In this document: positions 1-64,000 of the stretch, piece after piece
Position numbering within the stretch: the first letter of the stretch is position 1
Layout of the letters: every line of letters starts with the position of its first letter
Assembly (NCBI GenBank): GCA_963815195.1
Contig: CAWFGE010000016.1
Span: forward strand, 32,001 to 96,000
Direction of reading: 5' to 3'
Source of the DNA: an uncultured Planctomycetaceae bacterium
Lineage (GTDB): Bacteria > Planctomycetota > Planctomycetia > Planctomycetales > Planctomycetaceae
Length of the DNA: 64,000 bases
Program-made: the position numbers and the translations under genes
Notes under the pieces: generated by a model
Seen by the model: only the letters and a program-made list of their open reading frames with translations
What the model was told of the DNA's origin: nothing
The model's database searches: none

Positions 1-2
1 AC

Positions 3-161
3 CTGATCGACCACACCTATTACGCCGTGATCCGCATCCGCCACGAGGAGGAACTCATCGAGATCGACAGCCGGCCCAGCGATGCGATCGCCCTCGCCGT
101 GCATTACGATCCGCCCATCCCGATTTACGTGGATGAGGAAGTCCTCGACGAAGTCGCCTGA
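3..161 (+). CDS. Bifunctional nuclease (DUF151) family protein, 3' end (partial)
   Basis: Manual translation from base 3 gives [63 protein letters not shown] is the DUF151 motif. Confidence 0.85.
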
Positions 162-162
162 A

Positions 163-1809
163 CTATTCCTCGACGGTCTCGGTCCTCGGGGTTTGGTCGT
201 TGGGATTTGGCTGCCACGAGGGCTTCAGCGGCGTGGTGAGCGGGACGACCCAGTCGGCGTGGGCCAGGGAACGCTCGACTTCGAGGAGATCGACGTTGGG
301 ATCGATCAGCCTTTGCGGCGGGCGGTTGTTGAGCGAAGCCGAGACGATGGCGTAAACGCCCGCCGGTTCGTAGCCCGCTTCCCGCAATCGCCGGCCGAGA
401 AAATGCGCGTACTGCAAAAGCATGTCCGGTTTAGTCGTCATCCCGTGCCATTGCTTGGCGGTGACGGCGTCTTTTGCGGGGTCGGGAATTCGCAATCGCT
501 CGCCTTGGGAATCGACGGCGGTGAAGTCCAGAAAATCCTCGAGGATGGCCCGGCCGGTTTTCTGGTCGTAATACGGCCGGCCGGTTTCGGGGTTTCGCAT
601 CGGCCGCGAGTTTAGAAACCAGACGAACTGCGTGCCGGACTTTGTCGGCGCGATGAGCCGAAACTCCGCCGCGACTTTGGAGCGAAGCTTCATATGCCAC
701 GAAAAGCGATGGCCTTCTTCGGTCCAACTCACATTGCCGGGATAAAGCCAATGCCGAAACGGGACCAGCGTCTGAAACGCGACCCATACTCCCAATAACC
801 CCGCGACGGCTTTTTGTCGCGGGCGAAGCGAGACGCCGGCTTCCGGCGGGCTTGGCAGCGGCTTGCCGGCGGGGGATTTTTTGTCCCCTGCCGGTTTGAT
901 CTGCACCCAATCGGGCGGCATGAACAGCAGCGTCCCCGCGACCATGAACCACGGAAACACGCCGATCTGAAACATCTGATCGTTGGAAAAGTGAAAGAAC
1001 AACGCCAACAGGAACGCCGGGATCCGCGTGTGCCGCCACAAGAGGGCCGGGACCACCAAGAGATCAAACAGCATCCCGCCCCAGGAAAAAAAATAAACGA
1101 GCGCCTCGGGCGGCGTGTCGCCCCATCGCTCGGCGAGCCAGCTTCGCATCGGTTCGCCGCGGAGCCAATCGCCGTTGAGCTTGGCAATGCCGCCGTAGGT
1201 GTAGGCAATCCCCACTTGAAACCGCAGAAGCCACAACGTCCACGCGGGGGCGATGGTCCTTCGGATCTTGGGCCGCAGCCAGGCATCGACCGACCACGCG
1301 CAGCCCGCCGGCAGAAAGATCATCAGAAAGCTCACCAGGCTGATGAGATAAAAATGGTTGAGGTAAGTCGCCTGGTCCAAGAGGAAGATATAGGTAAAGC
1401 CCAGGAAGAACAGCGTCGTCGCCGCGCGGTAAAAACAGCCCGCCGCGATGAATAGCGCGAGCACCAGCAGGCCCCAGAAGTGGTAATACATCCCGTTTCC
1501 AGGCCAGGGCGAGACCCATTCGAAGCCGAAGTATTTGAAGAAGACTTCCGGCTGAAGGTAGAGCCGTTCGATCCAATCCGCCTGCCGGTACCGCGAGGTC
1601 AGATACCGCGAGGCTTCCCAGGCCATCAAGAGCCCGAACGAAATGCGAAAGAACACCAACAGTCCCGCATCGATCGGCTGGAACATGGCCCTCAGAAACC
1701 CGGGCCCCGCGGCGCGAAGTCTCGAGAGTCCGCCGGGAGCCGGCGGGGTTTGGGCATCGGTCGAAGGAGCGGACACGGAAAGACATTCCTCACGGCGGCG
1801 GGAGAACAA
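163..1809 (-). CDS. HTTM-domain / vitamin K-dependent gamma-carboxylase-like membrane protein
   Basis: Motifs FRISFG, YLNHFYL, GIAKLNGDWLRGEP, WTEEGHRFSWHMKLR and RLIDPNVDL. The true start may be slightly downstream. Confidence 0.9.
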   Translation of the reverse strand: MFSRRREECLSVSAPSTDAQTPPAPGGLSRLRAAGPGFLRAMFQPIDAGLLVFFRISFGLLMAWEASRYLTSRYRQADWIERLYLQPEVFFKYFGFEWVSPWPGNGMYYHFWGLLVLALFIAAGCFYRAATTLFFLGFTYIFLLDQATYLNHFYLISLVSFLMIFLPAGCAWSVDAWLRPKIRRTIAPAWTLWLLRFQVGIAYTYGGIAKLNGDWLRGEPMRSWLAERWGDTPPEALVYFFSWGGMLFDLLVVPALLWRHTRIPAFLLALFFHFSNDQMFQIGVFPWFMVAGTLLFMPPDWVQIKPAGDKKSPAGKPLPSPPEAGVSLRPRQKAVAGLLGVWVAFQTLVPFRHWLYPGNVSWTEEGHRFSWHMKLRSKVAAEFRLIAPTKSGTQFVWFLNSRPMRNPETGRPYYDQKTGRAILEDFLDFTAVDSQGERLRIPDPAKDAVTAKQWHGMTTKPDMLLQYAHFLGRRLREAGYEPAGVYAIVSASLNNRPPQRLIDPNVDLLEVERSLAHADWVVPLTTPLKPSWQPNPNDQTPRTETVEE

Positions 1810-1887
1810 TCGGGCCAGTCGGCTTTCCGATTGTGTCCCACGCCGATACGGGAATCAATGCCAACCTTCCACCCGAGTTCTTCCCAT

Positions 1888-3108
1888 TCACTCCGCAAAG
1901 CGCGGGACTTCGACGAGTTGGGGTTTGGGATCGAAGATCCAGGCCTTTTCCGGCAATTGGTTGCCTTTGAGGACCGGCGGGATCGTCAACTGCTCGGCCG
2001 CGAGGAAGGGGCGTTTGGTCTGGGCGTGTTCTTTGACCTTTGCCCCGAAGGCTTTGCGGTAGATGGCAATGCGGGGATCGTCCACGCGGTCGAACGAGCC
2101 CACGGTGACCACGGATCGGAAGCGGTCGTGCCAAATCCAGGCTTCAAACGCCTGCGGCTTGGCTTGCACATGGGGCAACTCGGGCGTTTTGATGTCATCA
2201 TCCAAGATCGTGACAAAATAGCCCCGGCGGAGCAGCGTGGCGACTTCCCAGGCATTGTCGGCGGCTTCGCCGAGGGAATCGCCCACCTTGAAAGATTGTT
2301 GGGCTTCGCGGAAGTTCGCCAGTCCGACCATCCCGACCTGGGCTTTGGAGGACTTTCCATAAAACGAGGCGACGACGAGGGTGTATTTGCCCGGGTTGTT
2401 GAGCAGCGACATGTCATTGCCGGAGTTGAGCTTCACGAGCAGCGGATCTCGCTTGCGGATTTCCACGTCTTCGGGGTCGAGGAGCGGATTGAGCGTGAGA
2501 AACGCTCCGGCGAGCGGACCGTGCCCCTGGCGGAGTTTGCCCGGCGTCAGCCGCAGGATCCCGCCGCTTTTCAGCTTCCGGACCGACGACCGCGAGGCCG
2601 CGCCGGCTTCCTGGAAGTTGGCGTCGGGCACGGTGAGAAACTCCGGCTCGAAGCGGTCTTCGATCCAGGCCAAGGTGTCCTTGGCAAGCTTTCCGCTCTT
2701 GGAAGATTCGTCCGTGCTTTCGTAATTTCCCGCCAGCACGCTGAAGGTCTGCTGCTTCGCCTTGATGGCCCGCGTCCGCAAGCGGCCTTGAAGGTCTGTG
2801 GTCTTGACTTCCTCGTGAACCTCGTTTTGCGCGTACGCGTAGGCGGGAATGCCCGCTTTCCGCAGTTCATACACCAACTGGTCCGCAGCGTCTTTGGGCG
2901 ACATTCCCTCGGAGCGGCGCTCCGGGGGGGGCGTCTTGAAGCTCGCCACCATGATCATCCACGGTCCGTGGCGCTTGGTGAGGAAGTATTCCTTCCCCTT
3001 GACCGCCTCGATCCGAGCCGCAAAACCGGGGGAAGACAGCACCAACAGCCCGGCCGCGAGCGCCGGCAGAATACGAAGCAGCTTTGAAATTCTCACAACA
3101 AACTCCAT
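1888..3108 (-). CDS. Conserved hypothetical exported protein (planctomycete type)
   Basis: Long ORF (1888..3210) with a signal-peptide-like segment after MEFVVR (ATG 3108). Codon usage looks native. Confidence 0.7.
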   Translation of the reverse strand: MEFVVRISKLLRILPALAAGLLVLSSPGFAARIEAVKGKEYFLTKRHGPWMIMVASFKTPPPERRSEGMSPKDAADQLVYELRKAGIPAYAYAQNEVHEEVKTTDLQGRLRTRAIKAKQQTFSVLAGNYESTDESSKSGKLAKDTLAWIEDRFEPEFLTVPDANFQEAGAASRSSVRKLKSGGILRLTPGKLRQGHGPLAGAFLTLNPLLDPEDVEIRKRDPLLVKLNSGNDMSLLNNPGKYTLVVASFYGKSSKAQVGMVGLANFREAQQSFKVGDSLGEAADNAWEVATLLRRGYFVTILDDDIKTPELPHVQAKPQAFEAWIWHDRFRSVVTVGSFDRVDDPRIAIYRKAFGAKVKEHAQTKRPFLAAEQLTIPPVLKGNQLPEKAWIFDPKPQLVEVPRFAE

Positions 3109-3188
3109 TCGGTGAGAACTGAAACGAGAAAACATCCGAGACCGGTTCCACCGGTCGACCGCGTCGGGGCGGGATGCTAGCAATTTTT

Positions 3189-3926
3189 TCAAATCGAGTC
3201 CAGAGGCCAATTTTCGCCTAAAGATTCCTGTTGAATGGCGGTCAATTTCCGGATGCCGGCCTCGGCGGCAGCGAGTTGGGCATTGAGCTGCTCGCGGTCG
3301 AACGTGCCGCGCTCCGCCGTGCCCTGGACCTCGACAAATTTTCCCTGCCCGGTGAGGACGACATTCATATCGACTTCCGCCCGCACATCTTCGGCATAGT
3401 CCAGATCGCAGAGCACTTCGCCGTCCACGATCCCCACGCTCACCGCGGCCACGCTGTCCAACAACACGGGCCGGTCCGCCGGCAGGAGTTGTTTGAGTGA
3501 CGCCAGCGCATCGGCAAGGGCGATAAACCCGCCGGTGATGCTCAGTGTGCGCGTCCCGCCGTCCGCTTCGAGCACGTCGCAGTCGATGGTCACGGTGCGG
3601 GGGCCGAGGGCTTCGAAATCGATCACCGCCCGTAGGCTGCGTCCGATGAGCCGCTGGATTTCGGTGGTGCGGCCGTCGACTTTGGTCCGGTCCCGGCGTT
3701 TGCGCGGCGAGGTGCTGCCCGGGAGCATGTTGTATTCGGCGGTCGCCCAGCCGCTGGGATTCTCGATGTGCGATTTCCAGGGGGGCACGCTGTCTTCCAC
3801 ACTGGCCGTGCAGAGGATCGTCGTCCGCCCGGCTGTCATCAACACGCTGCCCGGCGTCGCTTTCGTAAAGCCGCGCTCGATAGAAATCGGCCGCAGTTCT
3901 AAAGGTTGTCGGTTGTCGCTACGCAT
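3189..3926 (-). CDS. rph: Ribonuclease PH
   Basis: [61 protein letters not shown]. Confidence 0.97.
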
Positions 3927-4076
3927 GAGTTGCCGGTTTCCGGTTTAATGTTCTGGCGAGCCGAGCCGCATAAGCGGCCGGGTATTTCCGACGAAAAAAC
4001 GCTCTTCTCAAAAAAAGCCAGAGACCGGAAGTGCGTCTTCGGGTCTCTGGCTTCAGGACAACACACGGAGATCGGT

Positions 4077-6614
4077 TTAGAAGTTGCCGATGACTTCGCC
4101 GCCGGCGATGGTGGACAAGGCTTCCATCGTGTTGGGATCGATGTTTTCGGAAACGAAACGCGCCGAGCCGTCGCCCATTAGCATTAAGCAACCGCCGGTG
4201 TGGAACCCGCCGAGGCCGTCGGGGCCGTTGATGTAGGGCTTTTTGGTGAGGGCCCGAATCGTGCTCTCGCCGCCCGCGGCCCAGCGGCCCAAATCCTTGC
4301 TGGCTTCGGAGACCATCACGGTGTTGGAGGTTCCATCGAGGATGTCGCGAATCCGCGTGGTGCGGTTGTAGCCGAACACGCCGGCTTTCTTGCTGGTTTT
4401 CGGCAGAGTCGGGGCATCTTTGCCGACGCCCGCGATGCCCACGTAATTCGTGGGGCCGTTCACCTTGTCCGGCTGGCTGGGCACGCTGGGGTTGATGTAA
4501 ACCGGAATCTTTATGGAGGTGAACTTCGCGTTGTCCTTCGCATCCCAGGAGTCGTCAAAGTCGATGTTCTGGAACAGCGGTTGTTGATCGAGAAACGGCA
4601 AGATCTTTGCCTGCCAGCTCAGGCGTTTCTCGGGTTTGAGTTTCTCGTTGGGCTGCGTGCCCGGTGGGAATTCCTGAAACGTGTCGTGGTAATTGTGGAG
4701 CGCGATGCCGATTTGTTTGAGGTTGTTCCTGGATGTCGACCGCCGGGCGGCTTCGCGGGCTTGTTGGACGGCGGGCAGCAACAGGGCCACGAGCACGGCC
4801 ACCGCCGGGGCGCCGCCGCTGTCCACCAAAGGCAGCGATGGCAGCGACGAACGGGAGTCGCAGCGGATGCCGTTCTCGTCGACGCTTTGCACCATCACAT
4901 TGGGGAACAAGGGCTTAGACACCAGTTCCGCCGGGGGCAGTTCCGCGACGGAAAAATTCAGCGGACCGCTCCGCCGGCCCTGCGGAGAATCCTGCCAGGC
5001 CGCCTGCATGACCGGCATCAACAGCGGCATCAAACTCATCAGCGTTTTCACGCCCTCTTGCGGATAGGTCACGGTGATCGAGGTGAACTTCTTGGGCAAC
5101 TCGGCGAGGGCTGTTTTATAGTCCTCCGTGGCTTGCCAGCGGTCCAACTTGCCGTCGAGCCGCAGGTAAAACGCTTCCACCGACTGCGGCACGATGCCCA
5201 CGACAAGCCAGCCATCGGCGACCGCGAACGAGGGGTTGAACACGCCGCCGCCGATTTCCAGCGTGACGATTTCGCGGCCTTGCTTCGTGGTTTTCTTGAC
5301 GGTCAGTTCGCGCGGCGAAGTCTGCTCCCCGGCCCGGCCGAGGAGGTTCATCAGCGTGGCCTTCAAGGTCTTTTCATCATCGACCTGCTGCGCCACGGTC
5401 ACGCCCGCGCCGAACATTCCCAACTGCCCGTCCGCATACACGCAGGACACGTCGCCCAACGGCTTGAACAAGTCGGTCTTCGGATCGAACCCGACAATCA
5501 CGGGCAGGTTTTTGAGCAAACCGTCCAACTGGGCCGCGGCATCGGGCGGCCCGAGGGCGGCGACCTTTTGAGCGACCTCGACCGTCGCTTCATACACTTT
5601 CTCCCATTCCACCGTGCAGGCGTGGAAGCCCAGCGTGTTCGCGGGCATCGGCGGGAGGTCTTTGAGGCCCAAAGGCTTCTCGCCCGCATAAGCGAGCAGG
5701 CCTTCGCGCGGCCCCGTGGTTTCCAAAAGGGTCTCGGACCACATCGCTTCCCCCTTGAAGCCCGATCGCGACACCAGCGCCCCCACGTTGTGAAGGCCCA
5801 CCGCTTTGAGGACGTCGTTCACCGTCGAACGCGGAGCGTCGCGGCCCGCGGGAGGCAGCGGCATCTGGCCGAAGGTGTCACGGAGCGAACCCAAATCCAG
5901 CCAACTCAGCGAGGTCGTGCCGGCCCGCGGTTTGTCTTCGTGATATTTCTTCCACAACGGGTTTTTGGTGATGTTGGGCGATTTGCCCGCGGCGACGGCG
6001 ACGCCGCTTTCCACGGCATCGATGCCCACCGCGATCAAAAGATGTTTGCCTTCCGTCCACCAGCCCAGTTCCACGCCGGGGGAGTTGGGCAAAATGCCAC
6101 TGGTGACTTCCCGCCCCGAAACCACGTGGGCCTGGAATTCCACGTCGCCCCGCGTGGCCTGTTTGAGGAAATGCGCCAACTGCGGTTCAAACTTCGCCGC
6201 CTGCGGGAAGACGACGACGCTGGCAACCTTCGGCGGACCTTGGGCGGCCTCGACCGAGACCGCCGCCGACACCCCGTTTTGCGCGAGGGTGTGGTAAACG
6301 TCGCGAAGCACGCTGAGATCCTGGCCTCCGCCGGCTTTTTTCGAGACGGCGTCGACCAGATTGCCGATCGCGTCCATCAGCCCGGATTCGTAGACCGCCT
6401 TGTAAGCGGCGGTTTTTTCGAACTCGGCCTCGTGCGCCGCCAGACCGTCGCAGCCGAAGTACATCACGGCATCGGCGGGAAGCAGGGTCTCGGGCGCGGG
6501 CGACTTCGCCGGGGCCGTCTCTTGCGCCTCGCCCGGCGACCAGCCCCACCAGAACACGCCCGCGCACACGGCCAACAACAGGCCCCAACCCAAATTCGTC
6601 TGCCACCGCGTCAT
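4077..6614 (-). CDS. Large DUF1559-domain protein
   Basis: LLLPAVQQAREAARRSTSRNNLKQIGIALHNYHD and C-terminal HTGGCLMLMGDGSARF. N-terminal signal peptide. Confidence 0.9.
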   Translation of the reverse strand: MTRWQTNLGWGLLLAVCAGVFWWGWSPGEAQETAPAKSPAPETLLPADAVMYFGCDGLAAHEAEFEKTAAYKAVYESGLMDAIGNLVDAVSKKAGGGQDLSVLRDVYHTLAQNGVSAAVSVEAAQGPPKVASVVVFPQAAKFEPQLAHFLKQATRGDVEFQAHVVSGREVTSGILPNSPGVELGWWTEGKHLLIAVGIDAVESGVAVAAGKSPNITKNPLWKKYHEDKPRAGTTSLSWLDLGSLRDTFGQMPLPPAGRDAPRSTVNDVLKAVGLHNVGALVSRSGFKGEAMWSETLLETTGPREGLLAYAGEKPLGLKDLPPMPANTLGFHACTVEWEKVYEATVEVAQKVAALGPPDAAAQLDGLLKNLPVIVGFDPKTDLFKPLGDVSCVYADGQLGMFGAGVTVAQQVDDEKTLKATLMNLLGRAGEQTSPRELTVKKTTKQGREIVTLEIGGGVFNPSFAVADGWLVVGIVPQSVEAFYLRLDGKLDRWQATEDYKTALAELPKKFTSITVTYPQEGVKTLMSLMPLLMPVMQAAWQDSPQGRRSGPLNFSVAELPPAELVSKPLFPNVMVQSVDENGIRCDSRSSLPSLPLVDSGGAPAVAVLVALLLPAVQQAREAARRSTSRNNLKQIGIALHNYHDTFQEFPPGTQPNEKLKPEKRLSWQAKILPFLDQQPLFQNIDFDDSWDAKDNAKFTSIKIPVYINPSVPSQPDKVNGPTNYVGIAGVGKDAPTLPKTSKKAGVFGYNRTTRIRDILDGTSNTVMVSEASKDLGRWAAGGESTIRALTKKPYINGPDGLGGFHTGGCLMLMGDGSARFVSENIDPNTMEALSTIAGGEVIGNF

Positions 6615-6827
6615 TGCCTAGCTCCTTCCTCAGAGGGGATATAAGTCTTCCGCTTCGTTGGTTCTTCCTGTTGCGTTCTTTGGGAAAAAGCGAAAGTCGA
6701 TTGTCGTGGGCGTCCGGCTCCGTTCAGTATGCCAATCCAAATCCATTTGACAAGCGGAATCGTCCCCGTGTTCCATGAAAATCCGATTTGCAGGAAATGC
6801 GGGTCGGGGCCAAGTTGCGACGTCTGC

Positions 6828-6875
6828 GCGGCATCTTGCGCCCGTCGATCGATCCCGGCGGCTGGAAGCCGCCGA
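6828..6875. repeat. REP-like palindromic element (family shared with 20254-20302)
   Basis: GCGGCATCTTGC...CGGCGGCTGGAAGCCGCC matches the reverse complement of the 20254-20302 copy. Confidence 0.5.
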
Positions 6876-7173
6876 TGCGAAAGAGGCAAAGTTGACCTCG
6901 ATCGCCTTGTCTCGGGAGACTTCCCGACTGGACTCAATTCCCCATCTTCCATATATTGTCTGGGATAGGCAGCCGGAATTCTCAAATCCGCGTTGGTCCA
7001 CCTGAACCCGCCGGGCCGGTTTTTGAAATTCTCTCCGATCGTGCCGGTTTTGGCTCGGCACAATTCGAGCGCATGACGATCTGACGATTAAACCTCCGCC
7101 GCTGTTGCCAATCGCGGCGGTCTTCGGGGTCACGGATTTCCAACACAGGGCTTCCATTTTCGAGGGAAGATTC

Positions 7174-8643
7174 ATGATGCGACGAAACACCATGATGGGC
7201 TTCGGCCTGGCGTTCAGTTTGCTCTTGGGGCGGCCGCTCTTCGCCCAAGTCACGGAAGCCAACGCGAACCCGGCTCACGAAAAAATCAAAAAGGAAGCCG
7301 AAAGTTACTACAAGCAAGGCAACTACCCGAAAACCATCGAACTCACCACGCAGGTCATCGGGCAAAACCAAAGGGACGATGTCGCCCACTATCTCCGCGG
7401 GAGCGCCGAAGTGGAAGAAGGACTCCGCCGAAACAACTCCCCAATGGTCCGGCAAGGCATCGCCGACGCCCGCAAAGCGATCGAACTCAACGGCAAAGAG
7501 CACATGGATTATTACCTCCCGTATCTCTACGGGATGGCGGTCTTGTCCCAGGTGGAAGGCCGCAAAGAGCACGCCGAGGTCGCCATCAAAGTCGCCGGCG
7601 ACGTGTTGAATCTGGCGAACATCACGGACGATCAAAAAGCGAACGTGCTCTACCAGCGGGCCCGGGCTCAGACGACGTTGGGAAAGCCCGCCGAAGCCGC
7701 AAAGGACTTTGAACAGGCCCTCAAGTTCAATTCGATGCACATGGGGGCGTTTTTGGGAGCCGCCCAGGCCCATGCCGCCGCGGGCGATTTTGCGGCGGCC
7801 GAGCGGCAATTCAACAAGGCGATCACGACCTTCCCGAATAACCCCATGGTGTATAACGACCGGGGGATGTTTCATCAGCAGCGGAAAGAATACGACAAGG
7901 CCCTCTCCGATTTCACCCGCGTGATCGAACTCGACAAAAACGCGTTCTACGCCTACACCAACCGCGGGTTCACGCTGATGGAGCAAGGCGACCCGCAGGC
8001 GGCGGTAAACGATTTCGACCGTTCGCTCGCCATCCAGCCGGGCCAGGCGCTGGTGTATAGCTTGCGGGGAACGGCCGAACTCCGGCAAGGCAAATTGAGC
8101 GCGGCCATCGCCGACTGCCGCAAAGTCGTCGAACTCGATCCCAACAATCCCACCGCCAAATCCGATCTGGGCTTCGCCCTGTTCTTCGCCCAGGACTACG
8201 CCGGGGCCGCCAAGCAATTCGAAGCCGCGACCAAGGCTAATAATAAAGACCTCAAGCACGTTTATTCCTGGGAACTCATGTCCCTCCAGCAGGCGAAAAG
8301 TTCCGTGAACATTCAGCAGAAATTCGCCCCGCTGCTCCCCAGCGATCCCCAAAAATGGGACTGGCCCGACCAGGTCCTGGCTTACCAACTCGGCCGGATG
8401 ACCGACGACCAACTCCTGGCGAGAACGAATAGCGAAAACCAAGAAGACGGGCAGGCCCAGCTTTGCGAAGCCCATTTCTTCATCGGCGAACGCATGCTGA
8501 CCTCCGGCGACACGCAGCAAGCCATCGCCCATTTCCGCAAGGCTTTGGAAACCGGGGTCAAGCATCTCTCGGCATACCGCGGCTCGGAAATGGCCCTCAA
8601 ACACCTCAACGTCGCCACCACGTCGCAAAACGTCCCGCGGTGA
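7174..8643 (+). CDS. Tetratricopeptide repeat protein (exported)
   Basis: Signal peptide followed by multiple TPR units (YNDRGMFH, AYTNRGFTL, VYSLRGTAEL). Confidence 0.9.
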   Translation: MMRRNTMMGFGLAFSLLLGRPLFAQVTEANANPAHEKIKKEAESYYKQGNYPKTIELTTQVIGQNQRDDVAHYLRGSAEVEEGLRRNNSPMVRQGIADARKAIELNGKEHMDYYLPYLYGMAVLSQVEGRKEHAEVAIKVAGDVLNLANITDDQKANVLYQRARAQTTLGKPAEAAKDFEQALKFNSMHMGAFLGAAQAHAAAGDFAAAERQFNKAITTFPNNPMVYNDRGMFHQQRKEYDKALSDFTRVIELDKNAFYAYTNRGFTLMEQGDPQAAVNDFDRSLAIQPGQALVYSLRGTAELRQGKLSAAIADCRKVVELDPNNPTAKSDLGFALFFAQDYAGAAKQFEAATKANNKDLKHVYSWELMSLQQAKSSVNIQQKFAPLLPSDPQKWDWPDQVLAYQLGRMTDDQLLARTNSENQEDGQAQLCEAHFFIGERMLTSGDTQQAIAHFRKALETGVKHLSAYRGSEMALKHLNVATTSQNVPR

Positions 8644-8670
8644 TCGCGATCCCGCGGTAAGGGGATTTCT

Positions 8671-8707
8671 CCCCTCTCCCCTCGGGGGAGAGGGTTAGGG
8701 TGAGGGG
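8671..8707. repeat. REP-like hairpin repeat between convergent genes
   Basis: CCCCTCTCCCCTCGGGGGAGAGGGTTAGGGTGAGGGG: a CCCTCTCCC/GGGAGAGGG stem plus a TTAGGGTGAGGG tail. Confidence 0.65.
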
Positions 8708-8754
8708 GCGAATGTGGAAATCGCTGCCAACTCTCATTCGTCCTCATCCGGCGT

Positions 8755-9726
8755 TCACGCAGCGCGGGCCGCCTTCTGTTTCCTTTGCCGGGGCTGGCTT
8801 TTCCAGCGGCGGTGCACCCAGAAATACTGCTCCGGGGCCCGCTTGACCGCCCGCTCCAATGCGGCCGTGTAATCCGCCGTGATCTCGCGGATCGCATCCG
8901 GCCCCTGGTAGTCCAAGGAATCGATCACCGCTTCGCAGCCCTGCTCAAACCGCACCCAAGGGTGGTTCGTAAAATCATCAGGCAGCCGAATGGCATAGCC
9001 CACGACAATCACCGCCCGATACTGAACCGCCAATAGAGCGATCGATTTGAACGTCGAAGCCGGCTGCCCGAAGAAGGGCACGAACAGCCCCTTTTTGCCG
9101 GCGTCTTGATCGGCCAGGAGCGCAAGGTTCCCGGAGCGCTCCAGAAACTCGACCATGTCCCCGCCGCCGCCTTTTTTCGATAAGAGCCGATGCCCCGTGT
9201 GCTCGCGGAACTCTTGAAACCACTGGTGCAGATACGGATTGTCCAGATCGCGGGCCACGACGCCCATCGGGAACCCGAACACCCCGAACGTGGAGACCGC
9301 CATCTCCCAGTTGCCGAAGTGCCCACTGAGCACAATCACAGGCCGCCCGCAAGAGAGAGCCTTCACGCTGTCGTCCCGGTTGCGGAACTCGACGACGTCG
9401 GCACAATTATACAGCCGAAGTTTGCGGGGCAGTTGCACGATCTCGATCACCAGGCGGAAGAGATGAATCCACATCCGGCGGATGATGTCGTCGATCTGGG
9501 CCTCGGAGTAGCGGGAGCCGAACGCCGACTTCAGGTTCTGCCGGGCGACTTCGTAGCGGGACCATTTTTTGGGGAGCAGCCGAAACACCGCGAACGCCAA
9601 CCCCTCGGCCAACCGCACCGAAACCCGCGTGGGCAGCGCATCCACGAGGCAGACCACAAAGCGGAACAGCACATATTCCGCGAGATACCGCCATTTGCGG
9701 GCACTGCGTTTTTCCTCAATCGCCAT
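8755..9726 (-). CDS. Lipid A biosynthesis acyltransferase (LpxL/HtrB family)
   Basis: SGHFGNWEM, LLADQDAG, VPFFGQPA, PEQYFWVHRRWK. Confidence 0.92.
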   Translation of the reverse strand: MAIEEKRSARKWRYLAEYVLFRFVVCLVDALPTRVSVRLAEGLAFAVFRLLPKKWSRYEVARQNLKSAFGSRYSEAQIDDIIRRMWIHLFRLVIEIVQLPRKLRLYNCADVVEFRNRDDSVKALSCGRPVIVLSGHFGNWEMAVSTFGVFGFPMGVVARDLDNPYLHQWFQEFREHTGHRLLSKKGGGGDMVEFLERSGNLALLADQDAGKKGLFVPFFGQPASTFKSIALLAVQYRAVIVVGYAIRLPDDFTNHPWVRFEQGCEAVIDSLDYQGPDAIREITADYTAALERAVKRAPEQYFWVHRRWKSQPRQRKQKAARAA

Positions 9727-10092
9727 CCTTTGCTCCCTGCGAGGTTTACGGCGAAAGTGTCGCGATTCCGTGAAATTCCGTCAACCCGCGTTTTTGGCGG
9801 GAGAAAGGGTCATGAGGTGAGGAAAAACGTGTGGGTGCCGAAGATGTCGCAAGGTGGCCTTTCGATGCCATCCGAACGGCAGCCCAAGCGCCGGCGATCT
9901 GGTCGGGCAGCTTGGGGTCTTGTTCGGCGGTGGGTCCGTCATCCATCGGAAAATTCTTGTGTGGGCATAAGAGTTCGGATAGGATGAGCAAATTGAGCCC
10001 GAGCGATTTGGGGATTGGACGTCGTGGAGACGACGGGAAAGGATCCTTGAGTTGAGTGATCTTGAGCAAAGACGCCGATCACTCAATTCCGC

Positions 10093-10705
10093 GTTATCCG
10101 TCAAAGCCCCCCCAATCATGGCCGCATTCAACTGGAATCAATTCCTGACCGACTACTCGCAGGAACTGGCGAGCAAAGACCAGTATCTTGACTGGGCGGA
10201 AGTGCCGCAGGCCGCTCGCGACGCAAAATGGTTTGGTTTCCCGCCCGCAACCGACGAGGCGATCGCCAAATCCGAACGATTGCTCGGCATTCAAATGCCT
10301 GAGGACATGCGAGATTTCTACCGTGTCACAAACGGTTGGATGTTATGCGGCCATACGATTTACGACATCAGACCGATCGAACAACTGTGTTGGCTTTCCG
10401 ATGGCGAGCCTGAGCTTTGGTCAGTGTGCGAAGTCGATGACGACCCCCCAGAAGATGATGACGAACGGGAATGGTGGTACGATCAGGGCGTCAAGGTGCG
10501 TCGCTCGCTGATGCTCAACACAAGAGGTGATGATTCAACACTTCTGTTCGATCCTGACGCCGACCCATCTTCGAATGAACTTCGATTTGGTACTTGGGCT
10601 GCTTGGAACCCGGCGATGGAATGGACGGCAACCAGCCTCGAAGAATTCTTTTTACAGTCACGGGAAATGCTGGCACAGATGGACGGATAACAATCGCATG
10701 CACCG
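10093..10705 (+). mobile_element. Solitary integron gene-cassette-like unit (SMI1/KNR4 gene plus partial attC)
   Basis: GTTATCCGTC (10093-10102) is the exact reverse complement of GACGGATAAC (10682-10691), which overlaps the stop codon. It is followed by the attC-like AATCGCATGCACCGGAGC. Confidence 0.6.
10118..10690 (+). CDS. SMI1/KNR4 family (immunity-like) protein
   Basis: PPATDEAIAKSERLLGIQMPEDMRDFYRVTNG motif. Visibly lower GC than the neighbouring genes. Confidence 0.85.
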   Translation: MAAFNWNQFLTDYSQELASKDQYLDWAEVPQAARDAKWFGFPPATDEAIAKSERLLGIQMPEDMRDFYRVTNGWMLCGHTIYDIRPIEQLCWLSDGEPELWSVCEVDDDPPEDDDEREWWYDQGVKVRRSLMLNTRGDDSTLLFDPDADPSSNELRFGTWAAWNPAMEWTATSLEEFFLQSREMLAQMDG

Positions 10706-10931
10706 GAGCGCCGCCGTGGAAGAACTGCCGTGACCGCGTGGCGGCCAATTTGTTCGATGGCCAATTTTGGAGCAAAACGTCTCAAATTCCGTGTAACCTT
10801 CCTTGCCCTCCAGGTCAATTTCCTTTTGCGGGCGCTGTTCGGGGCGGTTTGACTTTACACAGATAGGCGCCTCTTGATACGTTGCAGGAAAGAAAAGTCA
10901 CCTTGCCTAGCGTTCAAAAGGAGAACGAGGG

Positions 10932-13900
10932 ATGCCGGTTCGTTCAGATTATGCCCGTTTTGGTGGAGCGATGTTTGCGGCCTTTTGTCTGAGCCTGGCC
11001 TCGGTCGCCGAGGCCCAGATGCCGACGACGATGCTCTCGTCGGTTTTTCCGCCCAGCGGCCAGGCGGGCTCGGAAATCGAAGTGCAAATCACCGGGGAGA
11101 ACCTGGACGAGGTCTCGAAGCTGGAGTTTTCGCGTCCAGGGATCACGTCCGAGCAGAAGATGAATCCGCCCGACGAGTTTTCCCCAAAGCCCACGCCGAT
11201 GGAAAACCAGTTCACGGTCAAAATCGCCGCCGACGTGCCGCCGGGGATTTATGAAGTCCGCAGCGTCGGCCGCTACGGGATTTCCAATCCCCGCGCGTTC
11301 GTGGTCGATGATTTGAAACAAGTCAAGCGCGAGGGGTTGCCCGATTCGCCGGAAAAAGCGATGCCCGTCGAAGTCGGCAGCACCGTGGTCGCCCAGATGA
11401 CCGCCCAGCGCAAGGAATACTACAAAGTCGAGCTGCAAAAAGGCGACCGTGTGCTGATCGATTGCTGGGGCGAGCGGATCGATTCGCGGATCGATCCCGT
11501 CATTATGCTCTACGATCCCAACGGCCGCATGGTCCGCCGGGCCCGGCAGGCCGACCCTCGCGACTCGCTGATTCAATGGGAAGTCCAAACTGCGGGCCCG
11601 CACATCGTCGCTGTGCACGACTTCACTTTCCAGGGCGGGGCGGATTTTTCCTACCGCCTGTCCTTCCGCAAAGCGCCTTACGTCGATTTCATCTTTCCGC
11701 CCGTGGGGAAGCCCGGCTCCAACGATCAATACACGATCTATGGCCGGAACCTGCCCGGCGGCCAACCGGCGGAGGGCCTTAAAGTCCGCGGCGTCGCGCT
11801 CGAAAAAATCACCGTCAACATCGCCCTGCCCAACGACCCCAAGAGCCTGAACCGGCTGCCGATGACGGGGGCCGTGGATTCCTATCAAGCCGGGACGAGC
11901 GGGTTTTCTTACCGGGTGAAAGGGCCGGACGGGATTTCCAACGCCGTCACGGTGCATTTCGCGGAAGCCCCGATCGTGATGGAGCAGGAACCCGCGAACA
12001 ACGAGCAGGCCAAACCGCAGAAGATCACCGTGCCCTCTGAATACGTGGGGCAGTTTTATCCCGAAGGCGACCGGGATTGGGTCGCGTTCGACGGCAAGAA
12101 GGGCGAAGTGTATTGGCTGAACGTGATCTCGCAGCGGCTGGGCACGATGGCCGACCCGGTGCTGATGGTCGAAAAAGTCACCAAAGACGCCAAAGGCAAC
12201 GAGCAGGTCAAGATGGTGACCAAGCTGGACGATGCCCCTTACACGAAGCCGGGCAATAATCAGCCGGAGATTGTCAGCCTGCAGACGGACGATCCCAAAT
12301 ACCGGCTGGCGGTCGATGAGGACGCCACCTACCGCATCCGCTTGAACGATCTCTACAACAACCCCGCGAACGATCCCCGGCTGGTGTATCGCCTGGTCAT
12401 TCAGAAGGAAAGTCCCGACTTCCAACTCGTCGCCTATGCCGAGCCGGAAAAAGACAGCCGCAATCAGTTGAAGCCGACCGCCTGCGTCGTCCGCCGCGGC
12501 GGGACGTCGGCTCTGAAATTGAACCTCGCCCGCCAGTACGGGTTTGAAGGGGATGTGGAAGTCCGCGTGGAAGGTTTGCCTCAGGGCGTGACCTGCCAGG
12601 GAGCCCAGTTTGGGGGCACGGTCAGCGACGGCTGGCTGGTGTTTGAAGCCGCCGAGAACGCTCCCGCCTGGGCTGGCTCCATCGAGGTCATTGGCAAAGC
12701 GACCGTGGACGGCAAGACGATCGAGCGCGAAGCCCGCTACGGCACGCTGCTTTGGCCGTTGAATCAGAACATGCCGGTCGCATCCCGGCTCGCCCGCAAC
12801 CTCACGCTGTCCGTCGTCACCGCCGAGACCGCCCCGGTCGTCCTCCAAGCCGGCGACGGCAAGGTGATCGAAACCTCGCTCGGCGGCAAGGTGGAAATCC
12901 CCTTCAAAGTCACCAAGCGGGAAGCCATCAAAGGCGATCTCAAAGTCTCCGCCGTCGATCTGCCGCGGGACATCAACCGCAAGGACGAGAACGTCAAAGA
13001 CAACGGCAAGACGGAGCTTTACCTCAGGACCACGAATATCCCCACCGGGACGTACACGTTCTACTTCCAGGGCACGTCCAAGTTCACCTACAAGCGGAAC
13101 CAGGACGCGGTCGAGAAAGCCAAGGAAGAGCAAAAGCGTGCGAACGAGCTCAAGAAGAAATACGACGAGGAAGCCAAAGCCGCCCAGACGAAAGCCCAAG
13201 AGGCGGCGAAGAATTCTCAAACGGCGGCGAATGAATTGAAGTCCGCCCAGCAAGCGGCCGAGGCCGCCAAAAAAGCCGCGGACGAAGCGGCGAAGCAAGT
13301 GGCCGCGGCGGAGCAAAAACTCGCCGAGGCGAAAAAAGCCGCCGACGCCGCCAAGGACGATGCGGGCAAAGCCCAAGCCGCGCAGCAAGCGGAAAAAGAG
13401 CTGGCGGACGTCAAAAAGAAGCAAGAGGAAGCCGCGACCAAACAGGCCGAGGCCGAGAAAGCATCGAAAGCCGCCGAGGAGAAAAACACCTCGGCTCAAA
13501 AAGACAAAGAGAAAGCCGACGCCGACGCCAAGGCCGCGGCCGAGATGCAAAAGAAAGCCGACGGCTACACGAAGAAGGTGGACAACGACCTCAAGAACGT
13601 CACCAACCAGAACAAGCCCGGCGACATCAACTTGTACGTCGTGTCTTCGCCGGTGGTGCTCAAGGTGCATCCGCACCCGCTGAAAATCACCGCCCCGTCC
13701 ACCCTGGGCAAACTCCAGCCCGAAAAGTCGCTGGAGTCTGCCAGTGTCCATCGAACGGCTTTACGGCTTCGATGGCAAGATCGATGTGGAAGTCGTACTG
13801 CCGAACGGCATCAAAGGCATCAGCGTGGACAAAGCCAGCATCGACAAAGGCAAAACCGATGCCAAGCTCACGCTGAAAGCCGGCAAAGACCTCACCCCCG

Positions 13901-14013
13901 GCAGTCACGCCGCGACGCTCCGGTTCCGGCTGCAATTTAACAACGTCTCCCTGGTCGCCGAGCAACCGGTGACCATCGAAGCCGAAGCCCCCAAAGAAGT
14001 CGCGGGCAAATAA
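10932..14013 (+). CDS. Large exported protein with PPC (pre-peptidase C-terminal)-like domains and an Ala/Lys/Glu coiled coil; frameshift near 13737
   Basis: LSSVFPPSGQAG, GISNPRAFVV, EQEPANNE, DRDWVAF. ORF 10932..13940 continues in ORF 13744..14013. Confidence 0.8.
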
Positions 14014-14039
14014 GCGGCTCGGCAACATTTCAAAAATCG

Positions 14040-14078
14040 ACCCGGCGGACTTCAGAAACGAAGTCCCGCCGGGTTTTT
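14040..14078 (+). terminator. Rho-independent terminator
   Basis: ACCCGGCGGACTTC-loop-GAAGTCCCGCCGGGT followed by a T-run, just after the stop at 14013. Confidence 0.8.
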
Positions 14079-14122
14079 AACTTCCGTAGTCTTTGAATTC
14101 CACAGTTCCAAATTCCGGCAAA

Positions 14123-14358
14123 AGGACCGAAGGTCCGGTGCTATGTCAGCCCAGGGCAAGCGCAGCGCCGCCCTGGGTTACGGATGATCAAGGAGAGGCA
14201 AGCCCCAAGGGGGCGGCCCTACGTGGCGCACGTTGCGGGGCGGGTTCCATCCCATTTAGGCACCTGCGCATCTCCGGTTTACGACCGCCCCGTTGGGGCT
14301 TTTGGATTTTGTTCGTTCCCGTTTCCCAGGGCTGACATAGGGCCGGGCCTTCGGCCCT
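14123..14358. repeat. About 236-bp MITE/REPIN-like element with long imperfect terminal inverted repeats
   Basis: Left end AGGACCGAAGGTCCGGTGCTATGTCAGCCCAGGG; right end (reverse complement) AGGGCCGAAGGCCCGGCCCTATGTCAGCCCTGGG. Internal AGCCCCAA/TTGGGGCT pair. Confidence 0.7.
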
Positions 14359-14423
14359 GTCTTCTAGTGCAGCCGCAACATGGACCACGATGACACGAAG
14401 ATTCGAATTACTGGAAAGATCTT

Positions 14424-15152
14424 TTACTCAACTTTCGGGGCGGCGCTTTTTGCGTCTTTTCCGGATTCCACGAGTTTCCATTCCATCGTTCTCTTCATCT
14501 GAAACTTGCCGTTTGTCCGCCGTTCTTTTTCGTACTTGTAAGTCACAACGCCGAAGGGGGCCTCTTTGTGAAGCCTGGTCTCGGTGCGGAAAATGACTTT
14601 GTCGCTTTTGTTTTCGCCTTGAAGCCCTTTGCAGGCCCAGTTTTTCTTGTCGATCTTGACGGTCGCGGCCGGCAGCTTGGTGATCTTTGTGAGCGGAGCA
14701 TGGAAGATTTCGTCCAAGCTCTCGATTTCCCGCTTGCCGGCCCCTTTCAAATCCAGTTCTTGAAGATTCTCGGCTGAGGTTCCTTTATAGGCTTTCAGCA
14801 CGTGGTCGCGCGGATCCTTGCCTTGGGCGAGATCCTTTTCCGGGATCAGCAGCTTGATCAGTTCGCTGAATTTTTGCGTCCCTCCACCGGTCGGCGCGAA
14901 GTTCAATTCTGACTCCAGTTCGATCCATCGGCACGGCTGTTTGTCAACCATCTTTTTTCCGACGGAGCGGAGCGTCTGCGTTCCATCGATCGTCACCGAC
15001 ACGGTGCCGTCGGATTTAATTCCCTCTCCCTTGATCTCAAACCGCACCCACGTTCCATCTTCGGGGAGTTGATAAATCAGCCCGTCGGCGCTCGAGATTC
15101 CAGGAACAAAAATCAGAACCAGGAGGGCGAGAAATGTTGCAAGCGGTCGCAT
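14424..15152 (-). CDS. Hypothetical exported protein
   Basis: Signal peptide, GGAGG RBS, and DGLIYQLPEDGTWVRF...APFGVV. Confidence 0.75.
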   Translation of the reverse strand: MRPLATFLALLVLIFVPGISSADGLIYQLPEDGTWVRFEIKGEGIKSDGTVSVTIDGTQTLRSVGKKMVDKQPCRWIELESELNFAPTGGGTQKFSELIKLLIPEKDLAQGKDPRDHVLKAYKGTSAENLQELDLKGAGKREIESLDEIFHAPLTKITKLPAATVKIDKKNWACKGLQGENKSDKVIFRTETRLHKEAPFGVVTYKYEKERRTNGKFQMKRTMEWKLVESGKDAKSAAPKVE

Positions 15153-15440
15153 GGTGTGCCTCCGAAGCGAATGCTTCTATTGGTGAGAGAGGGAAAAAGA
15201 GACGGGCTGTGGTGCACTTCAACCCAACTTACCGAGTTTGCCGGCGTTTTGCCACCGCCTCTGTTTTCTGGGCCACGCGCGGGAGCTTGATACTGGCCGC
15301 CCGGAGGTTTTCGTTGTAAGTTGAGGTTTTTAACCCGCCATTGTTCGCCTTTCGGTTCACGAGCTTTGAGATTGCAATACCGCTAACGTCGTGCGAGGCT
15401 CTTCCGTTTTTGGAACGACTGATTTTGGGATTTACGCACT

Positions 15441-16402
15441 ATGACCACATCGGCCAACCATCCGCTGGAGATGATTCGTCCCCGGCGGAAGATTACGGGG
15501 CTGTCGGCGATTTTGCTGCCGTTTTTGGAGAACGGCGACGTCGATTGGCCGAGCTTTCGTGCGCACGTCGAACGCACCGCAAACGCCGGGCTGACGCCGG
15601 CGGTGAATATGGACACCGGCTATGTGCATCTCCTGGACGATGACACCCGCCGGCAGGTGCTCCGGGCCACGCGTGAGACACTGGGCGGCGGGGCGTTTGT
15701 GGCGGGGGCGTTTGTGAAAGACCAGCCGGGTGCCGCTTTCGATGCAGACGGTTACAAGCAGCAGATGGAATGGATTGGGGAATTCGGCGGGACGCCGGTG
15801 ATCTTTCAATCCTTCGGCCTCGTCGAGCAACACGGGCCGGACATCGTGGCGGCTTATCAGGAGTTGCGCGGGACTCGGAGCGGTTCATCGGGTTTGAACT
15901 CACGCAGGATCTGGCCCCCTTCGGCAAAGTGTACGATCTCGACACCTACGCAGGAATGATGGCGATTCCCCAATGCATCGGCGCGAAGCATTCGTCCTTC
16001 CACCGCGAACCGGAATGGCGGCGGTTGACGCTTCGCGATCGGAACCGGCCCGATTTCATTGTGTTCACGGGTAACGATTTTGCGATCGACATGGTGATGT
16101 ATGGTAGCGATTATCTGTTGGGCCTGAGCACGTTCGCCCCCGATCTTTTCGCCCGCCGGGATGCTTACTGGGAAGCCGGCGACCCGGCGTTTTATGAACT
16201 GAACGACCTCTTGCAGTATTTGGGCTTTTTCGCGTTTCGATCGCCGGGGCCGGGCTACAAACACTCGGCGGCCCAGTTTTTGAAGATTCGCGGCTGGCTG
16301 ACCACCAACCGCACGCATCCCCAGAGTCCCCCGCGGCCGGAGACGGACATTTCGATTCTCGAAGAGTTGGCTTCCCGGCTGGGCGTCGTGGGAAAATCAT
16401 AA
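15441..16402 (+). CDS. Dihydrodipicolinate synthase (class I aldolase) family protein; frameshift near 15862
   Basis: [10 protein letters not shown] in ORF 15441..15959; GAKHSS and [21 protein letters not shown] in ORF 15770..16402. Confidence 0.75.
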
Positions 16403-16614
16403 ACGCTACAATCGGACGAACTGCCGTCTCCGTTAGATCCCTTAGGAACGGATTTCCGGGTTGAAGATCTGCGCCGAACCCGCGCGGGTTTCGCGGACTG
16501 TCTTCGAGAAACTCGACAATCCCTAGTGGCCAAATTGGTCGTTTTTCCGATACACTTTATACGGAAGGACTGTGGAATCCTTATGTCACCAGGCCGATCA
16601 GGTTTACGTTTCCT

Positions 16615-19600
16615 GTGGATGGGTTAAGGGCGAGGTTGGTGGGGAACAGCGAAGCCAGCGAACTCCTTTTGCAAAAGGCGGCGGACGCGGTGCGGGCGGT
16701 GGACCCGGCGGCGTTTCCGGTGCCTTCGCGCGTCGTCAGGCGGGTGATCCGCTCCGAGCGGGACCTGTCGCGGTTCGGCATGCAGGTGCCGCACCGGAAG
16801 AGTTACATCATCGCCGCGGATGAATTGTTGCATCTGGTCGAGCGGGATGAGTTGGGCATCGACCGGGCCAGCGAAGTCCCGACGCCGGCGATTCTGCTCG
16901 CGCAGCCCGGCGACGGAAAACTTCCGGGGCTGACGCTCAAGCAGCTTCTCGTGCGGTATTGGGGGTTGTTGTTCCACGCCCGCATCGATGCGACGTTGGC
17001 GACGAAGGTCGAGTCGGGGGAACTCACGCCGGCGTTGATCCGCGAGCGGATCGATCAGATCGGCCAGGTGGAATTCGACGAAATGCACGCGGTGATTCGG
17101 CAGGAGGATTTCCTGCTCCCGCCCGAGGATTTCTGCACCGTCTACGTCGAAGCCGCCGCCGTCTATTTGCAGCTCAGGTATTTTGAACCCCGGCGGCTCG
17201 CGGCGTTTTTCCCGGCTCTCGACGACTATCGCCGCATCGATGCCGTGTTCAGCCAGGATTTGGACGTGTTGTATCTCTTGGAAACCACGCGTCCGGAAGG
17301 AGCCCCCGCGCCGCAGGGCTTGCGAAAGGAGAAGGAGGAAGACGAACTCGTCGGCTCAACGCCCAAACGGCCCAGAGTCAAAGTGACCCACCAAGAATCC
17401 GCCGCCGACGTTTTGGCCGCGGAGGCGGCTTCGTCCAAGGCGGAGTTCCGCGAAGCGGCCGTTCCCAACCGCAAGCTGTTCGACCGTTTGATCTACAAAG
17501 CGAACCGGGTCAGCGAGCAGGGCAACGCGGTGCGGGCGGCGCTTCTAAGGCTCAAAGCGGCGCGATATGCGCCGGCCGGGCAATCGGGCGAAACGTCGGT
17601 CGCCGCGATGGGCGAACTCGAACAACTCTCCCGCCGGCTGCAACAGGCGCTCGGTTTCGACGACGACGAAGCCGCGGGCTGGCGGGATGTGATGGTCAGC
17701 CTGCTCGCCAAGTCGTCGCATGGATTTTGGAACGCCGACAAACGCCTGCTCTACGACTTGCAAAAAGTCTGCATCGATCACGAGCGGAAAATCTCGCATC
17801 TGGACCTCGCCGGCTGGATGCTTTCGCTCGGCAAGCAGCCCATCCGCCGCACGCTGCCGAACCAGCGGGAAGTTCGCATCAACCGGCATCTCCGCCGGGC
17901 GACGTCGCGGCTGATGTCGGTCCGCCTGTCCGGACCGGAGCGCGAGCAGCTTAACCATCTGCTGCACGAAGCGGCCCGGAAGGTGGAAATCCAACTGCGG
18001 GAACGGCTGCGTCCGCTGATTTCGCAGGCTCTCGATGATGTGGGCCTTGCCCCTCAAAACCTGCCGGAGCGGGTGTCGCGCCGGAAGATCATTGAGGAAC
18101 TCCTCGACAAGGTTGTGCATCACGGCTTTCTCAACATGAGCATGCTGCGGGATGCGATCTCGCGGAACAACCTGAAAATGCCCGATCTGGCGAGTCCCGC
18201 GGATTTGTGGACCGGGGATTGGCTGCTGGAAGCCGACCGCCGCCTGAATGTGCTCTTGGACGGGGTTTATCGCCGGGGCGAGTTTTATCTCCGGGGATTG
18301 CAGAAAGTGAGTTCGGTGGCGTTCGGGACGCCCGCCGGTCGGTTCGCCACAATTTATATGGCCGTGCCCTTCGGCGGGGCGGTGGTGATTCTGCAAGCCC
18401 TCAAGCATCTGCTCGACAAGATTTACGGCGTCGAACACGGCCCCGCCGCGAAGTCGTTTGCCGAAGCCGCCGCGGCCGGAAGCCAAGACCTCGGCTCGTC
18501 CGCGAGCCATCTCGCGGAGCAGCCAACGCACCTTTTGAGCTGGTTCGATCCCGCCAACACGGTTCCGTTCATTTCGGGGATACTGTTGTTGGGCGCGTTT
18601 TTGTGCGGGATGATTCACGTCCGCTCGTTTCGGCTGGCGGTGATTGATTTCGTGAAGTCCGCGTTCCTGGGCGTCCGGCGGCTGGTGTACGATTTGCCCC
18701 GCTGGTTCTGGAAGCACGAGTTCCTGCGAAAGATCTTCCGCAGCCGGCCCATGCGCTGGCTCCGGCGGCATGTGCTCTATCCGGCGATTTTCACGGGGAC
18801 GGCGTGGCTGCTCTTGCCGCAATTGGGATTGTACGAACGCCCGGGTCCGATTTGGGGCGGCGTGATGTTCCTGGCGTTTGCGCTGGCCCTCAATTCGCGG
18901 GCCGGCCGCGACCTGGAGGAACTCACCACCGAACGCATTTACCAGGCCTGGGACCACATCCGCGTCAAATGGTTGATCGCGCTGATTGAAGTCGTCACGA
19001 ATTTTTTCAAACGCGTGCTCGAAACCTTCGAGCGGTTTATGTACGCCGTCGATGAGCTGCTCCGCTTCCGCAGCGGGCAGAACGTGATCACGCTGTCGGT
19101 CAAGGCGGTGTTGGGGACGGTTTGGGCGGCCGTGGCGTTCGTGTTGCGGATTTACGTGACCTTGCTGATCGAACCCCAAGTCAATCCGATCAAGCATTTT
19201 CCCGTCGTCACCGTTTCGCACAAGTTCATTTTGCCCTTTTCGATCATGCTGACCAGAATCGTCGGAGCCCCGTTGGTGCCGTTTTTGGGCACGGAGCTGG
19301 GTTATTTCATTGCGGGGGCGACGGTGTTTTTGCTGCCGGGAATTTTCGGGTTTCTGGTGTGGGAGTTCAAAGAGAACTGGAAGCTCTACGCGGCCAATCG
19401 CAAGGCGAACCTGAAACCCGTTCTCGTCGGCAGCCACGGCGAAACGATGATCCGCCTGATGAAGCCCGGCTTTCATTCGGGAACGATCCCCAAAATCTTC
19501 CGGAAGCTCCGCGGCATCGACCGCACCCGCCGGTCCGCCCGCCGAAAGAGGCTGCGAATTCGCTACGAAGAAAAACTGCATCACACGCTCGGGGACATTC

Positions 19601-20232
19601 AGCATTTCGTCGAGCGGGAGCTGCTCGTGCTCTTGGAGGAAAGCCGGCAGTTCCGGGACAAAAAACTTTCCGTCCAGAACGTGCGCGTCGCTTCGAACAG
19701 CATTCGCGTCGCGGTGGCGTGCTCTGAGTTTGACGGGGCCCCTTTGGAATTGGCGTTTCAGGAGCAATCGGGTTGGCTGATGGTTGGCGTTTTGAAGGCG
19801 GGTTGGCTGGACGGTCTTAAAGACCGGGAGCGGCAAACGCTGGGGCTCGCGATTACCGGGTTTTACCGGCTCGCCGGCGTGGACATCGTCCGCGAGCAGT
19901 TTCGCGGCTGCTTCGGCCCGGGCTTGCCTCCATATGATGTGACGGACCGGGGCTTGGTGATCTGGCCCGACGGCCAATACGAATCGGAAGTTCGCTACGA
20001 TCTCCACCAACGCCCGCTGATCCGCCCGAAGCCGCGGTCCGTGGCCCGCGAATACGACCTGCCCACGATGGCGGCGGATCATGCGCTTTACTGCGAGCTG
20101 CCCATCGCGTGGGACGCCTGGGTCGCCTGCTGGGAATCCGAGCAATCGGCCGTGCGGATTCCCAACCTTTTCGACCACGAAGTCAACCTGCTGCCGGCCC
20201 CATCCCTCATCCCGACGACGCACGCGGGATAA
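16615..20232 (+). CDS. Large hypothetical membrane protein (1205 aa)
   Basis: Uninterrupted ORF with several transmembrane segments in the C-terminal half. Conserved-looking EPQVNPIKHFPVVTVSHK and PGFHSGTIPK. Confidence 0.8.
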   Translation: MDGLRARLVGNSEASELLLQKAADAVRAVDPAAFPVPSRVVRRVIRSERDLSRFGMQVPHRKSYIIAADELLHLVERDELGIDRASEVPTPAILLAQPGDGKLPGLTLKQLLVRYWGLLFHARIDATLATKVESGELTPALIRERIDQIGQVEFDEMHAVIRQEDFLLPPEDFCTVYVEAAAVYLQLRYFEPRRLAAFFPALDDYRRIDAVFSQDLDVLYLLETTRPEGAPAPQGLRKEKEEDELVGSTPKRPRVKVTHQESAADVLAAEAASSKAEFREAAVPNRKLFDRLIYKANRVSEQGNAVRAALLRLKAARYAPAGQSGETSVAAMGELEQLSRRLQQALGFDDDEAAGWRDVMVSLLAKSSHGFWNADKRLLYDLQKVCIDHERKISHLDLAGWMLSLGKQPIRRTLPNQREVRINRHLRRATSRLMSVRLSGPEREQLNHLLHEAARKVEIQLRERLRPLISQALDDVGLAPQNLPERVSRRKIIEELLDKVVHHGFLNMSMLRDAISRNNLKMPDLASPADLWTGDWLLEADRRLNVLLDGVYRRGEFYLRGLQKVSSVAFGTPAGRFATIYMAVPFGGAVVILQALKHLLDKIYGVEHGPAAKSFAEAAAAGSQDLGSSASHLAEQPTHLLSWFDPANTVPFISGILLLGAFLCGMIHVRSFRLAVIDFVKSAFLGVRRLVYDLPRWFWKHEFLRKIFRSRPMRWLRRHVLYPAIFTGTAWLLLPQLGLYERPGPIWGGVMFLAFALALNSRAGRDLEELTTERIYQAWDHIRVKWLIALIEVVTNFFKRVLETFERFMYAVDELLRFRSGQNVITLSVKAVLGTVWAAVAFVLRIYVTLLIEPQVNPIKHFPVVTVSHKFILPFSIMLTRIVGAPLVPFLGTELGYFIAGATVFLLPGIFGFLVWEFKENWKLYAANRKANLKPVLVGSHGETMIRLMKPGFHSGTIPKIFRKLRGIDRTRRSARRKRLRIRYEEKLHHTLGDIQHFVERELLVLLEESRQFRDKKLSVQNVRVASNSIRVAVACSEFDGAPLELAFQEQSGWLMVGVLKAGWLDGLKDRERQTLGLAITGFYRLAGVDIVREQFRGCFGPGLPPYDVTDRGLVIWPDGQYESEVRYDLHQRPLIRPKPRSVAREYDLPTMAADHALYCELPIAWDAWVACWESEQSAVRIPNLFDHEVNLLPAPSLIPTTHAG

Positions 20233-20253
20233 AGGTGGACGACGGATCTTTCC

Positions 20254-20302
20254 TAGTGGCTTCCAGCCGCCGAAATCTACGTCGGCAAGATGCCGCCGCT
20301 AC
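20254..20302. repeat. GTAG-type REP-like palindrome
   Basis: Reverse strand reads GTAGCGGCGGCATCTTGCCG...CGGCGGCTGGAAGCCACTA. Confidence 0.55.
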
Positions 20303-20545
20303 GGTCAGTCGGCGGCGTTCCTGCGCGGAATATTGCGGGTTGGTGAAAGAATGCCGCGCGAGGCCTCGGGAGATCCCGAAGTTCGCGGTTTCTGTCATTG
20401 ACGGAAACCGGCGGGCGGGGTACGGTGAAAAATGACGGGAGTTGTTTCCAAACCATCCCTCCGCACGCTCCCGATTCGCAGCTTTTCCTTTGTCCTTTGG
20501 TCAACCAGGGCCTGTGGTTGACCCGCTTCCCGGCAACTCGAACGT

Positions 20546-23003
20546 ATGATTTTTCGCCGCGTCGGCCCCTTCGTGTCCCATCATTGGAAGCCGGTTCTCG
20601 TTTGCTGGGGACTGGCGTTCCTGGTTTGCATCGGGACCGCGCCGACTGGCAGGACGTCGTTCGCGACGGCGAGTTTTCCTTCCTGCCCAAATCCGCCCCG
20701 AGCCAAGTCGCGGAAGCGGTTTATCGGCAATCGTTCTCGCGGGATCTTCTGGGCAGCACGGCGGTGATCGTCGTCCGCCGGGCGGGACGAGCCGAGGGCC
20801 TGTTGCCGCAGGATCGCGAGTTCATCGAAGACGTTCTAAAGCCGGCGATCCAGCGGATTGACCGGAAGGATGAAGAAGAAGGCCGGTCCATCATCCGCGC
20901 GGTGCGGACGGCGGACGATCGGTTGATCGGGCAGTTGCTCAACAGCGCGGACGGCAAAACGACGCTGGTGTTGATCGAACTCACCACCGGCTTTCTGAAC
21001 CGGGGGAATTGGCGGACGCTGTCGGAAATCGAAACCCTCATCGCCCAGGAAGGCGAACTCGTCGGGGAGCCGGACAATTTATTTGCCCAGAAGCTGATCC
21101 CGCCGGGTTTGGATTTGTCGCTGAGCGGTCCGGCCGCGGTCGGGCGGGATTTGCGGAGGAACTCCGAACACAGCACCGAAACCATCGTGCATTGGACGCT
21201 GCTGATTCTCATCGCGGGCTTGCTTTTGTTTTACCGCGCGCCGCTGTTGGCGCTGGTGCCTTTGGCCAGCGTTCTCGCGGCGGTGGGCATGACGATAGCC
21301 GTCTTGGCGCATCTCGCGGGCTGGGGCTGGCTGGGGATCTTCGCGGGTTTGGAGAACTACGTCATTGTCGTGCTCGTTGGATTGGGCCTGGCTTCGAGCC
21401 TGTTGCTCATCGCCCGCGAGAACGAAATGCGGCTGCAAACGCCCACGCTCGAAGATGCGGCCGTGGAATCGCTCCGGCTCACCGGTCCCAGCCTGGCCGG
21501 CGGGACGGCGGCGGCCGTGTTGGGACTGGGCATGTTGATCTTCGCCGAGTATGGCAAGTTCCAGGAACTGGGCGGAGCTTTGCTGATCGGAGCGGGCTTG
21601 ATGCTTTTGGCGACGCTCACGCTCACGCCCGCGCTCTTGGTCATGATGGGCCGCTGGGCGTTCTGGCCAAATATGCGGACCGAACGCATTTCCGCCGATC
21701 ACGCCTGGTTGCTGCCGCGGGGCGCCTGGCCGGGACCGATCGAACGCGGCTGGTCGCGGCGGCTTTGGCAGTCGCAGGGCCGATCGCTCGCGGAACGGCC
21801 CCTGGCGATCGGATTGACCTGCGTTTTGGCGATGGTGCCGTTCGCCGTGGTCGCGGGGCTGTGCAGCGCCCGGCTGACTTACGGTCTGCTCTCGCAACTT
21901 CCCGAAGACCAACCGAGCGTCAAAGGGTGCAGATCATCCAGCAGCAATTCCCCGCCGGCACCACGGGACCCGTCACGCTGCTGTTGGAGCATCCCCGTTG
22001 GCAGTTCGGCACGACCGAGGGGAAATCCGCGGTTGCAAAGCTCTCCGACGCCTTGGAACAGCGCAAACGGGAATTCGACATCGCCGATATTCGCAGCGTG
22101 GCCTTTCCGCTGGGACTCACGGAAAAGGACGTCGGCACGAAAAGCTTTCTCCAGAGAACGCTCCGGCACCGCAAAGCCGTGGAGTATTACGTCGGCGACA
22201 AACCGCCCGCCAACGGCCACGCGACCCGCCTCGAAATTGTCTTCGCCGACGATCCCTTCGCCCGTGGCAGCATCGACAACTTCGAACGCCTCCGCCGGAA
22301 ACTCCCCGATTTGCTGCCGAGGGAATTGGCGGGAGGGGACTGGCATCTGCTCGGTGCACCGGCAAGCATCCGAGACTTGAAGACGGTCACCGACCGCGAC
22401 CGGGCGTGGATTTACGGCCTGGTCCTCGCGAGCGTGTTCGCGGGTTTGCTGTTGCTCGTGCGGCGAGCGTTGATTTCCGCGGCGATCGTCCTCGTGTTGG
22501 GCCTGGGCTTCCTGGCGACGCTTGGAGCGACCTACGCCGTGTTTTGGGCTTGGAATCCGGCGGAATTTGACGGGCTGGACTGGAAGGTCCCCACGCTCCT
22601 GTTCGTGATTATGACGGCCTGGGGAACCTGGGGAACTTGGATGCTCTTGGCCCGCGTCCGCGAGGAGCAAGACCGGCACGGACGCACCGAAGGTCTGATG
22701 CGGGCTTTGGAACGCACGGGCGGCGTGTTTTGGGGCAGCGGCCTGATCGCGGCGGGCGTGTTCGCGGCCCTCATGGGCGGCTCGCTCGTCGCCTTGGAGC
22801 AGTTGGGTTTTGCCCTCGCCTGCGGCGTGCTCCTCGAGGCCTTTGTGATCCGGCCGTTTCTGATCCCCGCCGGCTTGCTCTTGGCCTTTCGGACGTTCGC
22901 CGGCAAGGAATCTGCTTCCGCTTCCGCGGCCGTTCCCGTCTCGCCGGCGATGCCCTCCCAGGAAAACCTCGCCGCCACCGTCCCGCCCAAATCGGCGGAT
23001 TGA
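20546..23003 (+). CDS. MMPL/RND-family membrane transporter; frameshifts near 20640 and 21925
   Basis: N-terminus MIFRRVGPFVSHHWK, then SFLPKSAPS, SADGKTTLV, TLTPALL, FPAGTTGPVTLL, GAPASIRDL, LERTGGV, spread over three frames. Confidence 0.8.
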
Positions 23004-23447
23004 TTTCAGCTGAGAGCTAAGCTAAAGGCTTATCGAGGAATAACTGTTTCAATTTGACAGGAATCATCTCCTCGGGGAATCCAGCATTGTCTTGCCGCCG
23101 CTTCGCGGCTGAGGAATTTCCACCGGCACGTCTGTTCGCGTTCCAAATCTCGCTGGAATTTTGACGATCGAAAACTGGATTGTCGTTGCCCAGCGGATCC
23201 TGAATTTGGCGGCACACTTTGTGTCCTTTGCCCCTTTGTGTCCTTTGCCCCTCAAATTCAACAACTTCGATTATCGCCGGCGATTCGATTGAATTTACCG
23301 GCAGAATTGGTCGAGACCTTGGGAATGGAATGCCTGTCGTCCTGGAAGCGTCTCGCCGATGCGCAGACCGCACATGGGGACTTCGGGCTTGTTCTTGAGG
23401 CGATTTGTTGCGGGTGGATTGATCATCCACTTCTTGAGGGGGACTCA

Positions 23448-24207
23448 ATGATTGCAATTTCCGAGAAGACGGACTGCGCGAATTCCATCAGCTATGCGAC
23501 CGTTCGCGAGTATTGCCAGAGCGCGGACGATTATCCCGAGTTGTCGTTTCAGCAGCAGGACCTCAAAGATGCCCAAAGACCCTGGGCCGTCAAGGTCATT
23601 CGGGAACTTCTGCCGCGCGGCGCGGCTCGTGGAAGTCGGCAGCGGCGAGCCGATGGTCGCCAACGTGCTGACGAACTACGGATACCACGTCACCGTCATC
23701 GATCCCTTGGATGGATTGGCCCGGGGCCCGGACAATTTTGAAGCGATCCGCGCGCAATATCCCAACGTCCGCATCATTCGGGACTTGTTCACAACCCGGC
23801 TCGCCCGCGAACTCAACGAGTCCTTCGACGCCGTGTTTTCCATTTCCGTTTTGGAGCACATTCCGCCCGAAGACCTCCCGGATTTGTTCGCCGCGACGCG
23901 GATGGTCCTCAAGTCCGGAGGCTTTTCGATTCATGCCGTGGATCATGTCTTGGAAGGCAAGGCCCGGGAGTTCCACGAGGAGCAGCTTCTGCGAGTTTCC
24001 GAGGAGCAGAACGTCATCTCCCAGAGCGGCCATTCAGCCGGCGTTCTTCAAAAGAACCTTCAGCAACTGCTGGCCGGTGCCCGGCAGGATTTGGAGACGT
24101 ATTATCTCTCGGCGATGGGCCACAATCTCTGGCGGGGCAACTTGGCGTACGACGAGTTTCCGTTCCGCAAATGTATTTCCGTGCAATTCATCGCCCGCCG
24201 CCCCTAG
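23448..24207 (+). CDS. Class I SAM-dependent methyltransferase; frameshift near 23625
   Basis: RBS GAGGGGGA, then MIAISEK...; LVEVGSGE and FDAVFSISVLEHIP...LKSGG motifs. Confidence 0.75.
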
Positions 24208-24271
24208 ACCAAATGGACGCGAAACCCAAGTTCAGTAGTTCCAAAGTCTCGGAAAAGGAATTCGTTCCCCA

Positions 24272-24383
24272 AGAGCCGCGCACGAAGTAAGCGGTTTTTT
24301 CTAGATTTGCCGATCGCAATACGTTTACTTCGTGCGCGGCTCTGGCGTTTTTTGGCAATACCGCTTACTTCGTGCGCGGCTCT
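24272..24383. repeat. Cluster of three REP-like 23-mers (one forward, two inverted)
   Basis: AGAGCCGCGCACGAAGTAAGCGG at 24272, with reverse-complement copies at 24321 and 24361. Confidence 0.8.
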
Positions 24384-24424
24384 GGCTGGTTCGAGACGCT
24401 GTCACCATGCGCTCGACGGCGTTC

Positions 24425-25249
24425 TCAAAAGTTGTGCCCTTCCTGGGGGCCGTTTTTTGTGAGCGTCAGCACCTCGGGGCCGTCTTGGGTCATGAGGATG
24501 GTGTGCTCGAACTGGGCGGAGAGACCGCCGTCCAAGGTGCGGACGGTCCAGCCGTCGGCGGAATCGAGCGTGGTGCGATAGGTGCCCACGTTGAGCATCG
24601 GCTCGATCGTGAAGCACATGCCGGGCTTGACGATGGTGCGGCCAAGCTTGCTGTCGGGATAATGCGGGACGCCGGGCTCTTGGTGAAACTGCCGGCCGAT
24701 GCCGTGGCCTTGGTATTCGCGGACGACTTCCAAACCACGGGCCCGGGCGAAGTGATAGATCGCCTGGCCGATGTCGCGGATTCGGCCGCCGGGCTGGATC
24801 GCGTGAATCCCTTTCCAAAGGGCTTCAAACGTAATCTGCACGAGCCGGCGGGCTTCGTCGGACACTTCGCCGATGAGAAACGTTTCCGACTGGTCGCCGA
24901 ACCAGCCGTCCACGATGGTCGTCAGATCGACGTTGACGATATCGCCTTCCTGCAACGGGCGGGAATCGGGAATGCCGTGGCAGACGACTTCGTTCACGCT
25001 CGTGCAAATGCTTTTGGGGAAGCCCTTGTAGCCCAGGCACGCGGGAATGTGCCCGTGGGCGCGGGTGTAGTCCTCCACGAGGCGGTCGAGTTCTTCAGTG
25101 GTCACGCCGGCTTTGACGTGAGGCCGGATGTAATCCATCAACTGGGCATTGAACCCTGAGGCCTCCCGCAAATGCTGCCGGTCTCGCTCGTTATAAATCG
25201 GGGCTTTTTTCACCAACACAACACGTTTCCGCCGGAGGGATTGACGCAA
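24425..25249 (-). CDS. map: Methionine aminopeptidase type I
   Basis: [47 protein letters not shown]. The start may be slightly downstream. Confidence 0.97.
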
Positions 25250-25594
25250 GAAAGCAAAGTGCGCACTGGCTTTGTGAAATAATTGTTGTGTCTTGCCCCC
25301 TGAAGTTCAACTGCGCGAAAGAACTTCGCCCAAAGCGCCGGCGTTTTGCCGCCGGATTTTGCCTGCGCAGAACGTCCCCACAGCCCACCAGATGTTCCTC
25401 ATCGAATCGGTCGCGGTTCTGACAGAACCTCTACAATCGATGCCCAACACTCCTGCTTCACGGTTTCTGGCAATTCTCTCGCCGTTTTGCCACAGCTTCG
25501 AAAGCCCAGGATTGAATACTTTCTTTAGGGCACGGCTGGAACGGGTTTGGTTTCCGCCAACGCCCCGCAAGATGTGGAGCAACAGGGGGATAGA

Positions 25595-26158
25595 ATGTCC
25601 ACAGAAAGCTCAATCACGCATCAGCCGCCTGGCTTTTCGGATTTGCTGCCGAGTTTTCGGAGCCGCTTTGAAGGCGTGATCGGCACCTTGGCCGAGATTC
25701 AAGGCATCCTCCGAAACGCCCGCGCCCCGTTGCCGCTTTCAAAGATCAACGATCTGCTTGGTCACGTCCAACTAGGAAGCGCCGACATCGAGGCGGAGTT
25801 TCTTCCCCATCCCGAGCATTACTCTCGAAACGTCGTGTTCGAGGACGTCCGCAGTTCCCTGGTGGCGATCACGTGGCTGCCCGGCCAGTCGTCGCCCATT
25901 CACAATCATTGCGACTCCGCCTGCGGAGTGCGGGTGGTCGAGGGAATCGCCGCGGAAGCCAAATTCCTGCCCGTGGGCGACGGCCAGGCCGTGCGCCTCG
26001 GCTCGGATGTCCTCTATCAAGCCGGCGAGATCTTCGGCGGCGAAGGCAGCAACGATCTTCATCTCGTCGCGAACCGCGGCCAGAAAATCCTCCGAACTCT
26101 GCACATCTATTCCCCGCCCCTCAAACCCGCAATGATGCAGATCTTCGACGAAGTTTAA
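25595..26158 (+). CDS. Cysteine dioxygenase family (cupin) protein
   Basis: YSRN, WLPGQSSPIHNH, HLVAN, TLHIYSPPL. Confidence 0.9.
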   Translation: MSTESSITHQPPGFSDLLPSFRSRFEGVIGTLAEIQGILRNARAPLPLSKINDLLGHVQLGSADIEAEFLPHPEHYSRNVVFEDVRSSLVAITWLPGQSSPIHNHCDSACGVRVVEGIAAEAKFLPVGDGQAVRLGSDVLYQAGEIFGGEGSNDLHLVANRGQKILRTLHIYSPPLKPAMMQIFDEV

Positions 26159-26370
26159 TGCCTTGCCGTGGCCGTCTGATTTCCAGCTTGGGCATCCCGT
26201 TGATTTGCTCTGGCCCCCGGGTCCGAGCCTGCGCTCTGGCGAGGCATTTCCGCGAAAAGGCCGGAAAAACCGGCGGAAACTTGCGAAAACGCATCAAAAA
26301 TCGAAAATAAAACGATGAGTGGGCGCATCGGATCCAATAGATTCCCCCTTTCCCTGGAAGGATCAGCAGC

Positions 26371-28845
26371 ATGCGATTTGCAATAACGGCTTTCCTCGTC
26401 GGCGGTTATCTCCTCTGTTCGCCCCTGGCCGGCCGCGCGGCGGAACCGACAAAAGCCGAGTTGGATTTCTTCGAGAAGAAAATCCGGCCCGTGCTGGTCA
26501 AGCACTGCTACGAATGCCATTCCGCCGATTCCAAGGAAGTCAAAGGCGGCCTGGTTCTGGACACGCGTGAGGGCCTGCGGAAAGGCGGCGAGTCGGGCGG
26601 GCACGGCGTCGTCCCCGGCGAACCGGGCGAAAGCGTGCTGATGGAAGCCCTCCGCTACGAGTCTTTCGAGATGCCCCCCAAGCAGCAGTTGCCGGAAAAC
26701 GTGATCGCCGACTTCGACAAATGGATCAAAATGGGTGCCCCCGACCCGCGGGAAGGCAAATCGCTGGTTCAGAAAAAGATCGACTTCGAAGCCGCGAAGA
26801 AATACTGGGCCTATCAGCCCCTCGCGAAACCCCAGCCGCCGAAAACCAAAACCGCGAATTGGGCCCGATCGGACATCGACCGCTTTCTGCTGGCGAAGCT
26901 GGAAGGCGCGGACCTCAAACCGGTCGCCGATGCTGAACCCGGGTCCCTCATTCGCCGGCTGTATTTCGATCTGATCGGCCTGCCGCCCACGCCCAATCAA
27001 GTTGACGAATACACGGCCAATCCCACGGCCGCCCATCTCGCTCAGATTGTGGATCGACTGCTTGATTCTCCGCAGTTCGGCGAGCGCTGGGGCCGGCATT
27101 GGCTGGATGTCGTCCGTTACGGCGAATCCACCGGCATGGAGCGAAACTACACCTATCCCCAGGCCTGGCGGTATCGGGATTACGTCATCCAATCGATCAA
27201 CCAAGACAAACCGTTCGACCGCTTTCTCACCGAGCAAATCGCCGGCGACCTCCTGCCCGCCAAGACTCCGGACGAACGCGAGCAAAATCTCGTGGCGACC
27301 GGTTTTCTGGCGATCGGGCCCAAATCGCTCAACGAACGCAACCGCGAGCAGTTCGCGATGGATGTGGTCGATGACCAGATCGATGTCGCTTCGCGGGCCT
27401 TTTTGGGGCTAACGGTCGCCTGCGCCCGCTGCCACGATCACAAATTCGACGCCATCCCGCAGAACGAATATTACGCCTTCGCGGGCATCTTCCGCAGCAC
27501 CGAAACCTACTTCGGCACCGGCGGGGGAGCCGGCAACCGCCAAGGCGGAGAACTTCTGGCGATCGCGGACGGCGAGATCAAAACCGTCAAACCCGCCGGT
27601 GGCAAAGGCAACAACAAACAGAACGTCAAACAACTCGCCAATCAAAAGCGCAAACTGGATAAGCAACTCGCCAACCTGGAAAACCGCGAGAAGACGCCCG
27701 CCGTCGAAAAACGCATCACGCAACTCGAAGAGCAGCAGGCGAAGCTCAAACGCCAACTCGCCAAGGCCCGAAAAGGCGAAGACGAGGAAGCCGAGGAAAA
27801 ACCCGCGAAAGACCAAACGCTGATCATGGGCGTGCTCGATGCTGGCAACCCGAGCGACACCGAAGTCCGTCTTCGCGGCGAACCCGACGACCGCGGCGAT
27901 CGGGTTCCGCGGGGCTTTCTGACCGTCGCCAGCCGATTCGATGTGCCGAAAATTGCGGAGTCCCACAGCGGCCGGCTGGAACTCGCCAAGTGGATCGCCG
28001 ATCCTCAAAACCCACTCACCGCGCGGGTGGCGGTCAACCGCTTCTGGCAGCACCTGTTCGGCCGGGGCATCGTGGGCACCGTCAATAACTTCGGCAACAA
28101 CGGCGAGAAGCCCTCGCATCCCGAACTGCTCGATTACCTCGCGTCCGACTTCATCCAAAACGGCTGGTCGCTGAAACATTTTGTCCGCTCGGTCGTGTTG
28201 AGCCGGGCTTATCAGCTCGGTTGCCAAAGCCAGGAAGCCGGCCTCGCCGCCGATCCGGACAACCATCTGCTCTGGCGGCAAAACCAGCGTCGGCTGGAAG
28301 CCGAGGCTCTGCGGGACGCGATGCTCTTCGCCAGCGGCGAACTGGACCTCACGCCCGCGAAAGGCTCTATCGTGTCGAAGGTGGGCGACGGCGACGTGGG
28401 CCGGAACCTCCGCGTCAGCGAGTTTGAAACCGACAACACCAAGCGCAGCGTGTATTTGCCCATTGTGCGCAGTGCCGTGCCCGAAGCCCTGGCGGTGTTC
28501 GACTTCCCGGAACCGAGCATCATCGCCGGCCAGCGGGATGTGACCACCGTCCCCACGCAGGCACTCTATATGCTCAACAGCCCGTTCGTGTTGGACCGCT
28601 CGAAGAAACTCGCCCAAAGGCTCCTCAAAGATGACAGCCTGGCGACAGACCAAAGCCGGATCGCGCGGGCCTTCCGCGACACTCTCTGCCGGGAGCCTTT
28701 GCCGGAAGAACTCGCCTCGGCCGAGAAGTTTATCAGCGAAGCGGTCCCCTTGGTGGGCACCCGCGACATGGAGCCCCGCCTCAAAGCCTGGATGGGCTTC
28801 TGCCACGTGCTGTTGGCGTCGTCCGAGTTTCGGTACTTGCAGTAA
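26371..28845 (+). CDS. Planctomycete cytochrome c / DUF1549 / DUF1553 (PSD1) protein
   Basis: [57 protein letters not shown]. Confidence 0.95.
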
Positions 28846-28849
28846 TCAA

Positions 28850-29008
28850 CCAAGCCGACACCTGGGTGTCGGTTCTAAAATCCAACCCAAGCCGACACCT
28901 GGGTGTCGGTTCTAAAATCCAACCCAAGCCGACACCTTGGTGCCGGTTCCAAAATCCAACCCAAGCCGACACCTTGGTGTCGGTTCCGCCGGCAAGCCGG
29001 CGGCTTGG
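28850..29008. repeat. Four tandem 37-bp palindromic units plus a terminal hairpin
   Basis: Unit CCAAGCCGACACCTGGGTGTCGGTTCTAAAATCCAAC starts at 28850, 28887, 28924 and 28961 (last partial). The array ends in CCGCCGGCAAGCCGGCGGCTTGG. Confidence 0.9.
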
Positions 29009-29051
29009 GCTAATTTGAAAACACACCTCCAAATCTTGAAGGATCTTCCCC

Positions 29052-30431
29052 ATGCAATTCACCCGACGCGATGTGCTCAAGGCGACCTCTTGCGGTTTTG
29101 GCTATCTCGCATTTGCGGGGCTCGCGGCAGAGGCGGCTTCCAAGTCGGCCGATTACAAAAACCCGCTCTCACCCAAGGAACCGCACTTCCCGCCCAAGGC
29201 GAAACGGGTGATCTTCCTCTGCATGCGGGGCGGCCCTTCACACGTCGATACCTTCGACTACAAGCCGGCCCTCAAGGAATACGAAGGCAAATCGCCGGGC
29301 GATGTCGAGGGACTCAACAACCAAAAGGGCCGCAAACTCATGCCTTCGCCGTTCGAGTTTTCACGGCACGGGGACAGCGGGCTTTATATTTCCGAACTCT
29401 ATCCGCACCTCGCCAAGCACGCGGACGAGCTCTGCGTGATCAACGGGGCCCACACCGATCTGCCCAACCACCCGCAGGCGTTGGTGCAGCTTCACACGGG
29501 GAATTTTCAGTTTGTGCGGCCGTCCATGGGAGCCTGGGTGCTTTATGGGTTGGGAACCGAGAACCAGAACCTGCCCGGCTTTATCACCATCAAGCCGCCG
29601 TCCCGTTTGGGCGGGGCCCAGAACTACGGCAGCTCGTTCCTTCCCGCCGTTTATCAGGGCACGAAGATCGACAACGTCCGCGCCGAAGAAGCCATCGGCA
29701 ACATCAAAAACCCCCACTTCGAAGGGTCGCTTCAGCGGAAGCAGCTGGATCTGCTCCAGTCCTTGAACCGGGGCCTCGCCGACCAGTACGCCGCCAACAG
29801 CCAGTTGGAAGGCGTGATCGAATCTTACGAACTCGCGTTCCGCATGCAGTCGGCCGTTCCCGAACTCATGGACCTCTCCAGCGAATCGGAAGAGACGATG
29901 AAGCTCTACGGCATCGGCGAGAAACAGACCGACGAGTTCGGCCGGATGTGCCTGATGGCCCGCCGATTTGCCGAAGCCGGCGTGCGGTTTATCGAACTCA
30001 CCCACGAAGGCTGGGACCAGCACCGCAGCCTCCAGGCCCGCCTGACCGCGAACACCACGGCCACCGACCAGCCGATCGCGGCCCTGATCACCGAACTCAA
30101 AAAGCTGGGCATGCTCAAGGACACGCTGATCGTGTGGGGCGGCGAGTTCGGCCGCACCCCCGCCGTCAAGAACGACGACGGCCGCGACCACAACTCCACC
30201 GGCTTTAGCATGTGGATGGCCGGCGGCGGCGTCAAAGGCGGCCTGCGTTACGGGGCCACCGACGACTTCGGCATCGCCGCCCAGGTCGACAAGTTCCACA
30301 CCCACGACTTCCACGCCACGGCGCTGCACCTCTTGGGCCTCGACCACACCAAACTCACCTACCGCTACGCCGGCCGCGACTTCCGCCTGACCGACGTCTT
30401 CGGCCGCGTCGCCGAAGGCCTGATGGCATAA
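29052..30431 (+). CDS. DUF1501 domain protein (Tat signal)
   Basis: TRRDVLK, PKAKRVIFLCMRGGPSHVDTFDYKP, WGGEFGRTP, GRDHN. Confidence 0.95.
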   Translation: MQFTRRDVLKATSCGFGYLAFAGLAAEAASKSADYKNPLSPKEPHFPPKAKRVIFLCMRGGPSHVDTFDYKPALKEYEGKSPGDVEGLNNQKGRKLMPSPFEFSRHGDSGLYISELYPHLAKHADELCVINGAHTDLPNHPQALVQLHTGNFQFVRPSMGAWVLYGLGTENQNLPGFITIKPPSRLGGAQNYGSSFLPAVYQGTKIDNVRAEEAIGNIKNPHFEGSLQRKQLDLLQSLNRGLADQYAANSQLEGVIESYELAFRMQSAVPELMDLSSESEETMKLYGIGEKQTDEFGRMCLMARRFAEAGVRFIELTHEGWDQHRSLQARLTANTTATDQPIAALITELKKLGMLKDTLIVWGGEFGRTPAVKNDDGRDHNSTGFSMWMAGGGVKGGLRYGATDDFGIAAQVDKFHTHDFHATALHLLGLDHTKLTYRYAGRDFRLTDVFGRVAEGLMA

Positions 30432-30529
30432 ATCAAGTTCAAATGCTGGAACGAAAAAGGCGCCAAACGATAACTTGGTGCCTTTTTCTATTGAAATGCA
30501 GCAATCGGTATCATTCGGGAGATTCGGGC

Positions 30530-31513
30530 ATGGGCAACACCGCGGCAGGGCAAATTCAAACGTTGCAAGGGATGGCGGCTTTTTGTGTGGGTGTCTCGCT
30601 CGCGATTGCCGGGCCGGGTGTTGGTTTCGGCGGGGAGAATCTGAAGGAGGGCGCGGCGGAGCCGATGGTTGTTGACATTTGGCCGGGGAAGGCCGCGGAC
30701 GATGATGCCGCCACGATCGGGCCGGAACATTTTCGCGATTTGATCGTCAACGGGAAGCCACACCAGGTCGCGGGCCGGCCGACGAAATGGTTGACCAACG
30801 TCACGAAGCCGACGCTGACCATCTATCCGCCACTTGCGGAGAAGAACACGGGAACCGCGATGCTGATCTGCCCGGGCGGCGGCTACCACAACCTCGGCTG
30901 GGATGTGGAAGGCGTGGAAATCGCCCGGTGGCTGAATACTCTCGGCGTGACGGGAATCATCCTCAAGTACCGCTGCCCCCGCCGGCCCGGCGATGCCAAA
31001 GGCGTGCCGCCGAAGGGGCCGCTCAAAGATGCCCAGCGGGCGGTCAGTCTGGTCCGCAGCCGGGCCAAGGACTGGAACATCGATCCGCATCGCATTGGGA
31101 TGATCGGTTTCTCGGCCGGCGGCCACCTCGTGGGCGCGACGGCGACGAACTTCGAGAAGCGGACCTACGATCCCATCGATAGGGTGGACGAAGTCAGTTG
31201 CCGGCCGGATTTCGGCATCCCGGTTTATTCCGGATATTTCAAAGTCGATGGAGGTCTGTCGCCGACTGTCCGCACGCCGAAGAACACGCCGCCGCTATTG
31301 TTCATCCATGCCTCGGACGATCCGATCAGCGATGCCGAACACAGCGTGACGATGTACCTGGCCCTCAAGCGGGCGGGCATCCACAGCGATCTGCGGGTTT
31401 ACTCCTCGGGAGGCCACGGCTTCGGAGTCCGCCCCACCAAAGCCGCCTGCTCAGCCTGGACCGCGAGCTGCACCACTTGGCTGCAGAATAAAGGCTTTCT
31501 CAATCGACAATGA
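30530..31513 (+). CDS. Alpha/beta hydrolase (acetylxylan esterase-like)
   Basis: ICPGGGY, DAQRAV, GFSAGGHL, HASDD, GGHGFG. Confidence 0.9.
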   Translation: MGNTAAGQIQTLQGMAAFCVGVSLAIAGPGVGFGGENLKEGAAEPMVVDIWPGKAADDDAATIGPEHFRDLIVNGKPHQVAGRPTKWLTNVTKPTLTIYPPLAEKNTGTAMLICPGGGYHNLGWDVEGVEIARWLNTLGVTGIILKYRCPRRPGDAKGVPPKGPLKDAQRAVSLVRSRAKDWNIDPHRIGMIGFSAGGHLVGATATNFEKRTYDPIDRVDEVSCRPDFGIPVYSGYFKVDGGLSPTVRTPKNTPPLLFIHASDDPISDAEHSVTMYLALKRAGIHSDLRVYSSGGHGFGVRPTKAACSAWTASCTTWLQNKGFLNRQ

Positions 31514-31672
31514 CGCAAAACCGTAGGGGCCGCTGTGCGGATCGGTCCATTGGCGATCTGTTAAAAACAGTTATTCAATTCATTACAATAAAGATGTGCC
31601 GACGGTCGGTCGCTCTCGCGCTGGCTCAACGGGAAGTGGTCTGAGAAAATCATGCATTGTAGGAACCAAAGA

Positions 31673-32744
31673 ATGACAAAACGAAATCGACTTGAATTGA
31701 CCTTCGGCGCCGCGGTGATGCTGCTGCTCACGATGCCGGCCATGGCTGCCGACCCACTGCCCGATCCCGACGGCAAGTCGGCGGACACGAGCAAGCCCGT
31801 GCAGGTTTACATTTTGCTCGGACAGTCCAACATGCTGGGCTTCGGCAAGATCGGTCCGGCGGACAAGCCGGGAACGTTGGAGCACGCCGTGAAGGAGAAT
31901 GGAAAATACCCTTACCTTGTCGATGACGTCGGCAATTGGACCGTTCGCAACGATGTCCGCAACGTGCGCATCATGGGGAGCGGCACAGGCGGCACGCGCG
32001 TTTTCAATAACGAGTGGATGACCATCAAGGGCCGGACGATCGGGCCCGAGATCGGCATCGGGCATTACGTCGGGCAGGCCACCGGCGCCGGTGCTGCTTC
32101 TCAAAAGCTGTATCGGCAACCGCAGTCTCGGGTGGGATCTGCTGCCGCCGGGAAGCTCGCCCTTCGAGTTCGAGGACAAAGGCAAAACCTGGCATTACGC
32201 GGGTTACAAGGAATCGCCCTTGCGCTGGGAGACAGGGACCGAGCCGAAGCGGATCAACTGGTACGCCGGCATGCAGTACGACGGCGACATCGCCCGCGCA
32301 AAGCAGGTGCTTTCCGAACTCGACACGTACTACCCCGGTGCAAAGGAGTACGAAATCGCGGGCTTTTTCTTCTGGCAAGGCGACAAGGACCGCTACGACG
32401 CCGGACACGCCAGCCGCTACGAGCAGAACCTCGTGCATCTGATCAAGCAGCTGCGTAAGGACTTCGATGCCCCGAACGCCAAGTTCGTCTGCGCCACGCT
32501 CGGTCAGACGGAGAAGGGCGCCACAGGCAACGAAGGGAAAATCCTCGAAGCCCAACTCAATGTGGACGGAAAAACCGGCAAGTACCCCGAATTCAAAGGC
32601 AACGTCGCCACCGTTTACACCCACCCGCTTTCCGAGGGCGGCGCGTCCAACAGCCACTACGGCGGCAACGCAGAGACCTACATGAACATCGGCGAAGCCA
32701 TGGGCCGCGCCATGGTGGAATTATTGAAATCGAAAAGCGAGTGA
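31673..32744 (+). CDS. Sialate O-acetylesterase (SASA/DUF303, SGNH) family; frameshift near 32088
   Basis: YILLGQSNMLG and IGPEIG in the first frame; FFFWQGDKD and SHYGGNAETY in the second. Confidence 0.85.
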
Positions 32745-32883
32745 CAATCGATTCCCCTTGTCCGATGGCGATTGAAGCGGAGTCCGCATGCTGCTGTCGT
32801 CACGGCGCCAGGCACACCGCGCATCTCTGCGACTGGGACAGTCGATTCCCGTGCAATTGCTCGTGCGTTCGGCGTTATTTCCC

Positions 32884-33897
32884 TCAGGGCGAGAGCACAT
32901 CTTCGGTCTCGAAATCAATGTCTTCTTTCCCGTGGATGGAGAGCAGCGCCCTCCAGAACTCGGAGTCCGTGCCGAACGTCATAAACCGGACCGATCCATC
33001 GCCGAACAAGACGTTCCCACCCTGAGTATGGGGACCCCCGGCCCCTGAGGCGCATTGCACTCTGGAATCGGTTTCGTCGCCTTGAAGCGAGCCTTCCCGG
33101 CCCGAAAACAGAGAGTCATGGCCGTAGATCGTTGATCCGAACCGGATCGGATAGCCGCTGACCCAGCCTGTGGATTCGTTGCACGGTTCGGAGGTATATA
33201 GCCCGCGCTTTTCCGCGACAAAGACCGTGTTGGAAAGTCCATCCTTGATCTGCTCCAAATTGCGGCATTTGTGGAGAGCTTTGAAACCACCGGGGCCATC
33301 GGCCGACAAGGTTTGGACGAACACTCCGTCTTGCCCGCCCGCCGACCCGCCCCAACTCACGGCCGCCCCTCCGCCCGCGGCGTCGCAGTTACTGCAGGCA
33401 TTGCCTGCATAGTGGATCGCGCCCGCTGCGCCAAAGTTCGTCGAGGTGCTATTTTGGGACGGGCACAGATAAATCGATACGTGGCTTTTTCGCACCAAAG
33501 CATCATCGGGGTTCATCCAGCGATTTTCTTGCTCGAGATAGGGCAGGATTTGATAGGCCCAACCCCAAGCCTGGCGTTCTTTTTTTGCGGGAATCTTGTT
33601 GATAGATCGCGATTGGGGTTGTGGTGCACCGCTTCCCCCACGAACGCTTGGTGCCCCGCCTCCCGGCAGACAGCCCAAGGTCGTGGCGTGAGCCGTCAGC
33701 GCAATCCCGATCTGCTTCAGATTGTTCTGACACTGGGCTCTGCGAGCCGCCTGGCGGGCGGACTGAATCGCCGGGAGCAGCAAAGAGGCCAACACGCCGA
33801 GGATGCTGATCACCGTCAACAGTTCCGCCAGCGTCATGCCGCGTCTTGTCCGCTTGGGGTATTTTCTTGACCGTCTGGCTCGGCGCAAGGTCTTCAT
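32884..33897 (-). CDS. DUF1559 prepilin-type N-terminal methylation domain protein
   Basis: GMTLAELLTVI, LLLPAIQSARQAARRAQCQNNLKQIG, HTQGGNVLFGDGSVRF. Confidence 0.9.
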   Translation of the reverse strand: MKTLRRARRSRKYPKRTRRGMTLAELLTVISILGVLASLLLPAIQSARQAARRAQCQNNLKQIGIALTAHATTLGCLPGGGAPSVRGGSGAPQPQSRSINKIPAKKERQAWGWAYQILPYLEQENRWMNPDDALVRKSHVSIYLCPSQNSTSTNFGAAGAIHYAGNACSNCDAAGGGAAVSWGGSAGGQDGVFVQTLSADGPGGFKALHKCRNLEQIKDGLSNTVFVAEKRGLYTSEPCNESTGWVSGYPIRFGSTIYGHDSLFSGREGSLQGDETDSRVQCASGAGGPHTQGGNVLFGDGSVRFMTFGTDSEFWRALLSIHGKEDIDFETEDVLSP

Positions 33898-34127
33898 AAT
33901 TCACCTCGATTCCACGTTGTGAAGTCAGCGTCTACTGTTTCATACATGATGTCGTGAGTCCAAATAGGCTGAATGTCGATCCTGGGAAGCAGCCTGGGAG
34001 CCAAATCGTTGAGGGCGGGAGTGCCTGGCAACCGGGGCGGCGCGGCCCATCGCCGCCGCCGGTTCCAGCACACGGAGTGTTTTATGAGGGATCCGGTATA
34101 CTCGCCGTTGCTCTGAAGGGCGGATCT

Positions 34128-35196
34128 TTATCTTTCTTTAATGCTGATATTGATCTGTTCCCCGCCGATGGGGGTCGACCCCAGCAGTTGCGGTCGTTCC
34201 GTGTCCAGATTGAGGCTCTGGCGGTCTCCGATGCCGCACATGGCCTTCCAGACATTGTGGTCGACATCGCAAGTCATCAGCCGGGAGCCGCCATCCACTG
34301 TGGTGACGACGGTCATGTCGCCGTGGTTGGCCCCGGCTCGCGTTGCGCACTCCAAGAGCTCGATGTCCGCTCGAAGCGGGCCACCTTCCAGTCCAGAGAA
34401 CAAAGAGGAATTGAAGGTCAAGTTCCCACTGGAATCGGACGAAGGCCGGCCGTGGAAATAGGCAAAGTCGTTGCAGGGCGTCTGGCGCGCTCCGCGACGA
34501 GCAGGGTATTGGACTCTCCATCGGGGATCCTGGCCCAACCGCGGCCACTGTCGATCTTCTGGAGTTGGCCGTTGACCACTTCATAGTTCAACTTGACCGC
34601 TCCCGCATCTCGCGTCCCGCGAAACATGGGGGCGATCAATCCGGTGAGGGCGGGGCGGTCCACGTTTCCAGCGTTCCACGCATAACCCGACTGGCCGTTA
34701 CGCCGCTCAGTGCTGGGGCATAGAAAGACTTTAATCAAGGCATTCTTGTGGGCATCCAGCGATTTCTCCTGCCACAAGTTTTCCTGGTCAAGGTGGGGAA
34801 GCAGTTTGAAGAACACGCTGGCATGCTGATCGCCGCACTTGCCGGGCTGTTTGGCGGTGGAGAATTCCCAGGGAACTCCGTAGGGATCGGTCCGGAACTC
34901 GCCCACTTTCTGCCCGTTCACCTGGTAGGGGCGCCCGCTCCGAGGAATTGCTGGTTGCAGGTTTCCTTGGCGGTTTGAAACGCCAGCGCCAGTTGCCTTT
35001 GGTTGCTGAGGCAGGCCGACCGCCGAGCGGATTCTCTTGCACTTTGCACGGCCGGCAGCAGAATGCCGGCGATGATGGTGATCACGGCGATCACCACCAG
35101 CAGTTCAATCAACGTAAAGCCTCGGCGGACCTTCGGGAGCGTCATTGCGCGGTCTCGCCGGGTCGCGCCACTTTGATGCAGCTGTTGTCGTGTCAT
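34128..35196 (-). pseudogene. DUF1559 prepilin-type protein split by two frameshifts
   Basis: [12 protein letters not shown] (34918..35196), LLPHLDQ/DGESNTLLVAE (34418..34921), and a C-terminus (34128..34538) paralogous to the neighbouring gene. Confidence 0.8.
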
Positions 35197-35377
35197 GGAT
35201 TTCTCCTTCGCAGCAAAAGCGGCCCGCGGTCAAAATGGAAAAGCCAATCGCCAGGCGCGCGGACCGGAAACCTGGAACACGGCATCGAGTAGACCGGTGA
35301 GAAGTTGCCTGACGGCGAAAACTCACCGGCGAATTGTCACTGTTGATTACTGGCAGCGATTCGCTCGCGGGTCGGCG

Positions 35378-36544
35378 TCATTTCCCAAGGAACACTGGCG
35401 GATCCGCGTTTGGATCGATGGTTTCCCGGTCGGCGACCCCGCACAGGGCCTTCCAAACGACGGGATCCACATTCAACGAAATATCGCGTGTGCTATTGTC
35501 GACAAATGTCACAATTGCGATGCGGGCGTGGTTCGAACCGGCTCGCGTGGTCGCCGTCGCTCCCAAGTCGGTTTGTGCATCCTGCCCGATAGGAGGCCCC
35601 TCCACCGTGGAGAAGAGCGTGCTGACGTTTTTCAGGTTGCCCGAGGCATCTGTTGAGGGCCAACCGTGATAGAAGGCTTGGCTGTTGTCCGGCAGCTCAG
35701 CCCGCTCCGCCAGGGCGACAGTCGTGCTTTCCCCGTCACGAATACTTGCGATCGACAGGCCCGCCTGCGCCTCGGGAAACGTGAAAACCTTCTGGCCGTC
35801 AACCTCGTCGACAAAGTAGTTCAGCTGGGCAGCGCCGTCATATCGCCGGTCGCGAGTGCGATAATAATCATCCTGACGGAAACGCAGTTCTCCGGAATCT
35901 CGAAAGTCGCGAAACCCCGCGTTCCATGCATAGCTGGAACGGCCGGGACCGAACGTCTCAGAGTTGGGGCAGTGGAAGGTTTTGATTTCGCTCTGCGCGA
36001 GAATTTGCCGGCCCAGTTCCAAAGAGTGTGTGTCGCGGACCTGGGTGTAAAGGGTTTGCTCGTCAACATAAGGCAGGATGCGATAGTAGATCCCCAACCT
36101 TCCAAAATCGTTAGGGCGACCGTTGCCAGGAATGACGCCCTCAACCGTCTCGGGGGCCCCCGTGCCGGGAAAATCGCCATATCGGTCGGCATATCCCAGG
36201 AACCCCAAAACCACTTGGCGCTGGTTGTTTCTACACTGAGCGCGTCTCCCGGCTTCTCTGGCGGCGTTGATGGCGGGAAGGAGCAAGCCCACCAATACGC
36301 CGATGATCGCAATCGTGACGAGGAGCTCGATCAGCGTGAATCCCGAAGGATGCTTCCGATTCGGCGGCTTTCCGATGAAACAATCGCGGCGGCGTCCATT
36401 TTGGACCGGAGAGCGAGTCACGGGATTCTCCCTTCGCAAGAAAACCGGTCCGCGATACAATGCCAATGCCGTGCGTCCGGGCGCGGACCTTGAGCCCGGA
36501 AGCGGCCTCGCGGCCGGTGAGGGGAGTTTGGCGACATCACTCAC
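35378..36544 (-). CDS. DUF1559 prepilin-type protein
   Basis: [37 protein letters not shown] and [11 protein letters not shown]. Start codon uncertain. Confidence 0.88.
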
Positions 36545-36690
36545 CGGCCGGTTTTCTGACTTTAAGGTTTGTTCCGTGACGAGTAGGCCTGGCGTGACTC
36601 TGAATTAAAGAACCTTCCCGACGGTGGGTTCCCGCGCCTAGTGGACCCAGAGGGTGCCCCGTTGGCGCTAACGGCTGATCCGCCGAGCGT

Positions 36691-37890
36691 CTAAGGCAGG
36701 ATCATCACCGCTGGCACCTCGTCGCCGTTTGCGTCCAAAACGCCACCCGCGATCCAGCCATCGTTATTGATGTTTCTGGCGGAAAACTTCGCCCAATTGG
36801 GAGTCAGATCCTTGAGATTGGTTGCCGATCCGCCGGGAATCACTAACACGTCCGTTTGCGATTGAAACAAGTCGGTCCGATGAGACCACGTCAGCACGGC
36901 GTTCACATCGTTGATCGCGACGGCATTTGTGTTGAGCCATGTGTAGGGAATGCCCTTGTTTCGCCCGCCCGGGAGTGTCGGCAGGTTGAGCAGGGTTCCG
37001 GAGAGGTTCATTGCGTAGGCACCGCGGCCGCCAGCCGCATCGTTGGGGTCGCCAGCCGTATCTGACCGCCCCACAACCGTTCCGAGATTGTTGACAGCGT
37101 CTGCAATGGAATTGACACTGAAGAGTTGCGTTCGCGAGCCGGGAACCTCCACGATCTGGCTGCCATCCCAGTCGAGTTCCAGCCGGCACGCCCGGTTCTC
37201 GCCCTCGCTGGTATGGATAGTGTAGGCGACATATCCCTCTCCCGGCGACAGGACGGCGGATTGCAGATCACCCAGGTCGAAAATTTGCGAGTCGAGCACG
37301 GCCGGTTCCCCATCGATAACGCCAATTTGCCACGCGATCAGGCTTGATTCCATTGCGTCGGGGGAGGAACTCCTGAGCTTTCCGACGATCAGACCGTCAT
37401 CATTGATTCCCGTGGCATAGGCATTCGTATTGTCCGGCAAGGGCAACTCCAAGGGTGCCGCGGTCGCGGAAGGCCAGAAGAGGGGGCGGGTGGAAATCAG
37501 GTCGGGAGGCTGATATTCGCCTCCCACAATCATGCCGAAACGATTGACGGCTTCGGGAACCGTTTCCCCGCCGCTCGCGAGCGGGGCGAGCATGTCGGCG
37601 AGAACTGCTCCGCTCTCATGGACCAGCCACGACACGGGCAGCGGGTAACTGCCACTCCCGTCGTAGATCAGCCCAATCACTTGCACCGTTCCATTCGCCG
37701 TCTCGGTCATGTCACGAACATAGCCGGGCGCGGAGGAAAGCGGGATCACCGTGGCCGCCGGTTCCTCTCCCGCCCCTCCGCCATGTCCACCACCGCCGGG
37801 TTTCCCTTTGGCGAGAACCACGCCCCAGCAGAGCAGGCAGGCCGAGATTGAGAGAGCGAAGATTTTTCGGCGCGTCGTTGAGAGTCGCAT
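36691..37890 (-). CDS. Secreted beta-repeat protein (HAF-like extracellular repeats)
   Basis: Signal peptide, GKPGGGG linker, and repeated units ATGINDDGLIVG / AVNNLGTVVG / NINNDGWIAG. Confidence 0.75.
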   Translation of the reverse strand: MRLSTTRRKIFALSISACLLCWGVVLAKGKPGGGGHGGGAGEEPAATVIPLSSAPGYVRDMTETANGTVQVIGLIYDGSGSYPLPVSWLVHESGAVLADMLAPLASGGETVPEAVNRFGMIVGGEYQPPDLISTRPLFWPSATAAPLELPLPDNTNAYATGINDDGLIVGKLRSSSPDAMESSLIAWQIGVIDGEPAVLDSQIFDLGDLQSAVLSPGEGYVAYTIHTSEGENRACRLELDWDGSQIVEVPGSRTQLFSVNSIADAVNNLGTVVGRSDTAGDPNDAAGGRGAYAMNLSGTLLNLPTLPGGRNKGIPYTWLNTNAVAINDVNAVLTWSHRTDLFQSQTDVLVIPGGSATNLKDLTPNWAKFSARNINNDGWIAGGVLDANGDEVPAVMILP

Positions 37891-38041
37891 CGGTCTATCC
37901 TTCTGTTCGGCGCGGTCCGCGTTATAATGAAAAATGCCGTCCGCTCGGGGCGCGGACCGTGTCCCGGCGGTTGGCTTCCTGCGCTCGGTGAGAGGTTAGT
38001 TGGCGCTGACGCTCACCGGGCGTTTTTGTTAGCAGATCAAT

Positions 38042-40831
38042 TCAGTCTTCTGCTTTGCGCAACTGCTCGTCGCGAAGCAATTCCCTCGTTTCCTGCTGCC
38101 AAGCTTTGTACGCTTTCGTTTCTTTCCAACGCTGATAGGGCTTTCCAGGTCCCACCAAATCAATATTGGCTCCCAAGTCACGACCATTCGGCCCTGCCTG
38201 ATAACCAGCGCTATCGGCACGCAGGCGAAAATCCTGGGGGACAAGTTGCAATGGTTGTTCACCCAAACGGGATTGGATGTCGCCGCCGATCAAACCGAAC
38301 GGTGCCCGATGCCAGATTGGATTTCTCGAGTCCCGAGGCCGCCTTCCAAACCGCAAGGTCTGGATACACTTCTAAGGTTTCCTGAGGCGCGTCCCGCAAT
38401 ATCGCCGCAAACGACCTGTATCTGCAGAAGACACTCTCCCGTTCCTGCCACTCGAATTGTCGCTCGAACCATTTTTGGAAATTCGGGGGATCCCAGTCCA
38501 ATTTGAGCGGACGAGGGTCGGTAAAGCTCAAGAAACCCTCACTCGTGTCATACACATTTCCCGACGCCTGGACACGAAATTGACGGCGGCCCTTTGAGGA
38601 GGTGGGTTCGCCATTCCGGGGCCAGAGACGCCAGCAAACCGCTGGAGTACAAAAAGTATTGTTGGTCAATTTGAGAACGGCTTGCTGTCCATCAAACACC
38701 CCCAAATCGATGGTCGTGAGCACACAATTATTCAGGGAGATTTCGAATGGCTGATTGCCCCAGTGCCCAATTCCTACAGCCGGTGGCACGGCAATGCAGG
38801 AATTCACGACGGAGAGGTCGTTCCAGTGAACTTAATGCGGCATAGGGTTTATTCATCAGGAACTGACAGTTCGCAATTCGTAAAGGAGCCCAGGATTTAA
38901 TGCAGGCTCCAACGTTCTCTGAGTTGATTTCGTCCGCTTTCAGCACACATTGAAACCGCAGACCTTCCAGAACGAGTGGCTTCCAATGCCTCACCAGCGA
39001 TTCCGTTTTCCCATTGACCTGGTCCAGGGAGGCGACAAGGGTCGGCGAATACCCCTCTTTGGCACGAATCGTGAGCGGTTGCGTGATCGAAAGATCTTCG
39101 ATTTCGAAACGGGCCATCCCCGCGAATCTCAATGATGTCTCCACTGGTGGCCCCCTTGATGGCGTCCTGCAGGCGATCGAACTTCTGAATTTCAACCCCC
39201 CGGCTGTTGATAACGACAAACGCCTCCTTTCCCGATTTCCCTGAAGTTGCCGTTGCCCCCAACACCTTGTCTTCGACTTCGTGAGTGACTCGCACCACCT
39301 CGCGATTCCCGCGGGTAATCGTCACAATTCGCTGCTTCAAGGGTTTTCCATCTTTGGTGGCTTCGAATTGATACGGCCCCGGGCGAAGTTTCAATTCTTG
39401 AATCCCGGCACCAGAAATCGAGAGTTCTTCACCATCCAGCGAAACTTGAACCGTCGGGTCATCGACTTCGATGACGAGTGTGCCTTCACCGGTCACAATC
39501 TTAATCACCGTGCTGGAGAGTTGCGTGACGCCGGTGGCTTCGGTAACGCCGAACAATAAGCCAATCGCCAGCAGCGTTATCGCCGGAACGAGCCAAACCG
39601 GGCGGCGGGATGAGGGCTGGGAAGGGGGTGTCGCCGGTTGTGGCTTCTTGTGAGGAACCACGATTCCGGTCATCGAATTCGGACCGGCTTCGTTTAACCG
39701 AGCGAGACATTTCGCCAGCAATTCCGAAACCTCCTGGGCCGACTGATAGCGATCCTCGGGTTTCTTTTGCAGCAAAGAATCAATCACATGGACCAGCCAA
39801 ACCGGGATGTCCGGGTTGATCTCCCGAATCGGGCGGGGTGTGTCGTCGCAGACCCGACGCAGGGCTGCCACGGCCGAATCCGCCCGAAAGGGGCTCCGAC
39901 CGGTACACATCGCATAGAGCACGCTCCCCAGACTGAACAGGTCCGAGCGAGGATCGACGGCATGCCCTTGGGCTTGCTCGGGAGACATGTATTGCGGCGT
40001 GCCCGTGACCTCGCCGGTCCGAGTGATGCCCACGTCATCCACTGCTCTCGCGAGACCAAAATCTGTAATCTTCACCCGCTGCACCCCATTCTGCAGCAGA
40101 ATGTTCGACGGCTTCACATCCCGGTGAATCAGGCCCTGCAGATGGGCGGCGGAGAGGCCGGCGGCGACTTGATGACCGATGCGGAGGATTTCTTTCAATT
40201 CCAGCGGACCATCTCGGTCGATTTTTTCTTGGAGCGACAGGCCATCGACGTACTCCATGACCAGATAAGGAAGATTGTTTTTTCCTTGAGTACCGCACTC
40301 CTCAACAGCATGGATGGTTACGACATGATCATGGCTCACGGCGCCAGCGGCCTGCGCTTCTTTGGAGAATCTCGTACGGGCGGTCGCATTCGAGGCCAAT
40401 TCCGGTGCCAAAATCTTGACCGCGACAATGCGATTCAGCTTGGTATCATGCCCCTTGAGGACAATCCCCATCCCGCCGCGACCGACCGATTCCAAAATCT
40501 CATACTGGCCGAGGCGCCCCTGAGAGCCTTCTTTTTCTGACGTGTCCAGTAAACCAAGCGGAATCTCGGGCTTTTCCAAAAACGTCTTGCAATCCTCGGC
40601 ATTCGGATCAGTGTTGGTGCCGGCGAAAACCTGCGTTGGTACGTCCCCCAACGCAGGATGTTCCAAAAAACTGCCCGCCTGCTCGTAAGCAAGCAGGAGA
40701 CCTTCGACCTCGGTCCTCAAATCCAGATCAGGACCACATTCCGCGTCGAGCAATCGGACCCGCTCTTCTGGACTTTCTAATTCGATGAGGCGGTCGAAAA
40801 GGGCTTTGGCAGAATCTTCGCAGGGATTCAT
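38042..40831 (-). CDS. Hanks-type Ser/Thr protein kinase with transmembrane segment and large C-terminal domain; three frameshifts
   Basis: GRGGMG, VAVK, HRDVKPSN, DFGLAR, GTPQYMSPE. The C-terminus continues through ORFs 38728..39219, 38259..38807 and 38042..38356. Confidence 0.85.
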
Positions 40832-40923
40832 GATCGGTTCCTTTAGTTCGAAAAGCTTCCTCCTATCTGTGCGACGTTTTGTGGCAATTCGTGCATCGAA
40901 AAATGAGAGAAATTCCCAAATTT

Positions 40924-41475
40924 CTAAGAATTCAGTTCCCGATACAGCCAAGCCTTTGCGTAAGCCCAGTGATTGTTTACAGTTCGGACGGACACCTCCA
41001 ACGTGTCCGCGACTTGTTCGATGGTGAGTCCGACAAAGAATCGCAGCTTGACCACCTCAAAAACGTCAGGTTGCTTGTCGGCAAGCCGATTAAGGGCATC
41101 ATCGAGGGCCAAGAAATCGACCGGCTGGTTTTTGTCGTACATATCCAAATTGTCGACCGAAATCCGCCGATGGTCGCCGCCATGCTTTTGTCGCCCTTTT
41201 TTTCGGGCTTGTTCGATGAGAATTCGCCGCATCGCCTCTGCGGCGGCGGCGAAGAAATGCCGTCGGGAGTTCCAACTTTTTGACTCACCGTCAACCAGCC
41301 GGACGTACGCTTCGTGCACCAAGCCCGTTGCTTGAAGAGTGTGTCCCGGCTTCTCAAGTTCGAGACGGTTGGCAGCGAGTTTGCGCAATTCATCATAAAC
41401 CAGCGGCAGAAGGTGCTCTGCCGCACTGGGGTCGCCTTGTTCGATTTCGGAAAGAATTCGCGTGACTTCGCTCAT
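40924..41475 (-). CDS. ECF sigma factor, TIGR02999 family
   Basis: MSEVTRILSEIEQGDPSAAEHLLPLVYDELRKLA, TLQATGLVHEAY, AAAEAMRRILI, WAYAKAWL. Confidence 0.93.
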   Translation of the reverse strand: MSEVTRILSEIEQGDPSAAEHLLPLVYDELRKLAANRLELEKPGHTLQATGLVHEAYVRLVDGESKSWNSRRHFFAAAAEAMRRILIEQARKKGRQKHGGDHRRISVDNLDMYDKNQPVDFLALDDALNRLADKQPDVFEVVKLRFFVGLTIEQVADTLEVSVRTVNNHWAYAKAWLYRELNS

Positions 41476-41544
41476 TCTGACTAGGATACCGCTCGAAGGA
41501 CTGGGAATCCATATGTTCGCATTTTGGTGCATCGGTCTGCTCGA

Positions 41545-41922
41545 CGCCTGCTCCCAGCCTCCTGTTAGAGTTCCCCAAGCTCTTTTTTGAGCGGACGTTC
41601 GCCTCCATCAACTCGGCGATCACCTCGTTCTTGTCGGCGATCTTGGCTTCGAGCTGTTCGATGCGGCGGTCCTTGACCTTGGCGGTCCGCGCACGTCCGT
41701 CCTGATGAGATTTCTCGAATGCGCGTTCCGCTTGGGCCAGAACCAGATTCACCCACGTGTGAATCTGGCTCGGTTGCACGCCGAGCTCCTCAGCCAGTTT
41801 GGAACAGGTTCCTTCCCCGACAGTCGCCGCCTGACAACCTCGGCTTTCTGCTCGGGCGTAAAATGACGTCGTTTGCTGTGGCTCATGGGTCGGTGCTCTC
41901 ATAAAGATAGACTAACCCAACC
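41545..41922 (-). mobile_element. IS3-family remnant: left-end region, frameshifted orfA, first codons of orfB
   Basis: ATG at 41886 gives MSHSKRRHFTPEQKAEVVRR...LAEELGVQPSQIHTW. An AAAAAAG slippery motif precedes KKELGEL*. Confidence 0.75.
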
Positions 41923-42310
41923 CCTCCCCGTACAGAACCCTCTTCATAACCGCTCCAAAGAGAGCGCGGAGAGAGTCCAAAGAGATTCTTCTGTAAGAAT
42001 TACATGGTTGGCACTTACGGCGATCGGCGAATTCTCTTTGTCCACAGAGAGCGCCGTCTTCCATCCAAAGAGAACCGCCGAAATGTTGCGGAAAAGACCC
42101 GAGCGGTTAGCAGCCAAAGAGAGCGCGAGAGCGCCGCTGACCCCGAAATCAACGCCCGCCGATGGCAAACTGCGCTGACTTTTCGGCGGCCGTGAATCGT
42201 TTTTCCAGCCATCCCCGAAATCGCCACGCGGTTCGGTTTCGGCTGGAGTTTGAGCGGGGTAAAAAAACCTCGTCATCCCTGAAAATACAGCATCCTCAGA
42301 CATATCACCG

Positions 42311-42577
42311 ATGGCACGCATTTTCCACCCACTGCTCGTCATGCCGGCCGGCTGCACGGAAAAAGCGTTGGCCCGCCAAGTCCAATACCTGAAAGAAGAC
42401 AACAAGATTCTCCGAGCCAAGCTGCCCCGCCGAGTCACGGTCACGCCGGCGGAACGACGGAGCCTACTGAAGTTCGGGAAGCCAGTCGGAAAGGCGACCA
42501 AGGAACTGATCACGATCGTCACGCCGCGGACGTTCCTTTCGAGTGAACAATTGGTTCCCCTTAATGCTTGCAAATAA
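42311..42577 (+). pseudogene. N-terminal fragment of an integrase-core transposase
   Basis: LARQVQYLKEDNKILRAKLPRRVTVTPAERRSLLKFG...ITIVTPRTF, then truncated. Confidence 0.7.
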
Positions 42578-42587
42578 CCGAATTGGG

Positions 42588-45500
42588 TCAAAGTTCATTC
42601 ATGATCCATTCCAGATCGTTGGCAAAAACCTCATCCTGCAGATCCGTCGCCTTATCGATTTGGAGGTCGAGGAAGAACCAATCGTCGCCGGCTGATCCGG
42701 TCAAAATGTCGACATCCTCGTCGGCATCCTTAACGGTGGAATTCAAAATCAACGTGGGACTCAGATTCTCGATCCGGGTAAGAAGATCCCCGTCCGAAGT
42801 CCACTCGTTCATAATGTCTCGCAGAGACCGCTCTTGATTGGCAAAGTTGAGCCAACCAGCGATCAGTATGTCATCACCAGAATTGCCAATGATCCGATCC
42901 GATCCCTGACCGCCGACTAGCAAGTCGCGCCCACTGCCGCCGAGGAGCAGGTCATCCCCGTCCTCGCCGAGCAATACATCCTGTCCGGCCCCGCCCCTGA
43001 GGCGGTCGTTACCCTTCCCCCCATACAACCAAGACGAGTTGGCGATGCTACCGGAGATCTGGATGTTGTCATCATCAGCTTGACCAAAGACAACGATGCG
43101 TCCCGTCGGAGCGAACGTCCCTTCGGCGGTCCCGTTGATCGTCACATCCACGTCTCCGGTGTCACGACCCGGAGTAACCTGAATATGATCGGCACCGGTG
43201 GTCCCGCCAATATAGAGCGCGGATTGGCCATCGTGGCAAGTGTCCGGGAGCAGCGCGGCATCGGCGACAACAACTTGGAACGTTTCGGTGGTCGTGCCGC
43301 CGCTATCGTCTGTTACACTCACCGCAATTGCGAACGTGCCCGATGCCACAAAGATGTGATTGCCCGAAATCGTTCCCATTCCGGCTGCCTGTGACAACGA
43401 CAACGCTTCTGTTCCGGAGCCGTCACCCCAGTCGACCGTCGCTGAGTGAGTATCCAACGTCCCTACGTCAATAAAGGCTCCGGAGAACAGCAGTGTCTGT
43501 CCTCGCACGCCACCAACATTCGGCTCAGCGACGGGCGAGCCAAACGTGACATTATCAAAACTGACATTGGCGGGGGCCAGGTTGTTGACCGTCAGCGAGG
43601 CTTCCGCGCTGGTTACGCTCGCCCCATCATCATCGGTCAGCGTGGCTTTGATCTTGTAGATGTCGGATAGTGTGGCGGTCGGGTTGTCGTTCAGGTATTG
43701 GTGAGTCGCCGTGAATGTGCCGCTGCCCGCGGTTTCCGTCACGACGGCGGCCGACGAAGCTTCCCACGTGCCCCAGTCGATCAGCACCGTGTGCGTATCC
43801 GCCGTGCCCACATCACTGAAGGAACCGGTGACGGTCACGGAACCGTCTTCATTGATCGTCGCCGAACTCAATGTCAGGGTCGAAACCTTTGGGGCGACGT
43901 TGTTGACGGTCAATGTCGTCGTGGCGATGTCGCTCTCGCCGTCAGAATCTGTGACGCGCAGCGCGATTGTGCGTGCGGCGAAGTTGTCGGCGAAACTGAC
44001 CGTCGGCGTTTCACCGGTCGCGTCGATGTCGAACGTCGTCCCGTCGTAGTGGAGGTCCCACTCGAAGGTCAGGCTGGAATTCAATTCATCGGCGTCGAAG
44101 GAACCGGAGCCGTCCAATGCCAAAGGAGTCCCTTCATTAACGACGTAGGGCCCGCCAGCGTTGGCAACCGGCGGCTGATGGTCCAACGCCCCTGCGTATT
44201 CTAGAAGCAACTCGACGACGGTGTTCTCAGGATCATTGCTGCGAATTCGCAATCGTCCGCTCGCCGGAGATCGCGGATCAACGGGTCGAACGGTAAACGG
44301 GAGAGACGCCAACCCGGGCAGGATGCCGAGCGATTTGTCAGGAGCGCCGACGACGATGAACTCGCCCTCCAGCACCTCGACAGCCGGTACAAACAACGTC
44401 GTTGCCCCGAGGTTTTCGATGGCCAGCGTCGCTGACGGCCCGCCGCCTCCAAGCGGTGGAATGGTGAGCACTCCGTCCTCAATCGCGTCCGAGGGACTGG
44501 AAATCGAGAACTGCGGCTGCGCGAAGAGAAACTGCTGGTTGTCCAAGGCGACGGCGACAACTTCGCCGGTCCCCGTGTAGTTGGAGATCAACCGATGCTC
44601 CACCGCATAGTCCTTGAACGCGTCCAGTTGCTGCTCTGGCTGACCCTCGATTCGCGTCCATCCACTCGAATAGCCGAGTGGATTGTCCGAATCGGACAGC
44701 GAAAGCGTCGCCAGGTCGACACGGTTGACAAGGAATTCCGAACCGATGAGGTATGTTTCCAGAAAATGCTGGTTCGGTGTTAGCGTCTGGTGACTGGACA
44801 GCACTTTCGCATCGTAGCCCACCGTACTGACTGTCCCTTCGATTGGCGCGGAGAATCGCAGAGAGGCCCCGTCGTCGCTGCCAGCAGATGTTCCGAGCAG
44901 GGCAAACCGACTGCCGGAGGTGGCGCGCACATCACCGAATTCCGTTTCAAGCGTCGCTTGGCGGGAGTTCTCAATGGCCGATTGACTTTCGAAGTCCGGA
45001 CCGTTCCGCTGCACCTTGAAGTCGAACAACGTCACGGGTGCGGTGGGAACGCCAAAATCGGGATTGTCAAACTCGAACTTGGCGGCACTGGTTTCGAGGA
45101 CAAAAAGTTCGATGTCGAGGTCGACATCGACGTCGAGCGTCGCATAACCTTCCAAAGATGCGACCACGGGATTGAGGGCTGCCCCGGCGAATCGCACTGT
45201 GAACTCGGTATCAATCCTCGCTTCGACACGGGCGTTGCCCTGGATTTCAAACACGTCAACGTCTGCGATGCCCAAAAGTCCGACACTCACACCGGCCAAA
45301 AGTCCGAACTGGGCGTTCGCACGAGCCTTTGCGCCGACCGTGAAAAACGTACCCGAGGTGTTATCGCCCACTGGAACCAGCATCGGGTCGCCGGTCAGAT
45401 TGATCTCCACGCCGGCGACAGCATAGAGCTTGTCCACGAAACCGGCCAGAGATCCGTTTATGCCGAACTTTCCTTCGACTGTCACTCCCGGCAAGGCTGA

Positions 45501-47397
45501 TAACGGGAACGTGATCGAACGCGACAGATTGTTTCCGAATGAGTAATTGAACACCGACTTGCCGTCGGGCGGATATCCGGCCAGTTCGGAAAGGTTGAGT
45601 TCGCGCGTTTTCAGGACGAGCTTTTCCGCTTCGAGCGTCACGCGGTTGACCTCAACGAGGTCTTCTGTCTCCAGCCAGGGATGAAGCGAAATGCTTTCGT
45701 CATAGAGAGGCTCATTGAGCACTTTCACGTGAGCGGCAAGCTCCCGCCCTTCCATCTCAACATCTTCGTGGATCGACCACGGCGCAACGACCCTCGCGGA
45801 CAGACCTGCCTGCATCAAGGTCTTTAAGCCGTCAAACAATCCGAATGGCGTGTGTTTAGTCTCGGGGAACTCGTGGTTGAGAACGGCCGGGATCGACAGG
45901 TCGAACGCATAGGCGTTCAGTTGCGCATCAAATTTCGCTTCCCCTCCGTCCATCCACTTCGGTCGCGTGACAACGACAATCTCCTCGGGGACGTTGGCGT
46001 TAAACACGCTGTCGTTATCTTCTCGCGCTGCGAGAAACACCTGGATATCGACGGCCGAACCGGCAACGTGGTCCTCAAGCGTTGTCGTTGACAAAGTAAA
46101 TTCATCCCCGCCTCCGCCGAGTGAAACAGGTTTTGCAAATAAGACCGTGCCGCCCGCTTTGAACAGCAGATTGAACTTATCCTTGTAGACTTCCTCCAAG
46201 GGGAGATCGGAGACCTGAGCCCGGAATCTCGCATTGAAGTCGACATCGCCCTCAACAGACGTGACGAATCGGACATCCTCAATCTCTTGAAATGCTCCCC
46301 CTGCCGAAGCGCTGGCGTCGAGGTCCAGAGCCAGCGTATCGATGACCTTAATCTGGCCTTCGAACTTCGCCAGTTCCTGATCCCCATCGAAGGCCGTTAC
46401 GACCAGTGAGTGGCTCTCCGCCGAGAGCGCTCCGACGTCGACGGTAAACTGGAACTCTCTGCCCTCTTGATCAGTCCGAGTCGCAACATGACTTTGCTGA
46501 TTGCCGATCGTATATTCGACCTTGGATGCCGCCCCTTGCTCAACCCCGACCGTAAACACGTTTGGCAACTCGATTCCGGCAAGGTAGGTTCCGAACAGCG
46601 ATTCGGAATCTTCCCCGTCGTACTCCGCCGACACATCAAGCGCAATATCGGGCAGCTCCGGGATAATCTCCCATTCAGCAAATGTTGTTCCGGAATACGC
46701 GCCCTCTGTGCCGATCCCACCATAATTCGCGCTGGCACTCAATTTGTAATCACCAACGTCCAGCAATGTTTGATAACGAACCTCCCAGAGATTCGCACCT
46801 ACACTCCCAAAACCTACTATAGGAACAAAAAATCCATTCAGCCGAATATTAAAGGGGGAGTAAAGGCCTCCAGAGTTGTCAACCTGCTGAAACATTTGAA
46901 GTGTGGCGGGCGTATCCAAAGAAAAACTCAGTTTCGAATCCCATTCCCCCACCATAGAGGGATTGAAACGCCGTCACGGAGGTATTCGCTGCAGAGTCGT
47001 AACGCCCGTGGGGGGTGTCTGCAACAAAGTCCCACGAACTCGTACCTTTCGTGTCTGTCGTCGACTCTACATCACCGGAATTTTCATTTCGAAAGACGAC
47101 CGTAGACTCATGAGTGAGTGAACCGGCTGGCAGAATTGATTCGACAACGGAAGTAGGATCCCCTCCAAAATTATCAATTGTTGTGCTGATGTGTTTAACC
47201 CCCGCAGCAAGAAGCAGACGCTGCTCCAAGGCCTCAACGTGCCACAAATGATTCCTGCGGGTGTGCCGCCGGGAATGTTGGGTGCAGCGTTTATGGGAGG
47301 TCCGCCGGGCTTTGGGTTTGCGGCGGTTGGTTTTGGGGGTGCCGAGAATCAGATTGCGAACCAGTCTCTGGCACAGGGAAAGCCCGCGTTTCAGCAT
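42588..47397 (-). CDS. Giant surface/secreted protein: LEPR-XLL N-terminus, PKD/Ig-like domains, RTX-type Ca-binding repeats; frameshift near 46955
   Basis: VEALEQRLLLA in ORF 46879..47451. PPVANAGGPY, DTHTVLIDWG, GGKGNDRLRGGAGQDVLLG in ORF 42588..46955. Confidence 0.85.
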
Positions 47398-47776
47398 GTT
47401 TTCGTCCTCTAAAGATTGGGTCGAGGGAGCGTGATGGGAGATCCGCATCAAAAACCGAACAGCCTCTGTTGTGAAGGCTCCAATTCCTGGAAAATGGGGG
47501 CCGAATCGCCCAAATGGAATTCCTTAGCCTGAATTCACCATTCCGCCCAACTGAGAGTTGCCGGTGCATAATCCGTGGTTTATTATGGTCTTAGCCAAAT
47601 CTCCTTCAATTTGGACACAAAAACCTCGACCCACCGAACGGTCAAATTGGTAACAGTTTGAAAGTCTCCCAAAAAAGCTGGAATTTGACTGCGAAGTTGT
47701 CACCACCGCCGGGGAATGGTCCGCCCATTCGGGCGACAGATCGTCGATTTGAACACGACCGAGGGCTTCACAAAAC

Positions 47777-48403
47777 ATGTTTCCTCTTGAGCAAGAAATC
47801 GGCGGCCCCAACGGGCGGGAGACTTTCGGCGACTTGCTGAGCCGAGCGCGAAGCGGGTCGGAATCCGCGCTTGGCGAATTGCTGGAGCAGTTTCGAGGGT
47901 TCCTGCTGCTGACGGCCGAGATGACGTTGGAGTCCGGCGTGCGACCGAAGGTTGGGGCCTCGGACCTGGTACAGGAGTCGATAATTGACGCCCACCAAAA
48001 CTTCCGCAGCTTTCGCGGAGAGACAAACAACGAATTTCAGGGCTGGTTGAAGCGGATTCTCCTCAATAACCTGCTGAACCAGTACCGCAAGTGGAAGAAG
48101 AGCCGAAGACGGCAATTGAGCCGAGAGACCTTTCTGGGTCGAGCCGATTCCGGGATTAAAGATCTCGAAGATCCGACCGCGCTCTTGCCCAGCGAAATCG
48201 CATGTTTGGCGGAAGATACGCGTCTTATCATCCAGGTGATCGAGGGTCTGCCAGACGATTATCGAGAGATTATTCAACTCCGGCATCGCGAACAGCTGGA
48301 ATTTGAGGAGATCGGACGCAAAATGAACCGTTCTTCCGATGCCGCGCGCATGCTTTGGTATCGGGCCTTCGAGCGGTTGGCTGCGGAACTGAGGCGGCAA
48401 TGA
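47777..48403 (+). CDS. ECF sigma factor, TIGR02984 (planctomycete) family
   Basis: ARSGSESALGELL, RPKVGASDLVQES, LPDDYREIIQLRH, AARMLWYRA. Confidence 0.92.
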   Translation: MFPLEQEIGGPNGRETFGDLLSRARSGSESALGELLEQFRGFLLLTAEMTLESGVRPKVGASDLVQESIIDAHQNFRSFRGETNNEFQGWLKRILLNNLLNQYRKWKKSRRRQLSRETFLGRADSGIKDLEDPTALLPSEIACLAEDTRLIIQVIEGLPDDYREIIQLRHREQLEFEEIGRKMNRSSDAARMLWYRAFERLAAELRRQ

Positions 48404-50007
48404 CAGAACTGCCGCCCGCGGATGAACGCGACCCCTTTTTTCAATGGCTGATCCTGCGGTTGGAGCAGTCCGCAAGTCACGAGGCGAGGGAACCATCTCC
48501 CGGTCACAGATCATCTGCGGAAAGCATCTTGTTGGACATCGAACGCGCGGAACGCTGCGCAAATGCACTGGCTGCGATCTGGCCGGATATAGACCCTGGG
48601 ATGGATTCGACTTCAGACGCCTCAATCGATGCGGTTCCTCTTGACGGCCGAAGCAACAACTCCCACCTAAGTGATCTGGGATCCCTCGGACGCTTTCAAA
48701 TCCAGCGTCTGCTCGGTCGCGGCGGAATGGGCAATGTGTTCCTGGCATTCGACCCGACGCTACAAAGGCCGGTGGCCTTGAAAGTGCCTCGGTTCGATGT
48801 GGCTGGCGACCCCCTGTTGAGAGAAAGATTCTTGATTGAGGCGCGATCCGCCGCTAAGCTCAGTCATCCGAATCTTGTGGAGGTTTATGACGCCGGGCTG
48901 GACGGATCGATCTGCTTCATCGCGTCGGCCTATTGCGATGGGCCGGATCTCGAGAATTGGCTGGCTTCTCAAGACCATCCCGTCGAGCCGAAACTGGCGG
49001 CAGGTTTGGTTGAACGCGTTGCCCAGGCAATTCATTATTGCCACGAGATGGGAATTGTCCATCGCGACCTGAAGCCGGCGAATATCTTGCTGGCGTCCGC
49101 GACCGACGACCAAATCGCGGCACAGCGGGGAATGCCCTTCACTCCCAAAATCACCGATTTCGGACTCGCGAGGGTAATTGAAGAGAGGCTCAGCCAGACG
49201 CGTAGCAGTTTAATTGTCGGCACGCCATTGTACATGGCTCCCGAGCAGGCGGACGGTCGCACGGATGCGGTTGGACCAGCAACGGACATTTTTGCTCTGG
49301 GAGTGATTCTCTACGAACTATTGACGGGTCGTCCACCTTTTGAAGGTCGCACGGCACTCACAGTCCTCAGTCGGATTCAACGCGAAGAACCGGTCTCGCC
49401 GACCCGCGTCCACCGGCAAGTGCCCGCCGGGTTGGAAGCCATCTGCATGAGATGTCTCCGCAAGCTGCCAGAGGAACGTTACAAGAGTGCCGGTGCCCTT
49501 GCCGCCGACTTGAAGAAATGGCAAAACGGTGGACGCATATCGGCCCGCCGATTCACACTCTGGGACCGATTCCGAACATGGAGTCGCCAATCGGAACGTT
49601 TGCGAGACGCGGGACTCGCCGCGATTGGCTGGAATGGCGCGATCTTCCTCATACTCATGGTTCTCGTGTTTAATTATGTGTTCGGGATTGAGACACCGCT
49701 CCCTTCCAGTGGCAGCGATCTGCTGGTGTTGGAGTGTCTCATCGGATCCGGTATGCATGGTTTTTTCTGCTGGGTGGGGTGGCGAACCATTCGCGGCGAC
49801 CGCTGGGCCTATTGGGTGGGATTCGCGGGCGCTCTGTTCATTTGCCTCTTGGCCGCGAACGCCCTGATGGGCGGTTACAGCATATTCAGCATTTACGATG
49901 ATTTTTTAGTCGCCAAATTCCTAATCATGCTGGTTTTTACGGTACTTTCGGCCATACAACTTTTGGCCTTCCTGGTGGCAATGCTTGCCTCGACACCCGA
50001 GTTGTAA
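48400..50007 (+). CDS. Hanks-type Ser/Thr protein kinase with C-terminal transmembrane helices
   Basis: ATGA overlap with the sigma gene. GRGGMG, VALK, HRDLKPAN, DFGLAR, GTPLYMAPE. Confidence 0.93.
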   Translation: MTELPPADERDPFFQWLILRLEQSASHEAREPSPGHRSSAESILLDIERAERCANALAAIWPDIDPGMDSTSDASIDAVPLDGRSNNSHLSDLGSLGRFQIQRLLGRGGMGNVFLAFDPTLQRPVALKVPRFDVAGDPLLRERFLIEARSAAKLSHPNLVEVYDAGLDGSICFIASAYCDGPDLENWLASQDHPVEPKLAAGLVERVAQAIHYCHEMGIVHRDLKPANILLASATDDQIAAQRGMPFTPKITDFGLARVIEERLSQTRSSLIVGTPLYMAPEQADGRTDAVGPATDIFALGVILYELLTGRPPFEGRTALTVLSRIQREEPVSPTRVHRQVPAGLEAICMRCLRKLPEERYKSAGALAADLKKWQNGGRISARRFTLWDRFRTWSRQSERLRDAGLAAIGWNGAIFLILMVLVFNYVFGIETPLPSSGSDLLVLECLIGSGMHGFFCWVGWRTIRGDRWAYWVGFAGALFICLLAANALMGGYSIFSIYDDFLVAKFLIMLVFTVLSAIQLLAFLVAMLASTPEL

Positions 50008-50094
50008 AGCCTCAGTTCGATCTGGAATTCCTGGCTGGTTGGGTTAGTCTATTCTTTATGAGAGGATGAAAGGTAGGATGAAAGGGGCCATCGA

Positions 50095-50500
50095 AAGCGC
50101 CGGGATAAACCGGCTTGGAGTCAGGAATGGAAGGCTCCGACGCAGAAGGTGTAGGCAACCACTGCGGCCTCGAACCGTACGCTGGCAGCGGTAACGTTGC
50201 GGGTGTCGCATCGGCCAGAGGTACAGGCAGGCCAGCTATTGAGCTCCGAAATAATTCTTCCCGTGTGCCCACACTGTGATGGCTGTGGAAGGCGGGGCGC
50301 CTTCTGGGCCCGGACAGTCGCGTTTTGCCAGCGGCTGGCCGGCACGGCGGAGTCGTGGAACCTGAGCATGTCTGGAAACTCCAAGCGCGAGAACCGGGAG
50401 ATCCCCCAGGTTTCCGAGTCTTCGGACCCGGAACGGCCGGAAAACGCCTCGGGCGGTACAGCCGGCATGGACGCTTTGGGGAAGTCAGATGGGTCCCTAG
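50095..50500 (+). ncRNA. Group II intron 5' fragment (domain I region; no RT, no domain V/VI)
   Basis: GCGCCGGGATAAACCGGC start, GCAGGCCAGCTATTGAGCTCCGAAAT, GGAAACTCCAAGCGCGAGAACCGGGAGATCCC and GGGAAGTCAGATGGG resemble bacterial class E-like intron RNA (from recall). Confidence 0.7.
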
Positions 50501-50503
50501 CGC

Positions 50504-50710
50504 GTAGGGTGTGTCGAGCGAGACGAAGGGCCAAAACCCCGCCCCGATCCGGACAACCGCGCCATGACCGTACGGTGCTGTTTCCCGATAGACCCAGCGA
50601 GCGAAGACGCACCACAACGATGGCTACGACGTGGATTCCGGAGGGCATCCCAAAACGCCGCCCGCGTCCGTCAAATACCATTCCACACCGCCCGACGTTC
50701 GCGGTGCGTC
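50504..50710. repeat. GTAG-type REP-like region
   Basis: GTAGGGTGTGTC (50504) ... GACGCACC (50606) ... GGTGCGTC (50703). Confidence 0.45.
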
Positions 50711-50784
50711 GGCGCAAAGCTTGGGTCACCTTCCACTGACTAACATCAACACGCCCAAATTCCACTTACCGCTGAACCAGGACA

Positions 50785-52050
50785 GGTTACACGGGCGGCT
50801 ATGATGCCGTGCGGCGGTTCGTGAATCGGCATCGGAAGAACCACGCCGAGACGTTCATCCCCTTGGATCATCGGCCCGGCCAGCGAATCGAAGCCGACTT
50901 TGGCGAGATTTCGGTGGACTTCCCCGACGGCCGCCGGAAGGTCAACGTGCTGATCCTGGTGTGGTCGTATTCCAACGCTCCGTTCGCGGTGGCGCTGCCG
51001 ACCCAGCGAACCGAAGCGATCTTGGAAGGCATGACGCAGGCGTTTGACTTTTTCGGCTGCGTGCCCGAAGAAGTCTGGTGGGACAATCCGACGACCGTGG
51101 CCACCGAGTTATTGACAGGGCGGTCGCGGAAGATCAATCCGCGTTACCAGGCGCTCGCCAGCCATTACGTGTTCGATCCGCTGTTCTGCATGCCCGCGCG
51201 GGGCAATGAAAAGCCGGTGGTGGAAAACCGCGTGAAGACGTTGGGAGCGGAAATGGTCCACGCCCGTGCCTCGCGTGAAGGACATGGAGGAGTTCAATGC
51301 GTATCTTCGCGAGTGTTGCTTGAAGGAACACGCTCGCTGCAGCAGCGGCCAGACGCAAACGATCGGGGAACGCTTCGCGGAGGAAAAACAGCGATCCGCT
51401 CCGCTTCCCGTGCCGCGGTTTGATCCCTGCATCCGGCAATCGGCGAAGGTCAACAAGTATCAGTTCGCGCGGTTCGACAATGTGAACTACAGCGTGCCTC
51501 GCCACGCCGCTTTTCAAACGGTGACGGTCAAGGGTTATGTGGATCGTGTCGAGATTGTGTTGAACGAAACCGTCGTCGCCGTCCACGAACGGAGCTATCA
51601 CGCGGGCGATGATGTGCTGGATCCTTTGCACTATTTGACCACATTAACGCGTCGCCCGGCGGCTTTGGATCATGCGAACGTGTATCGCGATTGGAAGCTG
51701 CCCGCCGTGTTCGGCGAACTCCGCGAGCGTTTGGAAAGGCGGCACGGTCCCCACGCGGGCGTGCGGCAATTCGTGCGGGTGCTGCAGTTGCTGGCCGAGC
51801 ATCCGCTCTCGCGCGTGCAGGCGGCGATCGAGCAACTTCGCGGCCCCGAAGGAGCCGATGCCGATCGCATCATTCGCCGCGTGGAAGCCTCCGCCCTCCG
51901 CCTGTCGGAAACATCGTCCGAGGGCATTTCCACTCCGATCGAGTGCGAACACCCCGGCGTGTTGTCGGTTCAAGTTCCCTGTCCGAGCTTGAGCCATTTT
52001 GACCAGTTCCTGTCCTCCTTCCAAGGAGATTCCGATTATGTCCCCGAACC
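50785..52050 (+). pseudogene. istA: IS21-family transposase IstA, 5'-truncated, frameshift near 51245
   Basis: GYTGGYDAVRRFV, PGQRIEADFG, FFGCVPEEVWWDN, GNEKPVVE, RFDNVNYSVP, LDPLHYL. Confidence 0.9.
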
Positions 52051-52396
52051 CGAAACACGATGCCAACCAGATGCTCCTCAAGGCCAACCTCAAGCAACTC
52101 CGGCTGCCGACAATCCTGGCCGAGTACGAGAAGTTGGCCCGCGAAGCGAGTGCCTCGAACCAGACCTTCGAGCAGTACCTGCTCCGGTTGACCGAACTGG
52201 AGGTCGCGGCCCGGCAGACCAATGCCTTGAACAGCCGGATCCGCAATGCGAACTTTCCGGTGGAGAAGGGACTGGAGGATTACGACTTCCAAGCGGTGCC
52301 CGGCCTCCACAAACAAACGATTTTGGAGTTGGCCCGCGGGGAGTGGATTGCCCAGCATTTCAATGTGTGTTTTCTTGGCCAACCGGGGACGGGAAA
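52038..52396 (+). pseudogene. istB: IS21 helper ATPase IstB, N-terminal part ending at Walker A (GQPGTGK)
   Basis: AAGGAG RBS, then LKQLRLPTI...ANFPVEKGLEDYDF...NVCFLGQPGTGK, then unrelated sequence. Confidence 0.92.
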
Positions 52397-52797
52397 GGTC
52401 CGACCATCACAAGACACCTCTGGTCACTCAGTTATCGCGCGGTGAGATCACCGTCACCGATCCGGCCCATCCGCTTTATGGCCGAACATTTGATTTGTTC
52501 GGCTTAGCCCGCCTGCCAGGTTATCGTCAGTATTATCAAGTCGAGATTTTTCCTGACGAGATGACCTACATCGACGTCAGCAGCACGAACCTTTCCACCG
52601 CTCCTCCCCAAAAAACTTCCTGTCTGACCCCGGACGCGCTCCAGGATTTGGTGACTACCTTTCGGGATATTCTTTCTCGGAGGGAAGCCGATGTCACCCA
52701 TTGCCACGGACCAGGTGTGGAACCGTCTGACTCTTCCAGAGCAGCAGCGGATCATCCAGCAAATCGTCGTCATTCTAACGGAGGAACTGGAGCATGA
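52397..52797 (+). CDS. Start-less accessory ORF (Y4bD/Y4pK, DUF5372-like) of element 1; completed on circularisation
   Basis: Open frame SDHHKTPLV...ITVTDPAHPLYGRTFDL. No ATG/GTG/TTG between the junction and this motif. Confidence 0.7.
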
Positions 52798-52975
52798 ACG
52801 GATCGATGAAAGTCAGCACCAGCCATTTGAATCGCCGCGGGATCGTATATCTTCGTCAGAGCACGACGAAGCAGGTCGAGAAAAACCAAGAGAGTGCCCA
52901 CAACCAGCGAGCCTTGAAAACCCGGTTGTTGGAGTTGGGGTGGAAGCCGGAACAAGTCAGCATCCTGGAGGATGA
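52691..52975 (+). CDS. Small hypothetical protein of element 1
   Basis: GGAGGG RBS, then MSPIATDQVWNRLTLPEQQRII. Positional equivalent of 55385..55573. The 3' end overlaps the recombinase. Confidence 0.55.
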   Translation: MSPIATDQVWNRLTLPEQQRIIQQIVVILTEELEHERIDESQHQPFESPRDRISSSEHDEAGREKPRECPQPASLENPVVGVGVEAGTSQHPGG

Positions 52976-54868
52976 TCAAGGGCAATCGGCCACGCAAACG
53001 GCGGGACGCGGGGCCTTTCAACAGATGGTCGCCGACGTCGGCTTGGGTAAGGTCGGCATCATTCTGGGCTATGAAGTTTCACGGCTTTCCCGCAACGATG
53101 TGGATTGGCATCGACTGTTGGAATTGTGTGCGATCTTTGACACACTCATCGGTGATGTGGATGGGTTGTATCATCCACGGGATTTCAACGACAGGCTCCT
53201 CTTAGGCTTGAAGGGCACGATGTCTTCGGCAGACTCCATAGCCTCCGATTGCGATTGGACGCGGGTCGATTGTCGAAGGCCGCGCGGGGCGAGTTGGTGC
53301 AAAACTTGCCGACGGGCTTGGTCCGCAATCTGGACAAGGCGGTAATGCTCGATCCCGATCTGAGCATTCAAAAGCGATTGCATTTGGTGTTCGACAAGTT
53401 CGTGGAGTTGGGCACGATTCAAAAAGTCTTGACGTTCCTGGCCAAGAAAAATTTGAAGATTCCCCGGCGCCAAGTTTCGGGCCTTTATGCGGGCGAAGTG
53501 TTTTGGAGAGAAGCCACGGCCGCTTCGTTGGGCTCGATCCTGCATAACCCGGCTTATGCAGGCGCGTTTGCTCATGGGCGTCGGCAAGTCAATCCCACGC
53601 TACGAATTCCCGGTCGTCCTGCCACGGGTCGCACGCGCCGGCCCCAAGCGGAATGGTCGGTCTTAATTCCCGGCATCTACCCGGCCTATATCAGTTGGGA
53701 GCAGTACGAAGACAACCAACGCCGAATCGCTCAAAACAACCTCCGCATCCAACAACGACTCGCCGCCAAGCAAGCCATCCGCAACGGCTGCGCGTTGTTA
53801 ACGGGCTTATTGCGCTGCGGAAAATGCGGTCGAACGATGGGAGTGAATTACAAGGAGAACCGCTTTCAATACTCATGCAATTCTGGCTATCGGCATTACG
53901 CCCAACGATCCTGCCAGTACTTGGGCGGCAACAAGATCGACGAGGCGGTGACGGAAGCTTTCTTTGAAGTGCTGCGGCCTGCCGAGATCGATGTGTTGGA
54001 GAAACTCTCCGCCGAAAGGGCTCGCACGCATGCGGACGTGGTTCGGCATTTGGAGCAAGACGTCGGGCGCTTGCAATACGCCGCCCATCGGGCCGAGCAA
54101 CAATACGACTGTGTCGATCCCAAGAACCGTTTGATTGCGGCCAGTCTGGAAGAGAAATGGGAATCGGCTTTGTTGGCGCAAAAGCAAGCCGAAGAAAACC
54201 TGGCGGATGCCCGCCGAGAAATTCCCCAACCGATCCGCGTACCGAAGTCCTTGCGAGACGCCTTCGCGGATGTCGGGCGGCAGCTTCCCGAACTCTGGCC
54301 CGAGTTGTCTTGGGAGGCGAAGAAGTCGTTGTTGCGGACGATGATTACGGGAGTCAATCTTCACCGGCAATCGGATGGGCTGGTGCAAATTCGCATGGTC
54401 TGGGCCGGCGGTTCGGTGACCGAAACGTCGGCTCTCCTACGGCGTTTTTCAATGAAACACACGGACTTGGAAGAGCACATCGTGGAACGCATCCGGCAAG
54501 AAACCAGCGAAGGCCGGTCGAGTGAAATGATCGCGGCGGATCTCAATCGCGAAGGCCATCATCCCTGTCGTGGCGAACAATTCACCTCGCAAATCGTGAA
54601 CAAGTTAAGACATCGCTACCGGATCAAAAGCCCGCGTGCAAAGAACCTGCCCCATGCCTGGACCGCCGCGGAAATGGCTCAGGAAATCGGGCGCAACATA
54701 TCCTGGATGTATCATAAAATTGAGCAAAGACAGATCGTGGTTTCTGTCGATCCAATTTATCGGTGCTATCTGTTTCCCAAAACTGAGGAGGTTAAAGACG
54801 CCATGCTAAAACTCAAAAATCACGAAACCGAGCAAATCACTATCCCAAGGGGGCACAACAATGGCTGA
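52794..54868 (+). CDS. Large serine recombinase; frameshift near 53235
   Basis: Catalytic IVYLRQS, EDDQGQS, EVSRLSRN, NDRLLLGLKGTMS, ILHNPAYAG, Zn-ribbon LRCGKCG, VDPKNRLIA. Confidence 0.92.
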
Positions 54869-54871
54869 GTC

Positions 54872-55063
54872 AAAACTCACTGCTGCCAGGCCGTGGGCCG
54901 CAGTGCGATCAAGGCGGGCTTCTCGGTGCTCTACCGTTCGATCTTCGATGTGGTCCGCGACTTCCTGCACGAGGCCGCGTTCGACGGCGATGACAAAACA
55001 TTGCAGCGTTACCTCAAGCCCGACCTGTTGATCGTCGACGACATGGGCATGAAGCAACTACCG
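54872..55063 (+). pseudogene. istB: IstB middle segment (Walker A end to Walker B)
   Basis: KTHCCQAVGRSAIKAGFSVLYRSIFDVVRDFL...YLKPDLLIVDDMGMKQLP. Confidence 0.88.
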
Positions 55064-55416
55064 CTACCCATCAACACAATGCTCATAAACCGTCCTCGGT
55101 AACGATCTGCTATCGTTTCCATGCTTTCTATGGCGAAGAGGTCCAGTTCGTTCGCACGTTTGGTGCGACCCATCATCTCGTGCGGTTGCCGGACGATGTG
55201 CAACTTGCCATTCCCTGTTGGATGCTTGATCCGATCGCCTGTGATCAGTGTCCCAATGCGGACCAGCCGCGGATCGCGATCGCGCCTTTGCTTGAGCTTC
55301 GCCAGCTTCTGAATCGTCAACCGTTGTTTCGCGCCGAGGATGGCTTTACGAATGGAGGAAACTCACTTTCTCCAGGAGATTCCGATGCCGCGAAGCAAAG
55401 CTCTTCCTCTCCCTAA
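55063..55416 (+). CDS. Start-less accessory ORF of element 2
   Basis: Open frame ATHQHNAHKPSSVTICYRFHAFYGEEV...LAIPCWMLDPIAC...PRIAIAPLLELRQLL. The first possible start (GTG 55180) lies after the YRFHAFYG motif. Confidence 0.65.
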   Translation, partial: ATHQHNAHKPSSVTICYRFHAFYGEEVQFVRTFGATHHLVRLPDDVQLAIPCWMLDPIACDQCPNADQPRIAIAPLLELRQLLNRQPLFRAEDGFTNGGNSLSPGDSDAAKQSSSSP

Positions 55417-55573
55417 ACAGCAGGTGTTTGCGTTTGCACGAGTTGATCTGTGGGACAAGCTCCCGCAGACCGTGCGTGATGAGTGCCAACGGCTCCTCGC
55501 AGAGCAGTTGAAACAATCCTTGCCATCCCCTTCTCAACAGGAGCACGTCGATGAACGAGAAGATTCGATCTGA
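55385..55573 (+). CDS. Small hypothetical protein of element 2
   Basis: CAGGAG RBS, then MPRSK...LWDKLPQTVRDECQRLLAEQL. Overlaps the recombinase start. Confidence 0.6.
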   Translation: MPRSKALPLPKQQVFAFARVDLWDKLPQTVRDECQRLLAEQLKQSLPSPSQQEHVDEREDSI

Positions 55574-56512
55574 GCACCGAGAGCGAACCGCGTTTGTTTA
55601 TGTCCGGCAATCCAGTAATCATCAGGTCCGAGAACATCTCGAGGGACAACAACGGCAATATGCTCTGGCGGATTATGCGAGGCAGCTCAAATTCCAAAAG
55701 GTCACGGTGATTGATGATGATCTCGGCCGCTCGGGCAGTGGACTTCAGGACCGCCCGGGATTCGCGAGGTTACTCACAGCCGTTTGCCAAGGCGAAGCGG
55801 GAGCCGTGCTGGCCCTGGAGGCTTCTCGGTTGGCGCGGAACAATCGGGACTGGCACCATTTGATTGATCTGTGTGCGCTGACCGAGACGTTGATCATCGA
55901 TGACGATGGCGTCTGGCGTCTACGATCCCCGGGAACTCAACGACCGGTTGCTGTTGGGACTGAAGGGGAGTTTGGCAGAATTCGAGCTGGGGTTATTTCG
56001 ACAACGGGCTCGGGCCGCGTTTGAACAGAAAGTTCGACGGGGTCACATCCTGTGGGAGCCCGTGGTGGGTTTCGTCAAGACGGACGATCATCGGGTGGAA
56101 ATGATCGCTGATCGGCAAGTCCAAGAAGCCTTGCGCGGCGTCTTTCGCAAGTTTCGCGAGCTGGGCAGCGCGCGGCAGACGGCACTCTGGTACGCTCAAG
56201 AGCAACTGTGGCTTCCCGAGGCCGTCCGCGGCACTTCGGGCTATGAAATTCAGTGGCACATTCCCGGCCGGCATCGCATTCTGCAAATCCTGAAAAACCC
56301 GTGTTATGCGGGAGCTTTCGCTTGGGGACGAACCGTCTCGCAACTGTGGTGGAAGATGGCCGGGCGAGGACGAAGGGGCGAAAAAAGCGGCCGCGTGAGG
56401 AATGGAAGGTCTTGATTTTGGATCACCATCCCGGGTACATCACCTGGAAAGAGTATTTGCAAAATCAAGAGATTCTGGAGTCGAATCGAAACATGCCCGA
56501 AGGAACCACACC
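55551..56512 (+). pseudogene. Large serine recombinase, frameshifted and 3'-truncated
   Basis: FVYVRQS, DDDLGRSG, EASRLARNNRDW, NDRLLLGLKG, LKNPCYAG, DHHPGYITW. A 7-bp duplication (TGGCGTC x2 at 55907-55920) shifts the frame. Confidence 0.88.
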
Positions 56513-58550
56513 CCGGTCCCGGCGTCGCTGATGCTGATCGCCGTTCCACCGCTGGTTAGGGACAACTGCAGAGTGTCGGCGCCTGCGTCGCGGGTGACAA
56601 TATAATAGTCGGTGTCGGCGGCGAGACCGGCGGGCAGCGTATCGGTGGACCGCACCTGCACGATCTGATCTTCCACGAAATCGCCGCCGGCCAGATTCAA
56701 GGTGTCGCCGCTGACGGTGAATGTGGACCGCATCCGCATGCCGTACAGAATCGATATGGTGCCCGCGTCGACGTAAAGCACGTCGCCCGTGTCCGGCACG
56801 CGGCCGCCCGTGAAATTCAGCGGGTCGTTGAAATGGTTGGGGCCGGCGCTGAAGGTGCTTGCTTCCAAGGTCAGCGTCTCCGTCCCTGCCGCGCCGATCA
56901 GATCGCTGCCATCCGCCACCAACAGGGCCAGGTTCTGTCCCGAGACCAGCGCGCCGTTAAACGTGACGACCCAGGGGCCAGTGCCAGTGACGGTCACACC
57001 ATCGATCCCGACCAAGGCCTCCAAGGCGGATTCCACGGTGGCGGCGTTGGCGTTGTACGCGATGCTCCCGGTCGGTTCGCCATCAAAGGACAGCTTAAAG
57101 CTGCCGCCAGTGACGCCCACGCCGAGCGTAATGGTCTGTTGCTCATCCACGCTGGCCGCTGCCGTGGTGACGGTGGTCACCGTGCCGCCGCCCCCGGTCA
57201 GGTTCGTGCCATCGCCCGTTAATTCCGGCACATTCTCCGCGCCGGGATCCTCGAACGTGATCACCCAGGGATCGGCCGCCGTGCCCGAGCCGGTGACGGA
57301 CACATCCAGGATGTTCGACAAGCCTTCCAGAGCGGTTTCGATCGTCGCAGCACTGGCGTTCCAGGCGATGCCCGACGTGGTCTGCCCGTCGAACGTCACA
57401 TCGAAAGTACCTCCCGTTGCGAAGATCCACAGCTGCTGGACTTCGTTGGCCCCGCCACTCAATCCTTCATATTGAATGACCTGCGAACTGCCCGAGCCGT
57501 TCGTCAGTTGGGAATCGTCCACGGAAAATGTATCCAGAATGGACGCTGTGGTGCTGGAGAATTTGATCGCGAACAATCCCGCTCGGCCATAGAAGGAGCC
57601 GTACAATTGCAGGTTCTGGGCCAGGGCATTCGCCAACAGGTCCAAATCGGTCAGCCCATAGTTGTAGCTGTAGTCCGCTGTTCCACCGTTGTAACTGAAG
57701 CCGATATAGCCTCCGTTCGCATCGTGGTAATCGACAATCACCACGCGCTGGTTGCTGACCCCGCCCGTGGCAATGACTTGCGGCACTTCGTTGAACGGCG
57801 TCGCGCCTCCGCCGCCCAGCGTGCCGATGTCGTAATCCAAGGCCTGGACGGACTGACCGGCCAGATCGCCGATGAACTCGATGAAATACACCCGCCGCCC
57901 GCCCAGGCTGGCCAACTGATATCCCGCATAGACGGCCACATTCCCCGCGCCGATGGAACTGATGCTTTCCAGGGCCGATTGCACTTCGGCGGCGGTCGCG
58001 TCGTAGTCGATGTTCGTGGAACTCTCGCCGTACAGGGACAACGTGTATTGCCCCTGGCTCGCGTCCAGCACGTAGTACTGGATTGTGTTGGAATACTCCG
58101 AGCCTTCGGTGATCGTGTCGATGACGACGTCGCCGTTGCCGGTCAGGTTGGTGCCGTCCAGCGACATGAGGTTCACGTCGGTTTCGGCATAGTTGCCTTT
58201 GAAGGTCACATACCACGGTCCGCCGGACTGCCCGGTGACCAGGAAATCGCCGGGAACCGGCGTCGCCAGGTTTTCAAGCGCAGTTTGCACGTCGGCGGGC
58301 GTGGCGTTGTAGGCGATGCCGGCAGTCGTTTCGGTGCCGCTGCCGGCGTCCCAGGAGATCGTGAACGTGCCGCCCGAATAGGTGCCGACCAGCTGCAGCT
58401 TCTGGACTTCGTTCCGCCCCGCGAATCCCGCCGTGGTCTCTTCCACGGTGACGTTCCCGCCCTCGGTGTTTGTGGTGGACGATGCGACCTCAAAGGGCAC
58501 GCCCGGCTTGCGAGCCGTGAGCGTGAGGTAATCGCCGAAGTCCTCGGCCA
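56512..58550 (-). pseudogene. Internal fragment of a phage structural/tail-like repeat protein
   Basis: Four repeats of the type NEVQ..GGTF..TT.GIAYNA..A.V..ALE.L..VTG..GPW.VTF, plus TLPAGLAADTDYYIV..LQLSLTSGGTAI. No native start or stop. Confidence 0.65.
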
Positions 58551-58938
58551 TTTCCAATCCGGCCAACGGAGCACGAAGGAAATGCAAACCGGGGAACCGC
58601 CCGAACCCGCGGCCGTGGCCCCACGTGTGCCGCGTGTGGCCAAGCTTATGGCCTTGGCAATAAGGTTCGAAGGCTTGATCCGCGACGGCGTCGTGGCCGA
58701 CTACGCGGAACTGGCGCGATTGGGGCACGTCTCGCGGGCCAGAATCACGCAGATCGGTAATCTTCTGAATTTGGCTCCGGACATCGAGGAGGCGATTCTG
58801 TTTCTGGAGCCGGTGGAAGAGGGAAAAGATCCGATTACCGAACGGGATCTGCGGCCGATTGTGGCTGTTGCGGATTGGAAAAAGCAGCGGCGGATGTGGC
58901 GCGGCTTGGTGGAAAGAACCCGCTTGATGAGGAATTGA
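58549..58938 (+). pseudogene. Recombinase-associated hypothetical protein (copy 1, 5'-truncated)
   Basis: RVPRVAKLMALAIRFEGLIRDGVVADYAELARLGHVSRARITQIGNLLNLAPDIEEAILFL, a type I recall from downstream of island/prophage serine recombinases. Confidence 0.7.
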
Positions 58939-59117
58939 GAGGAACTTTGCGAAACTAATGAAATTGCTTCTGGTCTGTCTTTCGTGGCCGCGATAAAATC
59001 GCTGTCTATCCAAAGGAGACAGATCATGAATGTTGAAATCGTGTGCCAACCCAGATGACCCCTCCCTGATCTGGGACGGCGTCACCACTTCACCGGAATC
59101 CATACTGAGAGTATTCG

Positions 59118-60023
59118 ATGTTTCGGCACATTTTTCTTTTGATCGCAATCGGCGTCCTGATTCCTGCGGAAAAAGAATCGATGGCCGAGGACGCCATCGA
59201 CTTCGTCGCCGTCACCGACTATTTGCAACTTCCCGAAAACGTCGCCCTCGGTCCATGTTCCGCCGTCGATTTCGACAGCAACGGCCGGCTGTATCTATTG
59301 CATCGGGGAAAGCGACCTATTCTTTGCTTTGATCAAAACGGAAAATTCCTGCGCTCGTGGGGTGACGACTTGATCGGCAAGGCCCACGGCTTGCGGATCG
59401 ACCCTGCGGACAATGTTTGGGTCACCGACATTGGCCATCATATGGTCGTCAAGTTCAGCCCAAAGGGAAAGCTGCTACTTGCCTTGGGACAATCTGGCAA
59501 ACCCGGCACGGGCGACGATCAATTCAATCAGCCAACCGATATTGCGTTCGGCCCCAAGGGGGAAGTTTACGTCTCCGATGGATACGGCAACAGCCGCGTC
59601 ATGAAGTTTGCCCCAAACGGAAGATTTCTGGCGAAGTGGGGCCGACCGGGCAAGGGAAAGGGAGAGTTTGACTTGCCCCACTCCATCGTTGTGGATCCCA
59701 AGGGCAGAGTTCTGGTTGGCGACCGCGAGAACGATCGCATTCAGATCTTCGACTCCGAAGGCACATTCCTGGAGAGTTGGCCCGGTTTTGCCCCGTATGG
59801 GATGGAACTTGGCGCAAAGGGAGCCCTGTTTGTGGCGGACGGCCGCGCGAACAAGATCTTGCAGCTTGATTCGGCCGGAACGACGATTGGCACGTGGGGT
59901 CGAAAAGGAAACGGTCTTGGCGAGTTCAATTTGCCTCACATGCTCGCCGCCGACAGCAAAGGGAATTTGTATGTCGCCGAAGTTGGCGGACAGCGTCTTC
60001 AAAAGCTGAGGCGCAAGGAATAA
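59118..60023 (+). CDS. NHL-repeat protein (PAL-like beta-propeller)
   Basis: AHGLRIDPADNVWVTD, FNQPTDIAF, VSDGYGNSRV, FDLPHSI, GDRENDRIQ. Confidence 0.92.
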   Translation: MFRHIFLLIAIGVLIPAEKESMAEDAIDFVAVTDYLQLPENVALGPCSAVDFDSNGRLYLLHRGKRPILCFDQNGKFLRSWGDDLIGKAHGLRIDPADNVWVTDIGHHMVVKFSPKGKLLLALGQSGKPGTGDDQFNQPTDIAFGPKGEVYVSDGYGNSRVMKFAPNGRFLAKWGRPGKGKGEFDLPHSIVVDPKGRVLVGDRENDRIQIFDSEGTFLESWPGFAPYGMELGAKGALFVADGRANKILQLDSAGTTIGTWGRKGNGLGEFNLPHMLAADSKGNLYVAEVGGQRLQKLRRKE

Positions 60024-60026
60024 TCC

Positions 60027-60629
60027 ATGCGTCTGGGTTTACTTGCGGACATTCACGGACACGCAGATCTGTTGCGCGCCGCCATTCAGAAACTGCGAAA
60101 CTCCGATGTCGACCGATTCATCGTGCTGGGCGACGTCATCTATGACAGTCGCAACGCTTCCGAAACGATTGCGTTGCTCGAGGACTGCCACGCCGTCGGC
60201 GTCTGGGGCAATCACGATTTGGGACTGTGTCTTGAACCGGAGAAGTGGGCGAATTCTCAATTTCATCCATCCGTCGTGGATTTCTGCGGTAGGCTTGCCC
60301 CACGATACGAAATGGGCGATTTGCTATTTTCTCACACGTTTCCCAGTCAAGACCCGGCGGATCCGGTCGCTTATTATTTGGGACCGAATCCCGACAGTTT
60401 GGCTGCGTTCGGCGAATGCTTTGCCCTATTCCCGCATCGTGTCATCTTTATCGGCCATTTTCATCGGTGGTTGCTCGTTACGCCGGAAGGGCCAATTGAA
60501 TGGAATGGTCAGCATTCGATGGAGTTCGACCCAACTCGCCGATACTTTGTCATCGTCGATACGGTGATGAACGGTTCGGCCGCGATTTTCGACGACGCAA
60601 CCAGCGTCTTGACTCCGATCCAACTCTGA
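60027..60629 (+). CDS. Calcineurin-like metallophosphoesterase
   Basis: ADIHG, LGD, GNHD, SH, GHFH motifs. Confidence 0.9.
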   Translation: MRLGLLADIHGHADLLRAAIQKLRNSDVDRFIVLGDVIYDSRNASETIALLEDCHAVGVWGNHDLGLCLEPEKWANSQFHPSVVDFCGRLAPRYEMGDLLFSHTFPSQDPADPVAYYLGPNPDSLAAFGECFALFPHRVIFIGHFHRWLLVTPEGPIEWNGQHSMEFDPTRRYFVIVDTVMNGSAAIFDDATSVLTPIQL

Positions 60630-60694
60630 GTCCCGTTTTACAACCGAATTCTTGGCGGATTCAAGCACCACGATTCACAGAGGGAGAAACCTGC

Positions 60695-61495
60695 TTGAGC
60701 ACCAACACCAAAATCGAATGGACCGACACGACCTGGAACCCGGTCCGTGGCTGCACGAAAATCAGCACCGGCTGCGCCCACTGCTACGCCGAAACATTCG
60801 CCGAACGCTTTCGCGGCGTGCCGGGCCACCCCTACGAACAGGGATTCGATCTGCGTCTGGTCCCGGAGAAACTGACCGAGCCGTTCCTCTGGCCCAAGCC
60901 GCAAATGGTGTTCGTGAACTCGATGAGCGATTTGTTTCACCGCGACGTTCCCGACGAATACATCGTGCTGGTCGCCGAAGTCATGGCCAAGGCAAATTGG
61001 CACGTTTATCAAGTGTTGACCAAGCGGTCCGAACGCCTGCGGGATATGCTTCAGACGAAATTGGCCTTTGCTGCCGAACTGGAGCACATTTGGTGGGGCG
61101 TGAGCGTCGAGAACCAAAAACATGGCCTGCCCCGAATTGATCATCTGCGGCATGCCAATCCGAAAAGGGCGTTTCTGTCGGTTGAGCCTCTGCTTGAGGA
61201 CTTGGGCGAAGTCAATTTGACAGGAATCGATTGGGTGATCGTCGGGGGCGAAAGCGGCGCGGGTGCTCGGCCGATGAAAGCCGAATGGGTGGAGAACATT
61301 CGGCACCAATGCAAATCGGTAAATGTGCCGTTCTTTTTCAAACAATGGGGCGGCGTTCGCAAGAAGCGTGCGGGTCGGGAACTCAATGGGCGGACTTATG
61401 ATGAGCACCCGGTGATTGCTCGGGGGAAAATGCCGGAACGTGCGCGGCGGAAAGAAATGGCGGAGGATTTTGAGATAGCGTTGCCAATGTGGTAG
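60695..61495 (+). CDS. Phage Gp37/Gp68 (DUF5131) family protein
   Basis: TTG start with RBS. IEWTDTTWNPVRGCTKISTGCAHCYA, VFVNSMSDLFH, FLSVEPLL, WVIVGGESG, PFFFKQWGG. Confidence 0.93.
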   Translation: MSTNTKIEWTDTTWNPVRGCTKISTGCAHCYAETFAERFRGVPGHPYEQGFDLRLVPEKLTEPFLWPKPQMVFVNSMSDLFHRDVPDEYIVLVAEVMAKANWHVYQVLTKRSERLRDMLQTKLAFAAELEHIWWGVSVENQKHGLPRIDHLRHANPKRAFLSVEPLLEDLGEVNLTGIDWVIVGGESGAGARPMKAEWVENIRHQCKSVNVPFFFKQWGGVRKKRAGRELNGRTYDEHPVIARGKMPERARRKEMAEDFEIALPMW

Positions 61496-61554
61496 CCTCA
61501 GATCATTTGAGCTGTTCGTGGTCCTGACAAGCTCGGCGTCCGGCCAAAAAACGT

Positions 61555-62349
61555 ATGAGTGAGATCGGCATGGCTCGCATCACAATTTTTAGTTTTGGTT
61601 ACTACGGCTGGGGAAACGCTACGGATCAGCTCGTCAGGTCCGTGGATTGTGTCGAAAAAGAGCGCGGCTTTCGAACGCCGTTGTTTGTTGACACACGGAT
61701 CAACCGTTCTGTCAGGGCAAAGGGATTCAACGGGACAGCGTTTCAAGAACGTGTTGGCGAGCGTCGGTATCGCTGGATGAAATCCCTCAGCAATAAACGC
61801 ATTCAAAGCGGCACTGGCCCAAAGATTCAAATTGCGGATCCAGACGCGGCCAAAACACTACTCGATCTTGCTGTCGAACGGCATGAGAAGGATCACCGAA
61901 TCATCTTTTACTGCAGTTGCGGATACCCTAAATGCGACGGACGGATCGCTTGCCATCGGTTCTCCATCGGTACGCTCCTCATCAAAGCGGCGCAAAAACA
62001 GGGGATTGCACTCCGTGTCGTTGAGTGGCCCGGAGGGAATCCCCAAAGAGTGCACTTGAATGTCGACGCCGACGTTTTCGATTCCGTTTCTAACGGGCGA
62101 ATGACTATTCCGCTTCGAAAACGCTTTCGAATGGCCGAGCTCGCGGCGTTACCTCATTGCTCAACAGCGACGCTCCGATGTGACAGACGAAAGATCCATC
62201 GTCTTGTCTCCCCGGCACATATGGCAGGTGGTGAATGGAACCTACCTGTTTTGTGTGCATATTCAGATCCCTCCGTCGGCATGCTTGAATATCAGAGCGA
62301 AGGAAAAAGATTGCATCAGCAGTTGGGATTTAATGAGCGATGTTCGTGA
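61555..62349 (+). CDS. Hypothetical protein with DUF488-like N-terminal motifs
   Basis: IFSFGY, VDTR, YRWMKSL, IIFYCSC...CHR pattern. Confidence 0.6.
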   Translation: MSEIGMARITIFSFGYYGWGNATDQLVRSVDCVEKERGFRTPLFVDTRINRSVRAKGFNGTAFQERVGERRYRWMKSLSNKRIQSGTGPKIQIADPDAAKTLLDLAVERHEKDHRIIFYCSCGYPKCDGRIACHRFSIGTLLIKAAQKQGIALRVVEWPGGNPQRVHLNVDADVFDSVSNGRMTIPLRKRFRMAELAALPHCSTATLRCDRRKIHRLVSPAHMAGGEWNLPVLCAYSDPSVGMLEYQSEGKRLHQQLGFNERCS

Positions 62350-62411
62350 CCAGCGTGTTTCCATCGTCGCGTTACACCTCGGGGATTCCAAACCAAAATC
62401 GCGACGTGGGC

Positions 62412-62705
62412 CACCGTGTGCCGCGCGTGGTGAAGTTGATAGCCCTGACAATTCGGCTTGAAGGATTGATTCGGGACGGTGTCATCGCCGACTACGCAGA
62501 ACTGGCGCGCCTCGGGCACGTCTCGCGGGCGAGGATGACGCACGTCTCGAATCTGTTGAATTTGGCGCCCGACATCCAGGAGGCGATCCTGTTTTTGGAA
62601 CAAGTGAAGCGTGGCAAAGATCCGATCACGGAACGCGAACTGCGGCCAATTGTGGCCGTGGCGGATTGGAAGAAACTGAGGCGGCTGTGGAACGCGATTC
62701 GGTGA
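62412..62705 (+). pseudogene. Recombinase-associated hypothetical protein (copy 2, 5'-truncated)
   Basis: RVPRVVKLIALTIRLEGLIRDGVIADYAELARLGHVSRARMTHVSNLLNLAPDIQEAILFL, a paralog of 58549..58938. Confidence 0.75.
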
Positions 62706-62821
62706 AAAACTGATCTGAGTGGAGGCGGCCACCAGGACTCGCAACGGGTCTCACTAATCTGGGCAATTCGCAGCGGATGGGACACCCGTGTTGCCCACCA
62801 GCTTGCCTAGTATTTGCTGTT

Positions 62822-63070
62822 TCATTGGATTCCCATTGCCTTATTCAAACTGGTCGAGATTTGATAACCAGATGTCTTCGAGTTCTTTGTTTTGCATGCT
62901 TCACCGAACGCCGTCGCGATAGTGAACGAGACCAGCACGTCCACATCGCTATCGGGACCGAAGTCGTCTCGCAGTACCGAGCCAAAGAGTGACAACTCGC
63001 GCACCTTCCACCTTTGGCAGAACGCCTCCAGGACGTCCGGTGGGATCGTGATTTTGGGAAGGGCCGTCAT
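62822..63070 (-). pseudogene. Minimal nucleotidyltransferase (MNT) family fragment
   Basis: LEAFCQRWKVRELSLFGSVLRDDFGPDSDVDVLVSF, then the sequence diverges. No HEPN partner seen. Confidence 0.75.
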
Positions 63071-63205
63071 GCGATTTGGCATCCGCCATTGTGGAAGAAT
63101 TCACACTCCTGTTGACCACGTTCCCAAAGGTTCGCACCGGGTTGTCTACGGGGTCCATACCGAGCAATCAAGGGAAAACGGCGTTAAGTGGCACCCGTCA
63201 GTTTA

Positions 63206-64000
63206 TCACTCGGTTGCCCGAGTCATTGGCCAGACCCCTTGCAACCATATCAGAGTGGGAGCTTCGTCCTCCGGGCGGGCGGCGAGGTGAAAGGTGTGCC
63301 GTTGCCTCTCGCCCGCATCGTCGGGCTCGGCCCGCATCACATGCCCCAGCAATTCGGCCGGAACTTTGCTTTTTAGTTCTGGAAGATCGTGCTCATTCAG
63401 CCGCGAGAGGAATCCGAAGATTGAAACGTCGTTGACGCCTTGGTTGTCAGTTCGTGTGACGACAAGGTGGCCATTCCAGATGCCGTTCTCGCGTACTTCC
63501 TCGACTTGCAGCTTGACCGTTGCCGAGAGCGCAGCTCCGCGAATTGTCGTCACGTACGTCTTGCCCGGCGCCATCAGCTCCACCAGTCGTGCTTTCTGAC
63601 GTCCGGCGAGAGCATCGGATTCGGCGGTCATTTTTTCGACGGCGGCAAAGAACTCGGTGTAGGGGCGGCTCCACTCATTGGCCGACGCCTGGTAGTTTCC
63701 GGGATCGACGACGAGCAAGCCCGGCGGCGCGTACTCCGGCGAGACGATCTGCCGGCTGATCGACGACTTCGGGCGAAGTTGGGTGACTTCGTGAACCCAC
63801 TTCGAGTCGACCAGGCGGGACTGAATCTTGCCTGTCGCCGTCCACCGCGAGCCGGTGGCGTGCTCTTTCTCGAGTACCCAGGCTCGCGACGCCAGAAGCT
63901 GCTTCCACTGCTGGTCAAGCTTGGATCGTTTCGGCTCGGCAATCTTTTTCGCGGCAGTCGTCGCACTCGACACGCGTTTGGTGTCCCACTGGATGGCCTT
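63206..64000 (-). CDS. Hypothetical protein, 5' end outside the window
   Basis: The frame of ORF 63206..63973 stays open to base 64000 (KAIQWDTKRVSSATT...). Confidence 0.6.
   Translation of the reverse strand, partial: KAIQWDTKRVSSATTAAKKIAEPKRSKLDQQWKQLLASRAWVLEKEHATGSRWTATGKIQSRLVDSKWVHEVTQLRPKSSISRQIVSPEYAPPGLLVVDPGNYQASANEWSRPYTEFFAAVEKMTAESDALAGRQKARLVELMAPGKTYVTTIRGAALSATVKLQVEEVRENGIWNGHLVVTRTDNQGVNDVSIFGFLSRLNEHDLPELKSKVPAELLGHVMRAEPDDAGERQRHTFHLAARPEDEAPTLIWLQGVWPMTRATE

What the first reader, a model, noticed from the sequence alone, without database searches (positions are those of the whole stretch)
52380..54890. Minimal serine-recombinase element integrated precisely into the Walker A lysine codon of IS21 istB
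Seen: istB stops at GGG ACG GGA AA| (52396) and resumes at |A ACT CAC TGC (54874). A shared AA (52395-96 / 54872-73) is the overlap that restores GTGKTH in frame. The rejoined element ends, ATGGCTGAGTC-AA-GGTCCGACCAT, carry a symmetric ATGG/CCAT pair 11 bp either side of the AA. Known: large serine recombinases exchange strands at a central dinucleotide within imperfect inverted repeats. Inference: a 2477-bp parasite of transposons that uses an invariant ATPase codon as attB, disables IS21 transposition, and restores it on excision.
Basis: partly seen in the sequence, partly recalled or inferred. Interest (0 to 1): 0.85.

Follow-up and report, generated by a model that had tools for sequence, protein, structure and literature searches.

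The report
Serine-recombinase element that targets IS21 istB
A 2.5-kb mobile element carrying a large serine recombinase sits exactly in the Walker A lysine codon of an IS21 transposon's helper gene, and its copies and distant relatives in other bacteria use the same codon, so it is a parasite of a parasite.

Summary
Window 52397-54873 is a 2477-bp element bounded by AA on both sides, inside the GK codons of the istB Walker A motif. The host genome holds 8 near-full copies (99.5-100% identical), one truncated copy and one decayed remnant. All 9 readable left junctions and all 7 readable right junctions lie at the same AA, in three different IS21 types, and empty sites exist in the same genome. 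Relatives with 48-67% identical recombinases, from other genomes and metagenomes, show the same junction: 19 of 23 right ends examined and 15 of 18 left ends that reach the junction abut IstB P-loop codons, always co-oriented. The enzyme is a 691-aa large serine recombinase. It is frameshifted in the window copy and intact in 3 of 8 copies.

New here:
- The left arm encodes two conserved small proteins.
- One of them (ORF-a, a remote DUF5372 relative) has its start codon at the opposite end of the element, so it is whole only in an excised circle.
- A second, related element sits 190 bp downstream in the same istB.
- More distant relatives split other transposase or recombinase genes.

Excision was not observed. 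The window copy is dead and has chimeric flanks. My literature searches found no description of this.

The parts
50781..52037 (+). Remnant of IS21 type A istA. It is 5'-truncated at 50781 by another repeat and split into two overlapping frames (50809-51423 and 51266-52040).
   Evidence: Pfam rve and Mu-transpos_C_2. Four other genomic copies continue upstream where the window copy breaks.
52038..52396 (+). istB 5' part (IS21 type A), codons 1-119 plus AA of the Walker A lysine codon (G-Q-P-G-T-G-K).
   Evidence: PF01695 profile positions 2-104, E 9e-19. The identical fragment lies next to the element at 4 other places in the genome.
52395..52396 (+). Left copy of the AA crossover dinucleotide (attL core).
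   Evidence: All 9 left junctions end in AA. C18 has exactly two A's there.
52397..54873 (+). Element 1 (E1), 2477 bp including the right copy of AA at 54872-73.
   Evidence: 8 near-full copies at 99.5-100% identity with identical ends.
52397..52420 (+). Left terminal arm (element half of attL), starting GGTCCGACCAT.
   Evidence: It aligns in register with the left arms of relatives. It is complementary to the right arm at 9 of 24 positions here and at 11-18 of 24 in relatives.
52399..52794 (+). ORF-a body, a conserved small protein and remote DUF5372 relative. It has no start codon inside the element.
   Evidence: 10-sequence alignment with 37-50% identity and 22 invariant columns. hhalign against neighbouring DUF5372 proteins gives probability 84%, E 7.5e-6. 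No Pfam hit of its own.
52691..52972 (+). ORF-b, a small helical protein with a conserved core at aa 1-40. It overlaps the tail of ORF-a and the start of the recombinase gene.
   Evidence: ATG and W10, I25, L29, E31, E32, E36 are invariant in 10 sequences. tblastn finds it in every E1-clade locus whose left arm is covered.
52794..54868 (+). Large serine recombinase gene. This copy is broken by loss of one G after 53233. The stop codon TGA is at 54866-68.
   Evidence: ORFs 52794-53345 and 53249-54868. Intact 691-aa form in C15, C18 and C12. Pfam Resolvase + Recombinase + Zn_ribbon_recom. Metagenome contigs carry the extra G.
54848..54871 (+). Right terminal arm (element half of attR), ending ATGGCTGAGTC. 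It overlaps the last recombinase codons.
   Evidence: Conserved as [A/C/G]TGG[C/T]TGAG.. followed by AA in 19 of the 20 right ends checked, window included; L049 has TA in place of AA.
54861..54863 (+). ATG that comes into frame with ORF-a only when the two element ends are joined (circle or tandem).
   Evidence: An in-frame start with no intervening stop is present in 20 of 20 right ends. 14 have it at the same codon, and the 6 that lack it there have an ATG 9 codons further up. 10 of 10 reconstructed junctions are open.
54872..54873 (+). Right copy of the AA crossover dinucleotide (attR core).
54874..55064 (+). Middle part of istB, from a different IS21 type (B'). It runs from (K)THCCQAVG through Walker B DDMG to KQLP.
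   Evidence: PF01695 profile positions 106-167. 90.6% nt identity to the intact type B copy at C23. 95% aa identity to other type B right flanks.
55065..56511 (+). Element 2b, a second, related recombinase element in the same istB. It has the same gene order, a frameshifted recombinase, and is truncated at 56511.
   Evidence: 84-85% nt identity to the 2.6-kb element 2 (C21:185-2788, C14). The empty site is seen in C23. Its recombinase is about 34% identical to that of E1.

Best explanation
E1 is a small autonomous mobile element that moves by conservative site-specific recombination, catalysed by its own large serine recombinase (LSR). Its attachment site is the DNA that encodes the Walker A P-loop of IS21 IstB. 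Strand exchange occurs at the AA that begins the lysine codon.

Shown:
- The ends are identical and AA is present on both sides in every copy.
- Empty sites have one AA.
- The same site is used in three IS21 types in this genome and in diverse IS21 elements elsewhere.
- The orientation is fixed, as expected for a non-palindromic core.
- An intact LSR is present in 3 copies.

Inferred:
- The element excises as a circle whose joined ends form attP. In relatives these ends are a clear inverted repeat around AA.
- It then integrates into any IstB P-loop that fits ..C.GG.AC.GG.AA|RAC.CA.., a pattern set by codon positions 1-2 of G-x-G-K-T/S-H.
- Insertion truncates IstB after the P-loop glycine, so it should inactivate that IS21 copy. 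Precise excision would restore the lysine codon.
- The three genes overlap one another. In a circle they would form a closed ring: the recombinase stop overlaps the ORF-a start, ORF-a overlaps ORF-b, and ORF-b overlaps the recombinase start. Integration cuts ORF-a from its start codon.
- ORF-a is therefore likely made only from the excised form, and probably acts with the recombinase.

The window copy itself is a dead, rearranged copy.
For: Copies and junctions in the host genome:
- 8 near-full copies, 1 truncated copy and 1 remnant.
- 9 of 9 left and 7 of 7 readable right junctions are at the same AA.
- The flanks belong to three IstB types only about 34% identical in their N-terminal parts.
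- Empty sites occur in C23 and C9.

Recent movement:
- E1 copies differ by at most 0.5%, whereas the type A IS21 flanks differ from the window's by 1.6-3.8%. This argues for recent separate insertions.

The recombinase:
- Resolvase E 6e-16, Recombinase E 3e-17, Zn_ribbon_recom E 3e-10.
- The serine of the R-Q-S motif is invariant in 15 sequences.
- The 696-codon frame is open in 3 of 8 copies.

Relatives:
- 5 loci from genome contigs and 24 from metagenomes, plus one contig of E1 itself.
- tblastn finds IstB on the right in 17 loci and on the left in 13, all on the same strand as the recombinase.
- attB consensus.
- Terminal arms are complementary at 11-18 of 24 positions in relatives.

Independent support for the boundaries:
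- Metagenome contigs break exactly at 52395 and 54873/54879 into alternative IS21 flanks.

ORF-a:
- Conservation.
- Start codon at the other end of the element in 20 of 20 right ends.
- Frame open across 10 of 10 reconstructed junctions.
- In the integrated state, 8 of 19 rows have no ATG/GTG/TTG between the upstream stop and the junction. One row is unreliable.

Binding of ORF-a to the recombinase and/or ORF-b:
- The complex prediction gives weak support only: score 0.41, best of 3 controls 0.01.
- The mark was reached by 116 of 157 solved complexes and 2 of 215 mismatched pairs. At 0.60 or under it was reached by only 18 of those 157 and by both mismatches that passed.
- The runs agree in at least 30% of contacts, and the partner's pLDDT is at least 55.
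Against: - No excised circle and no empty-site joint was seen in the 4 metagenome runs laid. These are kept as contigs, which drop rare forms.
- In E1 itself the terminal arms are complementary at only 9 of 24 positions.
- Three of the 7 complete copies have left and right flanks from different IS21 types (window A/B', C15 A/C, C12 B/A). This means recombination between copies or assembly mis-joins, and several contigs end exactly at element boundaries.
- Six istB genes with intact P-loops remain unoccupied.
- Three E1-clade relatives are not in istB: L047 in a tyrosine recombinase gene, L049 beside an AAA_25 gene with an apparent TA core, and L065 in a serine recombinase gene.
- Five of 8 copies carry frameshifts.
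- ORF-a's start overlaps both the recombinase C-terminus and the attP arm, so conservation of that ATG could have other causes.
- The clade was found in only the host genome among 401 genomes sampled from its phylum, at E <= 1e-130 with few candidates scored per genome.
Confidence: 0.88

Rival explanations
1. E1 is cargo of IS21, not a mobile element of its own. A recombinase module was captured once inside istB and spread only by IS21 transposition or by duplication.
For: All copies lie in IS21. Type A::E1 occurs several times with the same left flank. All copies of element 2 share one nonsense codon and one IS21 type, which fits passive copying for that element.
Against: The same element at >=99.5% identity sits in three IS21 types whose IstB N-terminal parts are about 34% identical. 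The flanks are 4-8 times more diverged than the element. Empty sites of the same IS21 types exist. Relatives occupy the same codon in IS21 elements whose IstB N-terminal parts are 30-74% identical to type A.
Confidence: 0.03
2. The recombinase is a loose-specificity transposase of the TnpX/TndX kind that needs little more than AA. Copies are seen in istB only because insertions elsewhere are selected against.
For: Three clade members sit in other genes (L047, L049, L065). The attB consensus has few fixed bases.
Against: More than 30 junctions share the same codon, register and orientation. Selection alone would spread insertions over the whole IS21 and other dispensable DNA. Pfam finds no DUF4368, the domain Durrant et al. 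report in most multi-targeting LSRs. The off-site flanks still resemble the site next to the core, for example AA|AGAAGTCAC in L047.
Confidence: 0.06
3. The element is a domesticated on/off switch, kept by the host or by IS21 to hold transposition in check. Regulated excision would reactivate istB, as with the sigK skin element or fdxN/XisF.
For: Insertion is in frame-restoring register with a 2-bp overlap. The nearest named NCBIfam model is XisF. The nearest solved structure is SPbeta SprA, which restores spsM (role of SprA from the abstract of PMC5499854 in the listing).
Against: The XisF score is 67.7 bits against a cut-off of 375. The element is multicopy, decays by frameshifts, crosses phyla and IS21 types, and leaves hybrid flanks. 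These are traits of a selfish element. This rival is not exclusive of the main reading.
Confidence: 0.1
4. The structure is an assembly artefact: a repeat wrongly placed inside istB.
For: Contigs C14, C19, C21 and C23 end at element boundaries, and flanks are shuffled.
Against: The same junctions occur in independent metagenome contigs from several studies and in other assemblies, including a 5.25-Mb chromosome record (L044).
Confidence: 0.01

Closest known systems
Phage and prophage-like large serine integrases that interrupt and restore genes (SPbeta SprA in spsM, skin SpoIVCA in sigK, XisF in fdxN, phiC31, Bxb1, A118)
   Same: Same three-domain enzyme. 2-bp crossover, insertion inside a coding sequence in a register that excision would restore, and fixed orientation. 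SprA is the nearest solved relative (E 2.6e-8).
   Different: No phage or large cargo. The whole element is 2.5 kb and multicopy. The target is a gene of another mobile element, and a protein-motif-encoded site shared by many diverged genes rather than one chromosomal locus. Similarity is far below family cut-offs. The gene names and roles other than SprA are recalled, not from a call.
Tn4451/Tn4453 (TnpX) and Tn5397 (TndX), transposons moved by a large serine recombinase through a circular intermediate
   Same: A serine recombinase acts as the transposase. A dinucleotide is present at both ends. There is a circular form whose joint creates an expression signal (recalled for Tn4451, where the joint forms a promoter for tnpX).
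   Different: Those elements carry resistance or conjugation cargo and use many sites with a GA core (recalled). E1 uses AA inside one conserved motif. Pfam detects no DUF4368. Here the joint would complete a coding sequence (ORF-a) rather than a promoter. This is inferred, not shown.
IS607 family, insertion sequences with a small serine recombinase
   Same: Minimal elements moved by a serine recombinase.
   Different: IS607 transposases are small, with an N-terminal DNA-binding domain and a C-terminal catalytic domain, and have low target specificity (recalled). E1's enzyme is 691 aa with an N-terminal catalytic domain plus Recombinase and zinc-ribbon domains.
IS4321/IS5075 and other IS1111/IS110 elements that insert into specific sequences of other mobile elements
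   Same: A mobile element whose target is part of another mobile element.
   Different: Different enzyme class (DEDD transposase with a guide RNA; abstracts of PMC11187229 and PMC11208158 seen in the listing). Their targets are terminal repeats or attC sites (recalled), not the coding sequence of a catalytic motif.
Inteins and homing endonuclease genes in P-loops of ATPases
   Same: A selfish insertion placed in the most conserved codons of an enzyme, which guarantees a conserved target across hosts.
   Different: These act through homing by double-strand break repair, and through protein or RNA splicing that keeps the host gene working. E1 breaks the gene until it is excised at DNA level. This comparison is recalled, not tested.

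Membership tests
Large serine recombinases (LSR) | N-terminal resolvase catalytic domain with the serine nucleophile | tested here: met
   PF00239 at residues 17-167, E 6e-16. R21, Q22 and S23 are invariant in 15 aligned sequences.
Large serine recombinases (LSR) | Recombinase domain followed by a zinc beta-ribbon domain | tested here: met
   PF07508 at 197-315 (63 bits) and PF13408 at 335-389 (41 bits), both over their cut-offs.
Large serine recombinases (LSR) | 2-bp crossover: the same dinucleotide at both junctions and once in the empty site | tested here: met
   AA at both ends of all copies. C18 attL has exactly AA. C7:76706 compared with intact C9, and C18 compared with intact C23.
Large serine recombinases (LSR) | attP is an imperfect inverted repeat around the core | tested here: met
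   Arms are complementary at 11-18 of 24 positions in 9 relatives and at 9 of 24 in E1. No shuffled control was run for these counts.
Large serine recombinases (LSR) | Catalytic activity: attP x attB recombination and an excised circular product | not testable with these tools
   Only contig-level runs were available, and they showed no joints.
Large serine recombinases (LSR) | A recombination directionality factor controls excision | tested here: inconclusive
   Two conserved small ORFs are candidates. ORF-a against recombinase plus ORF-b scored 0.41 with best control 0.01, which is weak support.
IS21 family (the target element) | istA (rve integrase core) followed by istB (IstB_IS21 AAA+ ATPase) | tested here: met
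   rve, Mu-transpos_C_2 and PF01695 halves flank the element. An intact reference copy is at C23.
TndX-like multi-targeting LSR clade | DUF4368 domain (in 63% of that clade, according to Durrant et al., passage seen) | tested here: not met
   Pfam lists only three domains for P0001 at E <= 0.01.
IS607 family | Small serine recombinase with an N-terminal HTH and a C-terminal catalytic domain (recalled definition) | tested here: not met
   The catalytic domain is N-terminal and the protein is 691 aa.
XisF / Ccr equivalogs (NCBIfam) | Score over the equivalog cut-off | tested here: not met
   XisF 67.7 bits against 375. CcrA 33 bits against 700.
DUF5372 (PF17342), for ORF-a | Match to the Pfam model | tested here: inconclusive
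   No Pfam hit even at E <= 10. The profile-profile match to DUF5372 proteins encoded upstream of more distant LSRs has probability 84%, E 7.5e-6, over 60 columns including the H-P-x-x-G motif.

The most novel reading that the evidence does not exclude
E1 is one clade of a wider, undescribed superfamily of minimal elements with the module DUF5372-like protein, small or HTH protein, and LSR. These elements would live as hyperparasites of other mobile elements. Each clade's attachment site would be the codons of an invariant motif in a transposition or recombination gene. The cases seen here are:
- the IstB Walker A lysine;
- IstB just after Walker B;
- the IstB P-loop in reverse orientation;
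- the R-H box of tyrosine recombinases;
- the G-L-K-G helix of LSR genes themselves;
- the IS3 OrfA helix-turn-helix.

The accessory gene ORF-a would be split by attP so that it is translated only from the excised circle. That would give the element a built-in sensor of free versus integrated state, which would set the direction of recombination.
Probability: 0.4. Interest if true: 0.9.

Novelty: new variant of a known kind. Interest (0 to 1): 0.8.

Why it matters
- It shows a serine-recombinase element whose 'chromosomal' site is a protein motif of another transposon. The site is multicopy, harmless to the host, conserved across phyla by the P-loop, and carried between cells by IS21 itself.
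- It adds a layer to mobile-element ecology. An element silences IS21 copies, and related elements may silence IS3, IS91-associated recombinases and each other.
- It may shape genome rearrangement, given the shuffled flanks seen here.
- It offers a natural set of LSRs with dozens of known attB variants, which is useful for studying how these enzymes read degenerate sites.
- If ORF-a is really completed only in the circle, this would be a simple genetic device for telling excised from integrated state. That bears on the long-standing question of how serine-recombinase elements without phage regulation choose direction.

Tried and rejected
- **Reads:** The look-up of sequencing runs listed 20 metagenome runs, all kept as contigs, with no RNA holder listed. 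Laying 4 of the 20 gave no joint of any kind. That says nothing about excision.
- **Pfam on ORF-a and ORF-b:** the ORFs of E1, of four relatives and of element 2b gave nothing meaningful at E <= 10. NCBIfam gave nothing for the E1 ORFs.
- **Structure of ORF-a:** mean pLDDT 64.7, a four-strand beta unit plus a helix. Foldseek against the PDB gave 0 matches at E <= 0.001, only weak likeness to small SH3/Tudor/KOW-like barrels. No function can be drawn from it.
- **Phylum sample:** the E1-clade recombinase was found only in the host genome among 401 genomes at E <= 1e-130.
- **Nearest 60 genomes:** 10 others have LSR matches at E <= 1e-30, all at only 31-53% identity (best segments). Only one (L018) lies next to istB.
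- **Earlier notes of this scan:** nothing near.
- **Literature:** 7 full-text searches found no paper on a serine-recombinase element in istB, and no paper with the word DUF5372:
  - serine recombinase + IstB
  - large serine recombinase + IS21
  - LSR target gene / multi-targeting
  - serine recombinase + Walker A + transposase
  - DUF5372
  - serine recombinase + insertion sequence + transposase gene
  - istB + recombinase + interrupted / nested

- **Durrant et al. 2022 (PMC10083194):** 0 occurrences of IstB or IS21 in the main text, and none of IstB, IS21 or PF01695 in the 8 supplementary files held.
- **Rejected readings:** the window's right flank AACTCAC as a carried-over piece of type A flank. 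It is within the variation of type B (2 adjacent differences from C23).
- searches failed on frames with stop codons and were repeated with corrected coordinates.
- **Unreliable row:** the ownC_C7 row, where the anchor string was not found, is not counted on.
Full report
**What is in the window.**
The istB frame opens at 52038 and reads through G-Q-P-G-T-G to GGA AA at 52396. The next 2477 bases are foreign. The frame resumes with A ACT CAC TGC at 54874. Pfam places the two istB pieces at IstB_IS21 profile positions 2-104 and 106-167. AA stands at 52395-96 and at 54872-73. The insert carries a recombinase gene in two overlapping frames (52794-53345 and 53249-54868).

**The insert is a repeat with exact ends.**
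- The host genome is 8.87 Mb in 25 contigs; the window is C16:32001-96000.
- It holds 8 copies of 2464-2479 bp at 99.5-100% identity, a copy cut off after 679 bp, and a 92-bp remnant at 81%.
- All 9 left junctions read GG[G/A]AA followed by GGTCCGACCAT. All 7 right junctions that can be read (one copy runs off a contig, one is truncated) read GAGTCAA followed by the rest of IstB.
- The flanks belong to three IS21 types: A (GQPGTGK / THISIGLG), B (GPPGTGK / SHCCQAVG) and C (GAPGSGK / TNLLSALG). The IstB N-terminal parts of these types are only about 34% identical.
- Uninterrupted istB genes of types B and C, and four more, are present. They show the site with a single AA.
- C18 has exactly two A's at its left junction. 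This fixes the shared dinucleotide as the first two bases of the lysine codon.
- A 2-bp overlap and one fixed orientation are what a serine recombinase with a non-palindromic core gives (established knowledge of the family).

**The enzyme.**
- Three of the 8 copies (C15, C18, C12) have an open 696-codon frame, which gives a 691-aa protein.
- It has Resolvase, Recombinase and zinc-ribbon domains over Pfam's cut-offs, and an invariant R-Q-S at the catalytic serine.
- The window copy lacks one G after 53233. Metagenome contigs and other copies have it. C15 carries a different one-base change nearby that keeps the frame.
- The nearest solved protein is SPbeta SprA (E 2.6e-8). The best NCBIfam model is XisF, at 67.7 bits against a cut-off of 375. 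The enzyme is therefore an LSR of no named subfamily.

**Relatives use the same codon.**
- A scan of one genome per species found 5 loci with recombinases 52-63% identical over the full length, labelled Chloroflexota, Planctomycetales, Gemmataceae, Phycisphaerales and Pirellulales. Labels on short MAG contigs are uncertain. L044 is a 5.25-Mb chromosome record.
- A metagenome scan found 24 more at 48-74% identity, plus a contig of E1 itself.
- tblastn with IstB proteins of the host genome finds IstB directly to the right of the recombinase stop in 17 loci, and about 400 bp upstream of its start in 13. It is always on the recombinase strand.
- Of 23 right junctions printed, 19 continue with K-[T/S]-H/F/R... 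of IstB. 16 of these are confirmed by tblastn and 3 were read by eye on short flanks. Two are too short to read, and two lie in other genes.
- Of 18 left junctions with enough flank, 15 abut G-x-x-G-x-G-K codons ending GGNAA. Three do not (the L067 flank read as IstB-like).
- L053/L054 and L060/L061 are duplicate sequences.
- The site consensus is ..T.GG.....C.GG.AC.GG.AA | RAC.CA.. It is fixed at codon positions 1-2 and free at position 3.
- In relatives the two element ends are a clear inverted repeat around AA, complementary at up to 18 of 24 positions. E1's own arms match at only 9 of 24.

**Evidence for recent, separate insertions.**
E1 copies differ by at most 0.5%. The 1.6-kb type A IS21 sequence to their left differs from the window's by 1.6-3.8%. 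Metagenome contigs from three studies break exactly at the element boundaries into type B left, type A right and type C right flanks.

**Gene content and a proposed switch.**
- The 397-bp left arm is coding. ORF-a (from 52399) is conserved in 10 sequences at 37-50% identity, with 22 invariant columns including D-P-x-H-P-L-x-G. ORF-b (52691-52972) has a conserved 40-residue core.
- Neither ORF matches Pfam. ORF-a matches, profile to profile, the DUF5372 proteins that stand upstream of more distant LSRs (probability 84%, E 7.5e-6).
- ORF-a has no start codon inside the element. When the two ends are joined in silico, its frame stays open in 10 of 10 elements and meets an ATG or GTG from the right end.
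- All 20 right ends examined have such a start with no stop in between. 14 have it at the same codon, where it overlaps the last recombinase codons. The 6 that lack it there have an ATG 9 codons further up. This complementary pattern suggests selection for a start.
- In the integrated state, 8 of 19 rows have no start codon in that frame between the nearest stop and the junction. The others have starts at scattered positions.
- By eye, the same holds for element 2.
- I infer that ORF-a is made in full only from the excised circle, where recombinase, ORF-a and ORF-b form a closed ring of overlapping genes.
- A complex prediction of ORF-a against recombinase plus ORF-b gave weak support:
  - Score 0.41, best of 3 controls 0.01.
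  - The mark was reached by 116 of 157 solved complexes and 2 of 215 mismatches.
  - At 0.60 or under it was reached by only 18 of the 157 and by both mismatches that passed.
  - The runs agree in at least 30% of contacts, and the partner's pLDDT is at least 55.
- The ORF-a model is a small beta unit with no clear structural match.

**The state of the window copy.**
- The host IS21 is a wreck. istA is cut at 50781 by another repeat and is frameshifted.
- The istB left flank is type A, but the right flank is a type B variant.
- 190 bp downstream, a second element (2b, 55065-56511) interrupts the same istB after K-Q-L-P and is itself truncated.
- Excision of E1 here would not rebuild a working gene.
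- Hybrid flanks also occur at C15 (A/C) and C12 (B/A, the reciprocal of the window). This points to exchange between copies or to assembly mis-joins, and I cannot tell which.

**The wider family.**
- Element 2 (2.6 kb; C21, C14 and two partial copies) has the same gene order and a recombinase about 34% identical to that of E1. It has a CC core at a site whose empty form is seen in C23.
- Its nearest relatives sit elsewhere. L018 (same genus) abuts the istB P-loop in reverse orientation, about 12 bp upstream of E1's AA. L017 splits a tyrosine recombinase between S-P-H-V-L-R and H-S-F-A-T-H-L-L.
- Among LSRs 36-44% identical to E1's:
  - L016, L045, L046 and L072 show the module DUF5372 + HTH + LSR.
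  - L023 splits an IS3 OrfA between G-V-S-E-E-T and T-F-F-R-W-K, with both halves found.
  - L019 lies beside a truncated IS66 TnpB.
  - L012 lies beside a Tn5-type dimerisation domain.
  - L045 lies between IS21 istB and an rve gene.
- In L047 and L014, LSR genes are themselves cut after L-L-L-G-L-K/Q/R by other LSR elements.
- These are single cases in IS-rich DNA. They suggest a rule but do not prove one.

**Comparison with what is known.**
- The chemistry and anatomy are those of LSR elements.
- The differences from known LSR elements are the minimal size, the target (a motif-encoded site in another transposon's ATPase, shared across diverged IS21 families and phyla), the two accessory ORFs, and the accessory gene that spans attP.
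- Seven full-text searches, and a check of Durrant et al. 2022 (passages and the 8 held supplements), found no description.
- Subscription journals and ISfinder were not searchable.

**Verdict.**
- Function as an IS21 silencer and reversibility are inferred.
- I rate it a new variant of a known kind, with interest 0.8.

Noticed in passing
window 55065-56511; C21:185-2788, C14:202310-204912, C19, C18: A second LSR element (2.6 kb, recombinase about 34% identical to E1's) lies in the same istB after K-Q-L-P, with a CC core. The window copy is an 84-85% variant truncated at 56511. All three genomic copies that cover the site (C21, C14, C19) share one TAG where the window variant has W (..IQWHIPGR).
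   Followed up: partly
window 50003-50784: A repeat whose two ends (50003-50066 and 50724-50784) recur about 1.6 kb apart at C1, C12, C16:105699-107324 and C21. It cuts off the 5' part of istA here, and this copy is only about 0.78 kb.
   Followed up: no
window 53229-53234 and the same place in the other copies: An indel hot spot in the recombinase gene. Three copies lack a G (frameshift). C15 has an extra A nearby that restores the frame (A-R-L instead of the family's A-E-L). C8:30223 reads GAA for GAG.
   Followed up: partly
window 54863-54876 and all E1-clade right ends: The recombinase frame is in phase with the downstream IstB part, separated by a single TGA. In most relatives the next codons read G-K, copying the P-loop (..G*GKTH..).
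   Followed up: no
L047 213-4671; L014 992-4136: LSR genes of the E1 type are themselves interrupted right after L-L-L-G-L-K/Q/R (about aa 140) by other LSR elements. In L047 the outer element sits in a tyrosine recombinase gene next to an IS91-type transposase.
   Followed up: partly
L049 1090-3600: An E1-clade element whose junctions read TA instead of AA, lying beside an AAA_25 gene rather than in istB. It may be a natural core-dinucleotide variant at a matching off-site.
   Followed up: no
L023 1199-3925; L017 1-2817: Related elements split an IS3 OrfA helix-turn-helix (both halves found) and a tyrosine recombinase at its R-H box. Both are in reverse orientation.
   Followed up: partly
G000 C6:1454-1545: An AT-enriched, decayed 92-bp remnant of E1's right end still abuts type A istB. 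The rest has been replaced.
   Followed up: partly
G000 C9:18629-19807, C8:410669-411847, C8:118688-119911, C14:123839-124129: Other LSR genes (frames of 526-538 aa, about 23% identical to E1's), three of which lie within a few kb of IS21 copies.
   Followed up: no
G000 contig ends C14:205095, C19:269308, C21:2, C23:1: Four contigs end exactly at E1 boundaries, so the element is a main cause of assembly breaks. The hybrid flanks (window, C15, C12) may be real rearrangements or mis-joins.
   Followed up: partly

Follow-up and report, generated by a model that had tools for sequence, protein, structure and literature searches.

SSV-type tyrosine integrases, called “suicidal” and encoded by archaeal viruses and plasmids (SSV1, pTN3 and pT26-2), carry their attachment site within their own gene, such that the circle has this gene intact and integration splits it; a review calls SSV-type recombinases exclusive to archaea (PMC8371274). 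Mycobacteriophage BPs and its relatives display integration-dependent immunity, in which attP lies within a regulatory gene and integration alters the product (PMC4557955). In ICEclc, joining of the element ends raises expression of the recombination machinery from Pcirc in the free form only, which is thought to favor re-insertion (PMC5812530). The directionality factor of phiC31, gp3, has been placed at the zinc domain/coiled-coil hinge (PMC5814800). The locus described here lies in the window, by which we mean the entire 64,000-nucleotide stretch of planctomycete DNA that was analyzed, and consists of a small integrative element whose putative attP falls inside the 5′ end of a short open reading frame, ORF1.

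Like the SSV-type integrase genes, ORF1 is split by integration, and the same puzzle arises of how excision starts (PMC8371274). In the SSV-type elements, however, the tyrosine recombinase itself is cut mid-gene, whereas here a bacterial serine recombinase is left whole, its stop codon 4 nt before the crossover core, and the split gene is that of a small putative accessory partner that loses just a ribosome binding site (RBS) and four codons. In BPs, it is reportedly the 3′ end of the repressor gene that is removed, stabilizing the protein, and the integrase is said to be a tyrosine integrase; ORF1, by contrast, loses its 5′ end with the translation signals, which should switch the gene off. 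Joint-dependent or circle-junction promoters are known from Tn4451/Tn4453, whose recombinase TnpX is a large serine recombinase, and from IS911, IS30 and IS21. In ICEclc, Tn4451 and IS911-type elements a promoter is placed or assembled by joining, whereas here it is a coding sequence and its translation start that are split. Our literature search, which covered sources outside subscription journals, returned no description of this split-gene arrangement, no mention of DUF5372 and no report pairing a large serine recombinase with IstB, and work on serine recombinases with excised circles and start codons concerned host-gene reconstitution or unrelated matters only. The arrangement adds a variant to the known state-dependent gene designs.

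The large-serine-recombinase (LSR) element is 2.48 kb in length, spans window positions 52397–54873 and interrupts istB of an IS21 element (all features described are on the + strand). The 5′ part of istB (52038–52396; Pfam IstB_IS21, PF01695, profile positions 2–106, E 9.5e-20) ends two bases into the Walker-A lysine codon, the Gly-Thr-Gly-Lys codons finishing at 52395–52397, and the frame restarts with Thr-His at 54874 in the middle part of the gene (54874–55062; profile positions 112–167), such that the profile match is continuous over the empty site. Joining of 52396 to 54874 in silico yields an istB that reads GQPGTGKTHCC across the site, indicating that the crossover dinucleotide is AA (52395–52396 on the left, the attL core, and 54872–54873 on the right, the attR core), i.e., the AA of the lysine codon. 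The 2-bp crossover leaves no target duplication, and joining of the flanks re-creates the reading frame of istB together with its Walker A motif, as it does in silico for the corresponding targets of 35 relatives. Seven complete copies, one cut by a contig end and one truncated are present in the genome, in three different left-flank and four different right-flank contexts, and all nine sit at the same position of the P-loop lysine codon.

The recombinase gene (52794–54868; Pfam Resolvase, Recombinase and Zn_ribbon_recom) has 691 codons when intact. It encodes an N-terminal resolvase catalytic domain (PF00239, E 2.8e-14) with Y19, R21 and S23 invariant in 29 relatives, a Recombinase domain (PF07508, E 1.6e-17) and a zinc beta-ribbon (PF13408, E 3.3e-10) in which C342, C345, C362 and C374 are invariant. 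In the window copy, a missing G after 53233 shifts the frame; this base is present in other copies and in two metagenome contigs, and the gene is intact in copies C15, C18 and C12. Since its stop codon (TGA, 54866–54868) precedes the core at 54872–54873, integration does not break the recombinase reading frame. A further small frame, ORF2 (52691–52975), overlaps the tail of ORF1 and the start of the recombinase gene and is conserved over its first 38–46 residues (36–53% identity to L032, L033, L023 and L034). Neither ORF1 nor ORF2 had a match above threshold in Pfam, PHROGs or NCBIfam, and a weak test of the + strand from 52200 to 55100, which considers sigma-70-type sites in the unjoined sequence, gave no sigma-70-like promoter.

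The body of ORF1 lies at the element's left end (52396–52797; 133 codons plus stop), with its first codon at 52396 and its stop at 52795–52797, and its start is found at the right end. As originally predicted, there is no ATG, GTG or TTG from the left end to the HPLYG sequence within the VTDPxHPLYG motif, and the proposed coordinates hold. The first stretch of the body coincides with the attP right arm (52397–52430, delimited by alignment of relatives), which codes for the unstructured first residues of the protein. At the right end, a Shine-Dalgarno-like AAGGGGG (54847–54853), also located within the attP left arm and with its G-run kept in relatives, is followed after 7 nt by an ATG (54861–54863) and, 8 nt further on, by the core, so that the ATG shares the ORF1 frame and precedes the core by 11 nt. 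The in-silico joint thus yields the anticipated 137-residue product (four codons from the right end and 133 from the left, without a stop), and the same crossover that restores istB rejoins the ORF1 frame. The host 16S rRNA terminates with CACCTCCTTTC. Upstream of first ATGs, AAGG, GGAG and AGGA show 2.7- to 3.8-fold enrichment, whereas GGGG shows none upstream of host genes (251 vs. 251–275 in the control). Two ways of reading into ORF1 from the left were considered and rejected: an in-frame IstB-ORF1 fusion, because the ORF1 frame is shifted by +1 against that of istB, which itself reaches a stop 16 codons inside the element, and a −1 frameshift on the GGGAAAG that arises at attL, since this leads to the wrong frame and would apply to the co-oriented group A only. 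We consider it probable that the whole represents an IS-like integrative element with attP inside the 5′ end of ORF1, such that ORF1 would be rebuilt by joining of the ends and would encode a state-dependent partner of the recombinase.

Relatives of the element were found in other Planctomycetota, in one Chloroflexota MAG and in at least 521 metagenome stretches. In their targets, confirmed by Pfam matches on the flanks, the interrupted genes encode IstB and ParA-type P-loops, a group II intron reverse transcriptase, DDE and rve transposases and other serine recombinases. The family appears to live as a hyperparasite, homing to DNA that encodes conserved motifs within other mobile elements. 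The original prediction called for homologous elements to be circularized in silico and searched for an in-frame start across attP; all 35 loci scripted, representing seven target groups, carry, exactly 11 nt ahead of the core, a start codon that reads in frame into an open ORF1 (ATG in 31, TTG in two, GTG in one and CTG in one, the sole CTG element having a further in-frame ATG 10 codons upstream). The 35 loci were drawn from 39 with both ends and include near-duplicates (L105/L107, L058/L059, L097/L104 and L090/L092), and their cores were placed by geometry together with a check of the target motif. Core finding by longest shared substring was dropped as unreliable, as was assignment of flank frames from open frames, which is ambiguous in GC-rich DNA. 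Excluded were L071, L088 and L110, in which the recombinase frame has just 510–587 residues and the right end was unrecognized, and L036, in which the left joint lacks TG (by eye, CA is found two bases further on, in frame). Restoration of the frame by chance would be expected in about one locus in three; it was found in 35 of 35, but these cases are not independent, and because they share one fixed att geometry, being in frame is largely inherited.

Conservation of the right end is likewise open to two readings. A purine/G run is kept at −12 to −10 in the 35 loci, and the G-run, G(−8), A(−6) and the TG of the start codon, which show little or no variation, have mirror counterparts in the other arm (CA at +9 and +10, opposite the TG, and a C-run); these are therefore recombinase-binding features too, and their conservation alone is no proof of translation. 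Accordingly, the G-run and ATG might be nothing other than attP-arm features bound by the recombinase, with the relation of the ATG to the ORF1 frame an inherited accident, kept without selection by an att geometry that forbids indels, and with ORF1 translation in integrated copies initiated at a non-canonical, internal or flanking start. We regard this explanation as unlikely. Of the 35 loci, 31 retain the A of the ATG although the mirror position is not T (the opposite arm is mostly CAA), and the codons that replace ATG include GTG and TTG. For 15 of the loci, comprising groups C–G together with L082 from group B, the ATG is located 1–13 nt past the recombinase stop and cannot be put down to recombinase coding.

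The starts available to integrated copies are divided on this question. Among 87 loci, 43 have no ATG, GTG or TTG for ORF1 back to the upstream stop, and six others have none before the contig ends, which argues against translation of integrated copies from a canonical start and agrees with the original prediction. That prediction had also named an internal start upstream of the motif as evidence against it; possible internal starts, at most 16 codons from the motif, exist in 19 of the 87 loci, and E2, a second element type described below, has an ATG of its own. Another 19 loci offer a start at the core codon or within the flank. The close relative G761 has an ATG at the core-spanning codon, which is thus present when integrated too, and an in-frame start at nearly the same place is sometimes contributed by the target in groups D and F. 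All of these would suit translation from the integrated form. Groups B, C and E, however, are antisense to their targets, such that target translation cannot feed ORF1.

The pattern of variation within ORF1 also speaks to the point. In 15 group-A sequences, codon positions 1, 2 and 3 have entropies of 0.53, 0.48 and 1.27 at codons 10–17, upstream of the motif, and of 0.58, 0.33 and 1.49 in the motif region, with synonymous codons preserving Pro, Leu, Thr, Cys and Gly. At codons 2–3, variation occurs at position 2 and not at position 3, a DNA-type constraint, and only one of the 15 sequences has a start codon within codons 1–7. The coding signal begins at about codon 8, upstream of all internal candidates in group A, which is difficult to reconcile with an internal start. 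Judged by third-position variation typical of coding sequence and by a frame that is open in nine of nine copies, ORF1 is a real gene.

The second element type provides a further comparison within the same genome. E2 (55061–56511) is a decayed and truncated LSR element that cuts istB again, after DDMGMKQLP, and is 84.5% identical to the first 1445 nt of an intact copy, C21. Its ORF1-like start is ACG in the window copy and ATG in intact copies, and although its core offset differs, the joined-end start is also in frame, a point against the frame relation being an inherited accident.

Modeling of the ORF1 protein predicts an SH3-like barrel (residues ~10–60), a helix (79–102) and a disordered tail (pLDDT 72.7 overall and 81–94 over residues 11–90, with a strand modeled at 10–20). 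A Foldseek search of the PDB with this model returned nothing at E ≤ 0.001, and the best Z in structural comparison was 5.9. The suggestion that the protein is DUF5372-like held at sub-threshold level only: 21 of 76 relatives match DUF5372 (PF17342) weakly (best E 7.9e-4), with the bit scores printed, 18.6 (L097, E 0.002) and 12.5, below the Pfam gathering cut-off of 25, and the window ORF1 has no match at E up to 1. The likeness covers the barrel, position 1 of the profile aligning with ORF1 residue 20 at the motif start, but the profile lacks the N-terminal extension by which ORF1 reaches the end of the element. A model of the complex between ORF1 and the recombinase scored 0.73, compared with 0.01 for the best control; this mark is reached by 116 of 157 solved complexes and by two of 215 mismatched pairs. 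Across runs, at least 79% of contacts agreed and partner pLDDT was at least 61. The predicted interface involves recombinase residues 341–346, 393–409 and 481–544 and ORF1 residues 23–30, 51–57 and 72–92. ORF1 is thus predicted to bind the zinc ribbon of the LSR at the coiled coil's base, where directionality factors bind.

In size and in this modeled binding site, ORF1 resembles phiC31 gp3 (PMC5814800), which raises the possibility that it is a classical recombination directionality factor that is required for excision, inhibits integration and is made at a low level from integrated copies through read-through or chance starts, the joined-end start serving, e.g., supply in trans to other integrated copies. 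The eight further copies in the genome could be mobilized by such a trans-acting factor, and the window has an in-frame ATG 11 codons upstream, as well as a TTG, both in the istB +1 frame before the joint. ORF1 differs from gp3 and the other serine-integrase factors, however, in lacking any sequence or family relation to them, in its SH3-like fold and in having its gene cut by attP. Most integrated loci offer it no start, and a blocker of integration made mostly from the free circle would strand the element. We therefore give this possibility little credence. As a point against the state-dependent partner model, if ORF1 were a classical excision factor, producing it solely after excision would make little sense. 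That ORF1 is a decaying pseudogene or a non-gene open by chance, as the missing family matches of the window ORF1 and its disordered C-terminal 30 residues overlapping ORF2 might suggest, was already disfavored and is very improbable given the nine open copies, the invariant DPxHPLxG motif in a family of at least 521 members, the coding-type variation, the confidently modeled barrel and a complex model that passes its controls.

The joined form was also sought directly. A script search of the genome assembly found no joined ends of the element, and exact 30-mers found none of three variants of the uninterrupted istB site there. Parts of the element are present in 20 DNA metagenome runs, and the same search gave no RNA run that contains it. 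No circle or empty-site joint was found in four metagenome contig sets, in which rare forms cannot be shown by contigs; their loose ends led to other integrated contexts only, and no metagenome contig had a terminal overlap or a captured joint.

Together, the anatomy, copy number, target, conserved geometry and coding signal observed here support the overall interpretation given in the original prediction, and they are the footing for the state-dependent partner model, in which translation from the joint, coupling, binding and a favored direction are what we infer. The element would be a compact one with three genes (ORF1, ORF2 and the 691-residue recombinase) that crosses over through 2 bp at the lysine codon of P-loop coding DNA. 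With attP inside the 5′ end of ORF1, the RBS, the ATG and three further codons reside at the right end and the other 133 codons at the left, such that integration would strip ORF1 of its start and end-joining would rebuild it. Joining would most simply be excision to a circle, from which alone ORF1 may be produced, as first proposed; a head-to-tail tandem joint would also be sufficient to complete ORF1.

In the joined form, the ORF1 start would be followed 3 nt on by the recombinase stop; in the window, the stop of ORF1 and the ATG of the recombinase share bases (ATGA, 52794–52797). Of 68 loci scored at the latter junction, 26 have the ATGA overlap and 17 have a stop, 3 nt and an ATG. Translation of ORF1 and of the recombinase may thus be coupled in a closed loop that exists in the joined state only. 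Most likely, ORF1 is a state-dependent partner, made and boosting recombinase synthesis only in the free element; re-insertion would be favored, and integration would then shut off both ORF1 and the raised recombinase synthesis. A more tentative extension, which we hold to be possible though somewhat short of probable, is that gene topology, rather than regulated transcription, sets the direction of the recombinase, with a translational loop that makes a directionality-site partner only when the element is free, drives re-insertion and then destroys its own start.

If this model is correct, a factor encoded only in the free state would be a very compact means for a mobile element to sense its own state and respond to it, and a bacterial serine-recombinase case would be added to a short list comprising the suicidal integrases of archaea, phage immunity that depends on integration, and promoters that depend on a joint. 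Genome engineering makes wide use of serine integrases, whose direction is governed by partner proteins. A new family of small partners with a predicted interface at the hinge site, together with recombinases that recognize conserved coding motifs, would be directly testable, and the insertion of this family into genes belonging to other mobile elements is relevant to the way in which mobile DNA locates safe landing sites.

Within the window, the istB gene (from 52038) of an IS21-type element, whose istA begins at ~50809, is interrupted twice, first by E1, a 2.48-kb large serine recombinase (LSR) element at 52397-54873. In the istB frame, foreign sequence begins after the Walker A lysine codon (52395-97) that follows Gly-Gln-Pro-Gly-Thr-Gly, and the frame resumes with Thr-His at 54874; Pfam assigns positions 2-106 of the IstB_IS21 profile to the left flank and 112-167 to the right flank. 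E1 contains ORF1 (52396-52797), a small overlapping ORF2 (52691-52975) and an LSR gene (52794-54868; Resolvase, Recombinase and zinc-ribbon domains by Pfam), the ATG of which is overlapped by the ORF1 stop (ATGA). The original prediction held that ORF1 is headless in the integrated element and receives its ribosome-binding site (RBS) and start codon from the right end when the two ends are joined, and all of its coordinates proved correct when checked against the sequence. No ATG, GTG or TTG is present from the left end to the HPLYG motif of ORF1. The right end carries AAGGGGG (54847-53), an ATG (54861-63), the recombinase stop (54866-68) and the right core, or crossover dinucleotide (54872-73). 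When this end is joined to the left end (attP), as on an excised circle, the ATG and three more codons read in phase into the 133 codons of ORF1, giving 137 residues with no stop.

E1 is mobile and site-specific. In the genome from which the window comes there are seven complete copies, an eighth that runs off the end of a contig and a ninth, truncated copy of 681 nt; all are 99.5-100% identical. The copies have three left-flank and four right-flank sequences, and joining the flanks in silico restores the istB frame. Because the AA of the P-loop lysine codon directly precedes the left junction in 9/9 copies, we take AA to be the crossover dinucleotide. Neither an uninterrupted copy of the istB site variants of E1 nor a joined-end sequence was found in this assembly, and no E1 joint was seen in the contigs of four metagenome runs. 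A search of sequencing runs found the element in no RNA run. The flanks are shuffled among the copies on contigs C16, C15, C8, C7 (two copies), C18 and C12, with one left flank paired with three right flanks and one right flank with two left flanks, which suggests that copies have recombined with one another and been rearranged, whether by homologous recombination or by an attL x attR reaction between two copies. A G is missing after 53233 in the window copy, making it one base shorter than other copies, and frameshifts split the recombinase in this copy and four others; the full-length 691-residue match is found in 3/8 long copies, those on C15, C18 and C12 encoding an unbroken recombinase of that length. 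ORF1 is open in 9/9 copies, while the recombinase is frameshifted in five. At the left joint, insertion has made a GGGAAAG (52389-52398) that, read in the istB frame, resembles a slippery heptamer for -1 frameshifting; this was set aside as a route to ORF1, which is not in the frame that a -1 shift would enter.

One relative of ORF1 is a 133-residue protein with 62% identity; relatives also occur in 8/397 other genomes of the same order, on a Chloroflexota MAG contig and in at least 521 metagenome stretches, from which 80 loci were fetched. We compared codon-position entropy over 15 sequences from the group that targets P-loops. Ahead of the conserved motif, codons 10-17 have entropies of 0.53, 0.48 and 1.27 at positions 1, 2 and 3, close to those of the motif region (0.58, 0.33 and 1.49), and synonymous codons keep Pro, Leu, Thr, Cys and Gly there. 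In codons 2-3, position 3 is invariant and position 2 variable, as would be expected of a DNA-binding site. The AlphaFold model agrees with this codon-level contrast, predicting residues 1-3 with pLDDT <50, the first ten residues with an average of 51 and a strand at 10-20. From the coding pattern of codons 10-17, the DNA-type pattern of codons 2-3 and the model, it follows that ORF1 must be translated from a point upstream of about codon 8. A start codon lies within codons 1-7 in 1/15 of these sequences. Among 87 loci, 43 lack any ATG, GTG or TTG from the in-frame stop upstream to the motif, 6 show no start before the contig end, 19 have starts no nearer than 17 codons upstream (within the flank, or else at the core codon), and 19 have a candidate internal start within 16 codons.

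Both ends were available for 39/87 loci, with the core placed so that joining the flanks gave back an intact target gene. Omitted from these were L071, L088 and L110 (short recombinase frames, no recognisable right end) and L036, which was in frame by eye alone, when the core was shifted onward by two bases; the 35 scripted loci include four near-duplicate pairs. Circularisation of these homologues in silico bore out the start and RBS anticipated across the joint: a start codon is found exactly 11 nt ahead of the core in 35/35 loci (ATG in 31, TTG in 2 of one lineage, GTG in 1 and CTG in 1, the CTG element having a further in-frame ATG ten codons upstream), and an RBS-like purine/G run lies 7 nt upstream of the joined start in all 35. 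Likewise in 35/35, an ORF1-frame codon begins at the second core base and no stop interrupts the joined frame.

The targets of the relatives, checked by Pfam on the flanks, fall into seven groups: P-loop lysine codons of IstB or, in L058/L059, of a ParA/MinD-type ATPase (A); the reverse transcriptase of group II introns, in every case cut at position 78/79 of the RVT_1 profile (B and C); the DGVY region of another LSR gene (D); an rve-type transposase (E); a DDE_Tnp_1_6 transposase (F); and a target without an assigned family (G). E1-type relatives home into conserved motif-coding DNA of other mobile elements (L041-L120, L023, L032-L038), and such insertion appears to be a hyperparasitic, safe-haven habit. 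Where the core is palindromic (TA or CG; L068, L090, L091), the flanks are inverted copies of the same target half or, in L091, exact reverse complements, as would follow if sites with a symmetric core can be joined by the recombinase either way round.

The independent evidence in 35/35 is less than the raw count implies, since relatives inherit the frame along with a fixed att geometry. G(-8), A(-6), the start-codon TG and the G-run have mirror counterparts in the opposite arm (CA at +9,+10 and a C-run encoding Thr-Pro), which makes them recombinase-binding features too. Conservation of the A of the ATG in 31/35 loci, although its mirror position is mostly A, not T, speaks for a translational role, as does the ATG lying 1-13 nt past the recombinase stop in 15/35 loci (those of groups C to G, plus L082 from group B), where recombinase coding therefore cannot hold it in place. 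That ORF1 needs a start mostly absent from the integrated form speaks for the same role. The host anti-SD is canonical, and a crude count found AAGG, GGAG and AGGA enriched 2.7- to 3.8-fold, and plain GGGG not enriched, upstream of host first ATGs. Relative to the joint start, the recombinase stop falls between -13 and +8 nt in 35/35 loci, and the ORF1 stop and recombinase start form ATGA in 26/68 scored loci and stop, 3 nt, ATG in 17/68. Given this proximity at both gene borders, ORF1 and the recombinase would feed each other's start sites on the joined ends, a mutual translational coupling that we read from gene geometry.

A second LSR element type of this genome, E2, is inserted in the same istB gene, after DDMGMKQLP. 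Its core offset is unlike that of E1, yet it gains an in-frame ATG from its right end; its ORF1-like gene also has an internal ATG of its own. Intact copies (2604 nt) begin contigs C21 (188-2791), C14 and C19, a further locus is at C18:29475-30453, and the window holds a decayed copy (55061-56511; 84.5% identical, truncated after 1445 nt) with ACG as the ORF1-like start. A TAG lies inside the recombinase of the C21 copy, and an uninterrupted E2 site is present on a contig of metagenome run X2. Three contigs have their first base exactly where the right flank of an E1 copy begins and go on into E2, and IS21 copies therefore carry both parasites. A Thr/Gly/Ser repeat-rich frame of 902 codons (56440-59148, minus strand) abuts the truncated E2 end and may mark a deletion or rearrangement there.

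The ORF1 model (pLDDT 72.7) comprises strands at 10-20, 31-40, 44-52 and 55-60, a helix at 79-102 and a disordered tail overlapping ORF2. Its barrel weakly resembles SH3, KOW and Tudor-like domains (best VIA Z 5.9, rmsd 3.7 over 60 residues), and Foldseek returned no match at E <= 0.001. The description of ORF1 as DUF5372-like holds only in part, with sub-cut-off matches in 21/76 relatives and the window ORF1 itself unmatched. Modelled with ORF1, the intact recombinase scored 0.73, versus 0.01 for the best of three controls; 116/157 solved complexes and 2/215 mismatched pairs reached that mark, a calibration that is rough here because self-made alignments were used. Runs agree in at least 79% of contacts, with partner pLDDT at least 61. 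The predicted interface involves ORF1 residues 23-30 (the DPxHPLYG motif), 51-57 and 72-92 and recombinase residues 341-346 (first zinc knuckle), 393-409 and 481-544, which presumably flank the ~70-residue insert that forms a coiled coil in this LSR family. The phiC31 directionality factor is reported to bind at a matching zinc/coiled-coil site (PMC5814800). ORF2 lies in a different frame from ORF1, shares DNA with the disordered tail of the latter and extends beyond the recombinase start; its residues 1 to 38-46 are conserved (36-53% identity in four relatives), and it has no family match. The directionality factor could be either ORF1 or ORF2.

The principle that integration state changes gene structure is already known from SSV-type integrases, phage BPs and joint-dependent promoters, the last including the junction promoters of Tn4451 and of ISs. 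The joint-dependent promoter is Pcirc of ICEclc (PMC5812530), and gene structure is altered by integration state for SSV-type integrases (PMC8371274) and in the integration-dependent immunity of phage BPs (PMC4557955). E1 differs from these in being a bacterial serine-recombinase element, in that the split gene encodes a putative accessory partner and in that just an RBS and four codons are removed. A search of mostly open-access literature found nothing published on such an ORF1 layout.

If ORF1 were a classical excision factor, its synthesis on the circle alone would be counter-productive, so that reading calls for ORF1 to be supplied in some other way while the element is integrated. How excision would begin is a paradox that archaeal suicidal integrases present as well (PMC8371274). 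We consider ORF1 to be, with fair probability, a recombinase partner whose gene is whole solely on the joined ends: joining would complete ORF1 and let the partner be made, its translation would also raise recombinase synthesis by translational coupling, and integration would take its start away. By analogy with Pcirc of ICEclc and with the junction promoters of Tn4451 and ISs, the element in its free state would increase production of the machinery that re-inserts it.
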